Origin: a virus
DNA length: 64,000 nt
Direction: 5' to 3' (one strand)
IMG/VR virus record: IMGVR_UViG_3300045988_131275
Span: 32,001-96,000 of that record
Within the stretch, counting starts at the first letter, position 1; every line of letters starts with the position of its first letter. The notes beneath the pieces were generated by a model. The model was given only the letters and a program-made list of their open reading frames with translations, was not told the DNA's origin and did not search any database. Of this stretch, positions 1 through 64,000 are shown one piece after another. The position numbers and the translations under genes are program-made.

Positions 1-385
1 ACATAAAAGTAAGGAACATTTACAGGATTTATTGCAGGATATAATTAAGATATCTAATGAATACGGCATTCATATTAATCTCAAGAAAACTCGTATCGTC
101 AAGTTATCAAGTACATATAAGTTCTTGCAAGTCAAATATTCTTTAACTGATACTGGTAAAGTCATTAAAAGAATTAATCCAAAAGCCGTTACTAGAGTTA
201 GACAAAAGTTAAAATCTTTTGCTAAGAAATTGGACGAAGGTGAAATGGATATTCAGACTATTCATAACTGGTATAAGTCATGGTTTTCCAATTATAAATC
301 ATTAATGTCAAAGAAACAAAGGAAACACTTAGATAGGTTATACAATAAATTATTTATCAAAAATTGGAGGTATTCAAATGGTTAA
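1..385 (+). CDS. reverse transcriptase, C-terminal fragment (5' end lies upstream of the window); most likely a diversity-generating-retroelement (DGR) RT
   Basis: Frame 2 is open from base 2 to TAA 383-385. GIHINLKKTRIVKL..YKFLQVKYSLTDTGKVIKRINPKAVTRVRQKLKSF..WYKSWFSNYK looks like the palm-end/thumb region of phage DGR RTs. It sits in the + strand tail/lysis module. Confidence 0.55.
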   Translation, partial: HKSKEHLQDLLQDIIKISNEYGIHINLKKTRIVKLSSTYKFLQVKYSLTDTGKVIKRINPKAVTRVRQKLKSFAKKLDEGEMDIQTIHNWYKSWFSNYKSLMSKKQRKHLDRLYNKLFIKNWRYSNG

Positions 386-701
386 TATTATTTTATCTGA
401 TGGAACAGAGATTAAAAATCTGACCATTAATGGGACATGTTTAATTTCTGATACTGATGTAGCAAATGAACTGCTTACAGATGATAAGTTGCAGATTATT
501 ACTATCAATGAGGTGGAATACAAGAATATCACACTTGCAAGAAAGTGGATTGATGAAGATAAGACTTGGATCGCATTAAGGGAAAAGACTCAGAGTGAGT
601 TAGATAAGGAACGTATTGCTGAGTTGGAATCTGTTAATGCTGATCTTTCAGCAACTATTGATTCTATTTTAACAGAGATTATCCCATCTCTGGGGGCTTA
701 A
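378..701 (+). CDS. hypothetical late-module protein with coiled-coil C-terminus
   Basis: ATG preceded by GGAGG and overlapping the RT stop by 8 nt. 107 aa with C-terminal ELDKERIAELESVNADLSATIDSIL. No enzymatic motif. Confidence 0.6.
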   Translation: MVNIILSDGTEIKNLTINGTCLISDTDVANELLTDDKLQIITINEVEYKNITLARKWIDEDKTWIALREKTQSELDKERIAELESVNADLSATIDSILTEIIPSLGA

Positions 702-714
702 TGGAGGTATTAAT

Positions 715-888
715 ATGGACAAATTTATGTCAAGAATGATTGAAGAGTCTGCAAAAGAAAGTATTGAAGCAGGACAAAATAAATATAGAGCTTATTTTAT
801 TAATACCAAATTATATGTCAAACATCAAGCAAAAGTAGATAAGAAACTTATTGCTGATGGATTTAAAGAAGTTATTGTAACAAAATAA
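715..888 (+). CDS. small hypothetical protein (57 aa, below the ORF-track cutoff)
   Basis: ATG 715 follows GGAGGT by 6 nt. Stop TAA 886-888 lies just before a strong hairpin terminator. Confidence 0.5.
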   Translation: MDKFMSRMIEESAKESIEAGQNKYRAYFINTKLYVKHQAKVDKKLIADGFKEVIVTK

Positions 889-894
889 TTATAG

Positions 895-940
895 CCACTG
901 GATAGAATATACACTCTTCTATCCAGTGGTGTTTTTATTT
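895..940. terminator. bidirectional intrinsic terminator
   Basis: Perfect 11-bp stem CCACTGGATAG (895-905) / CTATCCAGTGG (919-929), followed by TGTTTTTATTT. It lies between convergent genes 715..888(+) and 935..1291(-). Confidence 0.65.
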
Positions 941-1291
941 ATTGAGATTTAATAACTTATGTATATATGAATCAGTTTGAAGTACATCAGGGGTTTCATT
1001 GTCATTAATGACAACAAAATTGTTTGTTTCATTTTCAATGATTTTTCTGATATAATCAAATACATGCAAAGTATGTATGAAACTTTGCATCTGTTCATAT
1101 GTAATAACATGTACATCATCTGACATTTCAAATATAAGGATCTTTAGACCTTTTCGATGCTTATACATTTTGATGAAGTCATTAATTTCTTTTTCATCAG
1201 AAGTGTTAATTTCATCTACTACATAGCTTTCGATATGGTCAACCCTCATACAGAGTAACTTGATGTAATTTTTAATCTCGTATAACGCCAT
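935..1291 (-). CDS. hypothetical protein (lone reverse-oriented gene in the late module)
   Basis: 118 aa ORF with AAAGGAGGTGG 8 nt upstream of the ATG. No recognisable motif. Confidence 0.65.
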   Translation of the reverse strand: MALYEIKNYIKLLCMRVDHIESYVVDEINTSDEKEINDFIKMYKHRKGLKILIFEMSDDVHVITYEQMQSFIHTLHVFDYIRKIIENETNNFVVINDNETPDVLQTDSYIHKLLNLNK

Positions 1292-1340
1292 TATTTTCCA
1301 CCTCCTTTCTGGTCATGGTAGGGAAATTATATATGTAATA

Positions 1341-1349
1341 TGATATAAT
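1341..1349 (+). promoter_or_regulatory. extended -10 promoter element (TGnTATAAT)
   Basis: TGATATAAT at 1341-1349 matches the extended -10 consensus exactly. No good -35 element. It lies about 130 nt upstream of the endolysin ATG. Confidence 0.35.
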
Positions 1350-1426
1350 TTCATTAGTAAACGATTGGTAAAAATGGAAATGAATGGTAAATAAAAGATA
1401 GATTTCATAACTTAAAGCAAATTATG

Positions 1427-1460
1427 AGAGTCTTGTGTCATAACAAGGCTCTTTATTTTT
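1427..1460 (+). terminator. intrinsic terminator/attenuator immediately upstream of the endolysin gene
   Basis: 10-bp stem AGAGTCTTGT (1427-1436) / ACAAGGCTCT (1443-1452, one G.U pair), followed by TTATTTTT. Confidence 0.55.
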
Positions 1461-1481
1461 ATAGAAAAATGAGGTGATATT

Positions 1482-3173
1482 ATGGCAGAAATTAAAGGAA
1501 TTGATGTTTCCAGATGGAATGGCAAAATCGACTGGAAAACTGTTGCTAATTATGGAATGGGCTTCGCTATCCTAAGAATCACAGAAAAAGGAAATATTGT
1601 TGATAGCACATTCGAACCAAACTACAAAGGCTGCATTGAGAATAAGATTCCTGTTGGAGTCTATAAATACAGCTATGCTACTACTATTGCTCAGATTGAA
1701 GATGAAGCAAATGTAGTTATTAAAACATTGAATAAAAGAAAACTGGATTATCCAGTGTTTCTTGATATAGAGGATAAATGTCAGGAGAATTTATCTGACA
1801 GTTTAATGATGAAAATGATTGAAACGTTTAGAGCTATTATTGTCAAAGCTGGATATAAATTTGGTATTTATTGCGGTTATTCTTGGTATCAGAACCAGTT
1901 ACCAGAAGGTGCTAAAAAGTACGATGTATGGACAGCAAGATATCCGAGTAACGATACAGGAGAACTACAGGAAAGACTACGAGTTCCTGCTTCTAATGGT
2001 GTTATTGGCTGGCAATATAGCTCGAAAGCAACTATAAATGGTATTCCAACAAAAGTTGACCGTAATGTATTCTATAAAGACTATTCTAAATCCTCTACTT
2101 CTATAAACACATCTAATAATAACTCAAATAAAACACCACAAGGAAGTGATAATATGTCAAATAACATTATTCAAAACATAATTAATGATGCAGTATCTTT
2201 TGCTGTAGGAATCGCAAATGATAACTCTCATGGCTATTCTCAGGCAGTAAGAAGCCTTTACAATATTACAAATCCTAAGTCATTTGATTGTTCTTCTCTT
2301 TGCTGTACTGCTTATTATTACGCATTCTTAAAGAATGGATTAACAGCACAAGCAAATTATCTTAAATCTCATTGTAGTTATACAGGTAACATGCTTAATA
2401 TGCTCAATGTAGGTTTTGAAATTGTAGCTAGAAATCAGACTGCACACGCACAAATGCAGAAAGGTGATCTTGAGCTTAATGTAAATTATCATGTCGCTAT
2501 GGCGATTGATAAAGATAACATTGTACATGCAAGATCATCCGAGGGGACTACAAATACTATTGATGATTCTGGTAATGAGATTAAAACTCAGCCTTGGTAT
2601 AACTACTCACATGGATGGACTCATCGTCTGAGATTTACGGGCAAAGGACTCAATTTAAACAATGTAAAACCATCTACAACAACCTATAAAAAATGGGTGG
2701 GCGCAGCTACAAAAGATGGCACAGATGTATTTGCCAATCATACAGGAACAACAAAATTATCTACATATCCAAAGTTGAACAAAGGTAATTTAGTAGATGT
2801 AATTGGTGTATCTGGAACATGCTATCAAGTGAAAATTGCAGATAAATTTGTAGGATATGTTGAGAAATCCAATATTAAAAATCCTAACACAGTCGTTGCA
2901 AATACAACTACGAAACCGTCTACTTCTAATGCTAAAACTTATAATAAGAAAGAAAAATGGAAAGGAGTAGTAACTGCTAAATCTGGATTAAAAGTAAGAA
3001 AATCACCTGGTACATCAAAAACAGATTTAGAATGTTCCTTTAGTCCATTAAAATATAATACACCAGTTAGTGTATGTGACAGTACGACAGGTTCAGATGG
3101 TAATAAATGGTATTATATTTTCTACAAAGGTAAATATGGATTCTCTTCTGCCAAGTATATTAAGAAAAAATGA
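1482..3173 (+). CDS. multidomain endolysin: GH25 muramidase + Amidase_5-like Cys/His peptidoglycan hydrolase + two SH3b-like wall-binding repeats
   Basis: N-terminus GIDVSRWNGKIDWKTV..GFAILRI..FLDIED is GH25-like. Centre GYSQAVRS..SFDCSSLCC..YHVAMAI..VHARS is Amidase_5-like. The C-terminus has two SH3-like repeats (KKWVGAATKDGTDVF..GYVEKSNI and KWKGVVTAKSGLKVRKSPG..YGFSSAKYIKK). SD GAGGTGAT upstream. Confidence 0.9.
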   Translation: MAEIKGIDVSRWNGKIDWKTVANYGMGFAILRITEKGNIVDSTFEPNYKGCIENKIPVGVYKYSYATTIAQIEDEANVVIKTLNKRKLDYPVFLDIEDKCQENLSDSLMMKMIETFRAIIVKAGYKFGIYCGYSWYQNQLPEGAKKYDVWTARYPSNDTGELQERLRVPASNGVIGWQYSSKATINGIPTKVDRNVFYKDYSKSSTSINTSNNNSNKTPQGSDNMSNNIIQNIINDAVSFAVGIANDNSHGYSQAVRSLYNITNPKSFDCSSLCCTAYYYAFLKNGLTAQANYLKSHCSYTGNMLNMLNVGFEIVARNQTAHAQMQKGDLELNVNYHVAMAIDKDNIVHARSSEGTTNTIDDSGNEIKTQPWYNYSHGWTHRLRFTGKGLNLNNVKPSTTTYKKWVGAATKDGTDVFANHTGTTKLSTYPKLNKGNLVDVIGVSGTCYQVKIADKFVGYVEKSNIKNPNTVVANTTTKPSTSNAKTYNKKEKWKGVVTAKSGLKVRKSPGTSKTDLECSFSPLKYNTPVSVCDSTTGSDGNKWYYIFYKGKYGFSSAKYIKKK

Positions 3174-3209
3174 TTTTAGCTTTTTGCGGAAAGGATTGAG
3201 GGATATGAG

Positions 3210-3776
3210 ATGATTAGCACATTGAATGAAATAAATTCACAGGGGATATTTACAATTATCCTCTGTGTGGTATTAGTTCTTCTATTGATCGTAGAAGGTA
3301 CTAAACTGTGGAAAGGAACGCTTCAATCGCTTGACTTAAAGTCTGGTAAAGAATTAAGAGAAAATGCCGTAAACGAGCGATTAAGCACATTAGAAAGCGA
3401 ATTAGAAAATGTTAAAACAACATTTCTGGATAATCAAGAAACGTATCATGGACAGAGTATTGAAATTCGTAATAATCTCCAAGCAAATCAAGAGAATTTG
3501 AGCAATCAAATGACAGAACTGAAACAATTATTCATTAATAAAGAGATTGATGATATGCGTTGGGAAATGTTAGATTTTGCAAGTGCAATTATGAATCATC
3601 GTAGATGTAGCAAAGAACAATACGATCATGTTATTGATACATATGTGAAGTATGAACAGATACTTGAAGAAAATCATATGGAGAATGGGCGTGTTACTTC
3701 TTCTATGGAATTTGTAAATGATAAATATAAAAAATTAATGAGCGTTGGATTTGACCACGATAAATTAGAAAATTAA
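3210..3776 (+). CDS. membrane-anchored coiled-coil protein, possible holin or lysis accessory protein
   Basis: Single N-terminal TM helix (GIFTIILCVVLVLLLIV) followed by coiled coil. It lies directly downstream of the endolysin. No family signature recognised. Confidence 0.55.
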   Translation: MISTLNEINSQGIFTIILCVVLVLLLIVEGTKLWKGTLQSLDLKSGKELRENAVNERLSTLESELENVKTTFLDNQETYHGQSIEIRNNLQANQENLSNQMTELKQLFINKEIDDMRWEMLDFASAIMNHRRCSKEQYDHVIDTYVKYEQILEENHMENGRVTSSMEFVNDKYKKLMSVGFDHDKLEN

Positions 3777-3785
3777 ATAATTATA

Positions 3786-3821
3786 GGGTAATCAGATTAA
3801 TTTCTGGTTACCCTATTTTTT
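3786..3821 (+). terminator. intrinsic terminator ending the + strand late module
   Basis: 10-bp stem GGGTAATCAG (3786-3795) / CTGGTTACCC (3804-3813), followed by a T6 run. Confidence 0.7.
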
Positions 3822-3825
3822 ACGT

Positions 3826-4029
3826 TTACATACTAATTACAGGTATATAAACAAGATTTGCGTTCTTATTGTGACTATTCTTTAAAACAGCACGATATAA
3901 CATCATAGCTTCTTTTTCAGATATTACATTCCCAAAAGTATTGAATTTTACATTTGGATTTATACGATAAATTTCATTAATAAGATTTTCTGCATTACTA
4001 TTTTCATATTGTAATTGATTTGTATTCAT
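3826..4029 (-). CDS. hypothetical protein
   Basis: 67 aa ORF with GGAGGT 9 nt upstream of the ATG. It lies between two + strand terminators. Confidence 0.5.
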   Translation of the reverse strand: MNTNQLQYENSNAENLINEIYRINPNVKFNTFGNVISEKEAMMLYRAVLKNSHNKNANLVYIPVISM

Positions 4030-4096
4030 AGCATCTTACCTCCATGCTTACATTATACAAACATTTGTTCTGCAAGTCAAGAGGATAAAATAATTT

Positions 4097-4135
4097 AGGA
4101 CAGTTGAGTAATGATACTCTTCTGTCCTATTTTTT
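4097..4135 (+). terminator. intrinsic-terminator-like hairpin
   Basis: AGGACAG (4097-4103) / CTGTCCT (4122-4128) with inner GAGTA/TACTC pairs, followed by a T6 run. It shares the 17-mer CCTATTTTTTACGTTTA with the 3786 terminator. Confidence 0.45.
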
Positions 4136-4150
4136 ACGTTTATGAATTGT

Positions 4151-4197
4151 AAATAAAATAATACCCCACAGTATGATTTCTCACACCATGAGGTATT
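4151..4197 (-). terminator. intrinsic terminator downstream of the integrase gene
   Basis: On the - strand AATACCTCA pairs with TGGGGTATT (9 bp, one G.U; + coordinates 4160-4197), followed by ATTTTATTT. Confidence 0.5.
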
Positions 4198-4226
4198 ATA
4201 TATCGTTTGGACATTAATAGAACTCT

Positions 4227-6080
4227 TTATAGTTCTACTGCGACATCAATGATTGCGTCAGACCATTGATTCTTACGTAAGTATTTACCAATAGACTTTC
4301 TGTAATCTTGTGCCATTTTATAAGTAATAATGAAGTTTAAGTTAATTATTTCGCCTTTGTTTCTGCGATAGCTGCCTGTGCTGCTATGGACAGAAGATAG
4401 GCTATCATCATTACTTAATATCTGAGCAGAATAATTATTTTTGCGTCCTTCTACTTGTGTGTCTAAATATATGTCTGAGTTCTTATCATAATCATTTCCT
4501 AAACTAATATACCATCTAAATTTATTGTTATCAAGAACAAGAACTTTTGAAATAAATTTATCAATGATATACTTTGGTAACTTAGGTTGTGAAAAATCTA
4601 TAACCTCATTCATGGCTTGTTTTATAACCTCTATCTTCTTTTCAATTGATTCTGGTTCATCTGATTCAACTTCGTCAATTGTTAATTCAGAATTTAATAT
4701 AGAAATCTGTTCCGTGATTGTATTTTTTGATTCAGCAAACTCTTCTTTTGATATTTCACCATCTGCTCTCATTTCTATTAAGTTCTGTAATCGTTTTTGT
4801 AGTTTTTCTATTTTTAATTCTGTTTCCTTGATATTCTTTTTATTTGGTTTTACATCTTCTTCATAGTTTTCAGATATCATTTTTAATGCTAATATAACAG
4901 ATTCACCTTTATTCTTCCAAATATGTTCTATAACCATTTTTGCCATCATATCAAGTTTCCAATCTGCAACCATTCTAATTCCACAATATCCATCTGTGTC
5001 TAATCCGTTCTTTTCACGAAATTGTTTACTTCCATAATTAAGCTGTCTTTGGCATTGATAACCATATACTGCTTCACCTGTCTTATTAGTTCTCCATTTG
5101 TTTCTTCTAAAAGAACTACCACAATTACATAGAAGTTTTTTACTCCAAAATTCTTTTACGTCTTTTTTACCAGATAATTTATCGCCTACAGATTTTGTAC
5201 GTCTAGCGATTATTTTTTGCACATCATTCCATTTATTTTGTGGTATAATAACAGGAATGTTTACTTTCTGATACATATAACTGTCTCTATCAAGATTATT
5301 AATTCTCTTTTGCTCAAGATAGTTATTACTATGTGATTGACCATAAGCAAGTACACCTGTATATGTTGATTTTTTTAGTATTCTCATTACACGTTCAGCA
5401 GACCATTTTATATCTCCACTTGCATTCTTACGTTGCTGAACAGATAATGACTTAGCGATTTTCATTGAGCCAAGACCATCTAAATACATATCATAAATCA
5501 TTCTAACTGTTTCAGCCTGTTCTTCGTTAATTACATAGGTATTTCCAACACGATCATATCCTAAGATATTTCCATTACCATATAATGAGCCATTTTCTCT
5601 ACTGATTTTTTGTCCTGCTTTAACACGATCAGAAGTCTTTCGGCTTTCTTCTTGTGCTAATGTAGCCATCAATGTAAGTCGTAATTCCCCATCACCATCC
5701 ATAGTCCAAATATTATCATCTACAAAATATACTTCTATATTATATTTGCTTTTGAGTTCTCTGGTATATACTAAGGTATCTACTGTATTTCTAGCAAATC
5801 TACATACCTCTCTTGTTACTATTAAATCAAATTTCCCTTTTTTAGAGTCTTCAATCATCCTTAAAAATCCTGGACGTTTCTTTGCTTGAGTACCTGTTAT
5901 TCCTTCATCAATATACTTTTCAACTAAATTCCAATTGGGGTGGAATTTTAATTGATCGTCATACCATTGCATTTGGTTTTGTAATGCTGATAATTGTGCT
6001 TCATGTTCAGTTGAAACACGTCCATAAAAAGCAATATTTCTTGGTCTATTTCTATCGATGGACGCTATATAATTATCCAT
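4227..6080 (-). CDS. large serine recombinase (phage integrase)
   Basis: Resolvase-type N-terminus with catalytic Ser (AFYGRVSTEHE). Cys-rich zinc ribbon (CNCGSSF..YQCQRQ..GYCG). Long coiled coil (LKIEKLQKRLQNLIEMRADGEISKEEF). I place the start at ATG 6080 (AAAGGAGATAAC upstream) rather than the track TTG at 6095. Confidence 0.9.
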   Translation of the reverse strand: MDNYIASIDRNRPRNIAFYGRVSTEHEAQLSALQNQMQWYDDQLKFHPNWNLVEKYIDEGITGTQAKKRPGFLRMIEDSKKGKFDLIVTREVCRFARNTVDTLVYTRELKSKYNIEVYFVDDNIWTMDGDGELRLTLMATLAQEESRKTSDRVKAGQKISRENGSLYGNGNILGYDRVGNTYVINEEQAETVRMIYDMYLDGLGSMKIAKSLSVQQRKNASGDIKWSAERVMRILKKSTYTGVLAYGQSHSNNYLEQKRINNLDRDSYMYQKVNIPVIIPQNKWNDVQKIIARRTKSVGDKLSGKKDVKEFWSKKLLCNCGSSFRRNKWRTNKTGEAVYGYQCQRQLNYGSKQFREKNGLDTDGYCGIRMVADWKLDMMAKMVIEHIWKNKGESVILALKMISENYEEDVKPNKKNIKETELKIEKLQKRLQNLIEMRADGEISKEEFAESKNTITEQISILNSELTIDEVESDEPESIEKKIEVIKQAMNEVIDFSQPKLPKYIIDKFISKVLVLDNNKFRWYISLGNDYDKNSDIYLDTQVEGRKNNYSAQILSNDDSLSSVHSSTGSYRRNKGEIINLNFIITYKMAQDYRKSIGKYLRKNQWSDAIIDVAVEL

Positions 6081-6162
6081 GTTATCTCCTTTCAAAAATA
6101 AAGCCTATTTTATATACTATTATATATAAAATAAGCCTTATTTTCAACAGTATTTTTCTATA

Positions 6163-6297
6163 TTATGTAATCTTATACTTTTTCAAAATATTATCATAAG
6201 TTCTTTTATTAATAATGCCTTGTTCATATAAGATATTTATAATAATCAATGCACCATTTTCATCACTGATTATATTATTTGATTCTTTTGCTTTTAT
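6163..6297 (-). CDS. small hypothetical protein (44 aa) with probable ATA start
   Basis: 45 stop-free codons begin right after the dut stop. GGGTGAT plus 5 nt precedes ATA (6297-6295). There is no in-frame ATG or GTG. The peptide ..ENGALIIINILYEQGIINKRTYDNILKKYKIT looks protein-like. Confidence 0.4.
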   Translation of the reverse strand: MKAKESNNIISDENGALIIINILYEQGIINKRTYDNILKKYKIT

Positions 6298-6303
6298 ATT
6301 AAA

Positions 6304-6837
6304 TCACCCTTTATTCTTGTCCGTACTACCAAATCCACCATTGCGAGAGGTTTCTACTTTATCATCTTCTGTGATTCCATACTCCATGAATAATCCTTGT
6401 ACAACATTGTCACATCTTCTAATCGTACATTCTTTATCTCCATTATTTTTCAGTTTAACAAAGATATGTCCTTCGTTATCACTGTAATAAAAATCCGAAT
6501 CCACAATACCTGTTTGATTCATAAGATTTAATCCATATTTGAACCCTAATCCGCTTCTAGGATATAACATAAGTACCCAATCAGTGTTCATTCCGCATCT
6601 GATTCCAGTAGGAATTTTAATAGTTTCGCCAGGCTTTAAAGTGAATGTCAGAGGACTTACAAAGTCATATCCTGCGCTGCCTTTTGTTGCTCTTTTGGGT
6701 AGTGTAATTGCTCCATAAATACTCTCAATCTCACGTCTGGTTGATGTATCTAATTCAGGAATATCAAATGTATCAAGCCAATCTTTTTCAAACTGTCCGT
6801 ATGTAACTTTTTCAAATTTTGCAACTCTTTTTGCCAT
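6304..6837 (-). CDS. dut: dUTP diphosphatase (trimeric dUTPase)
   Basis: The five dUTPase motifs are visible: GSAGYDF, YPRSGLG, GIVDSDFY, VVQG and RNGGFGST. SD AAGGAG upstream. Confidence 0.9.
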   Translation of the reverse strand: MAKRVAKFEKVTYGQFEKDWLDTFDIPELDTSTRREIESIYGAITLPKRATKGSAGYDFVSPLTFTLKPGETIKIPTGIRCGMNTDWVLMLYPRSGLGFKYGLNLMNQTGIVDSDFYYSDNEGHIFVKLKNNGDKECTIRRCDNVVQGLFMEYGITEDDKVETSRNGGFGSTDKNKG

Positions 6838-6873
6838 TATATTTATCTCCTTTATGTATGTGTTTTTTTGTAA

Positions 6874-7263
6874 TTATTTCATTAATGAACTTTGGTTAAA
6901 ACCACGTTCAACAAGATATTTAATAGCTTTATCACTGTCTTTGAAGTTCATAATTTCTTTTAATGATGGTTTATATTCTCTCCAAGATGTTTTAATTTCT
7001 ATATCTAAATCTTCTTTCCATTGTTTAACATTTTTAAATAAATAATCATGAAAGAATAACTGCAACCCTTTTCTTGTCTTCGTAATTCCAAATGGAAGCC
7101 ATATATCAAGTTTTTGAATTTCTTCTTCTGCGTTGTCCCAATTTACTTTGATTATATCTGTATTTGGATGATTTTCACATATCTTATCTTTATACAAATT
7201 TATACGGAACGGTTTAATAGAATTAATCTGCACTTCTGTTATTGGTATATAATATTTGAGCAT
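6874..7263 (-). CDS. hypothetical protein
   Basis: 129 aa ORF, co-oriented and abutting its neighbours. No motif recognised. Confidence 0.65.
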   Translation of the reverse strand: MLKYYIPITEVQINSIKPFRINLYKDKICENHPNTDIIKVNWDNAEEEIQKLDIWLPFGITKTRKGLQLFFHDYLFKNVKQWKEDLDIEIKTSWREYKPSLKEIMNFKDSDKAIKYLVERGFNQSSLMK

Positions 7264-7264
7264 T

Positions 7265-7702
7265 TTACAACTCCTTTAGCTTAGATTGTGCTTCTTCGTA
7301 TGTAAAAAAGTATCTTTTACCAATATCCTTTTTAGAAATATAATCTAAATAATTAATAAGGTTAATTGTGTCTATATAGTATTCTTTTTTACTACTACAT
7401 CCATAGTCATAACAATCATTACAATGATTACAATCATAACTATAATCATCACGTTCCATTCCTTTATGACATTTCGACCATCTAAAATCAATATAATAAA
7501 GTGTTATATCATTACTTAATTTTATTGATTGTTTAATATTGTTAGATTGTTCATAATTTGCTAATTGACGAGCAATCTTATTAAGATCTTTCCATCTTTT
7601 ATTTTTGGCAAGTTGCTTAATGGTAAGTCCTTTATCAGATGGATAACCGTCTGGATGAAACAAAATTTCTCCATTTTCACAAATACAAGTTAATCTATTC
7701 AT
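7265..7702 (-). CDS. hypothetical Cys/His-rich protein
   Basis: 145 aa ORF, 1-nt gaps to neighbours. The CHKG..YDCNHCNDCYDYGC cluster suggests metal binding. Confidence 0.65.
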   Translation of the reverse strand: MNRLTCICENGEILFHPDGYPSDKGLTIKQLAKNKRWKDLNKIARQLANYEQSNNIKQSIKLSNDITLYYIDFRWSKCHKGMERDDYSYDCNHCNDCYDYGCSSKKEYYIDTINLINYLDYISKKDIGKRYFFTYEEAQSKLKEL

Positions 7703-7703
7703 T

Positions 7704-8036
7704 TTATATCTCCCATAAATATTTTATGTAATGATTCCAATTCATTTCTAACTGTTTATATACATCTATTTTGACAGATTCCTTATCAAAATCGCCAACC
7801 CAAGGAGCAATTAGAATCTCCCATTCGCATTTACTCCAATAATAATATATAGTTGATAATTTAACTTTTTCTCTAAATTCTTCCAGTGTATAATCATCTC
7901 TGTGATTTAATAATTCGACAATTTCCTGTTTGTAACTTATATGATTAAAGATATTAAATACTTTCATTTGTCTTTTATTTATATCATATATAAATACATT
8001 CCATTCTAAATCAACGTTATTTTTAATATTCCTCAT
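7704..8036 (-). CDS. hypothetical protein
   Basis: 110 aa ORF with GGAGAA 8 nt upstream of the ATG. Confidence 0.65.
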   Translation of the reverse strand: MRNIKNNVDLEWNVFIYDINKRQMKVFNIFNHISYKQEIVELLNHRDDYTLEEFREKVKLSTIYYYWSKCEWEILIAPWVGDFDKESVKIDVYKQLEMNWNHYIKYLWEI

Positions 8037-8292
8037 AATATGTTTCTCCGTTTATTTTTGGATATTTTTGTTCTGCATTGTGTATTCTTTTAAGAGCAAT
8101 TGAACGATCATCAAACACATTTTCATCTATCTCATTAAATCCTAGTAGATATGCACGTTTGTCTTTCTTGTCTACACCACAAAACCAATTATCCATAACA
8201 GTTCTTATAATTAAATCGCACAAATCATATGTGCCTGTTTCTGGAAATACTCGTGTATAATATACGATATCTCCCTTATTAATAGTCTTCAT
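8023..8292 (-). CDS. hypothetical protein
   Basis: The track ORF 8023..8310 starts at TTG. I prefer ATG 8292 (GAGGAAG 9 nt upstream). Confidence 0.6.
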   Translation of the reverse strand: MKTINKGDIVYYTRVFPETGTYDLCDLIIRTVMDNWFCGVDKKDKRAYLLGFNEIDENVFDDRSIALKRIHNAEQKYPKINGETYYEEY

Positions 8293-8635
8293 TCTCTGAT
8301 ACTTCCTCAAAAATATCTTTCATATTACTCATGAATTTGTTATACGCTTTTACTACTTTTTTGTAGAGTTTATTATTACCTCTATCATCTGGATTATAGA
8401 ATGGTGCAAATAACGTACCGTTTGCATATCGTACATTCGTTGATACGAAGTAATCTTCTTTATCTACGGTAAGATTAAGGATAATTTCTTCTGTATACAA
8501 TGGTTTGTTCAGTATATATTGAGTTGGTGTTGCTCTGAAATTATTAGATACAAAATCTCTATCTCTAATTGGTTGTTTTACACGATATGTTTTTGGTTCT
8601 ACCATAAGATTTTTCTCCTTTTGTACGGGAGTCAA
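8279..8635 (-). CDS. hypothetical protein
   Basis: 118 aa ORF directly abutting the nrdG stop. Confidence 0.65.
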   Translation of the reverse strand: MTPVQKEKNLMVEPKTYRVKQPIRDRDFVSNNFRATPTQYILNKPLYTEEIILNLTVDKEDYFVSTNVRYANGTLFAPFYNPDDRGNNKLYKKVVKAYNKFMSNMKDIFEEVSENEDY

Positions 8636-9193
8636 TTAAGACTCCCATAATACTATTTGTTTTTGTTTCAATGTTTCTTGTACATTAATAACTCTTTGAT
8701 TAGATGAACCTCTCCAATGTAATGATACATCTCTGAGTTCATCGACATATTTCCCATCTATAAGTACATCACACATCCTTACTACTTGCCTGCGAAGATT
8801 TTTAATTGCTTTTCCACGCATATTTTGAATTTTATCACCAGTTTTAATATTATCTTTAATCCAGATTTCTTCCCATGTATATCCTGTGTATAACCAGATG
8901 TTTTTAGTTGGATATGAAACTCGAATTTCATATACGATTTTTAGAACATTTTGTACGTTTTTAGGGTGTAAAGGATCACCACCGCTGAATGTAATACCAC
9001 TAATATAGTCTTTTTTTAACTCATTTCGTATTTCATTCATTGCATTTTCATCAAATGGAATCCCACTTTGCGGATTCCACGTTTGTTGATTCTGGCAATT
9101 TGCACAATGATGTTCACAACCAGCCACCCATAATACAATTCTTAATCCATCACCATTGTTTTGATCTGGATATGTTATATTATGATAATTCAT
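8636..9193 (-). CDS. nrdG: anaerobic ribonucleoside-triphosphate reductase activating protein (radical SAM)
   Basis: GDGLRIVLWVAGCEHHCANCQNQQTW carries the CX3CX2C cluster in NrdG context. It lies downstream of nrdD. Confidence 0.9.
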   Translation of the reverse strand: MNYHNITYPDQNNGDGLRIVLWVAGCEHHCANCQNQQTWNPQSGIPFDENAMNEIRNELKKDYISGITFSGGDPLHPKNVQNVLKIVYEIRVSYPTKNIWLYTGYTWEEIWIKDNIKTGDKIQNMRGKAIKNLRRQVVRMCDVLIDGKYVDELRDVSLHWRGSSNQRVINVQETLKQKQIVLWES

Positions 9194-9194
9194 A

Positions 9195-9815
9195 TTATTT
9201 ATTCTCCTTTGTTAGTTCATACAATTCAGTTCTTATATAATAAGGAACATCCATTTTATATTTTTGGTATAAACTTTTCATTGTAGAAATGTCATGTCTT
9301 TTACTATTTAATGTTGTATTAATTTCTTTAGGTATCACACAACAAGTTCTTGGAGAATAAATTTTATTTCCTTCATATAACAAATCTTTGTCGATTTCTA
9401 ATGGATATTTACAATCGTATTTATAATGTGAATACCATTCAGCAAAATTTTGGAAATTACAAAATTCTTCTGATACTTTACAGCCAATATATGTAGGTTG
9501 TCTCATATGATATTTTTCGTCATAACATCTTACAAACATACTTATCCATTTTACATACTCTTCTGTTTTTACGTTATTTTTTCTTGCGGTATATTTCCCT
9601 ATGCCATAATAACCTTTATTATATACAGATCTATGATATGGATTTTTAATTTGTCCTTTCTTAATATTTTGCAGAGTAGACCAAATTTGAACATCTGGTC
9701 TATCTACAAAATTAATTAGAACATTTTTAGTATCAAGGTAGTCAATGATTTGAATTTTATACCCTTCATTAGTTATAAATACATCATTTATTTTTTGTCT
9801 AAAATCTATAATCAC
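9195..9815 (-). CDS. free-standing homing-endonuclease-like protein (HNH-related family with Y..W..M..RCY and (E)LDKD..N..Y....C..VP..IN motifs)
   Basis: GTG start 4 nt after AGGGTGA, overlapping the nrdD exon 2 stop. YVKWISMFVRCYDEKY..NFQNFAEW..LEIDKDLLYEGNKIYSPRTCCVIPKEIN. Clear paralogue of 31236..31946. Inserted between nrdD and nrdG. Confidence 0.6.
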   Translation of the reverse strand: MIIDFRQKINDVFITNEGYKIQIIDYLDTKNVLINFVDRPDVQIWSTLQNIKKGQIKNPYHRSVYNKGYYGIGKYTARKNNVKTEEYVKWISMFVRCYDEKYHMRQPTYIGCKVSEEFCNFQNFAEWYSHYKYDCKYPLEIDKDLLYEGNKIYSPRTCCVIPKEINTTLNSKRHDISTMKSLYQKYKMDVPYYIRTELYELTKENK

Positions 9816-9902
9816 ATGCTCACCCTATCTTTAATTTCAGCATTTTTTGCCTCATTGTATCTTGTCTTACCATGAACTCTTGTGAATCCTAGATAACCGT
9901 TC
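9812..9902 (-). CDS. nrdD: anaerobic ribonucleotide reductase NrdD, exon 2 (glycyl-radical C-terminus)
   Basis: After splicing it reads ..KIDRM|NGYLGFTRVHGKTRYNEAKNAEIKDRVSM*. This restores the RxxGYLG glycyl-radical motif that is missing from the 10197..12305 ORF. Confidence 0.8.
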
Positions 9903-10224
9903 CAATATCTTTAATTACCGTCACTTTCGTAATATTTCTTATTCATATATGAATAACGGGTTGGACTATACAATCAATGTAGGATTATAGTCTCTGAACG
10001 TTCTTCATCAGCATGATCTGTTAAGAAGATTTCGCTGCGTCTGAGTGACTTGCACACTCGGTTATCCCTAACCTATCTACTTTTTATGGTTTCTACCTTT
10101 CGGCTGATATATTATAAATATGTACCGCATTCACGCTTACCATTTCTAGTTACGTTGTAGCGAGATAGGATTATGGGGATGTCCCCGCAATTTAACCTAT
10201 TTATACAGGACAAACGGATTTTCT
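9903..10224 (-). ncRNA. group I self-splicing intron (ORF-less, 322 nt) interrupting nrdD
   Basis: P1: exon ACAGGAU (10231-10225) pairs with GUCCUGU (10211-10205), with U.G at the splice site. P10: CCGUUU (10217-10212) pairs with exon 2 GAACGG (9902-9897). The terminal G is at 9903. The region is more GC-rich and structured than its surroundings (e.g. GGGGACAUCCCC). Confidence 0.8.
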
Positions 10225-12305
10225 ATCCTGTCAATCTTTGTAATCATTTTACTTCCGCACTTAGGGCATATATCCATCTCCACTTGCTGATATCCACAAT
10301 CTTCACAATAGCACATTGCAAGATTTACACCTTCATAGAAACCTTTATCCATAGCTCTCAATACCAATGTCTTAATAGCTTCTTTATTGTACCCAAGATT
10401 ATATCTGCAATATTGAATTTTTCCACCATTGAAATAATTCCAGAATCTTCCTTCTTTATCTTGCTTTTCGATAGGGTTCATATTTTCTGATACATGACAG
10501 TGAAAACTATTACTTACATATTCTCTATCTGATACATTTTCTACAATTCCATAAATCTTACGGAACTGTTTAATTTGCAACCCACATAAACTCTCAGCAG
10601 GAGTACCATAAATTGCATAAAGTAAATGATCTTCTTCTTTAATTCTATTTGTATAATCATTGATATATTTCATTACTTCTAATGCAAATTCTCCATCTTC
10701 TCTGATAGATTTGCCATTATATAATCTTTGAAGTTCATTCAGTGCTGTAATTCCATAACTTAATGTCATTGGTGGCAATAATGATTTAATTTTATCATCT
10801 GGTTTCAAATGTCCACCAAGTAACCCACCTTCACAAAATGCAATGGGATTTACACTTGCTCTTAATTCGCCAATGTATTCATATGTACGTTTATGGAGAT
10901 TACGAATCATTTCAAGATAATAATCAAGAACGTCATAGAAATCTTTAGATTCTCTTCTTGCTTTAGCAAGAATCATAGGAAGATGCAGACTCACAACGCC
11001 TAAGTTAAATCTTCCTTCGAAAACAGGTTTGTCATTTTCATCCACTGGATGCATTCCACCTTTTTCATACCAAGGTGAAAGGAACGCCCTACATCCCATC
11101 GGACTTACCACTCGTTTATATTTCTTATACATTTCTGCCACATATCCATCACCTGTTAATGACAACCAATCTGGATACATTGTTTTTGCACTACATTCAA
11201 TTCCTGCATTAAATACATCTGCACTTGGATATTTTTCAGAACCATCTCCGTGTAAATCTTTGTCGTAAAGAAATACAATTTTAGGGAATAATACAGGGCG
11301 TTTAAATCCGTTTTTACCTTGACCTTCTTTATGAACATTTAACAATGTAATCGCAGCCATTTTCCCAAACTTGCTCGTAGACAACCCTACGGTCATTGTT
11401 ACAAACGGATAGTCACCTCGACTTGATCCAACGCTATTTAATTTATATTCTATCCCTTGCCATCCCTGTTCAAAGTCACGTTCTACTTTTTCAGTTGCAT
11501 ATTCACATGCTTTCTCACATCTATAATCCATTACTTCTGGAATAATACCATTTACATCTTCGCAAATTTCTAAATATTCATTGAAATATTTATCATAACT
11601 TTTCTCTGCATATGGTTCTAAAATCTTGTCTACTTCTGGTACAGTGAAACCACCATATTGTTGTGCAGCCGTTGATAAAATAATATCTCCCATAACATCA
11701 AAAGCAGTGTCCAGATAATTTGGCTCATTATACCAAATATTTCCCATTTCAAATCCATTCTTCATAACTGAACCAATATCAAACAAGCAACAGTTAAATG
11801 TGTCAAGTCTTGCACTTCTATCATGAATATAAATATATCCATCTTTCATAGCTTGCTTTTCATCATGTGTTAAGAAAAATTTCTTATATAATTGGCTACT
11901 CAATTCGTTGTAAATAAGACTTCTTTTAGTTGCTACTAATGCGCTATCTGTATTGGCATTGTTTTTATCTCCAATGTACCTGATAGCTTGACTTCTCTCA
12001 TATACCTTGTCCATCATATGAACAAAGTCTTTTTTATAATTTCTATACTCTTTATACATTTTTGCAACAACTGGAAAATCTTCTTCAAGGACAGATTCTA
12101 CAATATTGTGCATATCATAAATTTCAATATTTGAATCGTCTTCATATAATTCCTCGATTTTTTGCCAAACATCATTTAGAATAATAGAATAATCATTTTC
12201 TGAAAATTCAAACATTGCCCGTCTCGCAGCCTTGTCACAAGCATTTACAATTTTTTGTTCATCAAAATCTTCTAAAGTTCCATCCTTTTTGATAATTCTA
12301 ATCAT
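10225..12305 (-). CDS. nrdD: anaerobic ribonucleoside-triphosphate reductase NrdD, exon 1
   Basis: About 690 aa class III RNR body with an N-terminal ATP-cone-like region (MIRIIKKDGTLEDFDEQKI) and a C-terminal zinc site (CEDCGY..CPKCGS). The unspliced frame runs into an intron-encoded stop at 10197. Confidence 0.9.
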
Positions 12306-12457
12306 TCATTATCTCCTTTACCAAATCTCTTATTAAATAGTTCCTTTTCAATCTTTTCTCTATCTTTCGTTGAAACCGCCAAACATAAGCACATATACGC
12401 GACTACAAGTAAACACGCAATGATAAAAGCCCCAACTCCGACAATAACTGCACTCAT
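12302..12457 (-). CDS. small membrane protein (51 aa)
   Basis: ATG 12457 follows GAGGTGG. One TM helix (VGVGAFIIACLLVVAYMCLCL). The stop overlaps the nrdD ATG (ATGA). Confidence 0.5.
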   Translation of the reverse strand: MSAVIVGVGAFIIACLLVVAYMCLCLAVSTKDREKIEKELFNKRFGKGDNE

Positions 12458-12467
12458 AATAACCACC

Positions 12468-12608
12468 TCACATATCTTTAATCTTAACTTTTAATGCTTC
12501 TAATTCTTTATATTCATCAGTATCATATCTGGTATGATCTTTGATAATCATATGGGTTTGTTCATTGCAAATAAGTTCTATAAGTAGTTTCTTCTCGTTT
12601 TCTGTCAT
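12468..12608 (-). CDS. small hypothetical protein (46 aa)
   Basis: ATG 12608. The stop TGA lies within the SD of the next small ORF. First gene after a 200-nt intergenic region. Confidence 0.4.
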   Translation of the reverse strand: MTENEKKLLIELICNEQTHMIIKDHTRYDTDEYKELEALKVKIKDM

Positions 12609-12677
12609 TTTCTTATCTTCCTTTACTATTTTTCTTGTATATATTTATTTTCTCTTTTTATGTGTTATACTATTTGT

Positions 12678-12806
12678 AGTGGAGATATTTATATAAATTG
12701 TTAGTAGTCATAATTAGAATGTTTTTCTGAAAATAGTAATATCAGATTTATCCTTAGCACATTATCTTTATCTACAAGATGTAACTTATCAACCAATATC
12801 TCCACT
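12678..12806. repeat. perfect 12-bp inverted repeat (AGTGGAGATATT / AATATCTCCACT) bracketing an intergenic region
   Basis: Arms at 12678-12689 and 12795-12806, separated by 105 nt of non-coding AT-rich DNA. Confidence 0.6.
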
Positions 12807-12807
12807 T

Positions 12808-13005
12808 TTATGAGCAAATTCTTTTGATTTCACCGTTACCACCATCTTTACATTTCAAAATAAGATGTGTACATAATGAATCGGCACAATTTGGTTTATG
12901 TGAAATCATATCAATTACATATTCTCTATTATCAACTTCAACAGTGATAAAATTATCCCCAATACGTCTTAACTCTCGTACTAGCTCTCCGCTACTAATA
13001 ATCAC
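12808..13005 (-). CDS. hypothetical protein
   Basis: 65 aa ORF whose start overlaps the upstream gene stop by 4 nt. Confidence 0.6.
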   Translation of the reverse strand: MIISSGELVRELRRIGDNFITVEVDNREYVIDMISHKPNCADSLCTHLILKCKDGGNGEIKRICS

Positions 13006-13592
13006 TTCTCCTTTGTCACCTCTTTCCCAATCCCTAGCAGATATTGTCTAATTTCAGCCCAATTCTGTAATCTTTTACCTGTCCAATCTTTATTCCAACT
13101 ATATGTTCTACCAAAACAAATATTTTCTTTTGCATTGGAAGTCACAAGATTTCTTGCATTATCATCAATGAATAATCCGTCACTCATATCTATATGTGAC
13201 TTATCAGAATGTTCTTTAAGGTTTACACCAATAAATTCTATATTTGGAAATCTTTTCTTAATCCATTCTTCCTTTTGTTTAAGATTAGGTGAATATCCAT
13301 GTGACACAATTTTAATAGAATAATATTCAGATAACTCATTGATTGCACGTTCAGCCCAAGGCATGAAATGTAATCTCTCAAAGAATCTTGGCTGATTGAA
13401 GTACAGATCAATATATCCAGGTGGAGCACAATTACATTCTTCAAATCCCCAAGTATTAACAGTCCACCAATTTACATAATGGAATTTCTTGTAGTATTGA
13501 AAATCTTCATTATATAAATCAACAATCGCATCTATGGTGGCGACTAATGTTCCGTCAAAATCAACATATAATGTTTTAATATCATTTCTCAT
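13002..13592 (-). CDS. HAD-superfamily 5'(3')-deoxyribonucleotidase (NT5C-like)
   Basis: The N-terminal YVDFDGTLV is the DxDxT HAD motif I. Size and the later FIDD motif fit phage/Bacillus YorS-type deoxynucleotidases. Confidence 0.7.
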   Translation of the reverse strand: MRNDIKTLYVDFDGTLVATIDAIVDLYNEDFQYYKKFHYVNWWTVNTWGFEECNCAPPGYIDLYFNQPRFFERLHFMPWAERAINELSEYYSIKIVSHGYSPNLKQKEEWIKKRFPNIEFIGVNLKEHSDKSHIDMSDGLFIDDNARNLVTSNAKENICFGRTYSWNKDWTGKRLQNWAEIRQYLLGIGKEVTKEK

Positions 13593-14163
13593 CTGTGATA
13601 CCTCTTTTTGCTCTGTCCTTATTGATTACACGTACCATTTTCGCAACAGATTCTTTGATGCTTCTATCATTTAACACAAAGTAATCAACCAGATGTGATT
13701 TCTCAAAGTTGGAAAATTCTTCACTTTCTTTGATATAATTAGCTTGCCAAGAGTCATAATCTCCACGTTTCTCTGCTCTTTTTCGTAAATCATTATATGG
13801 AACATTTACCATAATAGTTACTAATTCAATATCCATATCTTTTGTTTTGAGTTTTAATTCGTAATATCCTGTGGGGTTGATAATGTAGAAGTCATTATCT
13901 AAGAGTTGCTGTTTTGTTGCGAAGTTACAATATCCTACTCTATCAGTATAAGCAATCATATTATTACGATATTTCTCTACTTCATCTGGTGAAATTAATA
14001 TATGGTCTGAATTTTCTTTTGTTTCACCTTGCCGTAAATATTGTCTAGTTGAATATGAGCGCAAGATACTCATATTCAATTGCTTCGCTGCTTCTTTTGT
14101 AACAGTTGATTTACCTGATCCTGTTCTTCCTAATACACAATATACTGTATGTATAATAATCAC
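13582..14163 (-). CDS. P-loop nucleoside-monophosphate kinase (guanylate-kinase-like dNMP kinase)
   Basis: Walker A GRTGSGKST, then SYSTRQ..R.GE, which resembles the guanylate kinase S(Y)TTR motif. Confidence 0.6.
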   Translation of the reverse strand: MIIIHTVYCVLGRTGSGKSTVTKEAAKQLNMSILRSYSTRQYLRQGETKENSDHILISPDEVEKYRNNMIAYTDRVGYCNFATKQQLLDNDFYIINPTGYYELKLKTKDMDIELVTIMVNVPYNDLRKRAEKRGDYDSWQANYIKESEEFSNFEKSHLVDYFVLNDRSIKESVAKMVRVINKDRAKRGITDEK

Positions 14164-14168
14164 TCTCC

Positions 14169-14585
14169 TTATTCAGAATCTTTTAATAATTCTTCCAAAC
14201 TATCAATTTGAAGCTCTGTTTGTTTATCATCAGACAACAATGCTGTAAGTTGTTTTTCTAACATATCTAATTTCTTTTTCTCAGCCTTGTATCTCTGTAC
14301 TTCAAGATTTGCTTTTACATCAGCAATCCAGTCATCAAGTGAGCTACCCGAAATCATTAATGTAGAAGTGTCAATTTCTAAATCTTTTGCAGATATTAAA
14401 AGTGCATTAAGTTTAATTAACAACATTTCGCTTGAATCAATATGTAAATTGTAAGTAACCTTATCCAATACTAATAAACAATTAGTAATTGGATTGAATC
14501 TTGTTGGTTTTGATGCAAGCTCCTGTCTTTTTTCTTCAATAGTTTTCTTTAACTGCATAATTCTTTCATCATTTTTCTGTGCCAT
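14169..14585 (-). CDS. hypothetical coiled-coil protein
   Basis: 138 aa ORF overlapping the upstream gene by 17 nt. Confidence 0.65.
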   Translation of the reverse strand: MAQKNDERIMQLKKTIEEKRQELASKPTRFNPITNCLLVLDKVTYNLHIDSSEMLLIKLNALLISAKDLEIDTSTLMISGSSLDDWIADVKANLEVQRYKAEKKKLDMLEKQLTALLSDDKQTELQIDSLEELLKDSE

Positions 14586-15840
14586 AATAATATCTCCTCT
14601 CTAAATATCCATTTTTTAAATAATGTTCTCCATAAATAGGATGTACATATTTATAACACTCTTCGATAGTATCAAAAATTTTTTTAACTGTTTTTTCTCT
14701 TGTCTTTGTTACTGTTTCATTTGAACACCATTTTTTCTCCTCATAAGATTCATAAACGGTTTCGTAAATGTACCATTTCTTATTTTCTCTTGAATATAAG
14801 ATTTCTTTACTATTAAGTAATCCATCTTTTTCTATTCCTACTTTAAAAGAATAGTTATAATCTCTTTCAAAAGATTTAACTATTGTTGCATCTGCCATAG
14901 CAACAAATATATCGTATGGTAAATCAATAAGCTTATCTGCTTCAAAATCTTCTTGACAATACTCAGTATTGCTATATAACAGATTAACCATATCTGGATA
15001 ATCTGGTCTTTTTTCAAGAACCATATGGGTGAACTTTCTTGTAATTGTTTTCATATGTGTTACTCTATTTTCTCTGTACCAACTATATTCAGCACTAGGA
15101 TTTCCAAGAAGAATAAAGAAAAATTCATTCTTTTCTTCTTGAATACTTCTATAGTAAGTAAGGTTTTTATTATAATAACTACTTCGACATTTACTGATTA
15201 ACCATGTATCATCAAGCGGATATTCATATCCTTCTTTTCTATTGTTACTGTAACGACTTTCATGGTAATAATAATTTGACTGATTTTCCCAAGGCTTTGA
15301 TTTCCCCATATATACATATTGATTACCATTCAAATCTTTATATGTAGCACCAATTATCAAATCTCTTGCTTTAATAAATGTATTGTTATGAATGACTTTA
15401 TTCTTTTCCTGAATCTCTTTATAATCAGGTGATTCAACAGGCACAAGCACCAATTCTTTACCATCCCAACCATATACAAATTCACCTTCAAGTCCTTTAC
15501 CTTTAATGCAATTACAATTTTCTAAAATCCATAAAAGGTTAGGAATTGTAATTTCAAATTCAAATCCTCTTGGATCATATACCCTGGTATATGTTTGTCT
15601 TGGATTCCAACTATATCTATCACCGCCAACCTTTTTATTTAATACAAATCCTTCAGTTGGTTCATTGTCATAAATCGCATTTGGAATATTTTCATCTCTC
15701 CAATGTTGCCATGATGTTTCTTTCCTTAACTTTCCTTTTTCATCAAAATAGATTACATAAGCTAATTTACTTGTATAAGTATCTTTTCGTTCTTGGAATC
15801 CTACATTTATTTTTGTTGGTATAAAGATATTTGTTTTCAT
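14569..15840 (-). CDS. hypothetical protein (423 aa)
   Basis: Long uninterrupted ORF in the operon. No motif recognised. Confidence 0.75.
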   Translation of the reverse strand: MKTNIFIPTKINVGFQERKDTYTSKLAYVIYFDEKGKLRKETSWQHWRDENIPNAIYDNEPTEGFVLNKKVGGDRYSWNPRQTYTRVYDPRGFEFEITIPNLLWILENCNCIKGKGLEGEFVYGWDGKELVLVPVESPDYKEIQEKNKVIHNNTFIKARDLIIGATYKDLNGNQYVYMGKSKPWENQSNYYYHESRYSNNRKEGYEYPLDDTWLISKCRSSYYNKNLTYYRSIQEEKNEFFFILLGNPSAEYSWYRENRVTHMKTITRKFTHMVLEKRPDYPDMVNLLYSNTEYCQEDFEADKLIDLPYDIFVAMADATIVKSFERDYNYSFKVGIEKDGLLNSKEILYSRENKKWYIYETVYESYEEKKWCSNETVTKTREKTVKKIFDTIEECYKYVHPIYGEHYLKNGYLERRYYYGTEK

Positions 15841-15864
15841 TATATTTTCTCCGTTCTTATAAAA

Positions 15865-16743
15865 CTAAATACCAAGTTCAAGTTTTAGATTAGGATTAAT
15901 TGGATTATAGTTTTCAAGAGAAAAATCTTCGATTGAGAAATCATAGAAGTTATCAGACTTAGGATTGAAATTCATTTTGACTGATTCAAATTCATAATCA
16001 TAATGACCATTAGAAGTAGAAATCTTTAGTTTACGCTCATTTGCTCTGTTAAGTAATTCATTAGCTGCGTCAATGTGACGATCATAAATCTGTTCATTTG
16101 CTACAAAGTGTGTGAACTTACCTGGTTTATATCCAGTTGCTTTCGCAATCATTATCAGTAAACAAGAATACTGTACTTCATTAACTCCACCTGCACCACT
16201 AGCAGTAAGCATATCTCCACTTCTCTGAATAAGACACATATCCAGATATTCGCCTCTTACATTCCAGATAGTGAGAAATGCACAAGGCATTAATCCATCA
16301 GTTTCTCTTAGATCATTTTCTTGCCATAAAGACATAATATGTCTACGTCCATATGGATTTTCTTTAATGTCAGTAATTAAATTATTGAGAAGATTATGTT
16401 TTCTTACTGTTGCCCCGTATCTAACACCTATTGTTCCTGGAATATCTTTAGATTCCCAAGCGTCCCAATAATTAACATTATATTTATCTTTTAATAAATG
16501 TAATGAACTACTTTGGTCTTGGTAAATCCATAACAATTCCTTAATAGCACTCTTCCATGCAATAGGACGTAATGTACAGATAGGAAACTCAGTTTGAAGA
16601 TTATAAGTTCTCATAACATGATTTACAAAATATGTATAAGCTGGTGTTCCGTCTTCATATTTGGGACGAGGATTTTCGTCTTTTGTTCCATTTGTAAGAA
16701 TATTACGAATATCATTTACTAATAATAAATCTGCTCTTGTCAT
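15865..16743 (-). CDS. thyA: thymidylate synthase family protein (B. subtilis ThyA / phage ThyP3-like), possibly a dUMP-modifying variant
   Basis: IAWKSAIKELLWIYQ, GRRHIMSLWQ, catalytic-Cys region LMPCAF, QRSGD and the tail NFYDFSIEDFSLENY all follow the ThyP3-type layout. GNPFN and GDCHVY are replaced by ASGAGGVN and ANEQIY. Confidence 0.75.
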   Translation of the reverse strand: MTRADLLLVNDIRNILTNGTKDENPRPKYEDGTPAYTYFVNHVMRTYNLQTEFPICTLRPIAWKSAIKELLWIYQDQSSSLHLLKDKYNVNYWDAWESKDIPGTIGVRYGATVRKHNLLNNLITDIKENPYGRRHIMSLWQENDLRETDGLMPCAFLTIWNVRGEYLDMCLIQRSGDMLTASGAGGVNEVQYSCLLIMIAKATGYKPGKFTHFVANEQIYDRHIDAANELLNRANERKLKISTSNGHYDYEFESVKMNFNPKSDNFYDFSIEDFSLENYNPINPNLKLELGI

Positions 16744-16746
16744 GTA

Positions 16747-16989
16747 TTATTCCTCCACAATCCATAATCTAATATCTTCTTTAAATTGATTACATAATTT
16801 TTCATCATCTGATAAGAAATTTACAACACATTCTTTATTAAGACTTGTGCTTAGAATCCCCATAATAGATTTGGCATCAATCGTGTACCTAGAATATACA
16901 TAGTCGATATCTACATCTTTATATTCTCCACATTTTGCTACAAATAATCCTGCGTCATTAATTGTATTTAATTTGACTTTGCACTTCAT
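16747..16989 (-). CDS. HPr-like small protein lacking the phospho-histidine
   Basis: 80 aa. TIDAKSIMGILSTSL resembles the HPr Ser46 region (KSIMGVMSLG). The region equivalent to His15 reads INDAGLF. Confidence 0.45.
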   Translation of the reverse strand: MKCKVKLNTINDAGLFVAKCGEYKDVDIDYVYSRYTIDAKSIMGILSTSLNKECVVNFLSDDEKLCNQFKEDIRLWIVEE

Positions 16990-17016
16990 TTTATAAAATC
17001 CTTTCCTATTATAATG

Positions 17017-18975
17017 TTAATTTAATAGTTGCATAAATTGTTCTTCATTGATAATTTGCACTCCCAATGATTTTGCTTTCTTGTTCTTACTGGAAGAAGA
17101 TTCAATATCATTATTAATCAACGCAAATGTCTTAGCAGATACAGAACCAGATACTTTACCGCCATTTGACTCAATAATAGATTTCAGTTCATCTCTATTA
17201 CTGTATTTCTCTAATGATCCTGTAATAACGAATGTTTTTCCTTGTAAGGTATTTTGAGCATTATTAGATTCACTAGGAATTTTAAATGTAAATTCTTTAC
17301 TCAATTCAAAAACTTTATTCATGTATGTTATAGCAAATTTTTGAATATTATTACTTGCAACTACACCGATACCATCTACTTTAAGATTCCAAAAATATCC
17401 ATATCCACAAAAGAAACAATGATAAAATTCATCAAAGTTATATTTAAAATGTTTAGCAATATCTTTACTTGCACTTTTACCAATCATAGGAATTGACAAA
17501 CTATAAACAAATCTGTCAAGTGTAGTTTCTCTGCTCTTTTCGATAGATTCTAACAATTTATCTACTGATTTTTTACCAAATCCTTCAAGGCTATACATTT
17601 TACCATTATAATCAGATAAATGATAAATACTCTTAATAGAATCTAACCATCCAAGAGAAATAAATTTCTCAAGTGTGGATTCTGATAATCCGTCAATATC
17701 CAGTGCATTTCTACTTACCGCATGACAAAGTTTACCTAATAACTTACCTTGACAATCATCATTCATGCACATAAGAACTTCCGAATCATTTTCTTTCACA
17801 ATTTTAGTTTCTCCACCACAAATAGGACATTTATCAGGAATTATAAAATTATTAGATTTATCAATACTATCATGTACTTTGGGGATAACTTTATTTGAGC
17901 GATATACTCTGATTCTGTCACCGATACCAAGAGATAATTTTTTGATATAAGAAATGTTATGTAATGTAGCTCTGGTAGTAATTGCACCATCTAAATCAAT
18001 AGGCTCAAAAGTTGCTACTGGATTAATCAATCCCGTCTTAGAGGTGTTCCATTCAATATCTTTTAGTACAGTTTCATATAATTGATCTTCATATTTATAT
18101 GCAATGGAATGTCTAAAGAATTTATCAGTTTTACCTAATGATTCTCCATAAGCATAATCATCATATGCCATTACCGCACCGTCATATGGAATATTATTTG
18201 CATCAGCAACATCTTTAATTGTATCTAATACAGTTTGTGTATTTTCACATCCTATATATGGAATCATTGGAACTCTTTCAAATCCACATTTTTCTGCATT
18301 TAGCAAATCTTCATAAACAGATTTATGTTCAAATCCTTTAATGACACGCCATGCAATGAATCTCATATTTCTTTGAGCAGCTTCTTTACTATCTAATAAA
18401 AGTAATGAACCAGACACAAGATTTCTTGGATGCTTATATTTTTTATCTGTATCTTTAATATTTTCATTAATCTTATTGAATGTGTCCCACCCAATAATAG
18501 TTTCTCCATCAATGATTAACTCATCGTAATATGGGATTTTCTTTGGAATATTCTTGATTGTTAATACATTTTGGAGAACATCTGTACCTTCATAGCCATT
18601 ACCTCTAGTGACAGCACTTACTAATTCACCATGAATATACTTTAATGTTGTACTAAGACCATCACATTTTACAGATACAATGCACTGTTTGTTCCCAGCA
18701 AATTGTTTTAAATCATTGATAGATTTTGTCTTGTCAAGCGATAACATCAAATGATCCAACTTAACCTCATTTAATTTATCTGATACTGTATATCCCACGT
18801 TTTGAGTAGGACTGTTTGGGAAGATGATATTTTCTTGACTTTCTAACATCTGTAGTTCTTCATATTTCTTATCCCAGTCATAATCAGACATAATTGGTGT
18901 ACTTGTGTAATATGCATATGATGCTGTATTGAGTTCCTGGATTAATTCTTTCATTTTGCCAATAGTGTTTCCCAT
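17017..18975 (-). CDS. ligA: NAD-dependent DNA ligase
   Basis: Adenylation motif VKCDGLS, OB domain, Cys4 zinc finger (CPICGG..C..C), HhH region and a C-terminal BRCT-like GKTFVITGSL..R.ELKSIIESNGGKVSGSVS. Confidence 0.92.
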   Translation of the reverse strand: MGNTIGKMKELIQELNTASYAYYTSTPIMSDYDWDKKYEELQMLESQENIIFPNSPTQNVGYTVSDKLNEVKLDHLMLSLDKTKSINDLKQFAGNKQCIVSVKCDGLSTTLKYIHGELVSAVTRGNGYEGTDVLQNVLTIKNIPKKIPYYDELIIDGETIIGWDTFNKINENIKDTDKKYKHPRNLVSGSLLLLDSKEAAQRNMRFIAWRVIKGFEHKSVYEDLLNAEKCGFERVPMIPYIGCENTQTVLDTIKDVADANNIPYDGAVMAYDDYAYGESLGKTDKFFRHSIAYKYEDQLYETVLKDIEWNTSKTGLINPVATFEPIDLDGAITTRATLHNISYIKKLSLGIGDRIRVYRSNKVIPKVHDSIDKSNNFIIPDKCPICGGETKIVKENDSEVLMCMNDDCQGKLLGKLCHAVSRNALDIDGLSESTLEKFISLGWLDSIKSIYHLSDYNGKMYSLEGFGKKSVDKLLESIEKSRETTLDRFVYSLSIPMIGKSASKDIAKHFKYNFDEFYHCFFCGYGYFWNLKVDGIGVVASNNIQKFAITYMNKVFELSKEFTFKIPSESNNAQNTLQGKTFVITGSLEKYSNRDELKSIIESNGGKVSGSVSAKTFALINNDIESSSSKNKKAKSLGVQIINEEQFMQLLN

Positions 18976-19205
18976 ATATTTTCATAACTCCTTTTATCAA
19001 TATCCATAATTCTGCTAAATGCAGATTCATCTTCTCTACATTTAATAACTCCAATAAACACAACATCATTCCTTGTATGATAAGTTTGTTTGTATTCTAA
19101 AAGCCAGTCCCATGCATCTTGCATATTTTTGTATTTGTCTCCCATTACACCGCCATTATGACCATATTTAATACATGGGACATATATATAATGCTTTTTA
19201 CTCAT
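18951..19205 (-). CDS. hypothetical protein
   Basis: I prefer ATG 19205 (AAGGAG upstream) over the track start at 19244. Confidence 0.6.
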   Translation of the reverse strand: MSKKHYIYVPCIKYGHNGGVMGDKYKNMQDAWDWLLEYKQTYHTRNDVVFIGVIKCREDESAFSRIMDIDKRSYENIWETLLAK

Positions 19206-19209
19206 ACTT

Positions 19210-19425
19210 TTATTTCTCCTTATAATATGGACTTTTCTTCTCATATTCTTTCAGATACTTTAACATCTCTGATTCTTCTGGAAAGAATGGATCTCGTTTA
19301 TATTCAAGTGCAACATAATTTAGAAAGTTCATCATCAACTGACCAAATCTCCAATCTGGATAACATTGCATCCATATTCTTTCTAATTCTTTTGTAAATT
19401 CTGGTATTCTATTCTTATTTCTCAT
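19210..19425 (-). CDS. hypothetical protein
   Basis: I prefer ATG 19425, 5 nt after GGAGGT. The track start at 19437 lies inside that SD. Confidence 0.6.
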   Translation of the reverse strand: MRNKNRIPEFTKELERIWMQCYPDWRFGQLMMNFLNYVALEYKRDPFFPEESEMLKYLKEYEKKSPYYKEK

Positions 19426-19639
19426 ATTGACCTCCATGAAACAGTTCTTTCATACATATATAAATTCTGCTAATGCATTATAATATCCAGCTAATGCTCC
19501 TATCACCTGAATAGCTGCAATAATTACTAATAGCGTAAAGAAATGCAAGCTCTTTATATTGATTTCTGAGCAAAATAAGCCTAATATCGACCATCAAATA
19601 ATATTTATAACGTTCAAAATAGTTAAATTCATATTTTTC

Positions 19640-19942
19640 TTATTTAATATCTCCATTCATTTTTGCTTTAAATAACGCTTTTAAATAATCTTGTGGGTTG
19701 TCCTTTGCTGCTTGGAATCCTACTTTTTGTCTTTTAATATCATCAAGTACGATTTTATATTTAGGGCTATCACTTACTTCTTCTCTATATTTCTGCACTT
19801 CTTCACGGGTTATTATCTCTTTATCAACTAAAATTCTCAATGCAACTTGTACATCAATTGCCGTTTTAAGAATAGTTTCTTGTACTTGCAATTCATGCAG
19901 AGCTTCTTCTGGTTTATAAAACTTATCATTGCTTACTGGCAT
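19640..19942 (-). CDS. hypothetical protein
   Basis: 100 aa ORF. No motif recognised. Confidence 0.65.
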   Translation of the reverse strand: MPVSNDKFYKPEEALHELQVQETILKTAIDVQVALRILVDKEIITREEVQKYREEVSDSPKYKIVLDDIKRQKVGFQAAKDNPQDYLKALFKAKMNGDIK

Positions 19943-19978
19943 TTAATATCTTCCTTTCCAATAATTTCAACTAATGTT

Positions 19979-20299
19979 TTAGGCGTATAAGCTATATAAT
20001 TCATCCTTCTTAAATTCATAAATAGAATTTTCTGTTTCAACATTTATACAAGCAATTTCTCCATTCTTATCTTTAATATATTCAAAAGACTTAACAGGAC
20101 TTGTTCTCAATATCATCCATCTCATTGGAGTTCCATCGGAATCTCTTACATATCTAATAATCAATGGAAAGTCAATTAAAATATCATTAATATCAAGATC
20201 AATAATCCTTCCAATTCGTATAGGGTATCTGTCGTCCTGTCTATCTAGCCCTTTTAACTCCCCTTTACTATGTTTGATACTTGCGATTTTGTATAGCAT
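19979..20299 (-). CDS. hypothetical protein
   Basis: 106 aa ORF with GGAGAG upstream. Confidence 0.65.
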   Translation of the reverse strand: MLYKIASIKHSKGELKGLDRQDDRYPIRIGRIIDLDINDILIDFPLIIRYVRDSDGTPMRWMILRTSPVKSFEYIKDKNGEIACINVETENSIYEFKKDELYSLYA

Positions 20300-20309
20300 A
20301 TTTACTCTC

Positions 20310-20588
20310 CTAATCTTCTACAGGAACCCATTTTTTAACTTTGACTTCTTTAAGTTCTACCTCTGTACATTTAACCTCATCATCATATTCCCAAGGTCTT
20401 TCATCTTGACATTCTGTTGCGCCCTCTGAATATGTAGTCATATAAAACTTACCATTATCTTCAAACACAATCTCATGCACAATAGACCAACGAGTAGTAT
20501 CAATAATTCTATCTACAACTGCACCATACCAAGGTAATTCACACTCATTTACTAAATAATCCCTACTGAATACTTTTACTTTTGCCAT
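20310..20588 (-). CDS. hypothetical protein
   Basis: 92 aa ORF, 4-nt gap to the upstream gene. Confidence 0.65.
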   Translation of the reverse strand: MAKVKVFSRDYLVNECELPWYGAVVDRIIDTTRWSIVHEIVFEDNGKFYMTTYSEGATECQDERPWEYDDEVKCTEVELKEVKVKKWVPVED

Positions 20589-20592
20589 TATC

Positions 20593-21504
20593 TTATTCTC
20601 CTTCTACAATTCCCCAACCTTTACAAGTAGGACATTCACAATACTTTTTATTAATTTGTTCCATAAGTTCTGATAAATACTTTTCTATTTTATTTTGTAA
20701 ATCCTGATAATTTTTCCCGATAATAGATGGAGCTACGACACAATCATTACCATAATCAGAAGATGTTTTATTATCTTTTAAATTTATAATTGTTGATGAC
20801 TTCTCAGAAACCATTTTATTCACCCATTGTGGTTTTCTTCTCTTATTAAACAATGAATTATTTTTATCAACTAAAATATTATATGGATCTGCCAATGGAA
20901 TCTTTTTCTTTACTTCAAAATGGAAATCATAATCAGACGTAATAGTTGCAACACTGGTATCTATGTTTGCTTTTACATAATTTCTGATAATCTGTAGCAT
21001 TCTTTTGGAATCAATTTTACATGGTTTATCTTGATATGCTTCTTCTGGATATTCAATTTGTGTAAGCAAGCTGGATTCAGCGTCATATACATTCTGTATA
21101 AATTCAAAATCTTCTCTTGCGTAAATTTCTTTAATTTCAAATTCAATTGGTTCATATTCGCCTGGAATAGTATCGTATTTATAGTTATACAGTCCAATTA
21201 CTTCATCATATTCTTCACTCTGTTCCATTTCTTGTGTAATGATTTGTGGCATTAGTTCCGTTGCTGTATATCCTGCTTTTAACTCATATCTAACATTAAT
21301 ACGCTTGTCTTCTTGCTTCGCAGACACAACTTTAGGAATACTCATAAGTTTAAACCATCTATCTTTATTTGTTTTTTCTGGTGTTTCACCATCAAATTGA
21401 AATTGTGTTAAGTCTTTAGTTCCATAATAATCTTCATTTGCTATATAAATATAATTTTTACAGTTAATTACTTTAAGTTTTAGTGGATTTTCTTTATCGT
21501 ACAT
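20593..21504 (-). CDS. hypothetical protein with C-terminal CxxC..CxxC knuckle
   Basis: 303 aa ORF ending ..KKYCECPTCKGWGIVEGE. Confidence 0.7.
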   Translation of the reverse strand: MYDKENPLKLKVINCKNYIYIANEDYYGTKDLTQFQFDGETPEKTNKDRWFKLMSIPKVVSAKQEDKRINVRYELKAGYTATELMPQIITQEMEQSEEYDEVIGLYNYKYDTIPGEYEPIEFEIKEIYAREDFEFIQNVYDAESSLLTQIEYPEEAYQDKPCKIDSKRMLQIIRNYVKANIDTSVATITSDYDFHFEVKKKIPLADPYNILVDKNNSLFNKRRKPQWVNKMVSEKSSTIINLKDNKTSSDYGNDCVVAPSIIGKNYQDLQNKIEKYLSELMEQINKKYCECPTCKGWGIVEGE

Positions 21505-21506
21505 AA

Positions 21507-21899
21507 TTATTCTCCTATATCATGAAATTCTCTGCCGTTAAGAATGTTAATCAATGCGTTTTTATCTCTTTCTAATGCAAGTGAATATGAACACTTCGCA
21601 ATAGAATCAGATTGAGATAATGGTTCTCTTTCTAATTCTTCATCAATTTTCTTATCGAGGAAATCTACGAATCTCCACAAACGATCTTCAATAGAAGGAG
21701 TTAATTTGCCATGAATGTTACCGTTTGTATCAAGCTGTACATCAGTAACGTTGCACTTATTGAAATCAGTTACTTCTTTCTTACTTAACCATTTCATCCA
21801 TTTGTTGCATTTTTTACAATATAGTCCTGTCTGTGTACCACTTTCTTTTGTGTAAAATTCTTCACAACCACATTTATTACATTTTTCTGGAATAATAAT
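21507..21899 (-). CDS. zinc-ribbon protein; probable ATT start extends the track ORF (21507..21797) by 34 codons
   Basis: The in-frame region upstream of ATG 21797 is stop-free back to TGA 21905-21903. It encodes PEKCNKCGCEEF..GLYCKKCNKW. GAGGTGA precedes ATT ATT ATT (21899-21891). ATG 21797 has no SD. Confidence 0.55.
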   Translation of the reverse strand: MIIPEKCNKCGCEEFYTKESGTQTGLYCKKCNKWMKWLSKKEVTDFNKCNVTDVQLDTNGNIHGKLTPSIEDRLWRFVDFLDKKIDEELEREPLSQSDSIAKCSYSLALERDKNALINILNGREFHDIGE

Positions 21900-21920
21900 T
21901 GTTCACCTCTTTTCTTATAT

Positions 21921-21963
21921 ACTATATATAGTGTTTATTTTAATTTGCAACACTATATATAGC
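21921..21963. promoter_or_regulatory. inverted pair of the 14-mer ACTATATATAGTGT (promoter/operator-like)
   Basis: ACTATATATAGTGT at 21921-21934 and its near-perfect reverse complement at 21950-21963. The same 14-mer recurs at 62450-62463, at the same 22-nt distance from the next start codon. Confidence 0.45.
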
Positions 21964-21993
21964 ATCATTTTTGCCATGAAATTCTGCTTTCAT

Positions 21994-22263
21994 TTAGTTA
22001 TCTTCTTTTATTAGATTTATTGTCATCATACTTCCAGGAGTTTCATAATATGAATCTTCTAAATATGCTATTTTATATTCATAATACGGTTGCAAAGCAC
22101 TATCTATAATTCTTACCTCAGATAATTCAATTGGTTCTTTTAAGTTTGCTTCGTGTATAATCACATTTACATAAATTTTATCATCATATCCCATTAAGAA
22201 TAATTGAATTAAATCTGCTAACCTAACATTAGGTTGTAAATCAAGTAAATTATCAAATGTCAT
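21994..22263 (-). CDS. hypothetical protein
   Basis: 89 aa ORF with GGAGTATGAGAT ATG upstream context. Confidence 0.65.
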   Translation of the reverse strand: MTFDNLLDLQPNVRLADLIQLFLMGYDDKIYVNVIIHEANLKEPIELSEVRIIDSALQPYYEYKIAYLEDSYYETPGSMMTINLIKEDN

Positions 22264-22297
22264 ATCTCATACTCCTTTAAACTTTATAAAATAAAAG

Positions 22298-22822
22298 TTA
22301 TCTAATTCTCAAACTTTCACTCTGTGGTTCTAAGTGACACCATTCACAATTGAGTGATCCATCTTGTCCTTCTAATCCATTTTCCTTTAAATAATCTCTC
22401 AGCTTTTCTCCATCAACAGCATCAGGTTGTTTAATTCTATATTCCTCTGGAATATTTTCTACATCAACATCAATTGTAAGTTTGCGCTTTCCACCATTTT
22501 TCTGAATATTAAACGAGAACAAATCCGTTGTAAATTTCTTCTTTCCAATAGTTCTCATACACATTTCAAGATTTTGTTTTAACCACTTAATTCTATTTTC
22601 ATATGTTTTCTTTCTTGTTGCCAATCTATTGTTTTCTTTTGAAATTCCATCAATATCAGATTCAAGAGATCGAATAATTTTAGCGTAATTATCTGCTTTA
22701 TTTTCGATTTCTCCATCTAATGCTTCAAGTGTATCAATGATTGTTTGCTCATCAATTTCCTCATCTTCTAACATATCCATAAGTTCCAGATATTCTCCTG
22801 TGAGTTCATAAATACTTGACAT
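22298..22822 (-). CDS. Siphovirus Gp157-family protein (recombination-module accessory)
   Basis: MSSIYELTGEYLELMDMLEDEEIDEQTIIDTLEALDGEIENKADNYAKII is the typical Gp157 N-terminus. It lies adjacent to helicase/recombination genes. Confidence 0.6.
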   Translation of the reverse strand: MSSIYELTGEYLELMDMLEDEEIDEQTIIDTLEALDGEIENKADNYAKIIRSLESDIDGISKENNRLATRKKTYENRIKWLKQNLEMCMRTIGKKKFTTDLFSFNIQKNGGKRKLTIDVDVENIPEEYRIKQPDAVDGEKLRDYLKENGLEGQDGSLNCEWCHLEPQSESLRIR

Positions 22823-22825
22823 ATA

Positions 22826-25800
22826 TTAATTCTCCTTTTCTTTTAATCTTTTTGCATTTTCAAGTAACATATCTTTTAAAAATGTTTGCTTAGTTTTAAC
22901 TTCTTTGGTCTGAATAGATTTAACAACAGCATAATTGTTAGCAATGAGAACACAGTATTTTTTTGCTCTAGTGATAGCCGTATAAAGTAATTCTGAATTA
23001 TTCATTATGTAGCTGCTATTATCCAATCCAACAATTGTTGAGCAGAATCCAGATCCTTGAAGTTTATGTACGGTACATGCATATCCTAACTCAAGATTTT
23101 TACAATCGGATTTTGTAAAGATTACTTCTCCAATACCAATAAAATCTATTGTACACATTCCATTCTTTTCAATTTCTTTTACAATTCCCATATTTCCATT
23201 GAATACAGGAGTTGTGTCACCTTCTGAATTGATACACTTGTAATTATTTTTTGTATTAATAACCTTATCTCCTGCTCTAATAATATATTTTTTTGCTTCG
23301 TCTTTTTTCTTTTCTAAGAAAATTTCAATTTCGTTACCATTACTTAATTTGGGATTATAAATAGATTGAATTTTAGAATTTAGATTATAGCAAGATAATT
23401 CTCCACGTAATCTCATAGGAACACAAATCTGAACTTCCATAATATCATGGAATTTTTCTAATTCAATTTGAAAATGTTTAATAATCTTATCAGATATAGA
23501 TTCATCATTTCCTTTTCCAGAAATATCCAATTCCATATCTTCTAATTCTCCAATAATCGCATTTCCTGTATAATTTCCATCAAAGATTTGTTCTTGGTTG
23601 GCAATTTTAATTGAAGTTGGAATAATACCGCTTCTCAAAGCTTGTCTATGTGGTTTACTTAATTTTACTACTGGTAAAACATTACTATCAAGAATATCAG
23701 CAAATACTTGACAATTACCAATTGGTGTAAGCTGTTGTACATCACCCATGATAATTACTTTCGCACCTGTTGGGATAGCTTCTAACAATGATAAGAATAA
23801 TGTACCGTTAATCATAGTTGCTTCATCAATTAAAACAATATCAACTGCTAATTTATTATCTTTGTTGAACATAAATTCACCATTTTGATATCCTAAAGCT
23901 CTATGAATTGTACTAGCTGGAAGTCCCGTAGCTTCGGTAATTCTCACACTGGCTTTTCCTGATAACGCACAAGCCAAAATACTATACCCACTATATAATG
24001 AACATATTCCATTTGCTGTAGTTGTTTTTCCGCAATTTCCAGTAATGAAAATTTTATCATTTCTTCTTAACACAAGCATATGACTTGGAACAGTAAAACA
24101 ATATTCATATCCATCTTTTGTTTTATATTTTGTAAATTTAGTTGGGGTGTGATCTTTTCTTTTGTCACAACATAATCCTATGTATTTTCTATCTGTTATA
24201 TTTACGCTATATTCAATAGATTTATCATAATATTTTTTACCATTAATTTCTTTACATCTACCTCTTCTATCATTTGTTGAAATTGTAGCTCTTTTACCTA
24301 ATGATGAAAATATAAATTGAACAAAATCCGCATTGTTTTTTATAGATGTTGAGTAAGATTTTTGTTTTAAACATCCATCCCAATAAAATATTTCTTCTGC
24401 TATAATTTGCAATTGATGTTTATTACAATTGTACCACTCTTTAGGAAATTCTTTTATTCTAAAAGGTAAATATACATATATATTTACATGATCATCATTT
24501 TCAAATGTCTTAATCTCATAATCTAAATTTAAGTTTTTGATTATGTTAATCAATCTTGAAATTTTACGAGCTTTTTTAATTCTAAATCTTGCACGATTAT
24601 AAGTATTCCAAGATTCATCAGCATTATAATCATAAGTTGCGTCTGCCGATGCAGCAACCAAAAGTCTAATCATAGAATCTGATAAATTTATTCCTTCTCC
24701 TTCATAATCAAAAGATGTAATAAATCTATCCCTAAACTGTAAATTATTTTGTCTATTCATGACAGATTCAAATAACTCTTCTTTTATTTTATTCTTAGGT
24801 GAGATTAAAATACAATTGTGATTTTCACTTAAACATTGATCCAATCCATATTTTGTATTAAAATGCCATAAATATTCTTTTTCTTGCTTAATGTATCTAA
24901 TAGGATTAACTAATGTAGCACTTCCATCTTTGTTATATTGTAATACCTTATCTCCTACTTCATATTCTGAAATTTTTTTCCACTTTTGACCATCGAAAAA
25001 TTCAGTATCACAATCTACACATCCTGCCCCACCAGTTAAAGCCATAACATGATTATCCAGACTAAGCTTAATTGCTGCTCTTTGTTCATCAGTAAACATG
25101 AATCCTTGTTTTTCTTCTACATTTTCTGTAATTGCTTCCCAATTTCCTATATTGAATGATCTAGGGATATAATCATCATGAATACTATTAACTTTGTTTG
25201 AATCATTTTCTACTACTTTCACAAGTCCAATTTGGAGTCTAAATAATTCATTCATTATATTTTTCTCCAAATCGTAGAATTTTTTTAATGCTATCTTAGA
25301 ACCATTATCAAGTACAACCACATCTTTATTATCAATCATTTGTTTAGCTGTAGCATTTATTATTTCTTCTGGTACAAAACCTAATGTATCATATAAGGCT
25401 TTCATTAAATCTTGATAATTCAAATAGCTTCTTCCTGTTTCTCCTTGATCGTTTAAATAGTATAATAAAAATCCTTTAATTCTTCTAATATCATATTGAG
25501 TTATTCCAACTTTACAAGCTACTTCATCAGCCTTTTTAAAACCGATACCTTCAACTCTTAACAAATCATATGGATTGTTTTTGACAATATCAATCACTGT
25601 GTCTGGTGATTTATAAAAATCTACAAGCTTTTTGATAAATGTATGTGTGAATCCTAACTGACCTAATTCCATATAAATAGAACTATAATCTTTAGATTCC
25701 TCATATTCATCAATCATTCTTAAAGCTACTTGATTCCCAATTCCTTTGATTTTCATTAAAGATTTAACATCTCTATTTTCAAGTAATTTAATGACATCAT

Positions 25801-26158
25801 CATATTCATCAAAAAGTTTTTCTACTAAATTTTCATTCAAAACATTTTTCAAAAACTCTTTTTGTTTATCCTTACTTGAAATATCAATACATTTACTAAT
25901 ATAAATCAATCCATATGTATCTCCATATATTTCATGAGTTTCTGCTAATTTGCAAAATACTTTATATGTAGTTCCATATTCAAGTGTACATGTTGTTCCT
26001 TTTAATTTAATGGTTTCGATTTCATCAATTTGATTATCTAACCATTTAGTTATTCTCATACTAAATATCGCAAAGTCACCAGATTGTACTTTTTTAGTAT
26101 ACTTTGGATAGATAATTCTATCCAAAGCACATTCAAATTTTAAAATTTTCTCTTCCAT
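22826..26158 (-). CDS. RecD2-like SF1 DNA helicase interrupted by an intein in the Walker A motif
   Basis: HhH repeats (IKGIGNQVALRM, VEGIGFKKADEV). Walker A is split as LTGGAG / CGKTTT. Walker B IVLIDEATM. C-terminal motifs TVHKLQGS and LLYTAITRAKK. Confidence 0.88.
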   Translation of the reverse strand: MEEKILKFECALDRIIYPKYTKKVQSGDFAIFSMRITKWLDNQIDEIETIKLKGTTCTLEYGTTYKVFCKLAETHEIYGDTYGLIYISKCIDISSKDKQKEFLKNVLNENLVEKLFDEYDDVIKLLENRDVKSLMKIKGIGNQVALRMIDEYEESKDYSSIYMELGQLGFTHTFIKKLVDFYKSPDTVIDIVKNNPYDLLRVEGIGFKKADEVACKVGITQYDIRRIKGFLLYYLNDQGETGRSYLNYQDLMKALYDTLGFVPEEIINATAKQMIDNKDVVVLDNGSKIALKKFYDLEKNIMNELFRLQIGLVKVVENDSNKVNSIHDDYIPRSFNIGNWEAITENVEEKQGFMFTDEQRAAIKLSLDNHVMALTGGAGCVDCDTEFFDGQKWKKISEYEVGDKVLQYNKDGSATLVNPIRYIKQEKEYLWHFNTKYGLDQCLSENHNCILISPKNKIKEELFESVMNRQNNLQFRDRFITSFDYEGEGINLSDSMIRLLVAASADATYDYNADESWNTYNRARFRIKKARKISRLINIIKNLNLDYEIKTFENDDHVNIYVYLPFRIKEFPKEWYNCNKHQLQIIAEEIFYWDGCLKQKSYSTSIKNNADFVQFIFSSLGKRATISTNDRRGRCKEINGKKYYDKSIEYSVNITDRKYIGLCCDKRKDHTPTKFTKYKTKDGYEYCFTVPSHMLVLRRNDKIFITGNCGKTTTANGICSLYSGYSILACALSGKASVRITEATGLPASTIHRALGYQNGEFMFNKDNKLAVDIVLIDEATMINGTLFLSLLEAIPTGAKVIIMGDVQQLTPIGNCQVFADILDSNVLPVVKLSKPHRQALRSGIIPTSIKIANQEQIFDGNYTGNAIIGELEDMELDISGKGNDESISDKIIKHFQIELEKFHDIMEVQICVPMRLRGELSCYNLNSKIQSIYNPKLSNGNEIEIFLEKKKDEAKKYIIRAGDKVINTKNNYKCINSEGDTTPVFNGNMGIVKEIEKNGMCTIDFIGIGEVIFTKSDCKNLELGYACTVHKLQGSGFCSTIVGLDNSSYIMNNSELLYTAITRAKKYCVLIANNYAVVKSIQTKEVKTKQTFLKDMLLENAKRLKEKEN
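24035..25021 (-). mobile_element. intein (329 aa, residues 380-708 of the helicase) with a degenerate LAGLIDADG-like endonuclease core
   Basis: Starts CVDCDTEFF (block A). Block B is LSENH. Ends YCFTVPSHMLVLRRNDKIFITGN followed by the +1 Cys. Excision recreates GGAGCGKT. Internal LLVAASADATY and IFYWDGCL resemble LAGLIDADG motifs. Confidence 0.8.
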
Positions 26159-28725
26159 TAAATATCCTCACTGTCAACTAAAGACTTGCCTTTTCCATAG
26201 TTTCTATATAATATTTCATATTGTGTGATAATATCTAATTCTCTATCTATATCGGCAACAACGATGTTTTTACCGTCTTCATCTTTTCCAATTATTTTTT
26301 TTGCAAATTCCTTTTTAGAATTTTTAATTTCGATAATATCACCATCCTGTAAAGGTAATATTTTAAATATTTGTTTGTCTACCTTTCTATATTGTATTTC
26401 TCCATTTTTAATATTATATATAATTAAATTTGGAGCAATTATATTTCTGGTATTTAATACAAACCATACATCCTTTTCTAAAGATGAATCAATATAACTA
26501 ACTTTATCAAATTTATTAATTTGCATTTCCATGATATTATATGGGTTTATATTTTCGTTTGGAATAATATCGAATATTTCTAATAGAACTTTTTCAAAAT
26601 TCATGTTGTTATAAGATTTACCAGATTTAGATAATTCAGAATTTGAAATAATTATATTTTTTATAACTTCATCAGTTATTTTCTTGTTCAACGTAGTTAA
26701 ATTAATTTTATCTTTTCCATATAGAATAGTAAAATAATCTCTAAAAATTAATAATTTTTTTGTTTTGCCATAAATATTACAACAATCTGCAATTAAATAT
26801 TGTTCTAATACTTTTTTCGTTATTTTATTATCTAAACATTTTTTTAAAAATTCATAGAATGTTGGACTTTCACACATACATTTATATAATACATATGGAA
26901 TTTCATCTATTTTTTCTTCGTCTTTCGTTAAAAACATATCTACTCGTTTTTTCGCTTCATTGATGTAATAATCTTTATCGAGATATTCAGGTATTGACTT
27001 ATCGTGAATATCTTCATTGTCAATAAACAAATGAGTAGGTGTGTTTGCAAACTGTTCGTATGATTTAACACCTTTTTCAATTTTTAATTTGTAAATTGAT
27101 CCATCAGATTGTCGTTTGCTAGCAAATACTCTATGTACTTTACCTTTCAACAATTCTCCATTTATTGATGTTACTTTACCATCTTTGCTAGACACTCCAT
27201 TTCCATACCATATTTCTTTGTATTTCGCAGATAATTTAATAACTTTTTGAAATTTTATGTACTCATTACACTCATTAATTGTTTGTTCAACTGGAATATC
27301 ATATGCTAAATAATTTCTAACAGCATCATTCAAAATCGACAAATCATTATCAATTGGTTTATTGAATTTAACCATTGCTCCTTTACATTCCAGTTTCCCA
27401 TTTTTCATAACAGCAATGTAATTATTTACATCTTTTTGAATGAGTTTTGTATATTCATCTATCTCAAACTCCATTTTGAGTCGTTTACCAACTTCATTCG
27501 TTATCTCAATTACCTTATTTTTCATCTCTTCGTTTTCACAAAGAACAAAAATACCATCTGTATTAGTTTGTAATAATCTACAATATGGTTCAAGTTTATC
27601 AATTAAATCAAGAATAAACATTTGTCCAAATACACAAGTTAAATTAGCCATTAATGGATCATATGATGGATTATTTCTATCTTTTCCTGCTCCATACACA
27701 CCATTAATCATAGGTTTGAGAGCTTTATTTTTTGGATTTCCTTCTGATTTTAATTTTAATCTAAAATCTCTCATTTGCTTAAAGTCATCAGGATTTTTAA
27801 ATTTTCTACTCAACAAACCATATTCAATATCAGTTGTGGGATACATTGAAGCTACATCAGCATGTAGAATAATTCCTTCAAATACAGCTTGTTTATCATC
27901 CGCTCCATGGCAACCTCCCCATGCAAATACATGCGGTATTCCTGCAACAGTGCAACATAACTGATTATTATGTTGTTTATCATCATCTGATCGTAAATGT
28001 TCTTTATATCTCCAATTTTTAGGATTCATATACCATTCTGGAATAAATTTGTATTTATCAGATAATTGAATGGTTTCTGGAATTCTAATCAAGAATTCAT
28101 CATCCATAGTATGTTGGTTTATAGCGTTTAGAATTTTAGAAGCTAATTGAACTTTAGTCTTACTCACATTTTCGAGAGGTAAATTATACAATTCTATAAT
28201 ATCTAATTGTCCTTCAAAATCTGACCAATTTTCTCCAACTACTTTTTTTAACTCTTTAACATCATGCCGATTATAAAACAAAGTTTGTTCTATTTCTTCA
28301 TCCGTTAATGGTCTATCAATATTAAAATCTACTTCTGTTTCTCTAATATCATCTCCCATAAAAGCTTCGCACACTTTTAATGATTTGTCCTTGATTATTG
28401 CATCATAATCATACAATTGATATTTTGTACAATTTTTTACAACTTGAAATGGTTTCTTATTTTCTTTGATGATTTTATCATTCACATATCCAACATTCAT
28501 ACCATCTAATAAAGCTTTCCAAATTCCTGTATCATACTGTCTACCATTATATGAAATAAATACATCATTTTTGTGTTTTTCGTAAAAATCAATTAATTCT
28601 TGTCTATTATTTATTATTACTGTTTCATCTGAATCATCATAATAATTTATAAACGTTACACAAAACCAATTAATTTTAGAATATACTTCAAAATCATAAC
28701 AAAAAATGTTAAAATTGTATGCTAT
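26158..28725 (-). CDS. family B DNA polymerase
   Basis: Exo I FCYDFEV, Exo II YNGRQYD, Exo III YNRHD, motif A HADVASMYPT, motif B KPMINGVYGAG, motif C QTNTDGIFV. The start is uncertain. I favour ATA 28725 (AAGAGGTGGAT + 4 nt, 1 nt after the HEG stop). The alternative ATG 28746 lacks an SD. The track start 28839 overlaps the HEG. Confidence 0.88.
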   Translation of the reverse strand: MAYNFNIFCYDFEVYSKINWFCVTFINYYDDSDETVIINNRQELIDFYEKHKNDVFISYNGRQYDTGIWKALLDGMNVGYVNDKIIKENKKPFQVVKNCTKYQLYDYDAIIKDKSLKVCEAFMGDDIRETEVDFNIDRPLTDEEIEQTLFYNRHDVKELKKVVGENWSDFEGQLDIIELYNLPLENVSKTKVQLASKILNAINQHTMDDEFLIRIPETIQLSDKYKFIPEWYMNPKNWRYKEHLRSDDDKQHNNQLCCTVAGIPHVFAWGGCHGADDKQAVFEGIILHADVASMYPTTDIEYGLLSRKFKNPDDFKQMRDFRLKLKSEGNPKNKALKPMINGVYGAGKDRNNPSYDPLMANLTCVFGQMFILDLIDKLEPYCRLLQTNTDGIFVLCENEEMKNKVIEITNEVGKRLKMEFEIDEYTKLIQKDVNNYIAVMKNGKLECKGAMVKFNKPIDNDLSILNDAVRNYLAYDIPVEQTINECNEYIKFQKVIKLSAKYKEIWYGNGVSSKDGKVTSINGELLKGKVHRVFASKRQSDGSIYKLKIEKGVKSYEQFANTPTHLFIDNEDIHDKSIPEYLDKDYYINEAKKRVDMFLTKDEEKIDEIPYVLYKCMCESPTFYEFLKKCLDNKITKKVLEQYLIADCCNIYGKTKKLLIFRDYFTILYGKDKINLTTLNKKITDEVIKNIIISNSELSKSGKSYNNMNFEKVLLEIFDIIPNENINPYNIMEMQINKFDKVSYIDSSLEKDVWFVLNTRNIIAPNLIIYNIKNGEIQYRKVDKQIFKILPLQDGDIIEIKNSKKEFAKKIIGKDEDGKNIVVADIDRELDIITQYEILYRNYGKGKSLVDSEDI

Positions 28726-28726
28726 T

Positions 28727-29470
28727 TTAATCCACCTCTTTCTCATATTTCCAAATATAACCACCAGATGTACATTGCCTACCATTACAACATTTCGATA
28801 TACTACCTCTATCAATATTTGTAAATCTTTCCGCTTCAATTGTACTTTTATAAATTTTGATTATATTTTCATCTTTATCCATTTGAATTACTTTTTTAGC
28901 TTTATTTCTTCTTTTATCTTTATAATTAAAATTTGGTTTATCCTCACTAAAGCACCAAATATACCCATATGCTTGTCCCATTAGACCATTACAGCAAGCT
29001 GAAATTCCAGAAGAACTACTATATTTTAAAGATGCTTCTTGTATTGATTGATATGTGTTTATTAATTTTTTTGTTTTTGGATCATATTGAGAAACCGATT
29101 TTGATCTTCCATTTAATACACCTTTATATTTTCCAATTTTAGCATTTGACATTTTTCTTTTTGTTCTTTCTGAATGTTTGCTATTCTGACCACCAAGTTT
29201 TAAATTATATCCGTATTTCGAATCATTAGATTTATATTTTTTAATCAGTTCCTCTTCTATAATATTCGCTTCTTCTAGCGTTAAATTATCAATTAAAACA
29301 ATATGTTCAAAATTATCCCATCCATATTTCTGAATAGAATTATAAAAATAAGAACTATTATGATAATATTCACCATCTTTACCAAATCTACGATATAAAT
29401 TATCTTCACCAGTTTGACCTATATAAAGTTTTCCATTTGTTTTATTAATGTGAACATAAATTTTATATAT
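28727..29470 (-). CDS. GIY-YIG homing endonuclease with two NUMOD/IENR-type DNA-binding repeats
   Basis: The frame upstream of the track ORF (28727..29152) encodes YKIYVHINKTNGKLYIGQT..YRRF..SIQKYGWDNF..EEANIIEEELIKKY..YGYN, a GIY-YIG domain. C-terminal repeats GISACCNGLMGQAYGYIW and GSISKCCNGRQCTSGGYIWKY. No ATG: ATA 29470 follows GGTGAT + 4 nt and a TAA. Confidence 0.7.
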   Translation of the reverse strand: MYKIYVHINKTNGKLYIGQTGEDNLYRRFGKDGEYYHNSSYFYNSIQKYGWDNFEHIVLIDNLTLEEANIIEEELIKKYKSNDSKYGYNLKLGGQNSKHSERTKRKMSNAKIGKYKGVLNGRSKSVSQYDPKTKKLINTYQSIQEASLKYSSSSGISACCNGLMGQAYGYIWCFSEDKPNFNYKDKRRNKAKKVIQMDKDENIIKIYKSTIEAERFTNIDRGSISKCCNGRQCTSGGYIWKYEKEVD

Positions 29471-29484
29471 TTAAATCACCATCC

Positions 29485-31224
29485 TTATCCAAATGCAAAT
29501 CCAGAAACTTTATCACTCTTATAGAACATCCAGTCATCAATCAAAACTTGTGCTGATTTTGTTTTATAATCAATTGAAAATCTACCAACAATATCAAATT
29601 CCACATTATCTCCAATATCTATAATTTCTTTATATTGTGCTGCCAAAGAACTTCCTTTGGTTTGTTTTATGAATTTAATATTGTGATATGTAAATTCGAT
29701 TCTATTTTGTTTAGAACCTAATAGATATAAATTGTATTTATTACATGGAATATTTTTGATAAGAAATATCGGTTCACTAATCGTGTTACCCCAAATGTAG
29801 TCATATTTCGCTACATTTTTGATAATCTGATCATGAATTTGATTTGATTCATAGACGTTATAGACATGATATGTAGGTTCATTAATGCTTTTCATAGTTG
29901 ATAATAATTCAAATAATCTATTTGTATTATCAACACTTATTTCACAACCAAATGCTCCTGAATGACCTTCTACTTTATTAAATAAGCCTGTATTTTTACA
30001 CCATTCATTAAAATCTAATATTTCACATTTATCGCTTCCTCTTCCGCTTCCTTTACATACATTACCTTTTCTTCTCATTAATAAACAAGGACGTTGATAT
30101 TGGTCAGCAAGTCTATTGGCAATTAAGCCAGTGGAATTACTGTCAACATCATCTTTTGCATTGCATACTAAAATCGGAAATTTATCAAGATTATATTTTG
30201 ATATTTCTTCTGATAATACCGCAGCACTTTCTTCTGTTTGCTTTTTCTGTTTACGATTACTCGACTGACATGCTTTTAATGTGTAATCTTGAATAGACAT
30301 ATTTACAATTCCTTGACCTCTAACTTTTCTATCAAGAAATCTATCAGAATTACATAACGCTTCAAACATATAACATTTATCTTGATAATCTCCAAGTCTA
30401 ATCATTGAATTGATTAATGGACACACATAGAAACCTATACCATTAATAGTAACTTTATTATTCATAGAATACATTTGGGCTTCAACAAGTGTAGAAATTA
30501 ATTTATTCTTATTTGTATGATCTCTAATTTCATCAAGACCTTTTAAAATAAAATATCTTGTTTCAAGATTTAAAACATCTGCTCTATCACCAATCATACC
30601 AAGAGCCACTAAATCTAAGTAATCGTCAGCGTAATTTACTTTATAGTATTTGTCTAATAATTTTGTAAATTTATATGTGATGCCTACACCTGTCATTGAT
30701 TTATTGGTAATATTTGATGACAATTGATTATTTACTACAATTGCAGGATTGCCAGAAGCATCAATTTTATGATGATCTAAAATGATTACATCTTTTCCAG
30801 AGTCTATCAATCTTTGACATTCATTCCAATCTCCTGTTCCTGCATCTGGAATAATGACAAGTTTTGAATTATCTTCGCACATACTATCAATAAAGTCAGA
30901 TAATCCATGTACTTTTCTATTATGAATAAAACATCTAATTTCTATTGATGGATTTATTCTTTTGGTATATTGATAAATATTTGCACCAGATGTATATCCA
31001 TCCACATCACAGTCAATAAGTAAATCAATTGTATGATTCTGCGATATATGATGTACATATACATCTCTTGCTTTTTTTATATTGTCAAATAATTCTTCAT
31101 TTTCAACATGTTTAATTGTTGGATGTAAAAATGAATCAATATCTTTGATGCCTTTTAATGTTAAAATATCATTTAATTCCGAGCCAAATCTTACTTTTCC
31201 TAGCACATCGTATTTAAAACTCAA
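29485..31224 (-). CDS. DHH/DHHA1 phosphoesterase, RecJ-like ssDNA exonuclease
   Basis: DHH motifs DCDVDGYTS, IIPDAGTGD and ILDHHK, plus a DHHA1-like GHSGAFG. Confidence 0.8.
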   Translation of the reverse strand: MSFKYDVLGKVRFGSELNDILTLKGIKDIDSFLHPTIKHVENEELFDNIKKARDVYVHHISQNHTIDLLIDCDVDGYTSGANIYQYTKRINPSIEIRCFIHNRKVHGLSDFIDSMCEDNSKLVIIPDAGTGDWNECQRLIDSGKDVIILDHHKIDASGNPAIVVNNQLSSNITNKSMTGVGITYKFTKLLDKYYKVNYADDYLDLVALGMIGDRADVLNLETRYFILKGLDEIRDHTNKNKLISTLVEAQMYSMNNKVTINGIGFYVCPLINSMIRLGDYQDKCYMFEALCNSDRFLDRKVRGQGIVNMSIQDYTLKACQSSNRKQKKQTEESAAVLSEEISKYNLDKFPILVCNAKDDVDSNSTGLIANRLADQYQRPCLLMRRKGNVCKGSGRGSDKCEILDFNEWCKNTGLFNKVEGHSGAFGCEISVDNTNRLFELLSTMKSINEPTYHVYNVYESNQIHDQIIKNVAKYDYIWGNTISEPIFLIKNIPCNKYNLYLLGSKQNRIEFTYHNIKFIKQTKGSSLAAQYKEIIDIGDNVEFDIVGRFSIDYKTKSAQVLIDDWMFYKSDKVSGFAFG

Positions 31225-31235
31225 TTACATCCCCC

Positions 31236-31946
31236 CTAATCATTAATCTCAACTATATAATTTTTCATAGCGTTGTATAAAACTATTGGTATTTTGTTTT
31301 TATATAAATCTGCTACCTCTTTTATAAGATTTTCTTTATATTTTTTATATGTATTAAATGCTTTCAAAACTTCATATTTTTCATACAATCCCAAATAAAT
31401 TCTTTTTCCATTAAAGTTTTTACACGATACTTCTAATTTGCCAAAATGTTCAGTTATACCAATAGGATATTTTCCTCTAGCTATATTATTTTTAGTAAAT
31501 AACCTATTGATTGATTGTGGGACAAATACACAATTATATTTGTTATATGATTTATTACCTTTTAAAAGAATATCTTTATCTAATTCAATTCTTTCATCTT
31601 CTACTTCATAGAAATTTTCATCAACCCATTTGGCAAAATTTTGAAAATTTAACCATTCTGCATCAACTTGACATTTTACATACGTTGGTTGTTTTTTATG
31701 ATATTCTTCTGAATAACATCTTCTTAACATTGACTGCCAATATTTATATTGAATACTAAATTCGTTATTCTTTCTTGCTTTATATTTTCCTACACCTGTA
31801 TATCCAATATTATAAAATGTCTTATCATATAGATTTTTCACTTTTCCATTTTTAAATTCTCTATATGCACAATGAACTTTATATTTATAATCGTCTTGAA
31901 ATTCAACAATTACATTGCTAGCGTTTATATATTGGATAATTTTCAT
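31236..31946 (-). CDS. free-standing homing-endonuclease-like protein, paralogue of 9195..9815
   Basis: YKYWQSMLRRCYSEEYHKKQPTY..NFQNFAKW..IELDKDILLKGNKSYNKYNCVFVPQSIN aligns along its length with the nrdD-adjacent ORF. Inserted between the RecJ-like and primase genes. Confidence 0.6.
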   Translation of the reverse strand: MKIIQYINASNVIVEFQDDYKYKVHCAYREFKNGKVKNLYDKTFYNIGYTGVGKYKARKNNEFSIQYKYWQSMLRRCYSEEYHKKQPTYVKCQVDAEWLNFQNFAKWVDENFYEVEDERIELDKDILLKGNKSYNKYNCVFVPQSINRLFTKNNIARGKYPIGITEHFGKLEVSCKNFNGKRIYLGLYEKYEVLKAFNTYKKYKENLIKEVADLYKNKIPIVLYNAMKNYIVEIND

Positions 31947-32021
31947 AGTTGTTCCATGTGAATTATTATTAATTTCTCCAAGTCTATATCCTTTTGTATT
32001 AATCTAATCATCTCCTTTTTA

Positions 32022-33101
32022 TTACTGATTTGTTCCTACATATATTTTGTTCTCCATAAGTTTCAACAAAGTTTCTTTACCTCTATCTGTTGGAGAATCT
32101 TTATAACCTAACAAATTTGTACTATCCCATAACACAGATACAGAAACAAACGGACTTAATTTATCTATGATTTTATCTTTTATATGTTGTGACCAGTTTT
32201 TACATTCGTCTGAATCAAGAGTTTGATATTGTTTATCCAATGCAATAATAACTTCTCTAACTCCCAACATAAGAATCATTCCTTTTTGATAATCAGTTAA
32301 ATTACTTCCACATAAAGCAACTGTAAAATTATCTTCACCAAACATAGTATCAGTTTGAAATACTGATTTTTCAGCTTCTACAAGCATTATCTTTCTCTTT
32401 TTTTGAATTGCATTTATATTATGATTTAAACCAAATAAATTTAATCCAAGAGAATGATTATAAAATTTATTGCCAATTTTAAACGGTGCATATTTACCAA
32501 ATAATTCAATATCATCAGGAAGTAATGCTCTCGATCTTACACCAACTAAATTATTGTTCATATCGTAATGAGGTATGATAATTTTTTGTTGCCATGTTGA
32601 ATAAAGAATGTTGTACTTTTTCATCGTTTCTACAGAAATTCCTTCTTCTATCCATGATTGACAATAAAAGTGCTGAAATATATTAAGAATATTTTTATCG
32701 TAAGGAACTAATATTTTGTCTTTTGGTTTTACCTTTTTATTTTTCTTATATTTTTTGATAAACTCCCAATCAGAAATTTGTTCCTGTTTACCAAATCCAT
32801 ACACATGATTGTCAAGATTTAATTTTATAGAAATCCAATTGATAGCTTTTTGAAATTCTTCTTGTTCATATCCTTTATATCCCATGACTACGCCAATAAT
32901 ATCTAATTGACCACATTCTGTATAACAATGAAATGACATAGAATCTTTATAAAAATATAATTTAGGTTTAGTTCCGTGATGACATATCGTATCTGTTATC
33001 CACATATCATCGTCTTCGTAATAAAAAGTAGCTCCCATCAATTCAAGAAGTTTCTTAATATCATCTTCTGTAAGTTTACTTTTTAATTCCTGGGCGGTCA
33101 T
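32022..33101 (-). CDS. dnaG: DNA primase (DnaG-like: CHC2 zinc finger + Toprim)
   Basis: Zinc finger CHHGTKPKLYFY..SFHCYTECG. Toprim Glu in MLVEAEKSVF and an acidic IIALDKQ motif. Confidence 0.8.
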   Translation of the reverse strand: MTAQELKSKLTEDDIKKLLELMGATFYYEDDDMWITDTICHHGTKPKLYFYKDSMSFHCYTECGQLDIIGVVMGYKGYEQEEFQKAINWISIKLNLDNHVYGFGKQEQISDWEFIKKYKKNKKVKPKDKILVPYDKNILNIFQHFYCQSWIEEGISVETMKKYNILYSTWQQKIIIPHYDMNNNLVGVRSRALLPDDIELFGKYAPFKIGNKFYNHSLGLNLFGLNHNINAIQKKRKIMLVEAEKSVFQTDTMFGEDNFTVALCGSNLTDYQKGMILMLGVREVIIALDKQYQTLDSDECKNWSQHIKDKIIDKLSPFVSVSVLWDSTNLLGYKDSPTDRGKETLLKLMENKIYVGTNQ

Positions 33102-33113
33102 ATAAGTACCTCC

Positions 33114-34733
33114 CTACTTAGATAATTGCATTGCTAAATCTGATCCAGATACATCAATATCAGTTTCAATAATACCAACATCTCCAACATCATCTAATCT
33201 AAAATCAATCAACGTTTTCTCAATATCAGTAATTAATTCATAGTTGTAATCCGTCACAAAACAATCTACTTCTCTCATAGTTCCCATATTGAGTTTTGTC
33301 CAAATTATAATAGTTTTCCATTTTCCACCACGATTTTTAAATATGTAGTAAGACATATTGGGGATTAATGATCCGAATGAACCATCTGACTCAAGAATTG
33401 GTTTTAATCTTTTTAAATCTTTGTGTGTTACAGGAAGTGCAAGTATACCACCATCAGCTTTTTCGATAATAGCTTTTGATCCTTTTAATGCACCTGCATC
33501 TTTATTATTATCTTCTTTATAATTATCATTTAACTGTGTAGCTGAACCAAGATATACATTAAATTTATTACAAACTGATTTTAAAGCTGCACTGAATAAG
33601 AAAAGAATCTGGTCTGTTCTAAGTCTTGTGTGTGTCTTATTGTAATAATATTCGTAAAGTGATGGTGAATCATTGATGTAATCAAAGAAACAAGCTACTA
33701 TTCCATAGTTTAAAACATATTTCTCAATAGTTTCAGAAATCAAATCAATTGTAAAATCTGGCATATACTCTATATAATAATTATAATTCTCTATGTATTT
33801 TGCAGATTCATCAAGAATTGATTCTTCTTCTGGCGTAATATCACTCCATTCTTCAATTCTATCCTGATCAACTCCACTAACATGAGCTAAAATGATATCT
33901 TGAATTTCCTCTTTTTCAAGCTCTGTTGAAATAAATAACACTGGTTGGCTTTCACCTGTTGGAATCCATTCTCTTTTATTCCAATCATAAATTCTATCTG
34001 ATACCATGTTACATCCATCTGCTAATGAAGATCTTGATTTTCCACCACCAGATACAGAACTTCTTAAAATGTATTTTTTAGGTCGCATCCCTCGATATAC
34101 TGTAGTTAAATATCCAGATTGAAACGGATAACCATATACATTTTGCTGATTCTTATGTTCATTTAATCTTTCTACAATACCTTCACCTGCTCTAAATGAA
34201 TAGTTATCACCAAAAACATTCTTCCATTTAGATTTAAAATCCATAAATTTATTATTTATTTCATTTAAAACTTCTATGCTAGTCAACTGATTGAAATGTT
34301 CAAGTTTTTCATCATCATTTTCATCATATATAAACGATACATCCATTCTAAGAGATTCTGTAGCATTTCTAATGATTGAATATTTTCTTACATCATCATA
34401 ATATTTACCTACATTTGAAAGTTTGTCAGAAGACATATCAATCGCAGATTCAATATACCCCCAACCATCGTTATTTTTCCATAAAGACAAAGCGGTATCA
34501 AATTGTGATATTTCATTTTCAATATCTATGGGTGTAATTTTTTCAGCCGTTCTTTTCTTAGCAATATTAATAATTGCACCCCATATCATTTTATGAAAAT
34601 TCTCAGGGTAATCATTTGTATTAGTTGCATATTTTTCATCCAATGCTAATCTTGGATTCAAACAATAACAACCAAATAATAAAAATATAGCTTTCTTATC
34701 TACCTGTTGATTAAAATTAATTTGAATCACCAC
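33114..34733 (-). CDS. DnaB-like replicative helicase
   Basis: Walker A-like SGGGKSRS. FISTELEKEEI matches the SLEM-type motif, FFDYIND is Walker B-like and SATQLND is QLNR-like. Confidence 0.7.
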   Translation of the reverse strand: MVIQINFNQQVDKKAIFLLFGCYCLNPRLALDEKYATNTNDYPENFHKMIWGAIINIAKKRTAEKITPIDIENEISQFDTALSLWKNNDGWGYIESAIDMSSDKLSNVGKYYDDVRKYSIIRNATESLRMDVSFIYDENDDEKLEHFNQLTSIEVLNEINNKFMDFKSKWKNVFGDNYSFRAGEGIVERLNEHKNQQNVYGYPFQSGYLTTVYRGMRPKKYILRSSVSGGGKSRSSLADGCNMVSDRIYDWNKREWIPTGESQPVLFISTELEKEEIQDIILAHVSGVDQDRIEEWSDITPEEESILDESAKYIENYNYYIEYMPDFTIDLISETIEKYVLNYGIVACFFDYINDSPSLYEYYYNKTHTRLRTDQILFLFSAALKSVCNKFNVYLGSATQLNDNYKEDNNKDAGALKGSKAIIEKADGGILALPVTHKDLKRLKPILESDGSFGSLIPNMSYYIFKNRGGKWKTIIIWTKLNMGTMREVDCFVTDYNYELITDIEKTLIDFRLDDVGDVGIIETDIDVSGSDLAMQLSK

Positions 34734-35220
34734 CCTCTATCAAATCACCTAAATTAATCAATGATGTAGATGATTTTATTTTATTCATATTTAAAGATTT
34801 TCTATTTACAATTTTTGTTTTAATATCTACTTTGGATATTTTGTCAGCTTGTTCTTTTTGTTTTTCTTGTTGAAGATAAAAATTACAAGCTTCATCGTAA
34901 TAATGATCTATAATATAAATTCCATACTTTTCATTAAATGATTTTCCTAAAATTTCTTTACAATACCACAACGTATATGTCATAGCAGCGTATGGATAGT
35001 TATATTCTTTTCTAAATTTTTTAACTTGATTCAATATTAATCCATTTGCTTTTTCCAAATGAAATATAGTGAATATGTAATCCATAAGTTGTTTATATTC
35101 TCTTGCATCTTTTTCTACTTTATGAAAACATTCTTCGCAATAATAACGATTATCATATTTATGCTTTTCTTCTGGTTGTAATGCTTTACCACAACATTTA
35201 CATTTAACACCTCTTGCCAT
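34717..35220 (-). CDS. zinc-ribbon protein of unknown function
   Basis: N-terminal CKCCGK..YYCEECF. 167 aa, overlapping the helicase start by 17 nt. Confidence 0.65.
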   Translation of the reverse strand: MARGVKCKCCGKALQPEEKHKYDNRYYCEECFHKVEKDAREYKQLMDYIFTIFHLEKANGLILNQVKKFRKEYNYPYAAMTYTLWYCKEILGKSFNEKYGIYIIDHYYDEACNFYLQQEKQKEQADKISKVDIKTKIVNRKSLNMNKIKSSTSLINLGDLIEGGDSN

Positions 35221-35249
35221 AATACACTCACCTTTTAAATTTAATTATT

Positions 35250-35269
35250 GGGAGGGAATTGCCCCTCCC
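35250..35269. other. GC-rich hairpin (GGGAGGG / CCCTCCC)
   Basis: A 7-bp all-G/C-plus-one stem in otherwise AT-rich DNA, between two - strand genes. No clear U-tract on the - strand. Confidence 0.4.
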
Positions 35270-35275
35270 TTAGAT

Positions 35276-36277
35276 TTATTTAATGTTGTATTTTGTAACA
35301 AGTTCTTCAAGTTCCATTACAATTACCTTTGTAAGATCAATCTGTGTATCTCTTAGACTATCAAACATTTTTACATTTCCATCATCATCAAGACCTAAGT
35401 TTTTCTGTAAGACTGCGGTAGCTTCATTTAGATATCCATGCTGTGCAAGTAATGCTCCTAACTCTAATCCTTTATTCTTAATTACATTAAAGTCTTCTAC
35501 ATGAGTAGTCTTATCAATTGTTTTCTCTTTGGTTGTGAAATCTCCACCTAAATCTTCTACTGCTTTTACCCATACATCTTTCAAATCTTTAATGTTGATT
35601 TCGTTTGGAAGATTGAATGTATCTTTTAAATCTGGATATTTGTCACTTTTCTTAAATGTTACATAACGCTCTCCATCTTTTTGATACATATATCCAACAA
35701 GGAAAGCACCTTCTCTACAATATGAAAATGTGTTTTTGTTAAGTTTAAGAGAATCACTCTCTTTCTTTGTGTCAAAATCTTTTACGTGAGAAGACTGTGC
35801 AATACAATGAACTGTATATCCTAAACTTTGAATCAATCCAATGTTTCTTAATGCACTTTTAAATCTTAATGAACCTTCACCAAAACCACCAACATCTTTT
35901 AAGATTTCAGCATCTCTATTCTCAAGGACATATCTCTCACAAAATTCTTCATATTTGTCAAGCGTATCAATTACAATACAAGAGAATTTATTTTTTAATG
36001 CTGGATTTCTTAACTGTCCAATGATTGATTTAAAGTCTGACATACTATTTACTTTTACTGCGGTAATTCCAGGAATGTTCTGGAATCTATCTTCAAATTC
36101 TAAAAAGAATGGATCTTTATCTGGAACTAATTCTTTCAAAAACTTCATTGTACTCATTGTTTTACCAACACCAGTGTCACCCATGATAATCATTGAATAC
36201 TGAGTAAGGTCAACAGATACTTTGTTTGGTTGTAAGTCTAATAAATTTGGAATCATTCTAATTTTCTCCTTATACAT
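35276..36277 (-). CDS. AAA_24-family ATPase (Sak4-like recombination/annealing ATPase)
   Basis: Walker A IIMGDTGVGKTMS and Walker B-like CIVIDTLD. The size and the neighbouring SSB-like and Gp157 genes are typical. Confidence 0.6.
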   Translation of the reverse strand: MYKEKIRMIPNLLDLQPNKVSVDLTQYSMIIMGDTGVGKTMSTMKFLKELVPDKDPFFLEFEDRFQNIPGITAVKVNSMSDFKSIIGQLRNPALKNKFSCIVIDTLDKYEEFCERYVLENRDAEILKDVGGFGEGSLRFKSALRNIGLIQSLGYTVHCIAQSSHVKDFDTKKESDSLKLNKNTFSYCREGAFLVGYMYQKDGERYVTFKKSDKYPDLKDTFNLPNEINIKDLKDVWVKAVEDLGGDFTTKEKTIDKTTHVEDFNVIKNKGLELGALLAQHGYLNEATAVLQKNLGLDDDGNVKMFDSLRDTQIDLTKVIVMELEELVTKYNIK

Positions 36278-36291
36278 GTAATTTATTTGTG

Positions 36292-36324
36292 TTCCTACTC
36301 AATCCTATATGAACTGAGTAGGAA
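36292..36324. other. 10-bp hairpin between the SSB-like and AAA_24 genes
   Basis: TTCCTACTCA (36292-36301) / TGAGTAGGAA (36315-36324). No U-tract on the - strand, so this may be an RNA processing or stability element rather than a terminator. Confidence 0.35.
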
Positions 36325-36348
36325 ATTTACTATTTTGATTAATTATGT

Positions 36349-37302
36349 TTATCTCTGTAAAAATGGATTGTATGTAGTTGCAGGCGCAGGAGCTGGATTT
36401 TTCTCAAATCCTTCTGCTGTTTCTGTATGTACTGATTCTCCACTTTCAATCTCTTTGAGTTTTGCTTTTCTCTTTGATTTCAGAGTATCTACAATATCTT
36501 CTGTCAGATCATGTTCATAAATTGTTGATACCGCAATACCAGATTTAATTTCGTTTCTTTTGATATTTCTCTTTACTTTTTTAACAATGTCTGTTCCAAA
36601 TGCAGCCTTCTCAACTTCTTCTGTAATTTCAACAGTGTTAATTACAATACCTGTGAATTTAGTAAAGCATCCATCATAATACCCTGCACTACGGAAATCT
36701 GTAGCCATTGATTTATCAACAGTCATTCTAATTGGAATCAGGTGATCAGCTTCATATTTAGCATCTTTTCCAAATCCATCAACCATTTGACCAATAGCAT
36801 TCATTGTAACTACAAGATTTCCAGTAGGAACATCTTTAACAATCTCATCTGTAATTTTTTCTACAATTCCTTCTACTTCAAATTTAGCTTCCAGAACAGT
36901 GCTTTCATAATCTTTCGGCTCAATCTTATTAATAAATTTGGCATTAATTTTATTTGAAGATACTAATTTTCCATTAATCTTAAAGTCATTGTCAGTGAAT
37001 GTACCATCTGTAATAGATACAATATCTGGTGATTCTCCTTCTGAACAATGTTCAATATCTTTTAGATTATTTTTGGCATCCATATACTGTTTGTAGAAGT
37101 AACTTTCTTCTGTTGTAAACTCTTTATTTTCATTTTTCTTATATTTATTTGCATAAAAATTAATCTCATGTTCACTATTATCAGCAGTTCTTAATACAAT
37201 ACTTCCTCCGATTGCATCTACACCTTTTTTTGTTTTAAATTCTTCAATATTATTTTTTACAAGTTTTCCTGTTACTGTTACTAAATTCTTTAATTCCTTC
37301 AT
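36349..37302 (-). CDS. hypothetical protein, possibly an OB-fold ssDNA-binding protein
   Basis: 317 aa with an N-terminal VTVTGKLVKNNIEEFKTKKG..GGSIVLRT pattern typical of OB-fold SSBs. Its position in the recombination module supports this. The assignment is weak. Confidence 0.3.
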   Translation of the reverse strand: MKELKNLVTVTGKLVKNNIEEFKTKKGVDAIGGSIVLRTADNSEHEINFYANKYKKNENKEFTTEESYFYKQYMDAKNNLKDIEHCSEGESPDIVSITDGTFTDNDFKINGKLVSSNKINAKFINKIEPKDYESTVLEAKFEVEGIVEKITDEIVKDVPTGNLVVTMNAIGQMVDGFGKDAKYEADHLIPIRMTVDKSMATDFRSAGYYDGCFTKFTGIVINTVEITEEVEKAAFGTDIVKKVKRNIKRNEIKSGIAVSTIYEHDLTEDIVDTLKSKRKAKLKEIESGESVHTETAEGFEKNPAPAPATTYNPFLQR

Positions 37303-37378
37303 GTGTTTTTCTCCTTAACAATTGTTTTTTTTAATTTTAATTTGTTTATGATAAACGCCCTCTCGGACGGAACATGGA

Positions 37379-37408
37379 ATTAAATCTATAAGATAAATTC
37401 TATGTCAA
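37379..37408 (-). promoter_or_regulatory. sigma-A-like promoter upstream of the SSB-like gene
   Basis: On the - strand: TTGACA (37408-37403), an 18-nt spacer, then TTTAAT (37384-37379). Confidence 0.4.
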
Positions 37409-37550
37409 CAGTGATTTTTGAGTGCAAAATCTCAAGGGTATGCTGCTAACCACCCATATTTTATTTCTCTATTTAGTTTCAATTTATTTGGAAAATTCGA
37501 TTCGATTGAATCTATGAGATTTATTTCTCCGATGAAATTTGGATTTCCTG

Positions 37551-37844
37551 TTATCTATCTCTTTCAGATAATGTAATTGTATCAATGTTGACTCCAAGCA
37601 ATCTCTGTAATACCATTGGTGCTTCATCAATTAAAACTTTTTTACTTGTGAGTAATGATCCATTTTGAAATAATTCTTGCACTGTCATTGGTTCAGGAAT
37701 AGATATCCCAATTCTTTTCGCAATATCTTTAACGACACCTACTCCTGTATAATCTGCACATACAACTGGATATTGTGTAACATGACTTCTATGTACTAAA
37801 TACGTTGTCTTACCTTTTCCTCTTTCTAAATTACAAATTTCCAT
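37551..37844 (-). CDS. hypothetical protein with P-loop-like GKGKTT
   Basis: 97 aa ORF with ATGGAGGAAATTAAAT upstream of the ATG. Confidence 0.6.
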   Translation of the reverse strand: MEICNLERGKGKTTYLVHRSHVTQYPVVCADYTGVGVVKDIAKRIGISIPEPMTVQELFQNGSLLTSKKVLIDEAPMVLQRLLGVNIDTITLSERDR

Positions 37845-37883
37845 ATTTAATTTCCTCCATTTATATATTCTTTTTTATTATCT

Positions 37884-38198
37884 TTATTCACAATTTAATT
37901 CTTGTCTACCAAATATATCAAACCCAGTACATATTTCATTTAGTTCAGATGTATGTTTCTCAAGATAATCCATAATATCTTTGATAGCATACATATCACC
38001 AATTCCAATTACACTTGTTAATTTCTCTTTTGGAATATAAATTTCATATTCGTTGCTGTCGAATTTAATAGGAATTATACCTACATACTCTTTACAAATT
38101 AGATTGACTACAATTTCTGATGCTGAAATATGAACTTCTACATCGTGCAACTTATCGTTTTTTAGGATTTTTGTAATATCTTCTACTACGTTAATCAT
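37884..38198 (-). CDS. hypothetical protein
   Basis: 104 aa ORF abutting the upstream gene stop. Confidence 0.65.
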   Translation of the reverse strand: MINVVEDITKILKNDKLHDVEVHISASEIVVNLICKEYVGIIPIKFDSNEYEIYIPKEKLTSVIGIGDMYAIKDIMDYLEKHTSELNEICTGFDIFGRQELNCE

Positions 38199-38468
38199 TT
38201 ATTCTCCCTCGCATGATAATTTATATTCTGGTAATTCTCTGCATACAATACCTATATTACCACTATTATGTTTCATCTTTTTACAAGTAAACGTTGCATC
38301 TAAAATTTCATTGTTCCATAGTAGATCATCAATTTCTTTTATGTTCTTTTCAATGTCTGATTTGTACATACACACATCAGATTTCATACATTGGTTGCAT
38401 GGACTACAAGGTATAATCGCATCAACTAAGTGTCGATTATCTCCATTAAAAAGTGACTGTTTAATCAT
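38199..38468 (-). CDS. hypothetical Cys-rich protein
   Basis: 89 aa containing CSPCNQCMKSDVC. Confidence 0.65.
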   Translation of the reverse strand: MIKQSLFNGDNRHLVDAIIPCSPCNQCMKSDVCMYKSDIEKNIKEIDDLLWNNEILDATFTCKKMKHNSGNIGIVCRELPEYKLSCEGE

Positions 38469-38473
38469 AACTC

Positions 38474-38827
38474 TTATTCTCCTAACATTTTCTTTATATC
38501 CAGTACATCAACTTTCTGATAATGATATTCACATGGCGATTCAATATAACTTTTATTCAGTTTATCGTTTACATCATTTACGCAAAATACTGTACATCTA
38601 CTACCATGTCCACTACTATTGAAGTGAATTTCCGCTTTATTACATGTTTCTTCACCAGGTTCAAAATGATCTTTTCGACACTCAAAACACTTCACTGATG
38701 CTTTATATTTCTCATTCATCTCATCAACAAAATATTTTGCGGATTCTTCATCATATGTAATTCCATCTATTACTTCTCCGTATGAATGAGTGATTAGATA
38801 AGCAAATTCTTTTTCATTTTTAATCAT
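38474..38827 (-). CDS. hypothetical Cys-rich protein
   Basis: 117 aa containing CFECRK..C..HGSRCTVFC. Confidence 0.65.
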   Translation of the reverse strand: MIKNEKEFAYLITHSYGEVIDGITYDEESAKYFVDEMNEKYKASVKCFECRKDHFEPGEETCNKAEIHFNSSGHGSRCTVFCVNDVNDKLNKSYIESPCEYHYQKVDVLDIKKMLGE

Positions 38828-39011
38828 ATACTTCTCCCATAATCACCTTTGCTAACTTATCCCAATCCGAAGCATATTCTTCTTTTGATAGCTCATTTAA
38901 TACTTCTCCCATTAGTAAATGTGATATACCAGATTCTCTCGCAGCTTCAATTGCTGTTTTACCGTTAGTAATTAATTCTACAAATTTTGCGATTTTAATA
39001 TCTTTTATAAT
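38820..39011 (-). CDS. small helix-turn-helix-like protein with a non-ATG (ATT/ATA) start; absent from the ORF track
   Basis: 63 stop-free codons fill an otherwise empty 177-nt gap. KIAKFVELITNGKTAIEAARESGISHLLMGEVL looks like an HTH. AAAGGATGGTGAT precedes ATT 39011 / ATA 39008. The only in-frame ATG lies mid-ORF. Confidence 0.5.
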   Translation of the reverse strand: MIKDIKIAKFVELITNGKTAIEAARESGISHLLMGEVLNELSKEEYASDWDKLAKVIMGEVYD

Positions 39012-39412
39012 TTATCACCATCCTTTACAAATTCAAATTCTCCATTTGTATATGAATGTAACCTCCACCCTTTTACAGTTTCAAATCTATGAACATAATT
39101 TGGATGTCCATGTTTCTTTAGTATCTTTTTATTAATTCTCTTCTTTTTATGCCATCTACATGGAACAATTTTAGAGATTTTCATATCATATTTATCAGGA
39201 ATCTTAAATTTATCAATATCAAAAGCTTTATATATCTTTTGATAATCAGTAGATTCAGATACATCAATGCAAAATGAACCATTATATTTATCTAATCGTG
39301 ATGTATATTTTGTATTATATTCATACCTTAAATCACCATCTTGAATATTATTAATTTGCATAATCGGTTTATCACCATTCATTAAATACATTTCATTAAT
39401 TTCTTTATTCAA
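39005..39412 (-). CDS. hypothetical protein
   Basis: 135 aa, TTG start 8 nt after TAGGAG. Confidence 0.6.
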   Translation of the reverse strand: MNKEINEMYLMNGDKPIMQINNIQDGDLRYEYNTKYTSRLDKYNGSFCIDVSESTDYQKIYKAFDIDKFKIPDKYDMKISKIVPCRWHKKKRINKKILKKHGHPNYVHRFETVKGWRLHSYTNGEFEFVKDGDKL

Positions 39413-39432
39413 TTTTATTTCTCCTATGAAAT

Positions 39433-39945
39433 TCAGAATTTATCATCTTCTACTTCCCCAAATAGTTTCTTTACTTTATCCATATTATAATCAAACATAT
39501 TTTGTTTTACGCAAATGGTACATAAGTAAACAGGAGAATTAACTTCATCAATATGAGAACACATACAACAAGTATTGTTAATCGGCATTCTTGATTCAGG
39601 CGTTGGATATTTCTTTGACAATTTATCAAATTCTTCCAACTCTTTATTTCTCTCTTCGATCTTTTGTTTAATAATTCTTTCTCTTTGCTCATTGGTATAT
39701 TTATCCAACTGTTGTAGCTGATATTTTTTAGCTTCTTCTTTAGTAAAGAAAATGCTTTTACCTAATTCAGATACCTTATATGTTTCTTGAACACACAAGC
39801 ACCATTCCTGTTGTTTACCATATTGAACTCTACGGATCTTATATCTTACAATTCCTTGTACTGGAAAGATTAGATATACTGATTTACCAACAAGTTCTTC
39901 TATATCGGTAATTCCATTTTTAAGCAAATAATCATTACTATACAT
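39433..39945 (-). CDS. hypothetical protein with C-terminal Cys cluster
   Basis: 170 aa containing CCMCSH..LCTIC. Confidence 0.65.
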   Translation of the reverse strand: MYSNDYLLKNGITDIEELVGKSVYLIFPVQGIVRYKIRRVQYGKQQEWCLCVQETYKVSELGKSIFFTKEEAKKYQLQQLDKYTNEQRERIIKQKIEERNKELEEFDKLSKKYPTPESRMPINNTCCMCSHIDEVNSPVYLCTICVKQNMFDYNMDKVKKLFGEVEDDKF

Positions 39946-39946
39946 C

Positions 39947-40132
39947 TTATTTCTCCTTATGATATTCCTTGTCTAACCAATGAATACAATTTTCAATCGC
40001 AGCATCTTTATTACTGAACGTATATCCACTAGGACTACACCAAACTTCTGATTCATTAATCATAGTTCTATGAACAAAATATGGTGCAATTTCTTCAAGT
40101 GACATTGCTCTTAATCTATCTATATTTCTCAT
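39947..40132 (-). CDS. hypothetical protein
   Basis: 61 aa with GAGGTAAATT upstream of the ATG. Confidence 0.6.
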   Translation of the reverse strand: MRNIDRLRAMSLEEIAPYFVHRTMINESEVWCSPSGYTFSNKDAAIENCIHWLDKEYHKEK

Positions 40133-40266
40133 AATTTACCTCACATATTAGTTTCTATACCATGCCATTTCTTATGTTTATTCCAATTTCGAAATTCGAG
40201 ATTGCCAAAATGGATTCTTACTTCTATATTTGCCATACTTATTTCCCATTTCCTATTTATTTTGAA

Positions 40267-40333
40267 TGTGTAGGCAAGGAATTGAACCTTGCCATTCTAT
40301 ATTTCTCCATATAGAATCACACCATATCTACAC
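40267..40333 (-). other. tRNA-like structured element (canonical T-arm and acceptor-like stem, non-canonical remainder)
   Basis: - strand: GUGUAG(A)...CAAGG-UUCAAUU-CCUUG-CCUACAC-A. The T-arm has G53, U54, U55, C56, A58 and C61 equivalents and there is a 6-bp closing stem. The middle is an 8-bp stem with a 6-nt loop and there is no D-arm. Confidence 0.25.
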
Positions 40334-40335
40334 TA

Positions 40336-41277
40336 TTATTTCTCTGTTGCATCCACTACAGTTGTGCCTGCACCTTGTACAGTAACCCAACCATTCTTAT
40401 AATGCGCTTCGGCTTCTTTCATTCTGATAAGCTCATCAGTAATGGAAGAACTCAATTCTTTATTCGCCTTTGCTTGTGCTTCCGCTGCAATTCTAGTCTT
40501 TTCAGCATTGGCTTCCGCTTTAATTTTTGTTTTCTCTGCATCAGCTTGCGCTTTTGTAATCTCAATATTTGCATCTGCTTCGGCTTGTAACTGCTCAGTC
40601 TGTTTCTGTACTTTTACTTTTTCCTGTTCAGCTTGAGCCTGTTGCTTTTCCTGTAATGCAGTAACACGATTATCAATTGCTTTTTTTAATTTCTTATCTG
40701 GGTGAACATCAATAATAGACGCATCAAGAACTTCGATGCCGTATTTTTGAGAAAAGTCTTTATTTAGATATTCTGTAATAGCTTCATTGAGTTGCGCACG
40801 ATTACCAGAATAAATATCCATCATAGAATAATCTGTTGTAACCTCAGAAATTTTAGATTTAAGAACGGTTTTTACACGATTCTCTACAATATCTTCTCCG
40901 TCCATACCTTTAAATTTCTTATATGTATCAATTACTTGATCCTCAATATATCGGTATGTCATCTGGAAACTAATTGCAATACTTGCATCGTCAGAAGTCG
41001 CAACTTTAAATGAATCATCATCTTTACTACCTTCTCGACTATCTTTTGACAATACAAGAATTTCGTTACTTGTTGAAAATTCCTTAACTTTGTTCATTGG
41101 TGGAATAAAATGTGCGCCTGGTTTAAGAAGTTCATCTTTTACGCCATCCTTGTAGTTGTACGTAATCCCGACTTTACCAGTTGGAATTAAATCTACATGT
41201 GTTACTGTAAATCCTCCACCAATAATTGCTACCGCTGCTACTAAACCTACTACTAAATTCTTCATATTATTTATCAC
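40336..41277 (-). CDS. SPFH/band-7 (prohibitin/HflK-like) membrane protein
   Basis: N-terminal TM helix, an SPFH core (GKVGITYNY..KPGAHFIPPMNKV..) and an Ala/Gln/Glu/Lys-rich coiled-coil tail. Confidence 0.75.
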   Translation of the reverse strand: MINNMKNLVVGLVAAVAIIGGGFTVTHVDLIPTGKVGITYNYKDGVKDELLKPGAHFIPPMNKVKEFSTSNEILVLSKDSREGSKDDDSFKVATSDDASIAISFQMTYRYIEDQVIDTYKKFKGMDGEDIVENRVKTVLKSKISEVTTDYSMMDIYSGNRAQLNEAITEYLNKDFSQKYGIEVLDASIIDVHPDKKLKKAIDNRVTALQEKQQAQAEQEKVKVQKQTEQLQAEADANIEITKAQADAEKTKIKAEANAEKTRIAAEAQAKANKELSSSITDELIRMKEAEAHYKNGWVTVQGAGTTVVDATEK

Positions 41278-41456
41278 CTTTCTTCTTTCTTCATTTGATT
41301 TTTAATCTCTTTATAAACTTCTTTTTCAATATCAAAACTTTCATCTTGACGATTGATGTGCATTTCAATCTTATGAATTACTAACCAACCAATTGAAAAT
41401 ATGATAAGTGCGCCAATTGCAAATCCAATAGCACTTAACAAAAATATAACCCACAT
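41274..41456 (-). CDS. small membrane protein
   Basis: 60 aa with one TM helix (VIFLLSAIGFAIGALIIFSIGWLVI). The stop overlaps the SPFH start (ATGA). Confidence 0.6.
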   Translation of the reverse strand: MWVIFLLSAIGFAIGALIIFSIGWLVIHKIEMHINRQDESFDIEKEVYKEIKNQMKKEER

Positions 41457-41486
41457 ATATTTATCACCACCTTTCTAACATGTACA

Positions 41487-41789
41487 TCACTTATTCATTG
41501 TCAAAATCTTCTCAAAAATATTATGAGTTGCTACAAATTTCGATGCTAATACATCTGGTAATTTTGTTGATTCCATTCTCTTTAATGTATTCTTCATTCT
41601 ATACGCAAGTTCTTTCATGTTATCTAACAAGCGTTCCATTTCAGTAATATCTTTTGTTGCCAATGCACCAAGAAAAGCATCTTGTAATAGCATCACATCT
41701 TCATTTAATACATTAAATTCATCATCTTTAAGTAACTCACAATTATCTAATTTTTTAGCAAGAATCTCAAAATCTTTATTTATACCCAT
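41487..41789 (-). CDS. hypothetical protein
   Basis: I prefer ATG 41789 (GGGAGAATATC upstream) over the track start 41816. Confidence 0.6.
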   Translation of the reverse strand: MGINKDFEILAKKLDNCELLKDDEFNVLNEDVMLLQDAFLGALATKDITEMERLLDNMKELAYRMKNTLKRMESTKLPDVLASKFVATHNIFEKILTMNK

Positions 41790-41826
41790 GATATTCTCCC
41801 GTTTTTTAATTTTCATGAAACAAAGT

Positions 41827-42027
41827 TTAACTATTGTTTTTAATTGCTTCTAAAATTTTTTCTGATATTATTTTTGATTTTTTCATAAATATACTCCATC
41901 CTTCATAACTTCCGATACAACTATTACAATGCCAATCATTATCTTGTTCAAAATCAAATCTGCAATTTCCACAATATACATAATTTAATTCGTCATAAAT
42001 TATTTGTGCAATTTTATTTTTAAGCAT
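41827..42027 (-). CDS. hypothetical zinc-ribbon protein
   Basis: CGNCRF..HCNSC. The start is uncertain (ATG 42027 or TTG 42063). Confidence 0.55.
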   Translation of the reverse strand: MLKNKIAQIIYDELNYVYCGNCRFDFEQDNDWHCNSCIGSYEGWSIFMKKSKIISEKILEAIKNNS

Positions 42028-42529
42028 AATCTTCCTCTTCAAACTCAATTTCGCCTGATTCATAATCTTTAGAAACTACAACATAGTATTCTTTGTCACC
42101 ATCAAACCGATAAATATGTACTAAAGTATTGCCTGAACCAGTGAAGTAATAATACTCATCTTTATTTTCTCTAAAATATTCAATTCCTTGCTGAATCCAG
42201 TTATTAATTTCTCCATCTGAAATTTCGATAGCTTTAAAATCTTTACTTGCTACAGTAAAATGAGTTGGATATTTTACATTTGACGCACAAATATCAATAG
42301 CATCATCGTCAAATTCTTCAATATTCATCTCATAATTACAGCATGGACATGTTACATGTAACAGTCCTAAGTATCCTATATGAGTATCTTGCCTTGATAC
42401 TTCAAGAACTGATCCGCAATTTTCACATTCCAAATTTACTTTTTCTATTCTTGGGTTAGGTCTAATTGCTTGTGGTAACTGATGTGGATTTCTTGATTGA
42501 TTTTTATAATTATTTTGAATTACTTTCAT
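42020..42529 (-). CDS. hypothetical zinc-ribbon protein
   Basis: CENCGS..CPCC. I prefer ATG 42529 (GGAGGAACAGAGA upstream). Confidence 0.6.
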   Translation of the reverse strand: MKVIQNNYKNQSRNPHQLPQAIRPNPRIEKVNLECENCGSVLEVSRQDTHIGYLGLLHVTCPCCNYEMNIEEFDDDAIDICASNVKYPTHFTVASKDFKAIEISDGEINNWIQQGIEYFRENKDEYYYFTGSGNTLVHIYRFDGDKEYYVVVSKDYESGEIEFEEEDYA

Positions 42530-43121
42530 TCTCTGTTCCTCCATTTACTCCGTAATCTAAAATAAAACAATCATTCATTAACCTCTCACTAATGTATTTT
42601 CCATAAGACAATCGAAATAATTGATCCCCATATGGCTCTTTAACAGGATATGTTTCATGCTCCCATCCATTAATCTTATTTCTTATAATAATATCTGGAT
42701 AATCCTGTAAATACATTCGTCCAATCCATTCTGGTAAACAACTGCCCCAAGGGTAAATTGTCACAAATTTAATTTTTGCTTCATTAAGCCATTGTCTAAT
42801 TCTAATGTCGCTATCTACAAAAATAACATCTACTTTACCTATATTCTCTTTTATATATTGAATAAAATTATTTGGAAAATCTGGATTATCGACACTGATA
42901 ATTTGTTGTTTGAATTGATTTAGATGCCCTTCTACAGACATAAGATGTAGACTTGATTCCCACCGTTCGCGTTCTTTTTTAATTTCTTCTTCGTTTGGTA
43001 ATCGCTTTATTATCTTAAAATCATAAATATTTACATCCAATATATCATAATCTTTCATATGTTCACTTGCGTATGTCTTACCGCAGCATATATAAGCACT
43101 GATAATTAACGTATTTTTCAT
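42510..43121 (-). CDS. hypothetical P-loop protein
   Basis: N-terminal IISAYICCGKTY (Walker A-like). I prefer ATG 43121 (GGAGAGGAATATAAT upstream). Confidence 0.6.
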   Translation of the reverse strand: MKNTLIISAYICCGKTYASEHMKDYDILDVNIYDFKIIKRLPNEEEIKKERERWESSLHLMSVEGHLNQFKQQIISVDNPDFPNNFIQYIKENIGKVDVIFVDSDIRIRQWLNEAKIKFVTIYPWGSCLPEWIGRMYLQDYPDIIIRNKINGWEHETYPVKEPYGDQLFRLSYGKYISERLMNDCFILDYGVNGGTENESNSK

Positions 43122-43150
43122 ATTATATTCCTCTCCATGAAATGAAAATT

Positions 43151-43459
43151 TCAGACCCATTCATGCTCTCTTGATTCTGTCCATTTCTTAAAATCATCAA
43201 TTGTAAACTCTTCTGATTTAATATCATCACGCAATAATACAGTATAATGAGGTACATCTTCGTTTAAATTCTGGTCAAGGAAATCATTGATTACAGCAAA
43301 TGAATTATAAATACCTAATTTATATGCTTTCTTTTCGGATTCTGTCATACCAGTACAAACATTTACCTCTGTATCTTCTAATACTTTCTTATATGTATTA
43401 ATACTTTCTACTATCATCATAACTTCGTTTTCTTTTGTGTTTGTTCTATTCGATTTCAT
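43151..43459 (-). CDS. hypothetical protein
   Basis: I prefer ATG 43459 (GGGGA 8 nt upstream) over the track start 43483. Confidence 0.55.
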   Translation of the reverse strand: MKSNRTNTKENEVMMIVESINTYKKVLEDTEVNVCTGMTESEKKAYKLGIYNSFAVINDFLDQNLNEDVPHYTVLLRDDIKSEEFTIDDFKKWTESREHEWV

Positions 43460-43721
43460 ATAACGCATCCCCCAACTTCTCAATTTCTTCTCTCAGCTCA
43501 TCATTCTGCAAATCAAGAGCATTATTTTCATTTTGCAAATCTTCGTTTTCTTTTTCTAAATCATAAACTTTATCTAACAATTCCTGATATTCTTCATCGC
43601 TATGTATCGGTGTTAGCTTCTCAATCTCATCCGCCAAATCCGAATTGTAATAACTTCTTACAAGACAAGCAGCATCTTGAAGATCATTAACTTCTTCCCA
43701 ATTACCTTCAATCAGAATCAT
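43446..43721 (-). CDS. hypothetical acidic coiled-coil protein
   Basis: 91 aa containing LEKENEDLQNENNALDLQNDELREEIEKL. Confidence 0.6.
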   Translation of the reverse strand: MILIEGNWEEVNDLQDAACLVRSYYNSDLADEIEKLTPIHSDEEYQELLDKVYDLEKENEDLQNENNALDLQNDELREEIEKLGDALYEIE

Positions 43722-43891
43722 TTCATTTCTCCTTTAGACGACATATAAATAAACTGATTTTTAAATTCTTTGACCTCATCAGATGTTTTAAAAAATGGCT
43801 GTAAAATTTCATTTATTTCTTCTTCGTGTTCTACACACCAATTATCAAATGAATCATCTATAATTTTTAATTCTGTTCGTTTACCTCTCAT
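43718..43891 (-). CDS. small hypothetical protein (57 aa, below the track cutoff)
   Basis: ATG 43891. The stop overlaps the next ATG (ATGA). It fills an otherwise empty gap. Confidence 0.45.
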   Translation of the reverse strand: MRGKRTELKIIDDSFDNWCVEHEEEINEILQPFFKTSDEVKEFKNQFIYMSSKGEMK

Positions 43892-43894
43892 ACA

Positions 43895-44269
43895 TCATTC
43901 ACGCCACAATATTAATTCATCAAACTCAATTGAATACTTTGGAATATAGTTAATACCATAAGATTTCATATAATCTTCAATAGCATGTACACAATTTCTT
44001 CCAAACTTTTCTGCATTATTTCCATCCATAATCGCATGATATAGTAATTCTTCATAGTTTTTAATATGTTTATAATTTTTATAACTATAATCAGGGACTA
44101 AAATAAAACTTCTTATCTCTGGTGGAATCCCCATTTGAAAACCCTCTATATGTTGGAACGTAGGTTTCCCATTAATAGTAAATTCATTCTTTTCGTTCAT
44201 AAAATATTTCGTCTGAGAATTATCATAAAAACATAAAGATACTTTAATTCCACGTTTTATATAATCCAT
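43895..44269 (-). CDS. hypothetical protein
   Basis: 124 aa ORF. Confidence 0.65.
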   Translation of the reverse strand: MDYIKRGIKVSLCFYDNSQTKYFMNEKNEFTINGKPTFQHIEGFQMGIPPEIRSFILVPDYSYKNYKHIKNYEELLYHAIMDGNNAEKFGRNCVHAIEDYMKSYGINYIPKYSIEFDELILWRE

Positions 44270-44272
44270 ATA

Positions 44273-44446
44273 TCACTTCTCCATTTCATTAAGCAATTTC
44301 TCACAACGTTTGATATGATATATTAGTTTTCTATTTGTTCCTTTACTCATGTTTCCATAATGGAAACATCTATTATATCCAAGAATATCTTCTGCTAATT
44401 CCTTTGAATATTCTACAAATTGCTTTGTAACTTTAACATTATTCAT
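44273..44446 (-). CDS. small hypothetical protein (57 aa, below the track cutoff)
   Basis: ATG 44446, 7 nt after AAGGTGG. First gene after an intergenic region. Confidence 0.5.
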   Translation of the reverse strand: MNNVKVTKQFVEYSKELAEDILGYNRCFHYGNMSKGTNRKLIYHIKRCEKLLNEMEK

Positions 44447-44471
44447 CCATATACCACCTTATATGTGTCTT

Positions 44472-44528
44472 TTAAGGCATAGTTTGGTCAAAAATACACC
44501 TTAAAATACGTAATTTTTACGATGAAAG
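44472..44528. repeat. intergenic motif pair TTAAGGCATA ... TACGATGAAAG (copy 1)
   Basis: The 10-mer is at 44472-44481 and the 11-mer at 44518-44528 (36-nt spacing). The same ordered pair recurs at 48500-48553. Confidence 0.6.
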
Positions 44529-44544
44529 GGAACTTTTATCTGCT

Positions 44545-44769
44545 TTAAATTTCTCCCTTTGCTCCACAATTATCAGCAATAGTCCAATCGTCACATGCCA
44601 TGTTTTCAATAGTATATGTAATATCTTCTGAATCCCTGATGTTAATAATTTTCCCGTCATAACAATGCATCATAACTTCATTGCCATCCAGTTCCCACCA
44701 ACCTGTCCAATGTTTTCTTTTAATCTTGTGTCCTCTTTTAAGTGAAAATAATGCGCTTGCAAAATTCAT
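44545..44769 (-). CDS. DUF2829-family protein (Tad2-like candidate anti-Thoeris sponge)
   Basis: MNFASALFSLKRGHKIKRKHWTG.. and the C-terminal ..ACDDWTI match the DUF2829 pattern (F..AL.ALK.G.K..R..W ... DW.I). Confidence 0.55.
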   Translation of the reverse strand: MNFASALFSLKRGHKIKRKHWTGWWELDGNEVMMHCYDGKIINIRDSEDITYTIENMACDDWTIADNCGAKGEI

Positions 44770-44776
44770 AGTCTAC

Positions 44777-45031
44777 TTACCTCCCAATTTTTGCTAAAAA
44801 TTTTAACCATAGTTTCTGATACCATAACACATGTAAATCATATCCCATAAGCTCAAGAAACTCTTCTGGATGATTTTGATAATATAAGATTCGGTTTCTA
44901 TCTATTTCTTCACTATTAGATGGTGTTGTAGTTTCCCATTCTCCAAATTTAATTCTCATGGAATTACTACGTTTACTATCTTTTGATTCTATATTCTCTA
45001 ATTTACTTCCATTTTTGAATTTAATTTCTAT
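44777..45031 (-). CDS. hypothetical protein; possible ATA start extending the track ORF 44777..44959
   Basis: ATG 44959 has no SD. The frame is open back to the upstream gene stop. ATA 45031 lies 9 nt after GAGAGG. Confidence 0.45.
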   Translation of the reverse strand: MEIKFKNGSKLENIESKDSKRSNSMRIKFGEWETTTPSNSEEIDRNRILYYQNHPEEFLELMGYDLHVLWYQKLWLKFLAKIGR

Positions 45032-45037
45032 CGTAGA

Positions 45038-45442
45038 TTACCTCTCAATCTTTTCTAAACATACTGCGTAGTCAACTTTTCGTGAAATTTCATTGAATAC
45101 TACATCCTCAGATACTTTGCTAACATACCAAAAATAAGGACTAATACCTTCGTTCATTTTTTCCGCTAATTTATTCCTTCTCATCTGATGTTCATACGCT
45201 ATATCACCATATTTAAGTTTTTCTGAATCCCATCTAGCATTTGCTGTTTTTATTCTTAATGCTAAATGTAATTCATCTTCTTCTATATATTCTCTAACTA
45301 CTGAAAGCATTTTATGAATGTTTTCTTCTAACACTGGATCACCAATAAAATCTACTGGATACACGACAATGATGTTGATATATGGCGGTTCCATACTGGC
45401 AACTTCTTTCACACAAAAATTTTTGTCATCTAAAAATATTAT
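45038..45442 (-). CDS. hypothetical protein; probable ATA start
   Basis: The track GTG (45451) is part of the SD AAGGAGGTGA itself. In-frame ATA 45442 lies 5 nt after that SD. The next ATG is 19 codons downstream and has no SD. Confidence 0.55.
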   Translation of the reverse strand: MIFLDDKNFCVKEVASMEPPYINIIVVYPVDFIGDPVLEENIHKMLSVVREYIEEDELHLALRIKTANARWDSEKLKYGDIAYEHQMRRNKLAEKMNEGISPYFWYVSKVSEDVVFNEISRKVDYAVCLEKIER

Positions 45443-45523
45443 TTTTCTCACCTCCTTCCACGCCTTGAAAAAATAATTTCATCTTTAATTTTTACCTATT
45501 TTAGATCATTTTCTTTAATAGGT

Positions 45524-46507
45524 TTACCATTCTGTCCAGTAAGCTAAATCATTTTCACAAAGTTCTTGATATTCTTGGTCTGAATAAAATCCATATAAGC
45601 AATCATCTGAACAAAAATATTCTTCTCCATCATTGATTACATATCCACTATTCATAACTTCTCCACAACTTGTACAAATTCTTGTGTCATCATTATCAAC
45701 GGTTTCTTTTGTTGATTTATATTTTTGATATATCTTTCGATATATTGGAGTTACAATTTTGTATCCATTAGTATTCAGATTTGTTTTTAATAAATTATCA
45801 TGATATTCTCTTATTTTCGATGCACACTGTAAATTCTCATTTCTTCGATACAATCCATACCTTTCTATTTCATCACGATATGATGTATATGTAATATATT
45901 TTTGTTTAGGAGAATTCATTGACTTATAATTTAAAGACATAAAATAATCAATCAGCTCTTTGCATTCTTTATATGGAGCAATGAATATTTTATCATTGAA
46001 AATAGATTTAATATATTTATATCCAGAAGATATAGGATCTTTTACTTTTTTTGTTCTTTCATTTTGAAACTGTTCATAATCTTTTGAGATTATACTCATA
46101 TGTTTTGACGTTCCATATAAATCATCCGCACATAAGCCACTAAGCACATATTTTTCTTTTATATATTTTTTTGCATATATAAATGGATGAATGCATTGAA
46201 CAGCAGATTTTTTGTATGTATGAAACCGATTTACAATATATTCAACATCACTAATTAATGTATTTATCTCTTGTTTAATAGGAATTTCAATTAGACTTAA
46301 TCCAAACAAGTTAGCAATTCTTCTAGCACTTTTTATATCACTCGATTCATATGTTTCTAAATAAAATGTATATAGCGTTGGGTTTACTCCAATGTCTAAA
46401 CAAGATAATAATATTGACAGACTGTCCAATCCACCACTGAATAAAATAGCTACAGAATTTTTATCTTTTATCTTATTTTCCAAAAAATCATTCATTATTT
46501 TTCGCAT
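45524..46507 (-). CDS. asparagine-synthetase-type PP-loop ATP-pyrophosphatase (amidating/ligating enzyme without a glutaminase domain) with a C-terminal zinc finger
   Basis: PP-loop AILFSGGLDSLS. AsnB-like YVLSGLCADDLYGTSKH and IFIAPYKE. C-terminal CTSCGE..YFCSDDC zinc motif. Overlaps the MTase stop by 20 nt. Confidence 0.75.
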   Translation of the reverse strand: MRKIMNDFLENKIKDKNSVAILFSGGLDSLSILLSCLDIGVNPTLYTFYLETYESSDIKSARRIANLFGLSLIEIPIKQEINTLISDVEYIVNRFHTYKKSAVQCIHPFIYAKKYIKEKYVLSGLCADDLYGTSKHMSIISKDYEQFQNERTKKVKDPISSGYKYIKSIFNDKIFIAPYKECKELIDYFMSLNYKSMNSPKQKYITYTSYRDEIERYGLYRRNENLQCASKIREYHDNLLKTNLNTNGYKIVTPIYRKIYQKYKSTKETVDNDDTRICTSCGEVMNSGYVINDGEEYFCSDDCLYGFYSDQEYQELCENDLAYWTEW

Positions 46508-47672
46508 TTATTATATCTCCAAATAAATTTTTATATATTGCTTTTACAATAGTTATTGGTATTGTTCTCCCTGCTCGTTCATATAATTTTGTCTCAGGTA
46601 TTTTTGCAATATCTTCAACTAAATTAAAATATTTATCATTCAGTAATTGTAATCTCCAACATTCTTTTGGAGTTAATTTCCTCACTGAACCATCTTTTTC
46701 CAGTATATGCTGGTAGCAAGTTGTTGTAAGAGTTTGAGCCACCCCATGTCCCACTCTACCTCTTCGTGTTTTACTATTATAATGAGCAACATTAATACTA
46801 TCTCCAATTGTTGCTTCTGTGTATCCTTTCTTTGTTGCTTCTCTTACTTTAACTATTGGATTTCCATTATCGTCAAATTTCAAATCAGTTATTAATCCAT
46901 TATACGTATTAGTTATATCCACATAATATTTTTGATTAACTTTATCTTTTTCTAATATATCAAGTAATGATAATTTCAAAGGAATTTCGTTTGGAATTAA
47001 AAAATTACCATCATCATCTAAAATTGAAACCATAATTACTCTTTCACGATTTTGTGGAATTCCATATTTCTTTGCGTTGAATATCTTCCAATAATTTTTA
47101 TAACCATATGAAGATAATGTATCGCACCATTCGTTGAAAATGTCTATATGAGCTTTACTGACTATATTTTTTACATTCTCCATAATTAAATATTTTGGTC
47201 TTTTGTATTTGATAAGTGGTTCACAATTCCAGACTAATGATGATTGTGTTCCACTATCTCTCTCAAAACCTAATTGTTGCCCTTCATTGGTAATATTTTT
47301 ACATGGAAATGAATATGTAAATAAATCAATATCAGGAAGATCATTTGTATTTATATTGCGAATATCTCCATAGTTTTTTATATTTTTACACGAATTATAT
47401 AATTTTAAAATTTCTTCATGGGACTTTGGAAGTTCAGATTTGCCAGTAGAAAAATTATAAGCAACATTTATTGTTTTTAGATATGTAATCATTTCATCAT
47501 CGGACAATACATCATTTGATATGTTTATAGATTCATTATGAATTGCGTCATATGATAATATTGCATATTTATCAACTTCACTTGTACCAACAAGATGATA
47601 ACTTATCCCCATTTCTTTGAGGGCAATTGTAAATATGCCAATTCCTGAAAATCCTTCAAATACATTTAGCAT
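46488..47672 (-). CDS. DNA (cytosine-5) methyltransferase-fold enzyme with atypical cofactor-pocket motifs (candidate carboxymethyltransferase)
   Basis: Motif I FEGFSGIG. Motif IV SFPCKNIT (PCK rather than PCQ). Motif VI IMENVKN. Motif VIII IPQNRERV. Motif IX RKLTPKECWRLQ. Motif X reads AGRTIPITIV, where canonical enzymes have GN(A/S)V. Confidence 0.85.
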   Translation of the reverse strand: MLNVFEGFSGIGIFTIALKEMGISYHLVGTSEVDKYAILSYDAIHNESINISNDVLSDDEMITYLKTINVAYNFSTGKSELPKSHEEILKLYNSCKNIKNYGDIRNINTNDLPDIDLFTYSFPCKNITNEGQQLGFERDSGTQSSLVWNCEPLIKYKRPKYLIMENVKNIVSKAHIDIFNEWCDTLSSYGYKNYWKIFNAKKYGIPQNRERVIMVSILDDDGNFLIPNEIPLKLSLLDILEKDKVNQKYYVDITNTYNGLITDLKFDDNGNPIVKVREATKKGYTEATIGDSINVAHYNSKTRRGRVGHGVAQTLTTTCYQHILEKDGSVRKLTPKECWRLQLLNDKYFNLVEDIAKIPETKLYERAGRTIPITIVKAIYKNLFGDIINAKNNE

Positions 47673-47683
47673 ATATGCACCCC

Positions 47684-48439
47684 CTATTTAATTGCAATAT
47701 ATCCCACAAAATTCATCCAACGCCAAAATACATCTACTTGTCTGAATCCTGCTTGATGTAATAACTCAACATTCCATTTATTCGTACATGGAACTAGAAC
47801 ACCCTCTAGTGATAATTTTTTTCTGTCTATTTGTTCTTGTGAATACCCATTTAATTTCTTTAGTCCATAATAATTCTCAACGAACATGTTATTTAATGAT
47901 GATGTTTCTCCTAATACTTTCTCCACCATCAAAAATATCCCATCATGATTTAATGATTTATATACATTCGCCAAAATATCTTGCCTATATTCAATAGGAG
48001 TAAACTGAATACATAATGTAGATGTGATTATATCGAAATATTCTCGTGGGAATTCATTTCTTAAATCCATATTTAAAATAGATACTCTTCCATTTTGTAT
48101 TTCTTTATCAAATCTTATACGTGCTTTATCAAGCATCGGCTCAGATACATCAATTCCAATATAATGTCCATGATTATATTTCGATAAGAAATCAGCAATT
48201 TGCAATCCATCTGAGCATCCGATATCTAATACTGAAAATGGTTGTGAACAATTTGATAATTCATTTTCTGAATATCTTTGTAATATTTTATTGATTCTAA
48301 TAGATGCCAAATCAAGAATAGATTTACGCATTAAGTTGTACTGTGGAATTGATCTTGAAAGCATATCTTCAAAACATTCTGCTACATTTTCATCAAATTC
48401 CCACTTATTATCTGGTAAAATATTGTCTTTGGTTTCTAT
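47684..48439 (-). CDS. cmoA: CmoA-like carboxy-S-adenosylmethionine (Cx-SAM) synthase
   Basis: WEFDENVAECFEDMLSRSIPQY, VLDIGCSDG and NGYSQEQIDRKKLSLEGVL..GFRQVDVFWRWMNFVGYIAIK follow E. coli CmoA (recalled) almost motif for motif. The homology extends 25 codons upstream of the first ATG (48364). The only in-frame near-cognate start there is ATA 48439. Confidence 0.85.
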   Translation of the reverse strand: METKDNILPDNKWEFDENVAECFEDMLSRSIPQYNLMRKSILDLASIRINKILQRYSENELSNCSQPFSVLDIGCSDGLQIADFLSKYNHGHYIGIDVSEPMLDKARIRFDKEIQNGRVSILNMDLRNEFPREYFDIITSTLCIQFTPIEYRQDILANVYKSLNHDGIFLMVEKVLGETSSLNNMFVENYYGLKKLNGYSQEQIDRKKLSLEGVLVPCTNKWNVELLHQAGFRQVDVFWRWMNFVGYIAIK

Positions 48440-48499
48440 AACACAACATCTCCCTTCTTACGATGTATTAAATTGTAAGTTTTTGAAAAACGCCTTGAA

Positions 48500-48553
48500 T
48501 TAAGGCATAAGAAATAATAGAAATTTTAAATATAATATTAACTACGATGAAAG
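48500..48553. repeat. intergenic motif pair TTAAGGCATA ... TACGATGAAAG (copy 2)
   Basis: The 10-mer is at 48500-48509 and the 11-mer at 48543-48553 (33-nt spacing). On the - strand the 10-mer is part of a GCCTT/AAGGC hairpin followed by TTTTT. Confidence 0.6.
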
Positions 48554-48565
48554 AAATATTTTATG

Positions 48566-48763
48566 TTACTTTTTGTCTTTAAATCTTGCATAAGCATCAC
48601 TTACGATTTTATTAAAATATAAATGTTGTTCTATTTCTTTATAAATGCTTTGCGTAATATGATTCTCGGTTTTCTTTACCATATAATCTTCCACTGTTTT
48701 AAAATTATTCATCAATTTTTCTTTGTCTGATAATTTGTTATTCTGTTTCTTCTTTCTCTTCAT
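48566..48763 (-). CDS. hypothetical basic protein
   Basis: I prefer ATG 48763 (MKRKKKQNNK..), which avoids a 53-nt overlap with the upstream gene. Confidence 0.55.
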   Translation of the reverse strand: MKRKKKQNNKLSDKEKLMNNFKTVEDYMVKKTENHITQSIYKEIEQHLYFNKIVSDAYARFKDKK

Positions 48764-48770
48764 ATTTAAC

Positions 48771-49082
48771 CTATAGCATCTCCGCAACTTTCTTTGCAAA
48801 AATATCTTTGATATTCTTATCAATTACATCACAAATAACTTTCTCCGTTGCTTCTTTTACATATGTGTCTAATGTTTTATCTTTAATTTTTCGATTTGGA
48901 TTCCATCTATCTGCTGATACTAATGCTCCAATTCTTTTAGTGACAATCTTTTCAATTTCATCATCAAGATTCCCCACAATTACATCTTCGATATACTTGT
49001 CCATTGCAAGTTTAACTTTCTGCTCAAGTTCTTCACTATCAACTTGCAGATTTAAAATTAATTTTGGTTCTGATTTCTTCAT
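48771..49082 (-). CDS. hypothetical protein
   Basis: 103 aa ORF. Confidence 0.65.
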   Translation of the reverse strand: MKKSEPKLILNLQVDSEELEQKVKLAMDKYIEDVIVGNLDDEIEKIVTKRIGALVSADRWNPNRKIKDKTLDTYVKEATEKVICDVIDKNIKDIFAKKVAEML

Positions 49083-49152
49083 AATTCTTTAATCTCCTTT
49101 AAATTTTTCTTAACTTCACATTTACTTATGCTGTTTAATTTCTTTCATTTTT

Positions 49153-49506
49153 TCACCACCCTAAATATTGAAACCATTTTGCAAATAACATTAATCCTTC
49201 TTGAATCTTATCATTCAGATCCTTGCATTTATCTCTCCAATCGGAATCCTTAAAATTTATAGACATATATATCTCATAATCATTAGCAATTTGCTCAAAA
49301 GACCAAATCATTTTATCTAATGCTTCATCCCATTTCTCTTCTGTTTCCATTCCTTCTCTTCCTGGATAACCGTTATTTAATTTCTTGAATAATTTTAATC
49401 TTGGGAGAACATATTTTGCAATATTACAATCCAAATCCAATGTTTCTTTTGGATTTACATACAATCCTTGTTTCTTTAGCCATTTCTTACGTGTTCTTTT
49501 ATTCAT
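49153..49506 (-). CDS. hypothetical protein
   Basis: 117 aa ORF. Confidence 0.65.
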   Translation of the reverse strand: MNKRTRKKWLKKQGLYVNPKETLDLDCNIAKYVLPRLKLFKKLNNGYPGREGMETEEKWDEALDKMIWSFEQIANDYEIYMSINFKDSDWRDKCKDLNDKIQEGLMLFAKWFQYLGW

Positions 49507-49519
49507 AAAACATCACCCA

Positions 49520-49909
49520 TCATAATATTCCAATTAAAATCCACCATGTAAAAATAATTTGGATAACATGAATTATCTGGTCTTGAACCAAATTAATTTT
49601 CTTTTCATTAGCTTTCAAATTGTCTACAAACATATGTATCATTAAATTAACAATTAACAATACAGGTTTCCATATTCCACCAGCTACCATAAGAGCAATT
49701 GTTGGTGGTAACATAATCATAAATGACCAACTAAAGCTATGCATAAATAACGCTGTTAGGTAATCATATTTATATAATTTCTCTGGTGCGTTCTTTTCCC
49801 ACCATGATTTTTGTTTAGCAGATGCTAACCCTCCTTGTAAATAATAATCATCTACAATATGGCAGAAAATCATAGTAAATAAGATAAATATTTTATATGC
49901 AATATTCAT
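49520..49909 (-). CDS. integral membrane protein (DUF3307-like)
   Basis: Four predicted TM helices. The HIVDDYYLQG motif resembles DUF3307. TTTCATGGAGGTAAAAT lies upstream of the ATG. Confidence 0.6.
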   Translation of the reverse strand: MNIAYKIFILFTMIFCHIVDDYYLQGGLASAKQKSWWEKNAPEKLYKYDYLTALFMHSFSWSFMIMLPPTIALMVAGGIWKPVLLIVNLMIHMFVDNLKANEKKINLVQDQIIHVIQIIFTWWILIGIL

Positions 49910-49939
49910 ATTTTACCTCCATGAAATCGAGATTTTAAG

Positions 49940-50125
49940 TTACATATCATCTATTTCTTTATCTATTGTAATTTGAATCTTAATAGCAGGTTTAGTTGTT
50001 TCTGCGACACCATAACCAGTTGTTACATTATCATAGCTTGCATGAACGCATTCTGTATCAATATCAAATTTATCTGCTACAATTTTTACAATATCATTTT
50101 CGTTTAATTCATAGATTGTTTTCAT
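49940..50125 (-). CDS. hypothetical protein
   Basis: 61 aa. The start overlaps the upstream stop by 4 nt. Confidence 0.6.
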   Translation of the reverse strand: MKTIYELNENDIVKIVADKFDIDTECVHASYDNVTTGYGVAETTKPAIKIQITIDKEIDDM

Positions 50126-50388
50126 ATCTCATCTTCTCCTTTTTGTTGAATTGAATAATCATATCGCCAGGCTACAATATCTATATCGCTGCGCCACCCA
50201 TCACATCCATCAGCGTCTAGCACATAAGCATAATAACAATATCCTGTCCATTGATGGTATTTAAATTCTCTACCATCTTTGTCTTTTACAATAATCCATT
50301 TATTCTCTTCTGGGTAATCTTCTCGATCATGCCACTTTAATCTGATTATTTTTGTACTCAATATTTCCAATTTCAAATTCTCCTTCAC
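50122..50388 (-). CDS. hypothetical protein (DUF551-like?)
   Basis: There is no in-frame ATG, so the start is ambiguous (GTG 50388 inside an SD, TTG 50370 or ATA). It overlaps the 3' end of 50327..50470. Confidence 0.5.
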   Translation of the reverse strand: MKENLKLEILSTKIIRLKWHDREDYPEENKWIIVKDKDGREFKYHQWTGYCYYAYVLDADGCDGWRSDIDIVAWRYDYSIQQKGEDEI

Positions 50389-50470
50389 TTGTAAGAACTA
50401 TAGCATTTGTACTTTCAAGGATAATCGTAGGTAATTTATCCAATGTTTTCCATAACTCTAATAACGTCAT
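50327..50470 (-). CDS. small hypothetical protein (47 aa, below the track cutoff)
   Basis: ATG 50470 lies 4 nt after GGTGAGCAA. Stop TGA 50327-50329. Confidence 0.45.
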   Translation of the reverse strand: MTLLELWKTLDKLPTIILESTNAIVLTSEGEFEIGNIEYKNNQIKVA

Positions 50471-50478
50471 TTGCTCAC

Positions 50479-50754
50479 CTATAATTTCTTCCATAATTCT
50501 TTTGATCTAGTATCTTCTTTCAAACAATCATATTTCGCCATTCCAATAGATTCATGTTCCAAAACTCTCCAAATTGCTTTAAAAATGTTTCTTTCACAAG
50601 AAGTAATATTTCCTGCTTCAACTGAAAATCTTAATCCTTCTTTAAAATCAAACCACATAGTAGCTTCAATTTTTGTTCTTGCCTTACAATCACCTCTCCA
50701 TGCAAGAGGAGAAGTCGCTTCTTTATAAAACAATACCTTTTTATATGTCTTCAT
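50479..50754 (-). CDS. hypothetical protein
   Basis: 91 aa ORF, 1-nt gap to the upstream gene. Confidence 0.65.
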   Translation of the reverse strand: MKTYKKVLFYKEATSPLAWRGDCKARTKIEATMWFDFKEGLRFSVEAGNITSCERNIFKAIWRVLEHESIGMAKYDCLKEDTRSKELWKKL

Positions 50755-50755
50755 A

Positions 50756-51037
50756 TTAGCTACAATCCCCTAACGCTTTAATTACTCTTTGTGCCTGTTT
50801 CTCTAACTCAACTTCTGCTTTTGCCTTGATATATTCTTCTACTGAATCAACATCTACTTCAATGTCAATTACATCATTTTCATATGGCTCACCAGTTAAT
50901 TCTTCTCCATATATAATTTCTTCAAATGGGATAACATAATACTCACCTGTTTCACCATCTGTGCAGCTAAATGTCAATTCAGTATCATCATCATATCCGA
51001 TTTCTTGCAATTTTCTTATAAGTTCTGTAACCCTCAT
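50756..51037 (-). CDS. hypothetical strongly acidic protein
   Basis: 93 aa, rich in D/E (YDDDTE.., EPYENDVIDIEVDVDSVEEY). Confidence 0.65.
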   Translation of the reverse strand: MRVTELIRKLQEIGYDDDTELTFSCTDGETGEYYVIPFEEIIYGEELTGEPYENDVIDIEVDVDSVEEYIKAKAEVELEKQAQRVIKALGDCS

Positions 51038-51333
51038 TTACTATCTCCATCTTTCTTTATACCTATATTCACTATTTTATAAATGAATTTTGTGAATATT
51101 CTTTTGTTCTTTCGTTTCTTATGTCTTTCTCGAAAAATGTCAAATATGCAAAGAAAAAATGAGAATCCTCCCATAAGAATTAGACCAATAACACAATGCA
51201 TCCCTCTTTCAAAATAATTCTCATCATATGGGTTTCCTCTCATATCGTGTATACACACAAGCATTAACGATAATATCCCCATGAATAACCATATGACTGC
51301 AATTATGATGTACGCTTTACTCCCAAACGTTAT
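51034..51333 (-). CDS. small membrane protein; probable ATA start extends the track ORF 51034..51282
   Basis: ATG 51282 has no SD and would start in the middle of a TM helix. In-frame ATA 51333 lies 3 nt after AAGGAGGGG and completes the helix AYIIIAVIWLFMGILSLMLVCI. Confidence 0.55.
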   Translation of the reverse strand: MTFGSKAYIIIAVIWLFMGILSLMLVCIHDMRGNPYDENYFERGMHCVIGLILMGGFSFFLCIFDIFRERHKKRKNKRIFTKFIYKIVNIGIKKDGDSK

Positions 51334-51368
51334 TCTCCCCTCCTTTGAAACGTTTGTTTCATGTGATG

Positions 51369-51704
51369 CTAGACCATCACTTTATCATTGATTTCTTTAA
51401 TTTTAGTTCTCATATAATATCTCAAATCTTCTCTAAGTTCACGATTGCACATAATCTGTTTAATATCGTTTGAAAATTCAGTAACCATTTTATTAACAAT
51501 CTTATCTGCCATTTCTTCTTCTAATCGTGATATAATTTTCTCTTTTACTTTTTCAATATCAATTTTTTCATAACATTCCTTAAGGATTTCGTATGGAACT
51601 TCATACCTATTATCGTAACTAATTTTAATAAGATCATGTTTTGAAATGTCATTGATAATCTTTTTCTGGATTAAATCATTAAATTTTTCTTCAAAATTTA
51701 CCAT
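51369..51704 (-). CDS. hypothetical protein
   Basis: 111 aa ORF. Confidence 0.65.
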   Translation of the reverse strand: MVNFEEKFNDLIQKKIINDISKHDLIKISYDNRYEVPYEILKECYEKIDIEKVKEKIISRLEEEMADKIVNKMVTEFSNDIKQIMCNRELREDLRYYMRTKIKEINDKVMV

Positions 51705-52321
51705 TTTGTATTCTCCAAACTATTTAAAAATTGTTTCATCCATAAATTCTTTTCTTCTACTCTCTTTAATTCTTCTTGCCATTTTTCATACCTTCTTTTA
51801 ACTTGTTTATCTGCATTATCTCTTAAAATATCAATACATTTCTTAATTGTATCATCAGAAGTATCTAATTCCTTATTTATATCTTTTTCACACCATTCAT
51901 ATAAAGCTGTATTCAATGACATATCAATTTGTTCTAAACAAAATTTCTTTAGATTTTCATGTTCTGGTGTTGGTGGAATCCATTTTTCAACTTCTTCTCG
52001 TACTTTTAGGTACTTTTTATCTTCATCTTTATATCCTTCAAGTATTTTTGCTGCCCTGCCCTTATTATCATCATATTTAGATATTATATCTTCTTTTACT
52101 TCTTCAAGAGTCATGCTATATGCTTTTTCTCTTGATGCTAAAGAATCTTTATATGCTTTTTCATAATAAGGATGTGGCTCAAAATGATTTGGTGTTGGAA
52201 CATCTAAAGATTCATCTTTTAAGTCAACGGCAATTCCAAATGCTCTGGTACATAGTTTCAAAAACTCTTTACCAGATGTTATTTTCCCATCCTTAATATA
52301 AGACGTATATCCTGTTGGCAT
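51698..52321 (-). CDS. hypothetical protein
   Basis: 207 aa ORF. Confidence 0.7.
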   Translation of the reverse strand: MPTGYTSYIKDGKITSGKEFLKLCTRAFGIAVDLKDESLDVPTPNHFEPHPYYEKAYKDSLASREKAYSMTLEEVKEDIISKYDDNKGRAAKILEGYKDEDKKYLKVREEVEKWIPPTPEHENLKKFCLEQIDMSLNTALYEWCEKDINKELDTSDDTIKKCIDILRDNADKQVKRRYEKWQEELKRVEEKNLWMKQFLNSLENTKW

Positions 52322-52330
52322 TATTTATCC

Positions 52331-52705
52331 TCACTTTTCCAATTCTTTAATACTAAACCAGTCAATATTAAAATAACCTTGCACTTTATACATATAAACA
52401 ACTACAGGATATTCATTCTCTTCTGGTTTATTTTTAATTTCGTATTTATCAGTCAATGGATTATTAATCTCATGCTCATCAGAGTACTTATCATTAGGAT
52501 CTTCTAATGTATATGGAACTTCAAATGTGTCCATCCAAGAACTCACACTATCAAATAATGAAGCGTCTGTTTGGAATTGCTCACCGCCAAATATGGCATC
52601 TTCACTTTTCCATTGATACATTTCTTTTGCAAAGTTAAGATAATCCTCATAGTTAGTACATAAACTCCACCATGTATTAGTGAATCTTTTAGATTTGTGT
52701 ACTAT
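52331..52705 (-). CDS. hypothetical protein; probable ATA start
   Basis: The track GTG (52714) lies inside the SD GAGGTGA. In-frame ATA 52705 follows that SD by 5 nt. The next ATG is about 30 codons downstream. Confidence 0.55.
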   Translation of the reverse strand: MVHKSKRFTNTWWSLCTNYEDYLNFAKEMYQWKSEDAIFGGEQFQTDASLFDSVSSWMDTFEVPYTLEDPNDKYSDEHEINNPLTDKYEIKNKPEENEYPVVVYMYKVQGYFNIDWFSIKELEK

Positions 52706-52767
52706 TACTCTCACCTCTATTCAATTGTATTTTTATGGAATTTTGAGCAGAAATGCTCTTAGAAAAA

Positions 52768-52959
52768 TTACATATTATCTAAAGCTTCAACAAATTCGTT
52801 ACCACAATCACAAAATGTATAAATCATAGATTTCATAAGTCCCCAAGACATTTCTGAGTGACCTTGATTTTTCATTACTTTAATACCTGCGACAATAGAA
52901 TTATCCTTAACAGTTTTAATAATATCTAAACATTGACCTAACTCCATTCCCTTGTACAT
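52768..52959 (-). CDS. hypothetical protein
   Basis: 63 aa ORF. Confidence 0.55.
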   Translation of the reverse strand: MYKGMELGQCLDIIKTVKDNSIVAGIKVMKNQGHSEMSWGLMKSMIYTFCDCGNEFVEALDNM

Positions 52960-53025
52960 ATCACTTAATCTAATAGGTACACATCTATCCCATTCGTCCC
53001 ATTTGTCTTGTGATAAAACTTTATG

Positions 53026-53313
53026 TCATTCTTTAATCCAATATTTTGTTAGTTCTGGAATTTTCTTTTTATGTTCTTCTTCTCTTCTGATGAAATCTTG
53101 TCTCCTTTTTTCTTGTTCATCTTTAAATTCTTTAAATGTTTTACCAATACATTTAATATATGCTTCATCTACTGTCATATCAGAACTTAAAATATTACCA
53201 TTAAAAGTTCCCCAATAATCCTTACCAGTTTTATATGACAACTGGTGTAAGTATTTAACAGCTTCTTCAATTGTCATTCCGTAATTAAAATCTACATCAA
53301 TATACTTTTTCAT
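53026..53313 (-). CDS. hypothetical protein
   Basis: 95 aa ORF with ATGGAGGAATTTAT upstream of the ATG. Confidence 0.65.
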   Translation of the reverse strand: MKKYIDVDFNYGMTIEEAVKYLHQLSYKTGKDYWGTFNGNILSSDMTVDEAYIKCIGKTFKEFKDEQEKRRQDFIRREEEHKKKIPELTKYWIKE

Positions 53314-53353
53314 ATAAATTCCTCCATTTTATGAGTTGAAAGTTTACTTTCAA

Positions 53354-54040
53354 CTAATCATTTTCTTCGACAAACTCACAATTAAGCATTCTTACGGACG
53401 CTAACATTGCGGTAAGATCTTCCGCACTTTCAATCTCGATATTATTTCCTCTACCAAATTCATCAAACATTACAAGCTCAGAATTTTTAATAATCCCATA
53501 GAAAATATTATCTTCATCAGAATCATCTTCCAATATATCGGATATATTATCTTCTAAGTCTTGTATAAAATCGTACATAGGAATATTGTTGCTTTTATAC
53601 TCAATAACAACTCTTGAAGTCATCCCATCAGCAGCAAACAAAAGTTCATATTTACATTTGTGGTATCCGTTTACATAAATTCCACGACTAATATAATTTT
53701 CAATTTCTGTCGGAAGATTTTTTGTGCTTTCCTCTATATCATACATTACAAAATAATCAATTACTTCTTTTTCTTTATGATTTTCTGTTAAAATCAAATG
53801 CCTCTCTTCTTGAATGCTTTTACATGTATTTTTGTACATATCAAAATACGATGTATTATTTTCATCATGATCTTTCTTAAAAAATGATTTATACACATCA
53901 TCATTTACATAATATCTACCAATACATTCTCCATAACTATCTGGAATTACTTTACCATTAAGTTCTAAACCAATTTTATTTGAAAGTAATCCAAATCCCA
54001 TACCTTCTAAATCTTCTCTTGCAATTGCAGTTAGTTTCAC
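53354..54040 (-). CDS. hypothetical protein
   Basis: 228 aa ORF, GTG start 9 nt after GAGAGGT. Confidence 0.65.
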   Translation of the reverse strand: MKLTAIAREDLEGMGFGLLSNKIGLELNGKVIPDSYGECIGRYYVNDDVYKSFFKKDHDENNTSYFDMYKNTCKSIQEERHLILTENHKEKEVIDYFVMYDIEESTKNLPTEIENYISRGIYVNGYHKCKYELLFAADGMTSRVVIEYKSNNIPMYDFIQDLEDNISDILEDDSDEDNIFYGIIKNSELVMFDEFGRGNNIEIESAEDLTAMLASVRMLNCEFVEEND

Positions 54041-54059
54041 TTATCTTTTACCTCTCAAT

Positions 54060-54236
54060 CTATTTTATTTCTTTTAATATCTTCTCTGTTACATGATATC
54101 TCTCAATTAAATCAATATTACATTGAGTTTCATCATTTATATCATTTAAAGAGCCTTTACAATATGGTGTAAGAAGTTTATTCAACGCAAGTATAATAAT
54201 TTTCTGATTCTCAAATAGTTCTTTTCCATAGTTCAT
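54060..54236 (-). CDS. small hypothetical protein (58 aa, below the track cutoff)
   Basis: ATG 54236 overlaps the upstream stop (TAATG). It fills a 195-nt gap. Confidence 0.45.
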   Translation of the reverse strand: MNYGKELFENQKIIILALNKLLTPYCKGSLNDINDETQCNIDLIERYHVTEKILKEIK

Positions 54237-54514
54237 TACTTATTTCTTCCTGTAATCTCATCTAAACACCAATTCCATCCGCATTTAAAACTTGGAAGTC
54301 TATCTTCCCATTTGTACGTTTCTGTAATTTCTTTTCGATCTGGTAACTTTCTTAACGGACATAATTCAGGAATTGTAGAGTGTTCTTTCTTTTTTAGAGA
54401 ATTAATATATTTATCCAATGATTGACAATAATATCCCCTCATTTCTATGTATTCTGAAAACGGACATTCATCACATGAATTAGGTTCTTCTATAAGCAAC
54501 ATAACTTTACTCAT
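54236..54514 (-). CDS. small Cys-rich protein, paralogue family copy 3
   Basis: LLIEEPNSCDECPF..C..ELCPLRKLP..CGWNWCLDEITG matches the shared family pattern. Confidence 0.7.
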   Translation of the reverse strand: MSKVMLLIEEPNSCDECPFSEYIEMRGYYCQSLDKYINSLKKKEHSTIPELCPLRKLPDRKEITETYKWEDRLPSFKCGWNWCLDEITGRNK

Positions 54515-54770
54515 TCTTACTTCCTCCTATGATTTCTCTTAAACAATCATTCCAACCTTTAACATTTCCATTATATATTTCTCCCCATTTTTTCTTACTA
54601 GGCAATTCTTTCAATGGACACCAATTAGGACGACTATTATTTTCTCCTACATTATTACATATTTCCTTTTTATTGTAATAACAAGATATTGAACCATCCA
54701 TATCTAAAACACGTAAATCACAGTCAAGACATTTATCTGGTGTTTCAATTACCAATATTGCTTTCCCCAT
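54507..54770 (-). CDS. small Cys-rich protein, paralogue family copy 2
   Basis: LVIETPDKCLDCDL..C..NWCPLKELP..GWNDCLREIIG. Confidence 0.7.
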   Translation of the reverse strand: MGKAILVIETPDKCLDCDLRVLDMDGSISCYYNKKEICNNVGENNSRPNWCPLKELPSKKKWGEIYNGNVKGWNDCLREIIGGSKNE

Positions 54771-54773
54771 TAT

Positions 54774-55064
54774 TTATTCTCCCACAATTTTCTCTAAACA
54801 TCTATTCCAACCGTCACGATACCCAGTATAATATTCGTCATACGGATCATCAAAATCATCCTTCTCCAGCAGTGGCTTCAAAGGACACCACTCAGGTTTA
54901 CCTTGGCAATATCCATCTTCACATTCAATTTGTTTCATCAATCCGTTATCTTTATCATCATCCATTACAGAGCAATATGCTTCAATTCCTTCATCTAATT
55001 CATAACAGAATCTACAATCTAAGCAAGTTTCTGGCGTATCAATCACTAATACCGATTTTCGCAT
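54774..55064 (-). CDS. small Cys-rich protein, paralogue family copy 1
   Basis: LVIDTPETCLDCRF..C..EWCPLKPL..GWNRCLEKIVG. Confidence 0.7.
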   Translation of the reverse strand: MRKSVLVIDTPETCLDCRFCYELDEGIEAYCSVMDDDKDNGLMKQIECEDGYCQGKPEWCPLKPLLEKDDFDDPYDEYYTGYRDGWNRCLEKIVGE

Positions 55065-55258
55065 TTAAGCACCTCTTCTTTTAGTTCCTGCGCTATAATA
55101 TTTATATCAATCATGTTGCATGTGGTATTGATTTCAAACCTTTCTCTAATTCGTTCCGCAAACTTATCAATAATTTCATTTTTGATTTTTTCATCATGAT
55201 TTCGCATCCATCCACTACCTTGTAAGAAAGAAATGCAGATTTCGTTATTCAGTTTCAT
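55046..55258 (-). CDS. hypothetical protein
   Basis: I prefer ATG 55258 (AAAGGTGAAGCGA upstream) over the track start 55303. Confidence 0.55.
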   Translation of the reverse strand: MKLNNEICISFLQGSGWMRNHDEKIKNEIIDKFAERIRERFEINTTCNMIDINIIAQELKEEVLKCENRY

Positions 55259-55271
55259 TCGCTTCACCTTT

Positions 55272-55547
55272 CTACACATACCACGCCCAAATCGGATTAA
55301 CATTCATTTTTGGTGCGTTGCATTTTTTCCTAATTCTTTTATGCTTTTTAGCATTTTTCTCGATATAGCCGCCTCGTATTTTAATTCCTCTTTTTATATC
55401 TCTGTAGGCTTCCATTATTGGACTGTATGCCTGTTCAACAATATATCCGCATCTTTCACACGATCCGTGGCGTTCAACTATTCCAAAATAATACTCTGAG
55501 AAACTAATATATTCATAATCATTTGATCCGCAAATAGGACAGTTCAT
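55272..55547 (-). CDS. hypothetical zinc-ribbon protein
   Basis: MNCPICGS..HGSCERCG. Confidence 0.65.
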   Translation of the reverse strand: MNCPICGSNDYEYISFSEYYFGIVERHGSCERCGYIVEQAYSPIMEAYRDIKRGIKIRGGYIEKNAKKHKRIRKKCNAPKMNVNPIWAWYV

Positions 55548-55838
55548 TCAGCTCTCCCCATCCTTCACGATTTTGATTGCAACTTCAAACGCATCAGTTT
55601 CACCCTCGAAATACTCCGATGCTTTCTGTAATGCAGCAGTTCTTGTCTTTTTTGTTTTCAACTGCTCTACAACCTTGTCTACATCAAAAGCTGTCGGCTG
55701 TTCTTGAACAGTTGTAATTGCAAGATGTGTAAATAAATCCATCGGAGAAACATCATTTTCCGCAGCTTTCTGCTTTTCTTTATCCCAATACCATTTTCTC
55801 ATTTCTTGAATTAATTTATTAGAATCAATCAGTCTCAT
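55548..55838 (-). CDS. hypothetical protein
   Basis: 96 aa ORF. Confidence 0.65.
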   Translation of the reverse strand: MRLIDSNKLIQEMRKWYWDKEKQKAAENDVSPMDLFTHLAITTVQEQPTAFDVDKVVEQLKTKKTRTAALQKASEYFEGETDAFEVAIKIVKDGES

Positions 55839-55918
55839 TCTTTATTTCTCCCAATTAATACGCAACCACTAAGTAACATCACAAACAACAATTCTACAAT
55901 CACTGTAAATCCATCCAT
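55835..55918 (-). CDS. possible 27-aa membrane peptide
   Basis: ATG 55918 follows the previous stop directly. Its TGA overlaps the next ATG (ATGA). The core VIVELLFVMLLSGCVLI is hydrophobic. Very short, so tentative. Confidence 0.3.
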   Translation of the reverse strand: MDGFTVIVELLFVMLLSGCVLIGRNKE

Positions 55919-56098
55919 TTATTCTTCTCCATACATACAAATTTCACACATATATTTACATTTTCCACAATGAGAATCATACCATTTGTTAAATTCCTCT
56001 GTTTTTATTTCATGTGTAATATTTGTTTTTAGCCAATATTCCTCATACTTAAATCCGCATATATCATGCATGTCCATATTATATAAATTCTTATTCAT
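55919..56098 (-). CDS. small Cys-rich protein (59 aa, below the track cutoff)
   Basis: ATG 56098 lies 5 nt after AAGGT. Contains HCGKCKYMCEIC. Confidence 0.45.
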   Translation of the reverse strand: MNKNLYNMDMHDICGFKYEEYWLKTNITHEIKTEEFNKWYDSHCGKCKYMCEICMYGEE

Positions 56099-56115
56099 AT
56101 TTTTACCTTATCTAA

Positions 56116-56334
56116 TTACCTTGTTTCTTCTAAACCTAATTCTCTTTGCTTCTCTGCAATTCTTAATGGAATATATAATTTATTGTACTCTTTCCTACAT
56201 ACATCACAATCACCATATCCATGTCCCCAACACCAATCACAGAACTTATCAAATTGCTTCTTTAATGCATCAGAAGAATCTGTATTTGCAAATCCTTTCC
56301 CGATGATTTTTGTTACAAAACTTATGTCACTCAC
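56116..56334 (-). CDS. small Cys-rich protein
   Basis: 72 aa containing CDWCWGHGYGDCDVC. Confidence 0.6.
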   Translation of the reverse strand: MSDISFVTKIIGKGFANTDSSDALKKQFDKFCDWCWGHGYGDCDVCRKEYNKLYIPLRIAEKQRELGLEETR

Positions 56335-56361
56335 CCTTTCCTCACAAATGAAAGACGCATT

Positions 56362-57234
56362 TTATTCTCCTACATTAATCAACTTATCTATATATTCTCT
56401 ACCTTCACCTTTAAAAATTGGAATTTCTTTATCAATAATCCAAGCATTCTCAGATTCAGAACTATCTCTTAACTGTGTGATTTCTGTTGTCCCGTCTGTC
56501 GAAATAACAATATTATTTCTAACACAACAACTTCCCCTCTTCTGATGAGTAGGTAAATCATTCCAGTTAATTCCTTTATCAATTAACATATCTTGAATCT
56601 GATTGCACGATTTATTTTGAAGTTCTTTATGAGAAAAATTAGCTTGACCTACCATTTGAATTGAATTACGAGAAGCGTCTAATTGTCGCCAGTAGATAAG
56701 ATTTGTTACTTCTTCTTTCGGAATATTAAAACAACGTGCATCAAACATTGCGCCTTTTTCAACAGCTTTAGAATATGTTTCGCACATTTCATATTCTGGT
56801 GTACCTTTGCCATACCAACCATTAGTTTCATATTCTATCGCATAATATTGTTCAAGGTTTTCAACATTTTTTTTAAAGAATTTGTTAAACGCCATTGTAG
56901 CCATACTCGCTGCGATACTGCACATTTTCTGAACTTCATAATCAAACCATGCAGAAGAATTTAATTTCTTATAGTCAATCAGAATCAATGTAATCTCATC
57001 AGACTGAGTATATCCTAATACACATCCTTGGATATTTTCACAAAGATATTTCATTGTTTTCTGCATAGATTCAATTAAGACTTCATCAAATGGTTTATTA
57101 AATCCTCTTGTAAATGTATGAAATGCTTTACCATCAATTCTGATTGCAACTGGACAGCGGCGTATAAGTTTTGTTTTTGGAATTTCCTCATAAAAAGTTT
57201 TCATTCTAGTTCCTAAATCATCTCTTGTTGGCAT
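56362..57234 (-). CDS. tRNA-His guanylyltransferase (Thg1)-like 3'-5' nucleotidyltransferase
   Basis: MKTFYEE..CPVAIRIDGKAFHTFTRGFNKPFDEVL..M..L..GYTQSDEITLIL reproduces the Thg1/TLP N-terminal catalytic signature (R.DG..F..F..KP.D ... SDEIS). Confidence 0.75.
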   Translation of the reverse strand: MPTRDDLGTRMKTFYEEIPKTKLIRRCPVAIRIDGKAFHTFTRGFNKPFDEVLIESMQKTMKYLCENIQGCVLGYTQSDEITLILIDYKKLNSSAWFDYEVQKMCSIAASMATMAFNKFFKKNVENLEQYYAIEYETNGWYGKGTPEYEMCETYSKAVEKGAMFDARCFNIPKEEVTNLIYWRQLDASRNSIQMVGQANFSHKELQNKSCNQIQDMLIDKGINWNDLPTHQKRGSCCVRNNIVISTDGTTEITQLRDSSESENAWIIDKEIPIFKGEGREYIDKLINVGE

Positions 57235-57273
57235 AAAATTCTCCTTTCTTTCAAATGAAACAAAAAGTCATCA

Positions 57274-57519
57274 CTAAATTATAAAGAATAATCTCCATAT
57301 TAACGGATGTTTCTTTATTCTCTTAATCAATCCATACGCACAGAAATAATTTACATTCTCCCAGTTACCTGTATCAATGACATAATCTCCATCTGGAATT
57401 AATAAATCTTGCATAATAATTGAGAAATCATATCCGTTAATAGATCCAAATAAGTCATCTTTACCAAACTTCTTTTCTATTTCTTTCAATCGTTGTTCTA
57501 CTTTATGTAACTCTTTCAT
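57274..57519 (-). CDS. hypothetical protein
   Basis: 81 aa ORF with TTTCATGGAGGATTAATAT upstream of the ATG. Confidence 0.6.
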   Translation of the reverse strand: MKELHKVEQRLKEIEKKFGKDDLFGSINGYDFSIIMQDLLIPDGDYVIDTGNWENVNYFCAYGLIKRIKKHPLIWRLFFII

Positions 57520-57546
57520 ATATTAATCCTCCATGAAAACAACATT

Positions 57547-57822
57547 TCAGTCAATGTAAATATAATTATCGCTTCTAAAATAAACATTTGGATACATTGC
57601 TACAACCAGATTTCTAATTGCAACAAATAGATTCCCTCTATCGTCATACAATTCTAACTCACCCGTTTCTTTATTTTTCTTATATACACTCAATTCTCCA
57701 TCAGAATTTTTCTGTATATAAAAATCTTCATCTTCGTCTAGTGCGAATTTCATATGAAGTGTTTCACATAATATCTCTAACGCTTTAGTAGAAGTAACTT
57801 CATATTCAAAATTAATTTTCAT
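57547..57822 (-). CDS. hypothetical protein
   Basis: 91 aa ORF. Confidence 0.65.
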   Translation of the reverse strand: MKINFEYEVTSTKALEILCETLHMKFALDEDEDFYIQKNSDGELSVYKKNKETGELELYDDRGNLFVAIRNLVVAMYPNVYFRSDNYIYID

Positions 57823-58012
57823 ATCTGTCTCTCCTCGTATTAAATATATTGATATATTTTTGGCACTTATAATCTTTTCTGCACCCTTTTAGATATAATT
57901 CACACCACCAACACATTGCGGGTACAAATCCAATTCTTTCGGCTTTTGATTTTGCTTCTTTCATTGTATTTCTATTCCTTGCTTTAACTGTTTCACTCAT
58001 CTTATTCTCCAT
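57812..58012 (-). CDS. hypothetical small Cys-containing protein
   Basis: 66 aa containing CWWCELYLKGCRKDYKC. Confidence 0.6.
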   Translation of the reverse strand: MENKMSETVKARNRNTMKEAKSKAERIGFVPAMCWWCELYLKGCRKDYKCQKYINIFNTRRDRYEN

Positions 58013-58020
58013 AAATAATT

Positions 58021-58527
58021 TCAGTTGTGAAATTCAAGTACTTCTTTTGGACAATAAATAATTCTCTTTCCTGCTTTTTGAGCTTTACGAATGGTAGACC
58101 AAACACCACCAGACTTATTACCATCCCAAATTGCTAACAAAACATCACACTTATCAACTATGTATTGATCTCTTACGTTATCACAGCCTTTATAAAATTT
58201 ATCTGACAATTCAACCCATTCACTTGCTTTCAATTTTAAAAATTTATAATATTTGTGTGATGAATTATAGTCTTTACAAGGAAGAATACAGTGTAATTTA
58301 ATACTGTTTATGTAATGCATTGATACTCCTGCAATAGCAAATGCAATATCACTTCCAGAAGCCATCCCCGTATATAAATCAAGTGGTTCGTTATTATCTT
58401 CACAAGTCTTTATAAATTTACTCAATTCATCTATAATCCAATGCTGAATTGGAATCCATTTTTCATCTATTTCATCTTCTGGTAAACCTAATCTTTGATT
58501 TCTATGCCCTGTTATTCCAATTTTCAT
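58021..58527 (-). CDS. SLOG-superfamily protein (DUF1273 / YpsA-like)
   Basis: MKIGITGHRN.., YTGMASGSDIAFAIAG and LLAIWDGNKSGGV follow the YpsA/DUF1273 Rossmann-like pattern. I start it at ATG 58527 (GAGGAGGATAAA upstream), not at the track start 58641. Confidence 0.6.
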   Translation of the reverse strand: MKIGITGHRNQRLGLPEDEIDEKWIPIQHWIIDELSKFIKTCEDNNEPLDLYTGMASGSDIAFAIAGVSMHYINSIKLHCILPCKDYNSSHKYYKFLKLKASEWVELSDKFYKGCDNVRDQYIVDKCDVLLAIWDGNKSGGVWSTIRKAQKAGKRIIYCPKEVLEFHN

Positions 58528-58544
58528 TTTATCCTCCTCAATAT

Positions 58545-59525
58545 CTATCCACGATTTTTCTTGTAATCTTGTACTAAATTGCCACAACATAATGGTAATT
58601 CTGCTTTGGCAGCTACATCTACAATAACTTTCAAACCACAACTTTCAACTTTTTCTTTAATCTTGTTCATATTTTCCCAATTCCACTGAATTGCATCTTC
58701 AAGACCATGTTCTTTTGTAGCAGTTGTTGTATTAAGCGGAGTAATCTTTACACAAAATACACTAGGATCAAGCCCGTATAATTTGTCTGGATTAAGTTCC
58801 CAACCTGTTCCACAAATAAAATTAAGAGTAATAAGCCTATTGTTGTTTGGCATATTATTAAATTCTCTTTTCATTTCTTCGATTGTCACAACATCTGCAC
58901 CACCGAATAAATATTTTCTCTCATCTTCATTTGTGCTATTCGTAGAAATCTGAATATGCATGAATCCGTTAAGATATTCTTTAACAGACATAACCTCTTC
59001 TTTTAATACATCAACTGGACTTTTACCAAATACTTTTACTTTCGGAAGAATCGTATTATAGCAAGGTAAAAATGTAAAACCTTCACGATATGTTTTCATA
59101 TCTTTCATAACCTGTAAAATATTCTTCCAGTTATATTGTGGTTCTCCCATACGTGCAAAACCAACTTTAATTTTATTACTTTTTGTGACATACGAATGCT
59201 GATTAAATACAAATTCAAGTTGCTCCCACATCTCTTCTGCTGATAAATTCCCATGAAACCCTAACTCTGGAACTAAACAGAATTGACATTTCTGAGGACA
59301 TCCATACTGAGTACTAATTGCAGTAAGCCATTTATCTTCAAAAGGCACAAGATTTTTCTTAATTAATTCTACATCATCAGTCATAATGACTTCTTGAGAT
59401 TTGCCTTTTGTATTTACATCCTGCATAGATGTTGTTTCAATATAAAAATCTTTTTCTTTGTTATAAAGCACATAAACACTACCACTTGGATATGTATACT
59501 CTTTTACCAATTCAAAATGCTTCAT
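58545..59525 (-). CDS. radical SAM enzyme with RlmN/Cfr-like architecture
   Basis: ISTQYGCPQKCQFCLVPELGFHGNLSAEE (CX3CX2C), ARMGEPQYNW, HIQISTNSTNEDER, CVKITPLN and the C-terminal PLCCGNL parallel RlmN block by block. The Cys equivalent to RlmN C118 is Ala. Confidence 0.65.
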   Translation of the reverse strand: MKHFELVKEYTYPSGSVYVLYNKEKDFYIETTSMQDVNTKGKSQEVIMTDDVELIKKNLVPFEDKWLTAISTQYGCPQKCQFCLVPELGFHGNLSAEEMWEQLEFVFNQHSYVTKSNKIKVGFARMGEPQYNWKNILQVMKDMKTYREGFTFLPCYNTILPKVKVFGKSPVDVLKEEVMSVKEYLNGFMHIQISTNSTNEDERKYLFGGADVVTIEEMKREFNNMPNNNRLITLNFICGTGWELNPDKLYGLDPSVFCVKITPLNTTTATKEHGLEDAIQWNWENMNKIKEKVESCGLKVIVDVAAKAELPLCCGNLVQDYKKNRG

Positions 59526-59539
59526 TTAATTATTCTCCT

Positions 59540-60271
59540 TTACCCACAGTATTGTTCAATTTCTTCATATTTCTTCATCCATACTTTTCTATCATCTTCT
59601 GTATAGCCAAAGAAATATGGATAAAGTTGATTGTTTGTTGTGAAATAATAATGATGATATTCTCCATCTGGTAAGAACATAACACCAGGAATATCAATAG
59701 AATCTTTAATTTTTAAGAAATTTTGATATGCTTTTTTATTACCAAACATTTGTCTGAATGTAATTTGTTGAACTCCGATACTACGCATTTTACTTATGTA
59801 TTGCAAGCAATCTTCTTTAGTCATTCTCTCATTAAGCACATTAATAACTCTTACTCTTGTAGTCTCTTCTATTTCAGGTAATTTCATTTTCAGTTTTTCT
59901 ACAGCATGAGAATCATTTGACTCAATGCTCAATGCAATTTTTCTAAATTTCTTAATTAAGTTCTTATCATCTGGTAAAATTCTTGTATGTATATCTAGTT
60001 TTTTATTATATTTTTTCGCAAGTTCATACACCTTATCATAAAAATCAAGATTATCTTTCCAATTATAAAATGGATCTCCACCACCAGATAAATTAACCGT
60101 AGGAGCATTTGATTCAGAAACACACTTTTCCAAATATTCCCAGTCAATTTTACTCTTATCTGTAATTGCATTTTGCAAAATTGGATGATGTTTTGTAATA
60201 CAATATTTGCAATTACAATCACACCCAAAATTGGTGATTATCGTAAATCCTCTATTAATTTCTGTATACAT
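59540..60271 (-). CDS. small radical SAM protein
   Basis: NFGCDCNCKYC (CX3CX2C) and NLSGGGDPF (GGE-like). I prefer ATG 60271 (TTGGAGAAAAT upstream) over the track start 60292. Confidence 0.7.
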   Translation of the reverse strand: MYTEINRGFTIITNFGCDCNCKYCITKHHPILQNAITDKSKIDWEYLEKCVSESNAPTVNLSGGGDPFYNWKDNLDFYDKVYELAKKYNKKLDIHTRILPDDKNLIKKFRKIALSIESNDSHAVEKLKMKLPEIEETTRVRVINVLNERMTKEDCLQYISKMRSIGVQQITFRQMFGNKKAYQNFLKIKDSIDIPGVMFLPDGEYHHYYFTTNNQLYPYFFGYTEDDRKVWMKKYEEIEQYCG

Positions 60272-60304
60272 ATTTTCTCCAATTCTTTCCATGAAACTGC
60301 CGTT

Positions 60305-60646
60305 TTATCTTTTCTCAAACATATTTTTATTAATACACGCTTGACACGTTCTACCTGCAACATTTTTCCACCCATACTTACATTCAACACAATTAACCAA
60401 TTCAAAATATTCTAGTTTCCATTGAAGAACATTATGGAAATCATATGAACTATACCCTATGTGATAGTAATTTTCTCCAATTTTCCTATATTTTAATGAA
60501 TAGTACGGCTTGTCATCTATAATCTCGAAAATTTGATCTATTTCTACTACTTTTATTTTTGGATTATGTTTAATATTTGTACTCAGATTACTATCATAAG
60601 TCTTGTCATAATAATTTAATTCTTTTAATACTTCTTCTGGTTTCAT
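60305..60646 (-). CDS. hypothetical protein
   Basis: I prefer ATG 60646 (AGGAGGATTAAT upstream) over the track start 60715. Confidence 0.6.
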   Translation of the reverse strand: MKPEEVLKELNYYDKTYDSNLSTNIKHNPKIKVVEIDQIFEIIDDKPYYSLKYRKIGENYYHIGYSSYDFHNVLQWKLEYFELVNCVECKYGWKNVAGRTCQACINKNMFEKR

Positions 60647-60656
60647 ATTAATCCTC

Positions 60657-60923
60657 CTAATGATTGTTTTTCTTGGAGAAATCATAGTCAATAAACAGTG
60701 TTTTCTTTTTACCACATTTCTTGCATACTAGAAGAGTTTCTCCGTCTTTTACCAAATGCCACTCAATTTTATATACATGTGGTTTACAAAGACATTTAAT
60801 CTTACAGCCATTCTTTCGCCATCTGTTGAATTTGCTGATTATTGCATACAATAGTATGTAAACAGCAAGTCCAACTACGCACATTCCCAGCATCATAAAA
60901 ATTTCTTTTATCGCTTCAATCAT
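60657..60923 (-). CDS. small membrane-anchored zinc-ribbon protein
   Basis: TM helix MMLGMCVVGLAVYILLYAII followed by CKIKCLC..CKKCG. Confidence 0.6.
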   Translation of the reverse strand: MIEAIKEIFMMLGMCVVGLAVYILLYAIISKFNRWRKNGCKIKCLCKPHVYKIEWHLVKDGETLLVCKKCGKKKTLFIDYDFSKKNNH

Positions 60924-61548
60924 TCTTCTTCATCTCATCCAACTTCTTCTCAGCTTCTTCACGAGTGAGGAATAAAAATTCGCCAAGACAATTATAATAG
61001 CTTTTAATCGAAATATATTGCAAATCAACTTCGGCTATATAATATTCTTTCCTGATATCACATTCACATTTGCAATCATAGATTTCACATTTATTATTTT
61101 CCTCACCGTATTCAGTGCATTTCCATCTATAATTTACTTGATACAATATTCTGTTTAAATCATCTGGTAACTTCAATAACAAGCCCTGTTCTTCCAATTC
61201 TTTATATTCTTTCCATTTATCCGCATCTTCGTAAGTCAAGATTCTTGCGTTTACGGGATGCTTCTTGTCTGGTTTAGAAAGTTTCATTTCCAGGGTATTA
61301 ACTACATCAGCAAGAGAAAATGTAGATTCTTCTCCGAATATTTTATGTAGATGTTCTTCTAACTCTTTATAAGACTTCAATTCTTCCAACCACTCTGCGA
61401 GTTGCATATGTTCTTCCGCACATTTTATACAATTAATTTTTATGTCATTGTCTACTGGATCAATTGACTCAAATTTTGCACCTCTATAATTCTTTTCTGC
61501 TACTTCTTTTGCATGAGAAATAGCATCGTTAAGTGTCAATCTATCCAT
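60916..61548 (-). CDS. hypothetical protein
   Basis: 210 aa ORF. Confidence 0.7.
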   Translation of the reverse strand: MDRLTLNDAISHAKEVAEKNYRGAKFESIDPVDNDIKINCIKCAEEHMQLAEWLEELKSYKELEEHLHKIFGEESTFSLADVVNTLEMKLSKPDKKHPVNARILTYEDADKWKEYKELEEQGLLLKLPDDLNRILYQVNYRWKCTEYGEENNKCEIYDCKCECDIRKEYYIAEVDLQYISIKSYYNCLGEFLFLTREEAEKKLDEMKKND

Positions 61549-62100
61549 CTATTTCACCTCTTTCAACTTCTCAACTGCCAGTTTCAAAAATTCTACAAAT
61601 TCATCATTTACTACTACATGATCTGGATTCTCAATAAATCTCTCAAACGTCTCAATTGCTTTTTCTTTTGGATTAGAAACTGTAACTCTTCCTGATTTCG
61701 CAATTTCAAGAAGTTCATCTATATTATTTTCCCAATTACGTGTATTACACAAATCCTTGTTGCACTTAGTATTCCTTGCGTCCAATACACATTCTGTGCA
61801 TTTGTGTCCGCAACATTTTCCTACATCTGCAATTCGTTCAGCAAACTCTCTTGCCGTCATTTCTTTTGTTCCAAGGAGTTGTGATGCCTCGTAGAAAGTG
61901 TAACTTGAGATAATATATGCTCTATAAAACATATCTTTATTTCCGCAAAACTTTAAAATATCTGGAAAATGTTGTTCTTGCAATGACTTACAATATGGAT
62001 CTTTAGCCCATCTAAACCCCTGCTTCTCAGCTTCTTTGAGAAGCATTTCGTTTTCTTCTTTTGTCCTAACTAGAACGCATGTATTTGTTAATTCAATCAT
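61549..62100 (-). CDS. hypothetical protein
   Basis: I prefer ATG 62100 (GAGAGGTGAAAAC upstream) over the track start 62133. Confidence 0.65.
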   Translation of the reverse strand: MIELTNTCVLVRTKEENEMLLKEAEKQGFRWAKDPYCKSLQEQHFPDILKFCGNKDMFYRAYIISSYTFYEASQLLGTKEMTAREFAERIADVGKCCGHKCTECVLDARNTKCNKDLCNTRNWENNIDELLEIAKSGRVTVSNPKEKAIETFERFIENPDHVVVNDEFVEFLKLAVEKLKEVK

Positions 62101-62104
62101 GTTT

Positions 62105-62428
62105 TCACCTCTCAAACTCAATCTTCTTACCAATGTATTTCTCTAACTTCTCATCTAAATCATCTGGATAAGTCTTAACAACATAATCTTTATCAATAGA
62201 GATTTTGATTATTTTATTATTTTTATCTGTATAAATACTACCAACTGTTCCACCAGGAACACGAATGTAATACTTATATTTATCATTTTGCTTTCCTACA
62301 TCAAATAAATAATGTTTATAATATGGATATTCTTTCGTATCAAATCCTGCTAATTGATCTAATCTATCGGTTAAATTACAATAATATTGTTTTGTATTTC
62401 CTATGGTATATTTTTCTTTCAATATCAT
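62105..62428 (-). CDS. hypothetical protein
   Basis: 107 aa, first gene after the 62429-62523 intergenic region. Confidence 0.65.
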   Translation of the reverse strand: MILKEKYTIGNTKQYYCNLTDRLDQLAGFDTKEYPYYKHYLFDVGKQNDKYKYYIRVPGGTVGSIYTDKNNKIIKISIDKDYVVKTYPDDLDEKLEKYIGKKIEFER

Positions 62429-62448
62429 GTTATTGCCTTCTTTTCAAT

Positions 62449-62463
62449 CACTATATATAGTGT
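62449..62463. promoter_or_regulatory. palindromic motif CACTATATATAGTGT (third copy of the 21921 motif)
   Basis: Contains the same 14-mer as 21921-21934, 22 nt upstream of the next - strand start codon. It includes TATATA/TATAGT -10-like hexamers. Confidence 0.45.
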
Positions 62464-62523
62464 ATAAGTTTATACTCATATACAATATATGGTGTTATTC
62501 TATACATGAAACCTGTGTTTCAT

Positions 62524-63114
62524 CTAATATATGTTATCAATACCATCGGCTTCTTTAATAGTAAGATTTCTTACTGCATTAAACTGATCTTTATATGATA
62601 AATCGTCAAATTCATATACTGTCATATTTTTTAATTCTTTTAAAGAATACAATTTATTTTCAACCATATTTTCATCACCGATAATACAAGCAAGACTAAT
62701 TCCATTTTCATCTTTATAAAATTTATAATTCTCAAATCCTGTTGCTTTGTCATTTACACTATCATATAATCTTTGTCTAAATTCTGAAATCTGACACATA
62801 TATTCCGCTAAAATGCTATATGACTTTACTGATCCAATTGATGTGTCACCGCAACTCTCTTTAAAAATCGCATCGTCTTTTAAAATATCTGAAACATAAA
62901 TATATCTCCCATTACTTCTCTTTAATACTTCTTCTGTTTCTTTATCTGAAATATATCCTTTACCAAGCATCCAGAACAATAATGGTGTCCCGTTTACAAT
63001 ACGTTCATTGTAGTCAATATAATCTTCGCCAGCTTCTTCCATAAATCTATGGAATACACAATAACATAAGAATGGATCTTTTAATTCTTTTGGTGATTTA
63101 ATGATATAACTCAT
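62524..63114 (-). CDS. hypothetical protein
   Basis: 196 aa ORF. Confidence 0.7.
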   Translation of the reverse strand: MSYIIKSPKELKDPFLCYCVFHRFMEEAGEDYIDYNERIVNGTPLLFWMLGKGYISDKETEEVLKRSNGRYIYVSDILKDDAIFKESCGDTSIGSVKSYSILAEYMCQISEFRQRLYDSVNDKATGFENYKFYKDENGISLACIIGDENMVENKLYSLKELKNMTVYEFDDLSYKDQFNAVRNLTIKEADGIDNIY

Positions 63115-63146
63115 AAATTATTCCTCCTGTGAAACTCGTGTTTTAT

Positions 63147-63356
63147 CTAATAGCGTTTATATGTCACAAATTCTCCATTCTCAAACTCCACTTCAATTCT
63201 TGTAGGATATCCAGTATTATCTCCTTTGAATGACACATACTTCTTTCCTATAATTTTTAAATTTGTTTTATGATTTTCTTCACACTGTTTACATTTATTT
63301 TTGTCTGAATATTCTGTTCCACAAAATTCACACTGATATCTGGTACTGGTTTTCAT
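63147..63356 (-). CDS. small zinc-ribbon protein
   Basis: YQCEFCGTEYSDKNKCKQCEENH. Confidence 0.6.
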   Translation of the reverse strand: MKTSTRYQCEFCGTEYSDKNKCKQCEENHKTNLKIIGKKYVSFKGDNTGYPTRIEVEFENGEFVTYKRY

Positions 63357-63403
63357 AACATTAAACCTCTTTAAATTATATTTTGTATAAGGAATGTAGT
63401 CGC

Positions 63404-64000
63404 TTATGCGACTACATCCTCAATACTCTTTTCTCCAACTGGAAATAATTCTGGTTCTTCGGCAGCCACAGACTCTACGTTTTTCTTTAACTGCTCAAAA
63501 TAACTATCTTTTAATTCACTTGCAATTCCTCTTCTTCCTAATTTAAGTGCAACATATGGAGTAGAACCAATTCCACCAAACGGATCAAACACAATATCAT
63601 TTGGATTCGTCCATAATTCAATACATCTCTGAATTACTTCAAGCTGTAATGGACAAATATGTTTCTCATCCTGTTCAGATCTTGCTGATTTTCTCTGTAA
63701 TGTATCGCTCTGCCTAATATCCATCCATACTGGTGAAGCATAATTTTGCCATACATTAACAGGGAATGACTCATTTGTATGCTCAACTCGTTCAGGATTA
63801 TCCCCAGGTTTTCTGACAGTAATCACATAATCTGGAAGTCCTTGACGACTCATACTACTATCTTTTTTAATTTGTTTATGTAAAAGACCAAGTGCTTTTG
63901 TTCTCTGCATTTCTGTAACAGGATTCTTCCAAATAGTTACTTTACTATGATAGATAAATCCACAATCCTGAAAGATTTTAAGCATAAGCGCAGGAAAATC
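63404..64000 (-). CDS. DNA N6-adenine/N4-cytosine methyltransferase (N6_N4_Mtase family, beta class), 5' end beyond the window
   Basis: The C-terminal FDPFGGIGSTPYVALKLGRRGIASEL is the SAM-binding motif I placed C-terminally, as in beta-class enzymes. The frame is open to base 64000. Confidence 0.7.
   Translation of the reverse strand, partial: DFPALMLKIFQDCGFIYHSKVTIWKNPVTEMQRTKALGLLHKQIKKDSSMSRQGLPDYVITVRKPGDNPERVEHTNESFPVNVWQNYASPVWMDIRQSDTLQRKSARSEQDEKHICPLQLEVIQRCIELWTNPNDIVFDPFGGIGSTPYVALKLGRRGIASELKDSYFEQLKKNVESVAAEEPELFPVGEKSIEDVVA

Follow-up and report, generated by a model that had tools for sequence, protein, structure and literature searches.

The CmoA-CmoX-CmoY pathway of Synechococcus phage S-B43 has been shown experimentally to proceed from carboxy-SAM (Cx-SAM) to 5-carboxymethylcytosine (5cxmC), followed by ligation to glycine (Yang et al., Nat Commun, Dec 2025, PMC12783734). 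The target of this system is GpC and the amine is glycine. In the structure of its carboxymethyltransferase, SpCmoX (PDB 8YF3), R350 touches the carboxymethyl group of Cx-SAM; the R350N variant is inactive, and the wild-type enzyme accepts Cx-SAM only (PMC12783734). The literal motif IV sequence SPPC served as a filter for CmoX in that work (PMC12783734). The engineered enzymes M.MpeI N374K and M.MedI N377K are also carboxymethyltransferases, in which a cationic side chain at that position gives use of Cx-SAM, and the sequencing methods DM-Seq and CMD-seq currently depend on these mutants. In CmoB, the carboxylate of Cx-SAM is held by a Lys/Arg/Tyr set.

In this report, we analyze three adjacent genes of a large phage (about 177 kb) frequently encountered in human-gut metagenomes. 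Judged by homology and gene linkage, they most likely constitute a module for post-replicative DNA hypermodification of the CmoA-CmoX-CmoY type, which would extend 5cxmC hypermodification from a marine cyanophage to the human gut. A preliminary description of the locus stated that 5cxmC was known only from an engineered enzyme, which would make any natural pathway novel. That statement is out of date, the S-B43 pathway having been proven in December 2025 (PMC12783734), and the cassette is most likely a new, divergent example of proven chemistry rather than a new pathway.

As in S-B43, a single operon-like cluster encodes a Cx-SAM synthase, a C5-methyltransferase-fold enzyme with an arginine at the position of N304 in M.HhaI, and an AsnB-type ligase that lacks a glutaminase domain. 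Motif X conforms to ERxGR in both methyltransferase-fold enzymes (ERAGR in the gut phage and ERVGR in SpCmoX). The two systems differ in several respects. The gut-phage enzyme is of an M.MpeI-like lineage and shares only about 21% identity with SpCmoX, its motif IV reads SFPCK where SpCmoX has SPPCS, and the genes are ordered A-X-Y instead of A-Y-X. The gut-phage CmoY has an additional zinc-ribbon tail, and a gut Firmicute, not a cyanobacterium, is the probable host. The gut-phage enzyme has a cationic residue, R369, at the position engineered in M.MpeI N374K and M.MedI N377K; unlike in those mutants the residue is natural, it is arginine rather than lysine, and it is coupled to replacement of Gln by Lys in the PCQ motif. 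The same family of Cx-SAM-forming enzymes is found in the CmoA/CmoB pathway to tRNA cmo5U and includes the CmoA homologues TglE and MccS. The gut phage differs from these in the proposed acceptor, which is C5 of cytosine in DNA rather than tRNA ho5U, a thiol, or a peptide, and in the lack of a CmoB-fold transferase. The preliminary description had noted that no CmoB-like tRNA transferase follows cmoA, and a search of the open reading frames of at least 250 aa in the window (the whole 64,000-nucleotide stretch of DNA that was analyzed) gave no CmoB-like protein. The grip of CmoB on the Cx-SAM carboxylate is analogous to that proposed here for the pair K125/R369.

In the proposed pathway, CmoA would convert SAM and prephenate to Cx-SAM, a cofactor which the host, probably a Firmicute, presumably does not make. 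The C5-methyltransferase-fold enzyme would flip out a cytosine, Cys124 would attack C6, and the carboxymethyl group of Cx-SAM would be transferred to C5, with the cofactor carboxylate held by Arg369, probably together with Lys125 of the PCK motif. The product in phage DNA would be 5cxmC, the carboxylate of which would be adenylated by CmoY using ATP and joined to an amine to give an amide. The modified DNA would be expected to withstand host restriction enzymes and possibly further defences. The S-B43 and M.MpeI N374K precedents are the basis, by analogy, for the chemistry, for the part given to Lys125, and for the proposed function against restriction. The preliminary description had arrived at the chemistry of the S-B43 pathway, and the presence of R369 and the co-occurrence of cmoA speak for it; the 5-carbamoylmethyl-dC it also suggested is the less likely product, because the characterized ligase attaches glycine and not ammonia and the ligase encoded here has no glutaminase domain.

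Layout of the cassette and the start of cmoA

The cassette spans about 3.04 kb (45503..48540, minus strand), its limits being set against sister phages. The gene for CmoA is found at 47684..48439 (251 aa if the start is the ATA at 48439), the cmoX-like gene for the candidate DNA cytosine C5-carboxymethyltransferase at 46488..47672 (394 aa), and cmoY at 45524..46507 (327 aa), all on the minus strand. Within cmoY, residues 1-262 make up the ATP-dependent amide ligase domain (45722..46507, minus strand) and residues 263-327 a C-terminal zinc-ribbon tail with the pattern CxxC...FCSDDC (45524..45721, minus strand, including the stop codon). The end of cmoA is separated from the start of cmoX by 11 nt, and cmoX and cmoY overlap by 20 nt. 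The three co-oriented, overlapping or abutting reading frames reported previously were therefore recovered at the same coordinates; every peptide string quoted for them is present, and the E. coli CmoA strings quoted for comparison agree with the 4GEK chain. A scan of the cassette for promoters and terminators gave matches no more frequent than in shuffled sequence.

The start of cmoA at 48439, as first assigned, is plausible, although the codon at this position is the non-canonical ATA. There is no in-frame ATG, GTG, or TTG between the upstream in-frame TAA stop codon (48458..48460) and an internal ATG at 48364, where gene callers start the protein (226 aa). The 25 codons on the 5' side of the internal ATG are conserved at the protein level and under constraint, and the ATA aligns with the first codon of homologues that start with ATG. 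A Shine-Dalgarno-like sequence, GAAGGGAG (48450..48457, minus strand), precedes the ATA (48437..48439, minus strand) with a 10-nt spacer. The ATA codon and the Shine-Dalgarno-like sequence are both kept in a relative, L087, across 15% protein divergence, and the start context is identical in L003, a close relative that was assembled independently. AUA at 48439 is the probable start codon. A sequencing error that would have put cmoA out of frame with an ATG at 48449 was considered and rejected, because L003 has the identical sequence; this ATG directly abuts the Shine-Dalgarno-like sequence with zero spacer.

Properties of the three enzymes

The three enzymes were identified by computation and were found to be intact. 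The description of the first as an unmistakable CmoA homologue was confirmed by a match to NCBIfam TIGR00740 (E 7e-42; model positions 14-239 of 239), with the next-best methyltransferase family at 51 bits, and by end-to-end alignments with PDB 1IM8 (E 4e-26) and 4GEK (E 5e-23). The match to phrog_4752 has an E value of 6e-64. The TIGR00740 score of 143.7 bits is under the NCBIfam equivalog cutoff of 193.3, and the protein is a divergent phage member of the family. The residues of E. coli CmoA that contact the cofactor are Y39, G64-S66, D89, D117, N132, and R199. The tyrosine, the GCS segment, and both aspartates are kept in the phage protein; N132 is replaced by threonine and R199 by lysine. 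The CmoA of phage S-B05, used as a stand-in for the active SpCmoA of S-B43, also lacks an arginine in the alignment column of R199. The score below the cutoff, the substitutions at R199 and N132, and the lack of a canonical start codon may all be counted against the reading of the cassette as a CmoA-CmoX-CmoY module.

The second enzyme matches PF00145 (E 4e-57) and is a complete Dcm-fold DNA C5-cytosine methyltransferase, as had been proposed, with C124 in SFPCK, ENV at 165-167, QNRER at 207-211, and R369 in ERAGR. Residues P123, C124, E165-V167, R209, and R211 are invariant within its clade. The diagnostic arginine, R369, aligns with R350 of SpCmoX, N304 of M.HhaI, and N374 of M.MpeI. The nearest solved structure is that of M.MpeI, 4DKJ (sequence E 5e-34), to which a structure model of the enzyme (pLDDT 92.7) was matched with a fold E value of 9e-28 and a TM score of about 0.74. 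Similarity to SpCmoX is much lower (E 3e-9), and 8YF3 is found at rank 34 in Foldseek, behind structures that include M.MpeI and HhaI. The gut-phage enzyme stands closer to M.MpeI-like enzymes of the Asn type (42-50% identity). The literal SPPC is not matched, since motif IV is SFPC here and mostly S[F/Y]PC in the clade, with the catalytic Pro-Cys kept. The low identity to SpCmoX, the structural rank, and SFPC in place of SPPC would weigh against the assignment as a CmoX. The target-recognition domain aligns poorly with that of M.MpeI, and therefore CpG specificity is not to be assumed.

Asparagine synthetase B, beta-lactam synthetase, and carbapenam synthetase are PP-loop enzymes that adenylate a carboxylate and form an amide. 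The third enzyme, CmoY, shares with them the synthetase-domain fold and the SGGxDS PP-loop (SGGLDS at residues 24-29). It differs from them in the lack of an N-terminal glutaminase domain, for which 327 aa leaves no room, and in its presumed acyl substrate, a carboxylate on DNA. The match to PF00733 (E 7e-9) is over the gathering score, and that to phrog_26038 has an E value of 2e-32. The Foldseek matches of the CmoY model are confined to the C-terminal synthetase domains of ASNS, AsnB, and beta-lactam synthetase (E 4e-11), with carbapenam synthetase also found. These matches support the assignment as an AsnB-type PP-loop enzyme without a glutaminase domain. CmoY is 29.6% identical over 253 aa to the CmoY of S-B05 (E 2e-29), and the two are co-linear across the whole ligase domain. 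We assume that S-B05 CmoY is the equivalent of SpCmoY, given that the neighboring CmoX of S-B05 is 100% identical to the 8YF3 chain.

The zinc-ribbon tail of CmoY matches phrog_30009 (E 1e-5) and, weakly, zf-FCS. It is missing from about 65 CmoY homologues. Elsewhere, the same module exists on its own as a small protein of about 57 aa (P0193-P0205), and a 91% identical copy is fused to an unrelated protein, P0191. The N-terminal domain of P0191 gave no match in Pfam, NCBIfam, PHROGs, or PDB; only its SSPPY and GWGSR motifs, read by eye, hint at a methyltransferase.

Linkage to cmoA, phylogeny, and exchange of the cassette

The CmoX-like enzyme is a member of a large M.MpeI-like clade marked by the signature S[F/Y]PCK...ERAGR. 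PCK (or PCR) together with ERAGR is present in 110 of the 120 closest database relatives. Motifs IV and X covary, with 109 K/R, 1 R/R, and 11 Q-or-T/N combinations and none that are mixed. Linkage to cmoA was found to be exclusive to the Arg-type loci. All nine of those recovered besides this phage adjoin cmoA (6 of 6 from IMG/VR, 2 of 2 from bacterial MAGs, and 1 from a Clostridium sp. assembly), compared with 0 of 70, 0 of 70, and, in a partly overlapping set, 0 of 74 for Asn-type loci, at least 140 loci in total. Homologues of CmoY are found at five of the nine. The gene order is A-X-Y here, Y-X-A in locus L250, and A-Y-X in locus L095, and this variation argues that the linkage is functional rather than accidental. 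The Cx-SAM-using state would then be marked by a broader signature than published, ERxGR in motif X plus, in this clade, PCK; a literal SPPC filter would overlook the S[F/Y]PCK enzymes. As predicted natural M.MpeI-like carboxymethyltransferases, these are candidate starting points for enzymatic 5mC sequencing of the DM-Seq and CMD-seq type.

In a full-length neighbor-joining tree (no bootstrap, rooted on SpCmoX), the Lys/Arg enzymes were not recovered as a clade. When the target-recognition domain and the diagnostic motifs were left out, they formed essentially one group with one Asn-type sequence nested within it. From this tree, also rooted on SpCmoX and without bootstrap, an independent origin of the Lys/Arg clade appears likely. 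With regard to the published CmoX set, the supplementary text contains no identifiers or motif strings that match this clade, and the methods give no filter details (PMC12783734). We propose, tentatively and with considerable doubt, that the S[F/Y]PCK...ERAGR enzymes may be a second, independently evolved natural lineage of DNA carboxymethyltransferases, widespread in gut-Firmicute phages, that arose from M.MpeI-like 5mC methylases by coupled Gln-to-Lys and Asn-to-Arg changes in motifs IV and X. In the same proposal, the associated CmoY clade (which shares only about 28-30% identity with the glycine ligase and in this phage is joined to a zinc ribbon) would add an amine other than glycine to give an undescribed hypermodified cytosine, and this amine could provide a further new DNA base.

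The three genes behave as an exchangeable 3-kb unit at a hotspot occupied in sister phages by other genes for DNA modification, a clear case of modular exchange of presumed anti-restriction functions. Homology with the sister phage MT835469 stops at 45502/45503 and 48540/48541, and the same slot in that phage holds a DNA methyltransferase (phrog_799, E 1.5e-28). Homology with L253 breaks at 48541, a position shared with the MT835469 break, and at 45692, and L003 shares 45703..48568. All three genes are under strong purifying selection, with dN/dS values against L087 (81-85% identical) of 0.06 for cmoA, 0.09 for cmoX, and 0.10 for cmoY. The exact CmoY protein and the same trio are found on at least 24 gut-metagenome contigs. 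In L003, cmoY is frameshifted, which counts against the module reading.

Alternative explanations and genomic setting

The frameshift in L003 would be expected if the cassette were a decaying or poorly expressed passenger, with the cmoA start lost and the zinc-ribbon fusion of cmoY a recombination scar, and if little or no modification took place. The lack of a canonical in-frame start for cmoA, a 3' junction of the cassette that lies inside coding sequence shared with an unrelated gene, and the persistence of restriction-site avoidance all fit such an explanation. It is very improbable in view of the low dN/dS of all three genes, the constraint on the 25 codons 5' of the internal ATG, the conservation of the ATA and the Shine-Dalgarno-like sequence across 15% protein divergence, and the occurrence of identical proteins in the same arrangement in many independent gut metagenomes.

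We regard as very improbable that the second enzyme is an ordinary SAM-dependent 5mC methylase, that CmoA serves another end such as a drain on host SAM or a change in host tRNA cmo5U, and that the ligase is unrelated to DNA. The exclusive co-occurrence of the Lys/Arg signature with an adjacent cmoA would go unexplained if the two proteins acted independently, and SpCmoX, with the same arginine, takes Cx-SAM only (PMC12783734). It is true that the fold and all of the catalytic motifs are those of a canonical C5-methyltransferase, that the closest structures are of 5mC enzymes, and that engineered M.MpeI N374K still methylates with SAM. Depletion of SAM by CmoA was raised as a possibility by the S-B43 authors (PMC12783734); a tRNA role for CmoA is countered by the missing CmoB-like transferase and by the absence of tRNA genes from the window. 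Modification of a tRNA or rRNA cytosine by the module, in the manner of Dnmt2-type enzymes, is suggested by the cellular role of CmoA in tRNA modification, by Dnmt2 structures among the Foldseek matches, and by a Thg1-like tRNA enzyme in the window. M.MpeI and M.HhaI, which act on DNA, are by far the best matches and include a full target-recognition domain, DNA methyltransferases fill the cassette slot in sister phages, and the S-B43 precedent acts on dsDNA (PMC12783734), all of which make an RNA target extremely unlikely.

The module reading must also be set against the k-mer statistics of the window, where CCGG, GGCC, and CGCG are extremely avoided, GpC is neutral, and CpG is at 0.59. Avoidance of CCGG, GGCC, and CGCG would be needless if the sites were protected, and this was counted against the reading; the avoidance may be older than acquisition of the cassette. 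Pre-replicative replacement of dC by a thymidylate-synthase-like hydroxymethylase was rejected, as the ThyA homologue in the window is ordinary and fits thymidylate synthase models from end to end. The Thg1-like tRNA enzyme is encoded in the same window, and the counter-defence genes near the cassette include Gad1 and a weak Tad2-like match.

Identity of the Three Enzymes and a Published Precedent

By ORF calling in the window, the interval was found to contain three ORFs on the minus strand, organized like an operon. The CmoA-like gene (47684..48439, −) is followed 11 nt downstream by the gene for a 394-residue C5-cytosine methyltransferase (C5-MTase; 46488..47672, −), which overlaps by 20 nt the gene for a 327-residue AsnB-like protein (45524..46507, −). 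All of the peptide strings quoted in the preliminary description are present in these ORFs, and its assignment of the trio as CmoA, a C5-MTase, and an AsnB-type enzyme was confirmed by profile, sequence, and structure-model comparisons.

The CmoA-like protein covers the whole of the CmoA equivalog model TIGR00740 (E 7e-42) with a score of 143.7 bits, short of the curated cutoff (193); all other methyltransferase families in the profile search scored 51 bits or less. It aligns end to end with YecO from H. influenzae (1IM8, E 4e-26) and with CmoA from E. coli (4GEK, E 5e-23), and it retains the SAM-binding tyrosine, the GCS motif, and the acidic residues, with lysine in place of R199 and threonine in place of N132 of the E. 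coli enzyme. The formation of carboxy-SAM (Cx-SAM) is the activity of every characterized CmoA homologue, including TglE and MccS. The 394-residue protein is a complete C5-cytosine DNA methyltransferase (PF00145, E 4e-57) with a confident AlphaFold model (pLDDT 92.7), and the catalytic cysteine, ENV, and QxRxR are invariant throughout its clade. The AsnB-like protein contains the PP-loop SGGLDS and scores above the Pfam Asn_synthase threshold. Its model has pLDDT >90 at residues 1–266, and all of its structural matches are to synthetase domains, namely those of human ASNS, E. coli AsnB, beta-lactam synthetase, and carbapenam synthetase (E 4e-11 to 1e-8). The protein has no glutaminase domain.

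A system of this kind was reported in December 2025 for Synechococcus phage S-B43 (Yang et al., Nat Commun, PMC12783734). In that phage, Cx-SAM is made by a phage CmoA, the C5-MTase homologue CmoX carboxymethylates C5 of cytosine at GpC sites in double-stranded DNA, and CmoY, a homologue of asparagine synthetase that lacks a glutaminase domain, uses ATP to join glycine to the carboxylate. The authors also report candidate CmoX, CmoA, and ligase genes by the thousands in phage contigs. The CmoY of the window and its cyanophage counterpart are co-linear across the entire ligase domain (29.6% identity, E 2e-29). The route proposed in the preliminary description, from Cx-SAM through C5-carboxymethylation to an amide, was arrived at independently and is the mechanism of the S-B43 pathway; its suggestion that a natural pathway would be new is obsolete because that pathway has already been demonstrated. 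The interpretation is thus supported, with the window system a divergent new example of this kind rather than a new pathway. The novelty that remains lies in a distinct M.MpeI-like Lys/Arg clade and a wider ERxGR signature, in the CmoY amine and the DNA target motif, and in the apparent AUA start of cmoA and the modularity of the cassette and its zinc ribbon.

Residues Associated with the Use of Cx-SAM

R369 of the window enzyme aligns with N374 of M.MpeI, with N304 of M.HhaI, and, in the CmoX of phage S-B05 (a sequence 100% identical to the 8YF3 chain), with R350. Replacement of N374 in M.MpeI with lysine yields an engineered carboxymethyltransferase, and it is a cationic residue at this site that supports the use of Cx-SAM. 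As described in the S-B43 report (PMC12783734), Arg350 touches the carboxymethyl group of Cx-SAM in the crystal structure 8YF3, where it replaces Asn304 of M.HhaI; the R350N variant of the S-B43 enzyme (SpCmoX) is dead, and the wild type takes Cx-SAM only. The window enzyme is nevertheless only 21% identical to SpCmoX (E 3e-9). Its top structural match is M.MpeI (E 9e-28, TM about 0.74, 28% identity), with 8YF3 at rank 34, and its motif IV reads SFPCK rather than the SPPC by which the S-B43 authors filtered.

Of the 120 top-scoring relatives in the database, 110 combine S[F/Y]PC(K/R) with ERAGR. The other 10 (11 with one M.MpeI-like outlier added) combine PC(Q/T) with GN, and no mixed combination of motifs IV and X was found in this set. 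Motif X is E365-R366-x-G368-R369 (ERAGR) in the window enzyme, E346-R347-x-G349-R350 (ERVGR) in SpCmoX, and KQAGN in the relatives with asparagine at the R369 position (Asn-type). Because the Glu-Arg pair is common to two very distant CmoX lineages and differs in the Asn-type enzymes, ERxGR may be a broader Cx-SAM signature to which this upstream pair belongs; the available portions of the published CmoX description (PMC12783734) make no mention of it. In CmoB, a Lys/Arg/Tyr set grips the carboxylate of Cx-SAM, and by analogy we infer that K125 and R369 could form a comparable pair. At a locus of Staphylococcus phage PhiSepi-HH3 (L084, 5675..6682), motif IV of the C5-MTase adjoining an annotated cmoA reads PCQ, and the diagnostic position of motif X (VVGGVI) is glycine, neither Asn nor Arg. 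This enzyme may represent a third way of accommodating Cx-SAM or an unrelated methylase.

Loci around relatives in IMG/VR and in species-representative bacterial genomes were scored for the motif X residue, and CmoA and CmoY homologues were counted as linked within about 6 kb. An adjacent cmoA was found at every Arg-type locus: 6/6 in IMG/VR, 2/2 in Bacillota/Bacilli MAGs, and 1/1 in a Clostridium sp. assembly. None was found at Asn-type loci in IMG/VR (0/70), bacterial genomes (0/70), or a partly overlapping IMG/VR set (0/74), nor beside the one Asn-type enzyme nested in the Lys/Arg group (P0095, on a metagenome contig; 0/1). For 8/8 versus 0/140, the nominal Fisher probability, calculated by hand as 1/C(148,8), is about 2e-13 for loci that are not phylogenetically independent. 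The gene order is A-X-Y in the window, Y-X-A in Clostridium sp., and A-Y-X at a further locus (L095), and this variation speaks for selection that keeps the genes together. A CmoY homologue is present at 5 of the 9 Arg-type loci; the others would be predicted to stop at 5-carboxymethylcytosine. In Erwinia phage Y3 (L085, 4989..6657) and in about 48 records of related jumbo phages, CmoA adjoins an AsnB-like ligase with an "oxygenase" close by. No C5-MTase was found in the 10.7-kb annotated stretch of L085, and the carboxymethyl acceptor at such loci may be a different one.

A quick neighbor-joining tree without support values was built from catalytic-domain columns, after removal of the diagnostic motifs and of the target-recognition domain. 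In this tree the Lys/Arg enzymes fall into essentially one group, which neighbors the M.MpeI-like methylases of Asn type and is distant from SpCmoX; the window enzyme is 42–50% identical to its Asn-type relatives, 33% to M.MpeI, and 21% to SpCmoX. The simplest reading is that the Cx-SAM-using state evolved at least twice, which on a tree of this kind is a hypothesis.

Conservation, Translation Start, and Exchange of the Cassette

Relative to a related locus with 81–85% identity (L087), dN/dS is 0.06 for cmoA, 0.09 for cmoX, and 0.10 for the ligase domain of cmoY. The exact CmoY protein, as part of the same trio, recurs in different gut metagenomes, on at least 24 contigs. The relative L003 (96% identical; 6166..6986) has a cmoY frame that is split into 184 and 84 residues and lacks the zinc-ribbon tail; it is either a pseudogene or the product of misassembly.

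The cmoA frame contains no ATG, GTG, or TTG between the TAA at 48458..48460 and position 48364. The 25 codons in between, which specify the conserved N-terminus of CmoA (KWEFDENVAECFED), are under evolutionary constraint, and public gene calls shorten the protein to 226 residues. The start region is identical in an independent assembly, and sequencing error is therefore ruled out. An ATA at 48439 (−), the position at which ATG-start CmoA homologues begin, is preceded at a distance of 10 nt by a Shine-Dalgarno-like GAAGGGAG. This ATA is conserved in L087, which also offers a TTG in frame farther upstream. Translation of cmoA thus probably starts at AUA, a rare start.

Homology to the sister phage MT835469 ends at 45502/45503 and 48540/48541. 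About 1 kb there replaces the 3-kb module and encodes an 80-residue ORF and a 186-residue SNPPF protein that matches the PHROG DNA-methyltransferase family phrog_799 (E 1.5e-28). At the related locus L253, homology ends at the same 48541, the other junction is at 45692, which falls among the final 60 codons of cmoY in the window, and the slot is filled by a 398-residue protein, P0191. From its SSPPY and GWGSR motifs we suspect an amino-methyltransferase, an assignment that drew no support from any profile library searched. The exchanged intervals are 45503..48540 in the window, 9327..10336 in L001, and 1079..2296 in L253, with the upstream junction at 48541 common to all; at least three alleles occur in sister phages, namely the CmoA-X-Y cassette, the small SNPPF methyltransferase, and P0191.

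Residues 263–327 of CmoY (45524..45721, −) form a zinc-ribbon tail (CxxC...FCSDDC; phrog_30009, with a weak zf-FCS match) in a low-confidence region of the model. It is missing in about 65 CmoY homologues of 265–275 residues. The module is mostly a stand-alone protein of about 57 residues (P0193–P0205), and the unrelated P0191 carries a fused copy that is 91% identical. The tail may be a DNA-binding or partner-binding module common to the DNA-modifying enzymes of this phage group, or it may equally be a fusion scar left by cassette exchange.

Genomic Setting and Probable Host

With about 30% GC, the window is AT-rich. Nearly all of it is transcribed from the minus strand, and across 6.5 kb it is 100% identical to a 177.8-kb human-gut metagenome contig. 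The nearest GenBank relative is MT835469, an unverified 176-kb "Bacteriophage sp." from human feces. Its genes serve phage replication and nucleotide metabolism, and the encoded proteins include NrdD, NrdG, ThyA, an NAD-dependent ligase, a DNA polymerase, RecJ, DnaB, and a primase, together with an endolysin and a large serine recombinase. ThyA is of the ordinary type, and since the window genes give no sign of pre-replicative dC replacement, C5 of cytosine should be free for post-replicative modification.

A clear homologue of the Gabija anti-defense protein Gad1 is encoded at 20593..21504 (−; PF25705, E 5e-66). A 74-residue ORF at 44545..44769 (−), less than 1 kb from the cassette, weakly resembles the Thoeris anti-defense protein Tad2 (E 1.8e-4, below the Pfam threshold). 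Across the whole window, CCGG and GGCC are absent (16 expected for each), CGCG and GATC are depleted (2 versus 17 and 97 versus 241 expected, respectively), and the observed/expected ratio for CpG is 0.59. This avoidance indicates a lineage under restriction pressure; it neither points to nor rules out any target motif for the window enzyme.

Arg-type relatives are found in Bacillota, Bacilli, and Clostridium assemblies, and the host is therefore probably a gut Firmicute. In Gram-positive bacteria the modification made is mo5U, not cmo5U, and CmoA is, to our knowledge, lacking. We infer that this would account for the need of the phage to carry its own.

Two adjacent ORFs at 58545..59525 (−) and 59540..60292 (−) weakly resemble radical-SAM proteins, and the former is in part similar to RlmN/Cfr RNA methyltransferases (E 1e-11, well short of the cutoffs). 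The window also encodes a homologue of Thg1-like tRNA-His guanylyltransferase (56362..57234, −; PF04446, E 3e-30), and a probable Thg1-like ORF, judged by eye, is located at 9668..10513 of L087.
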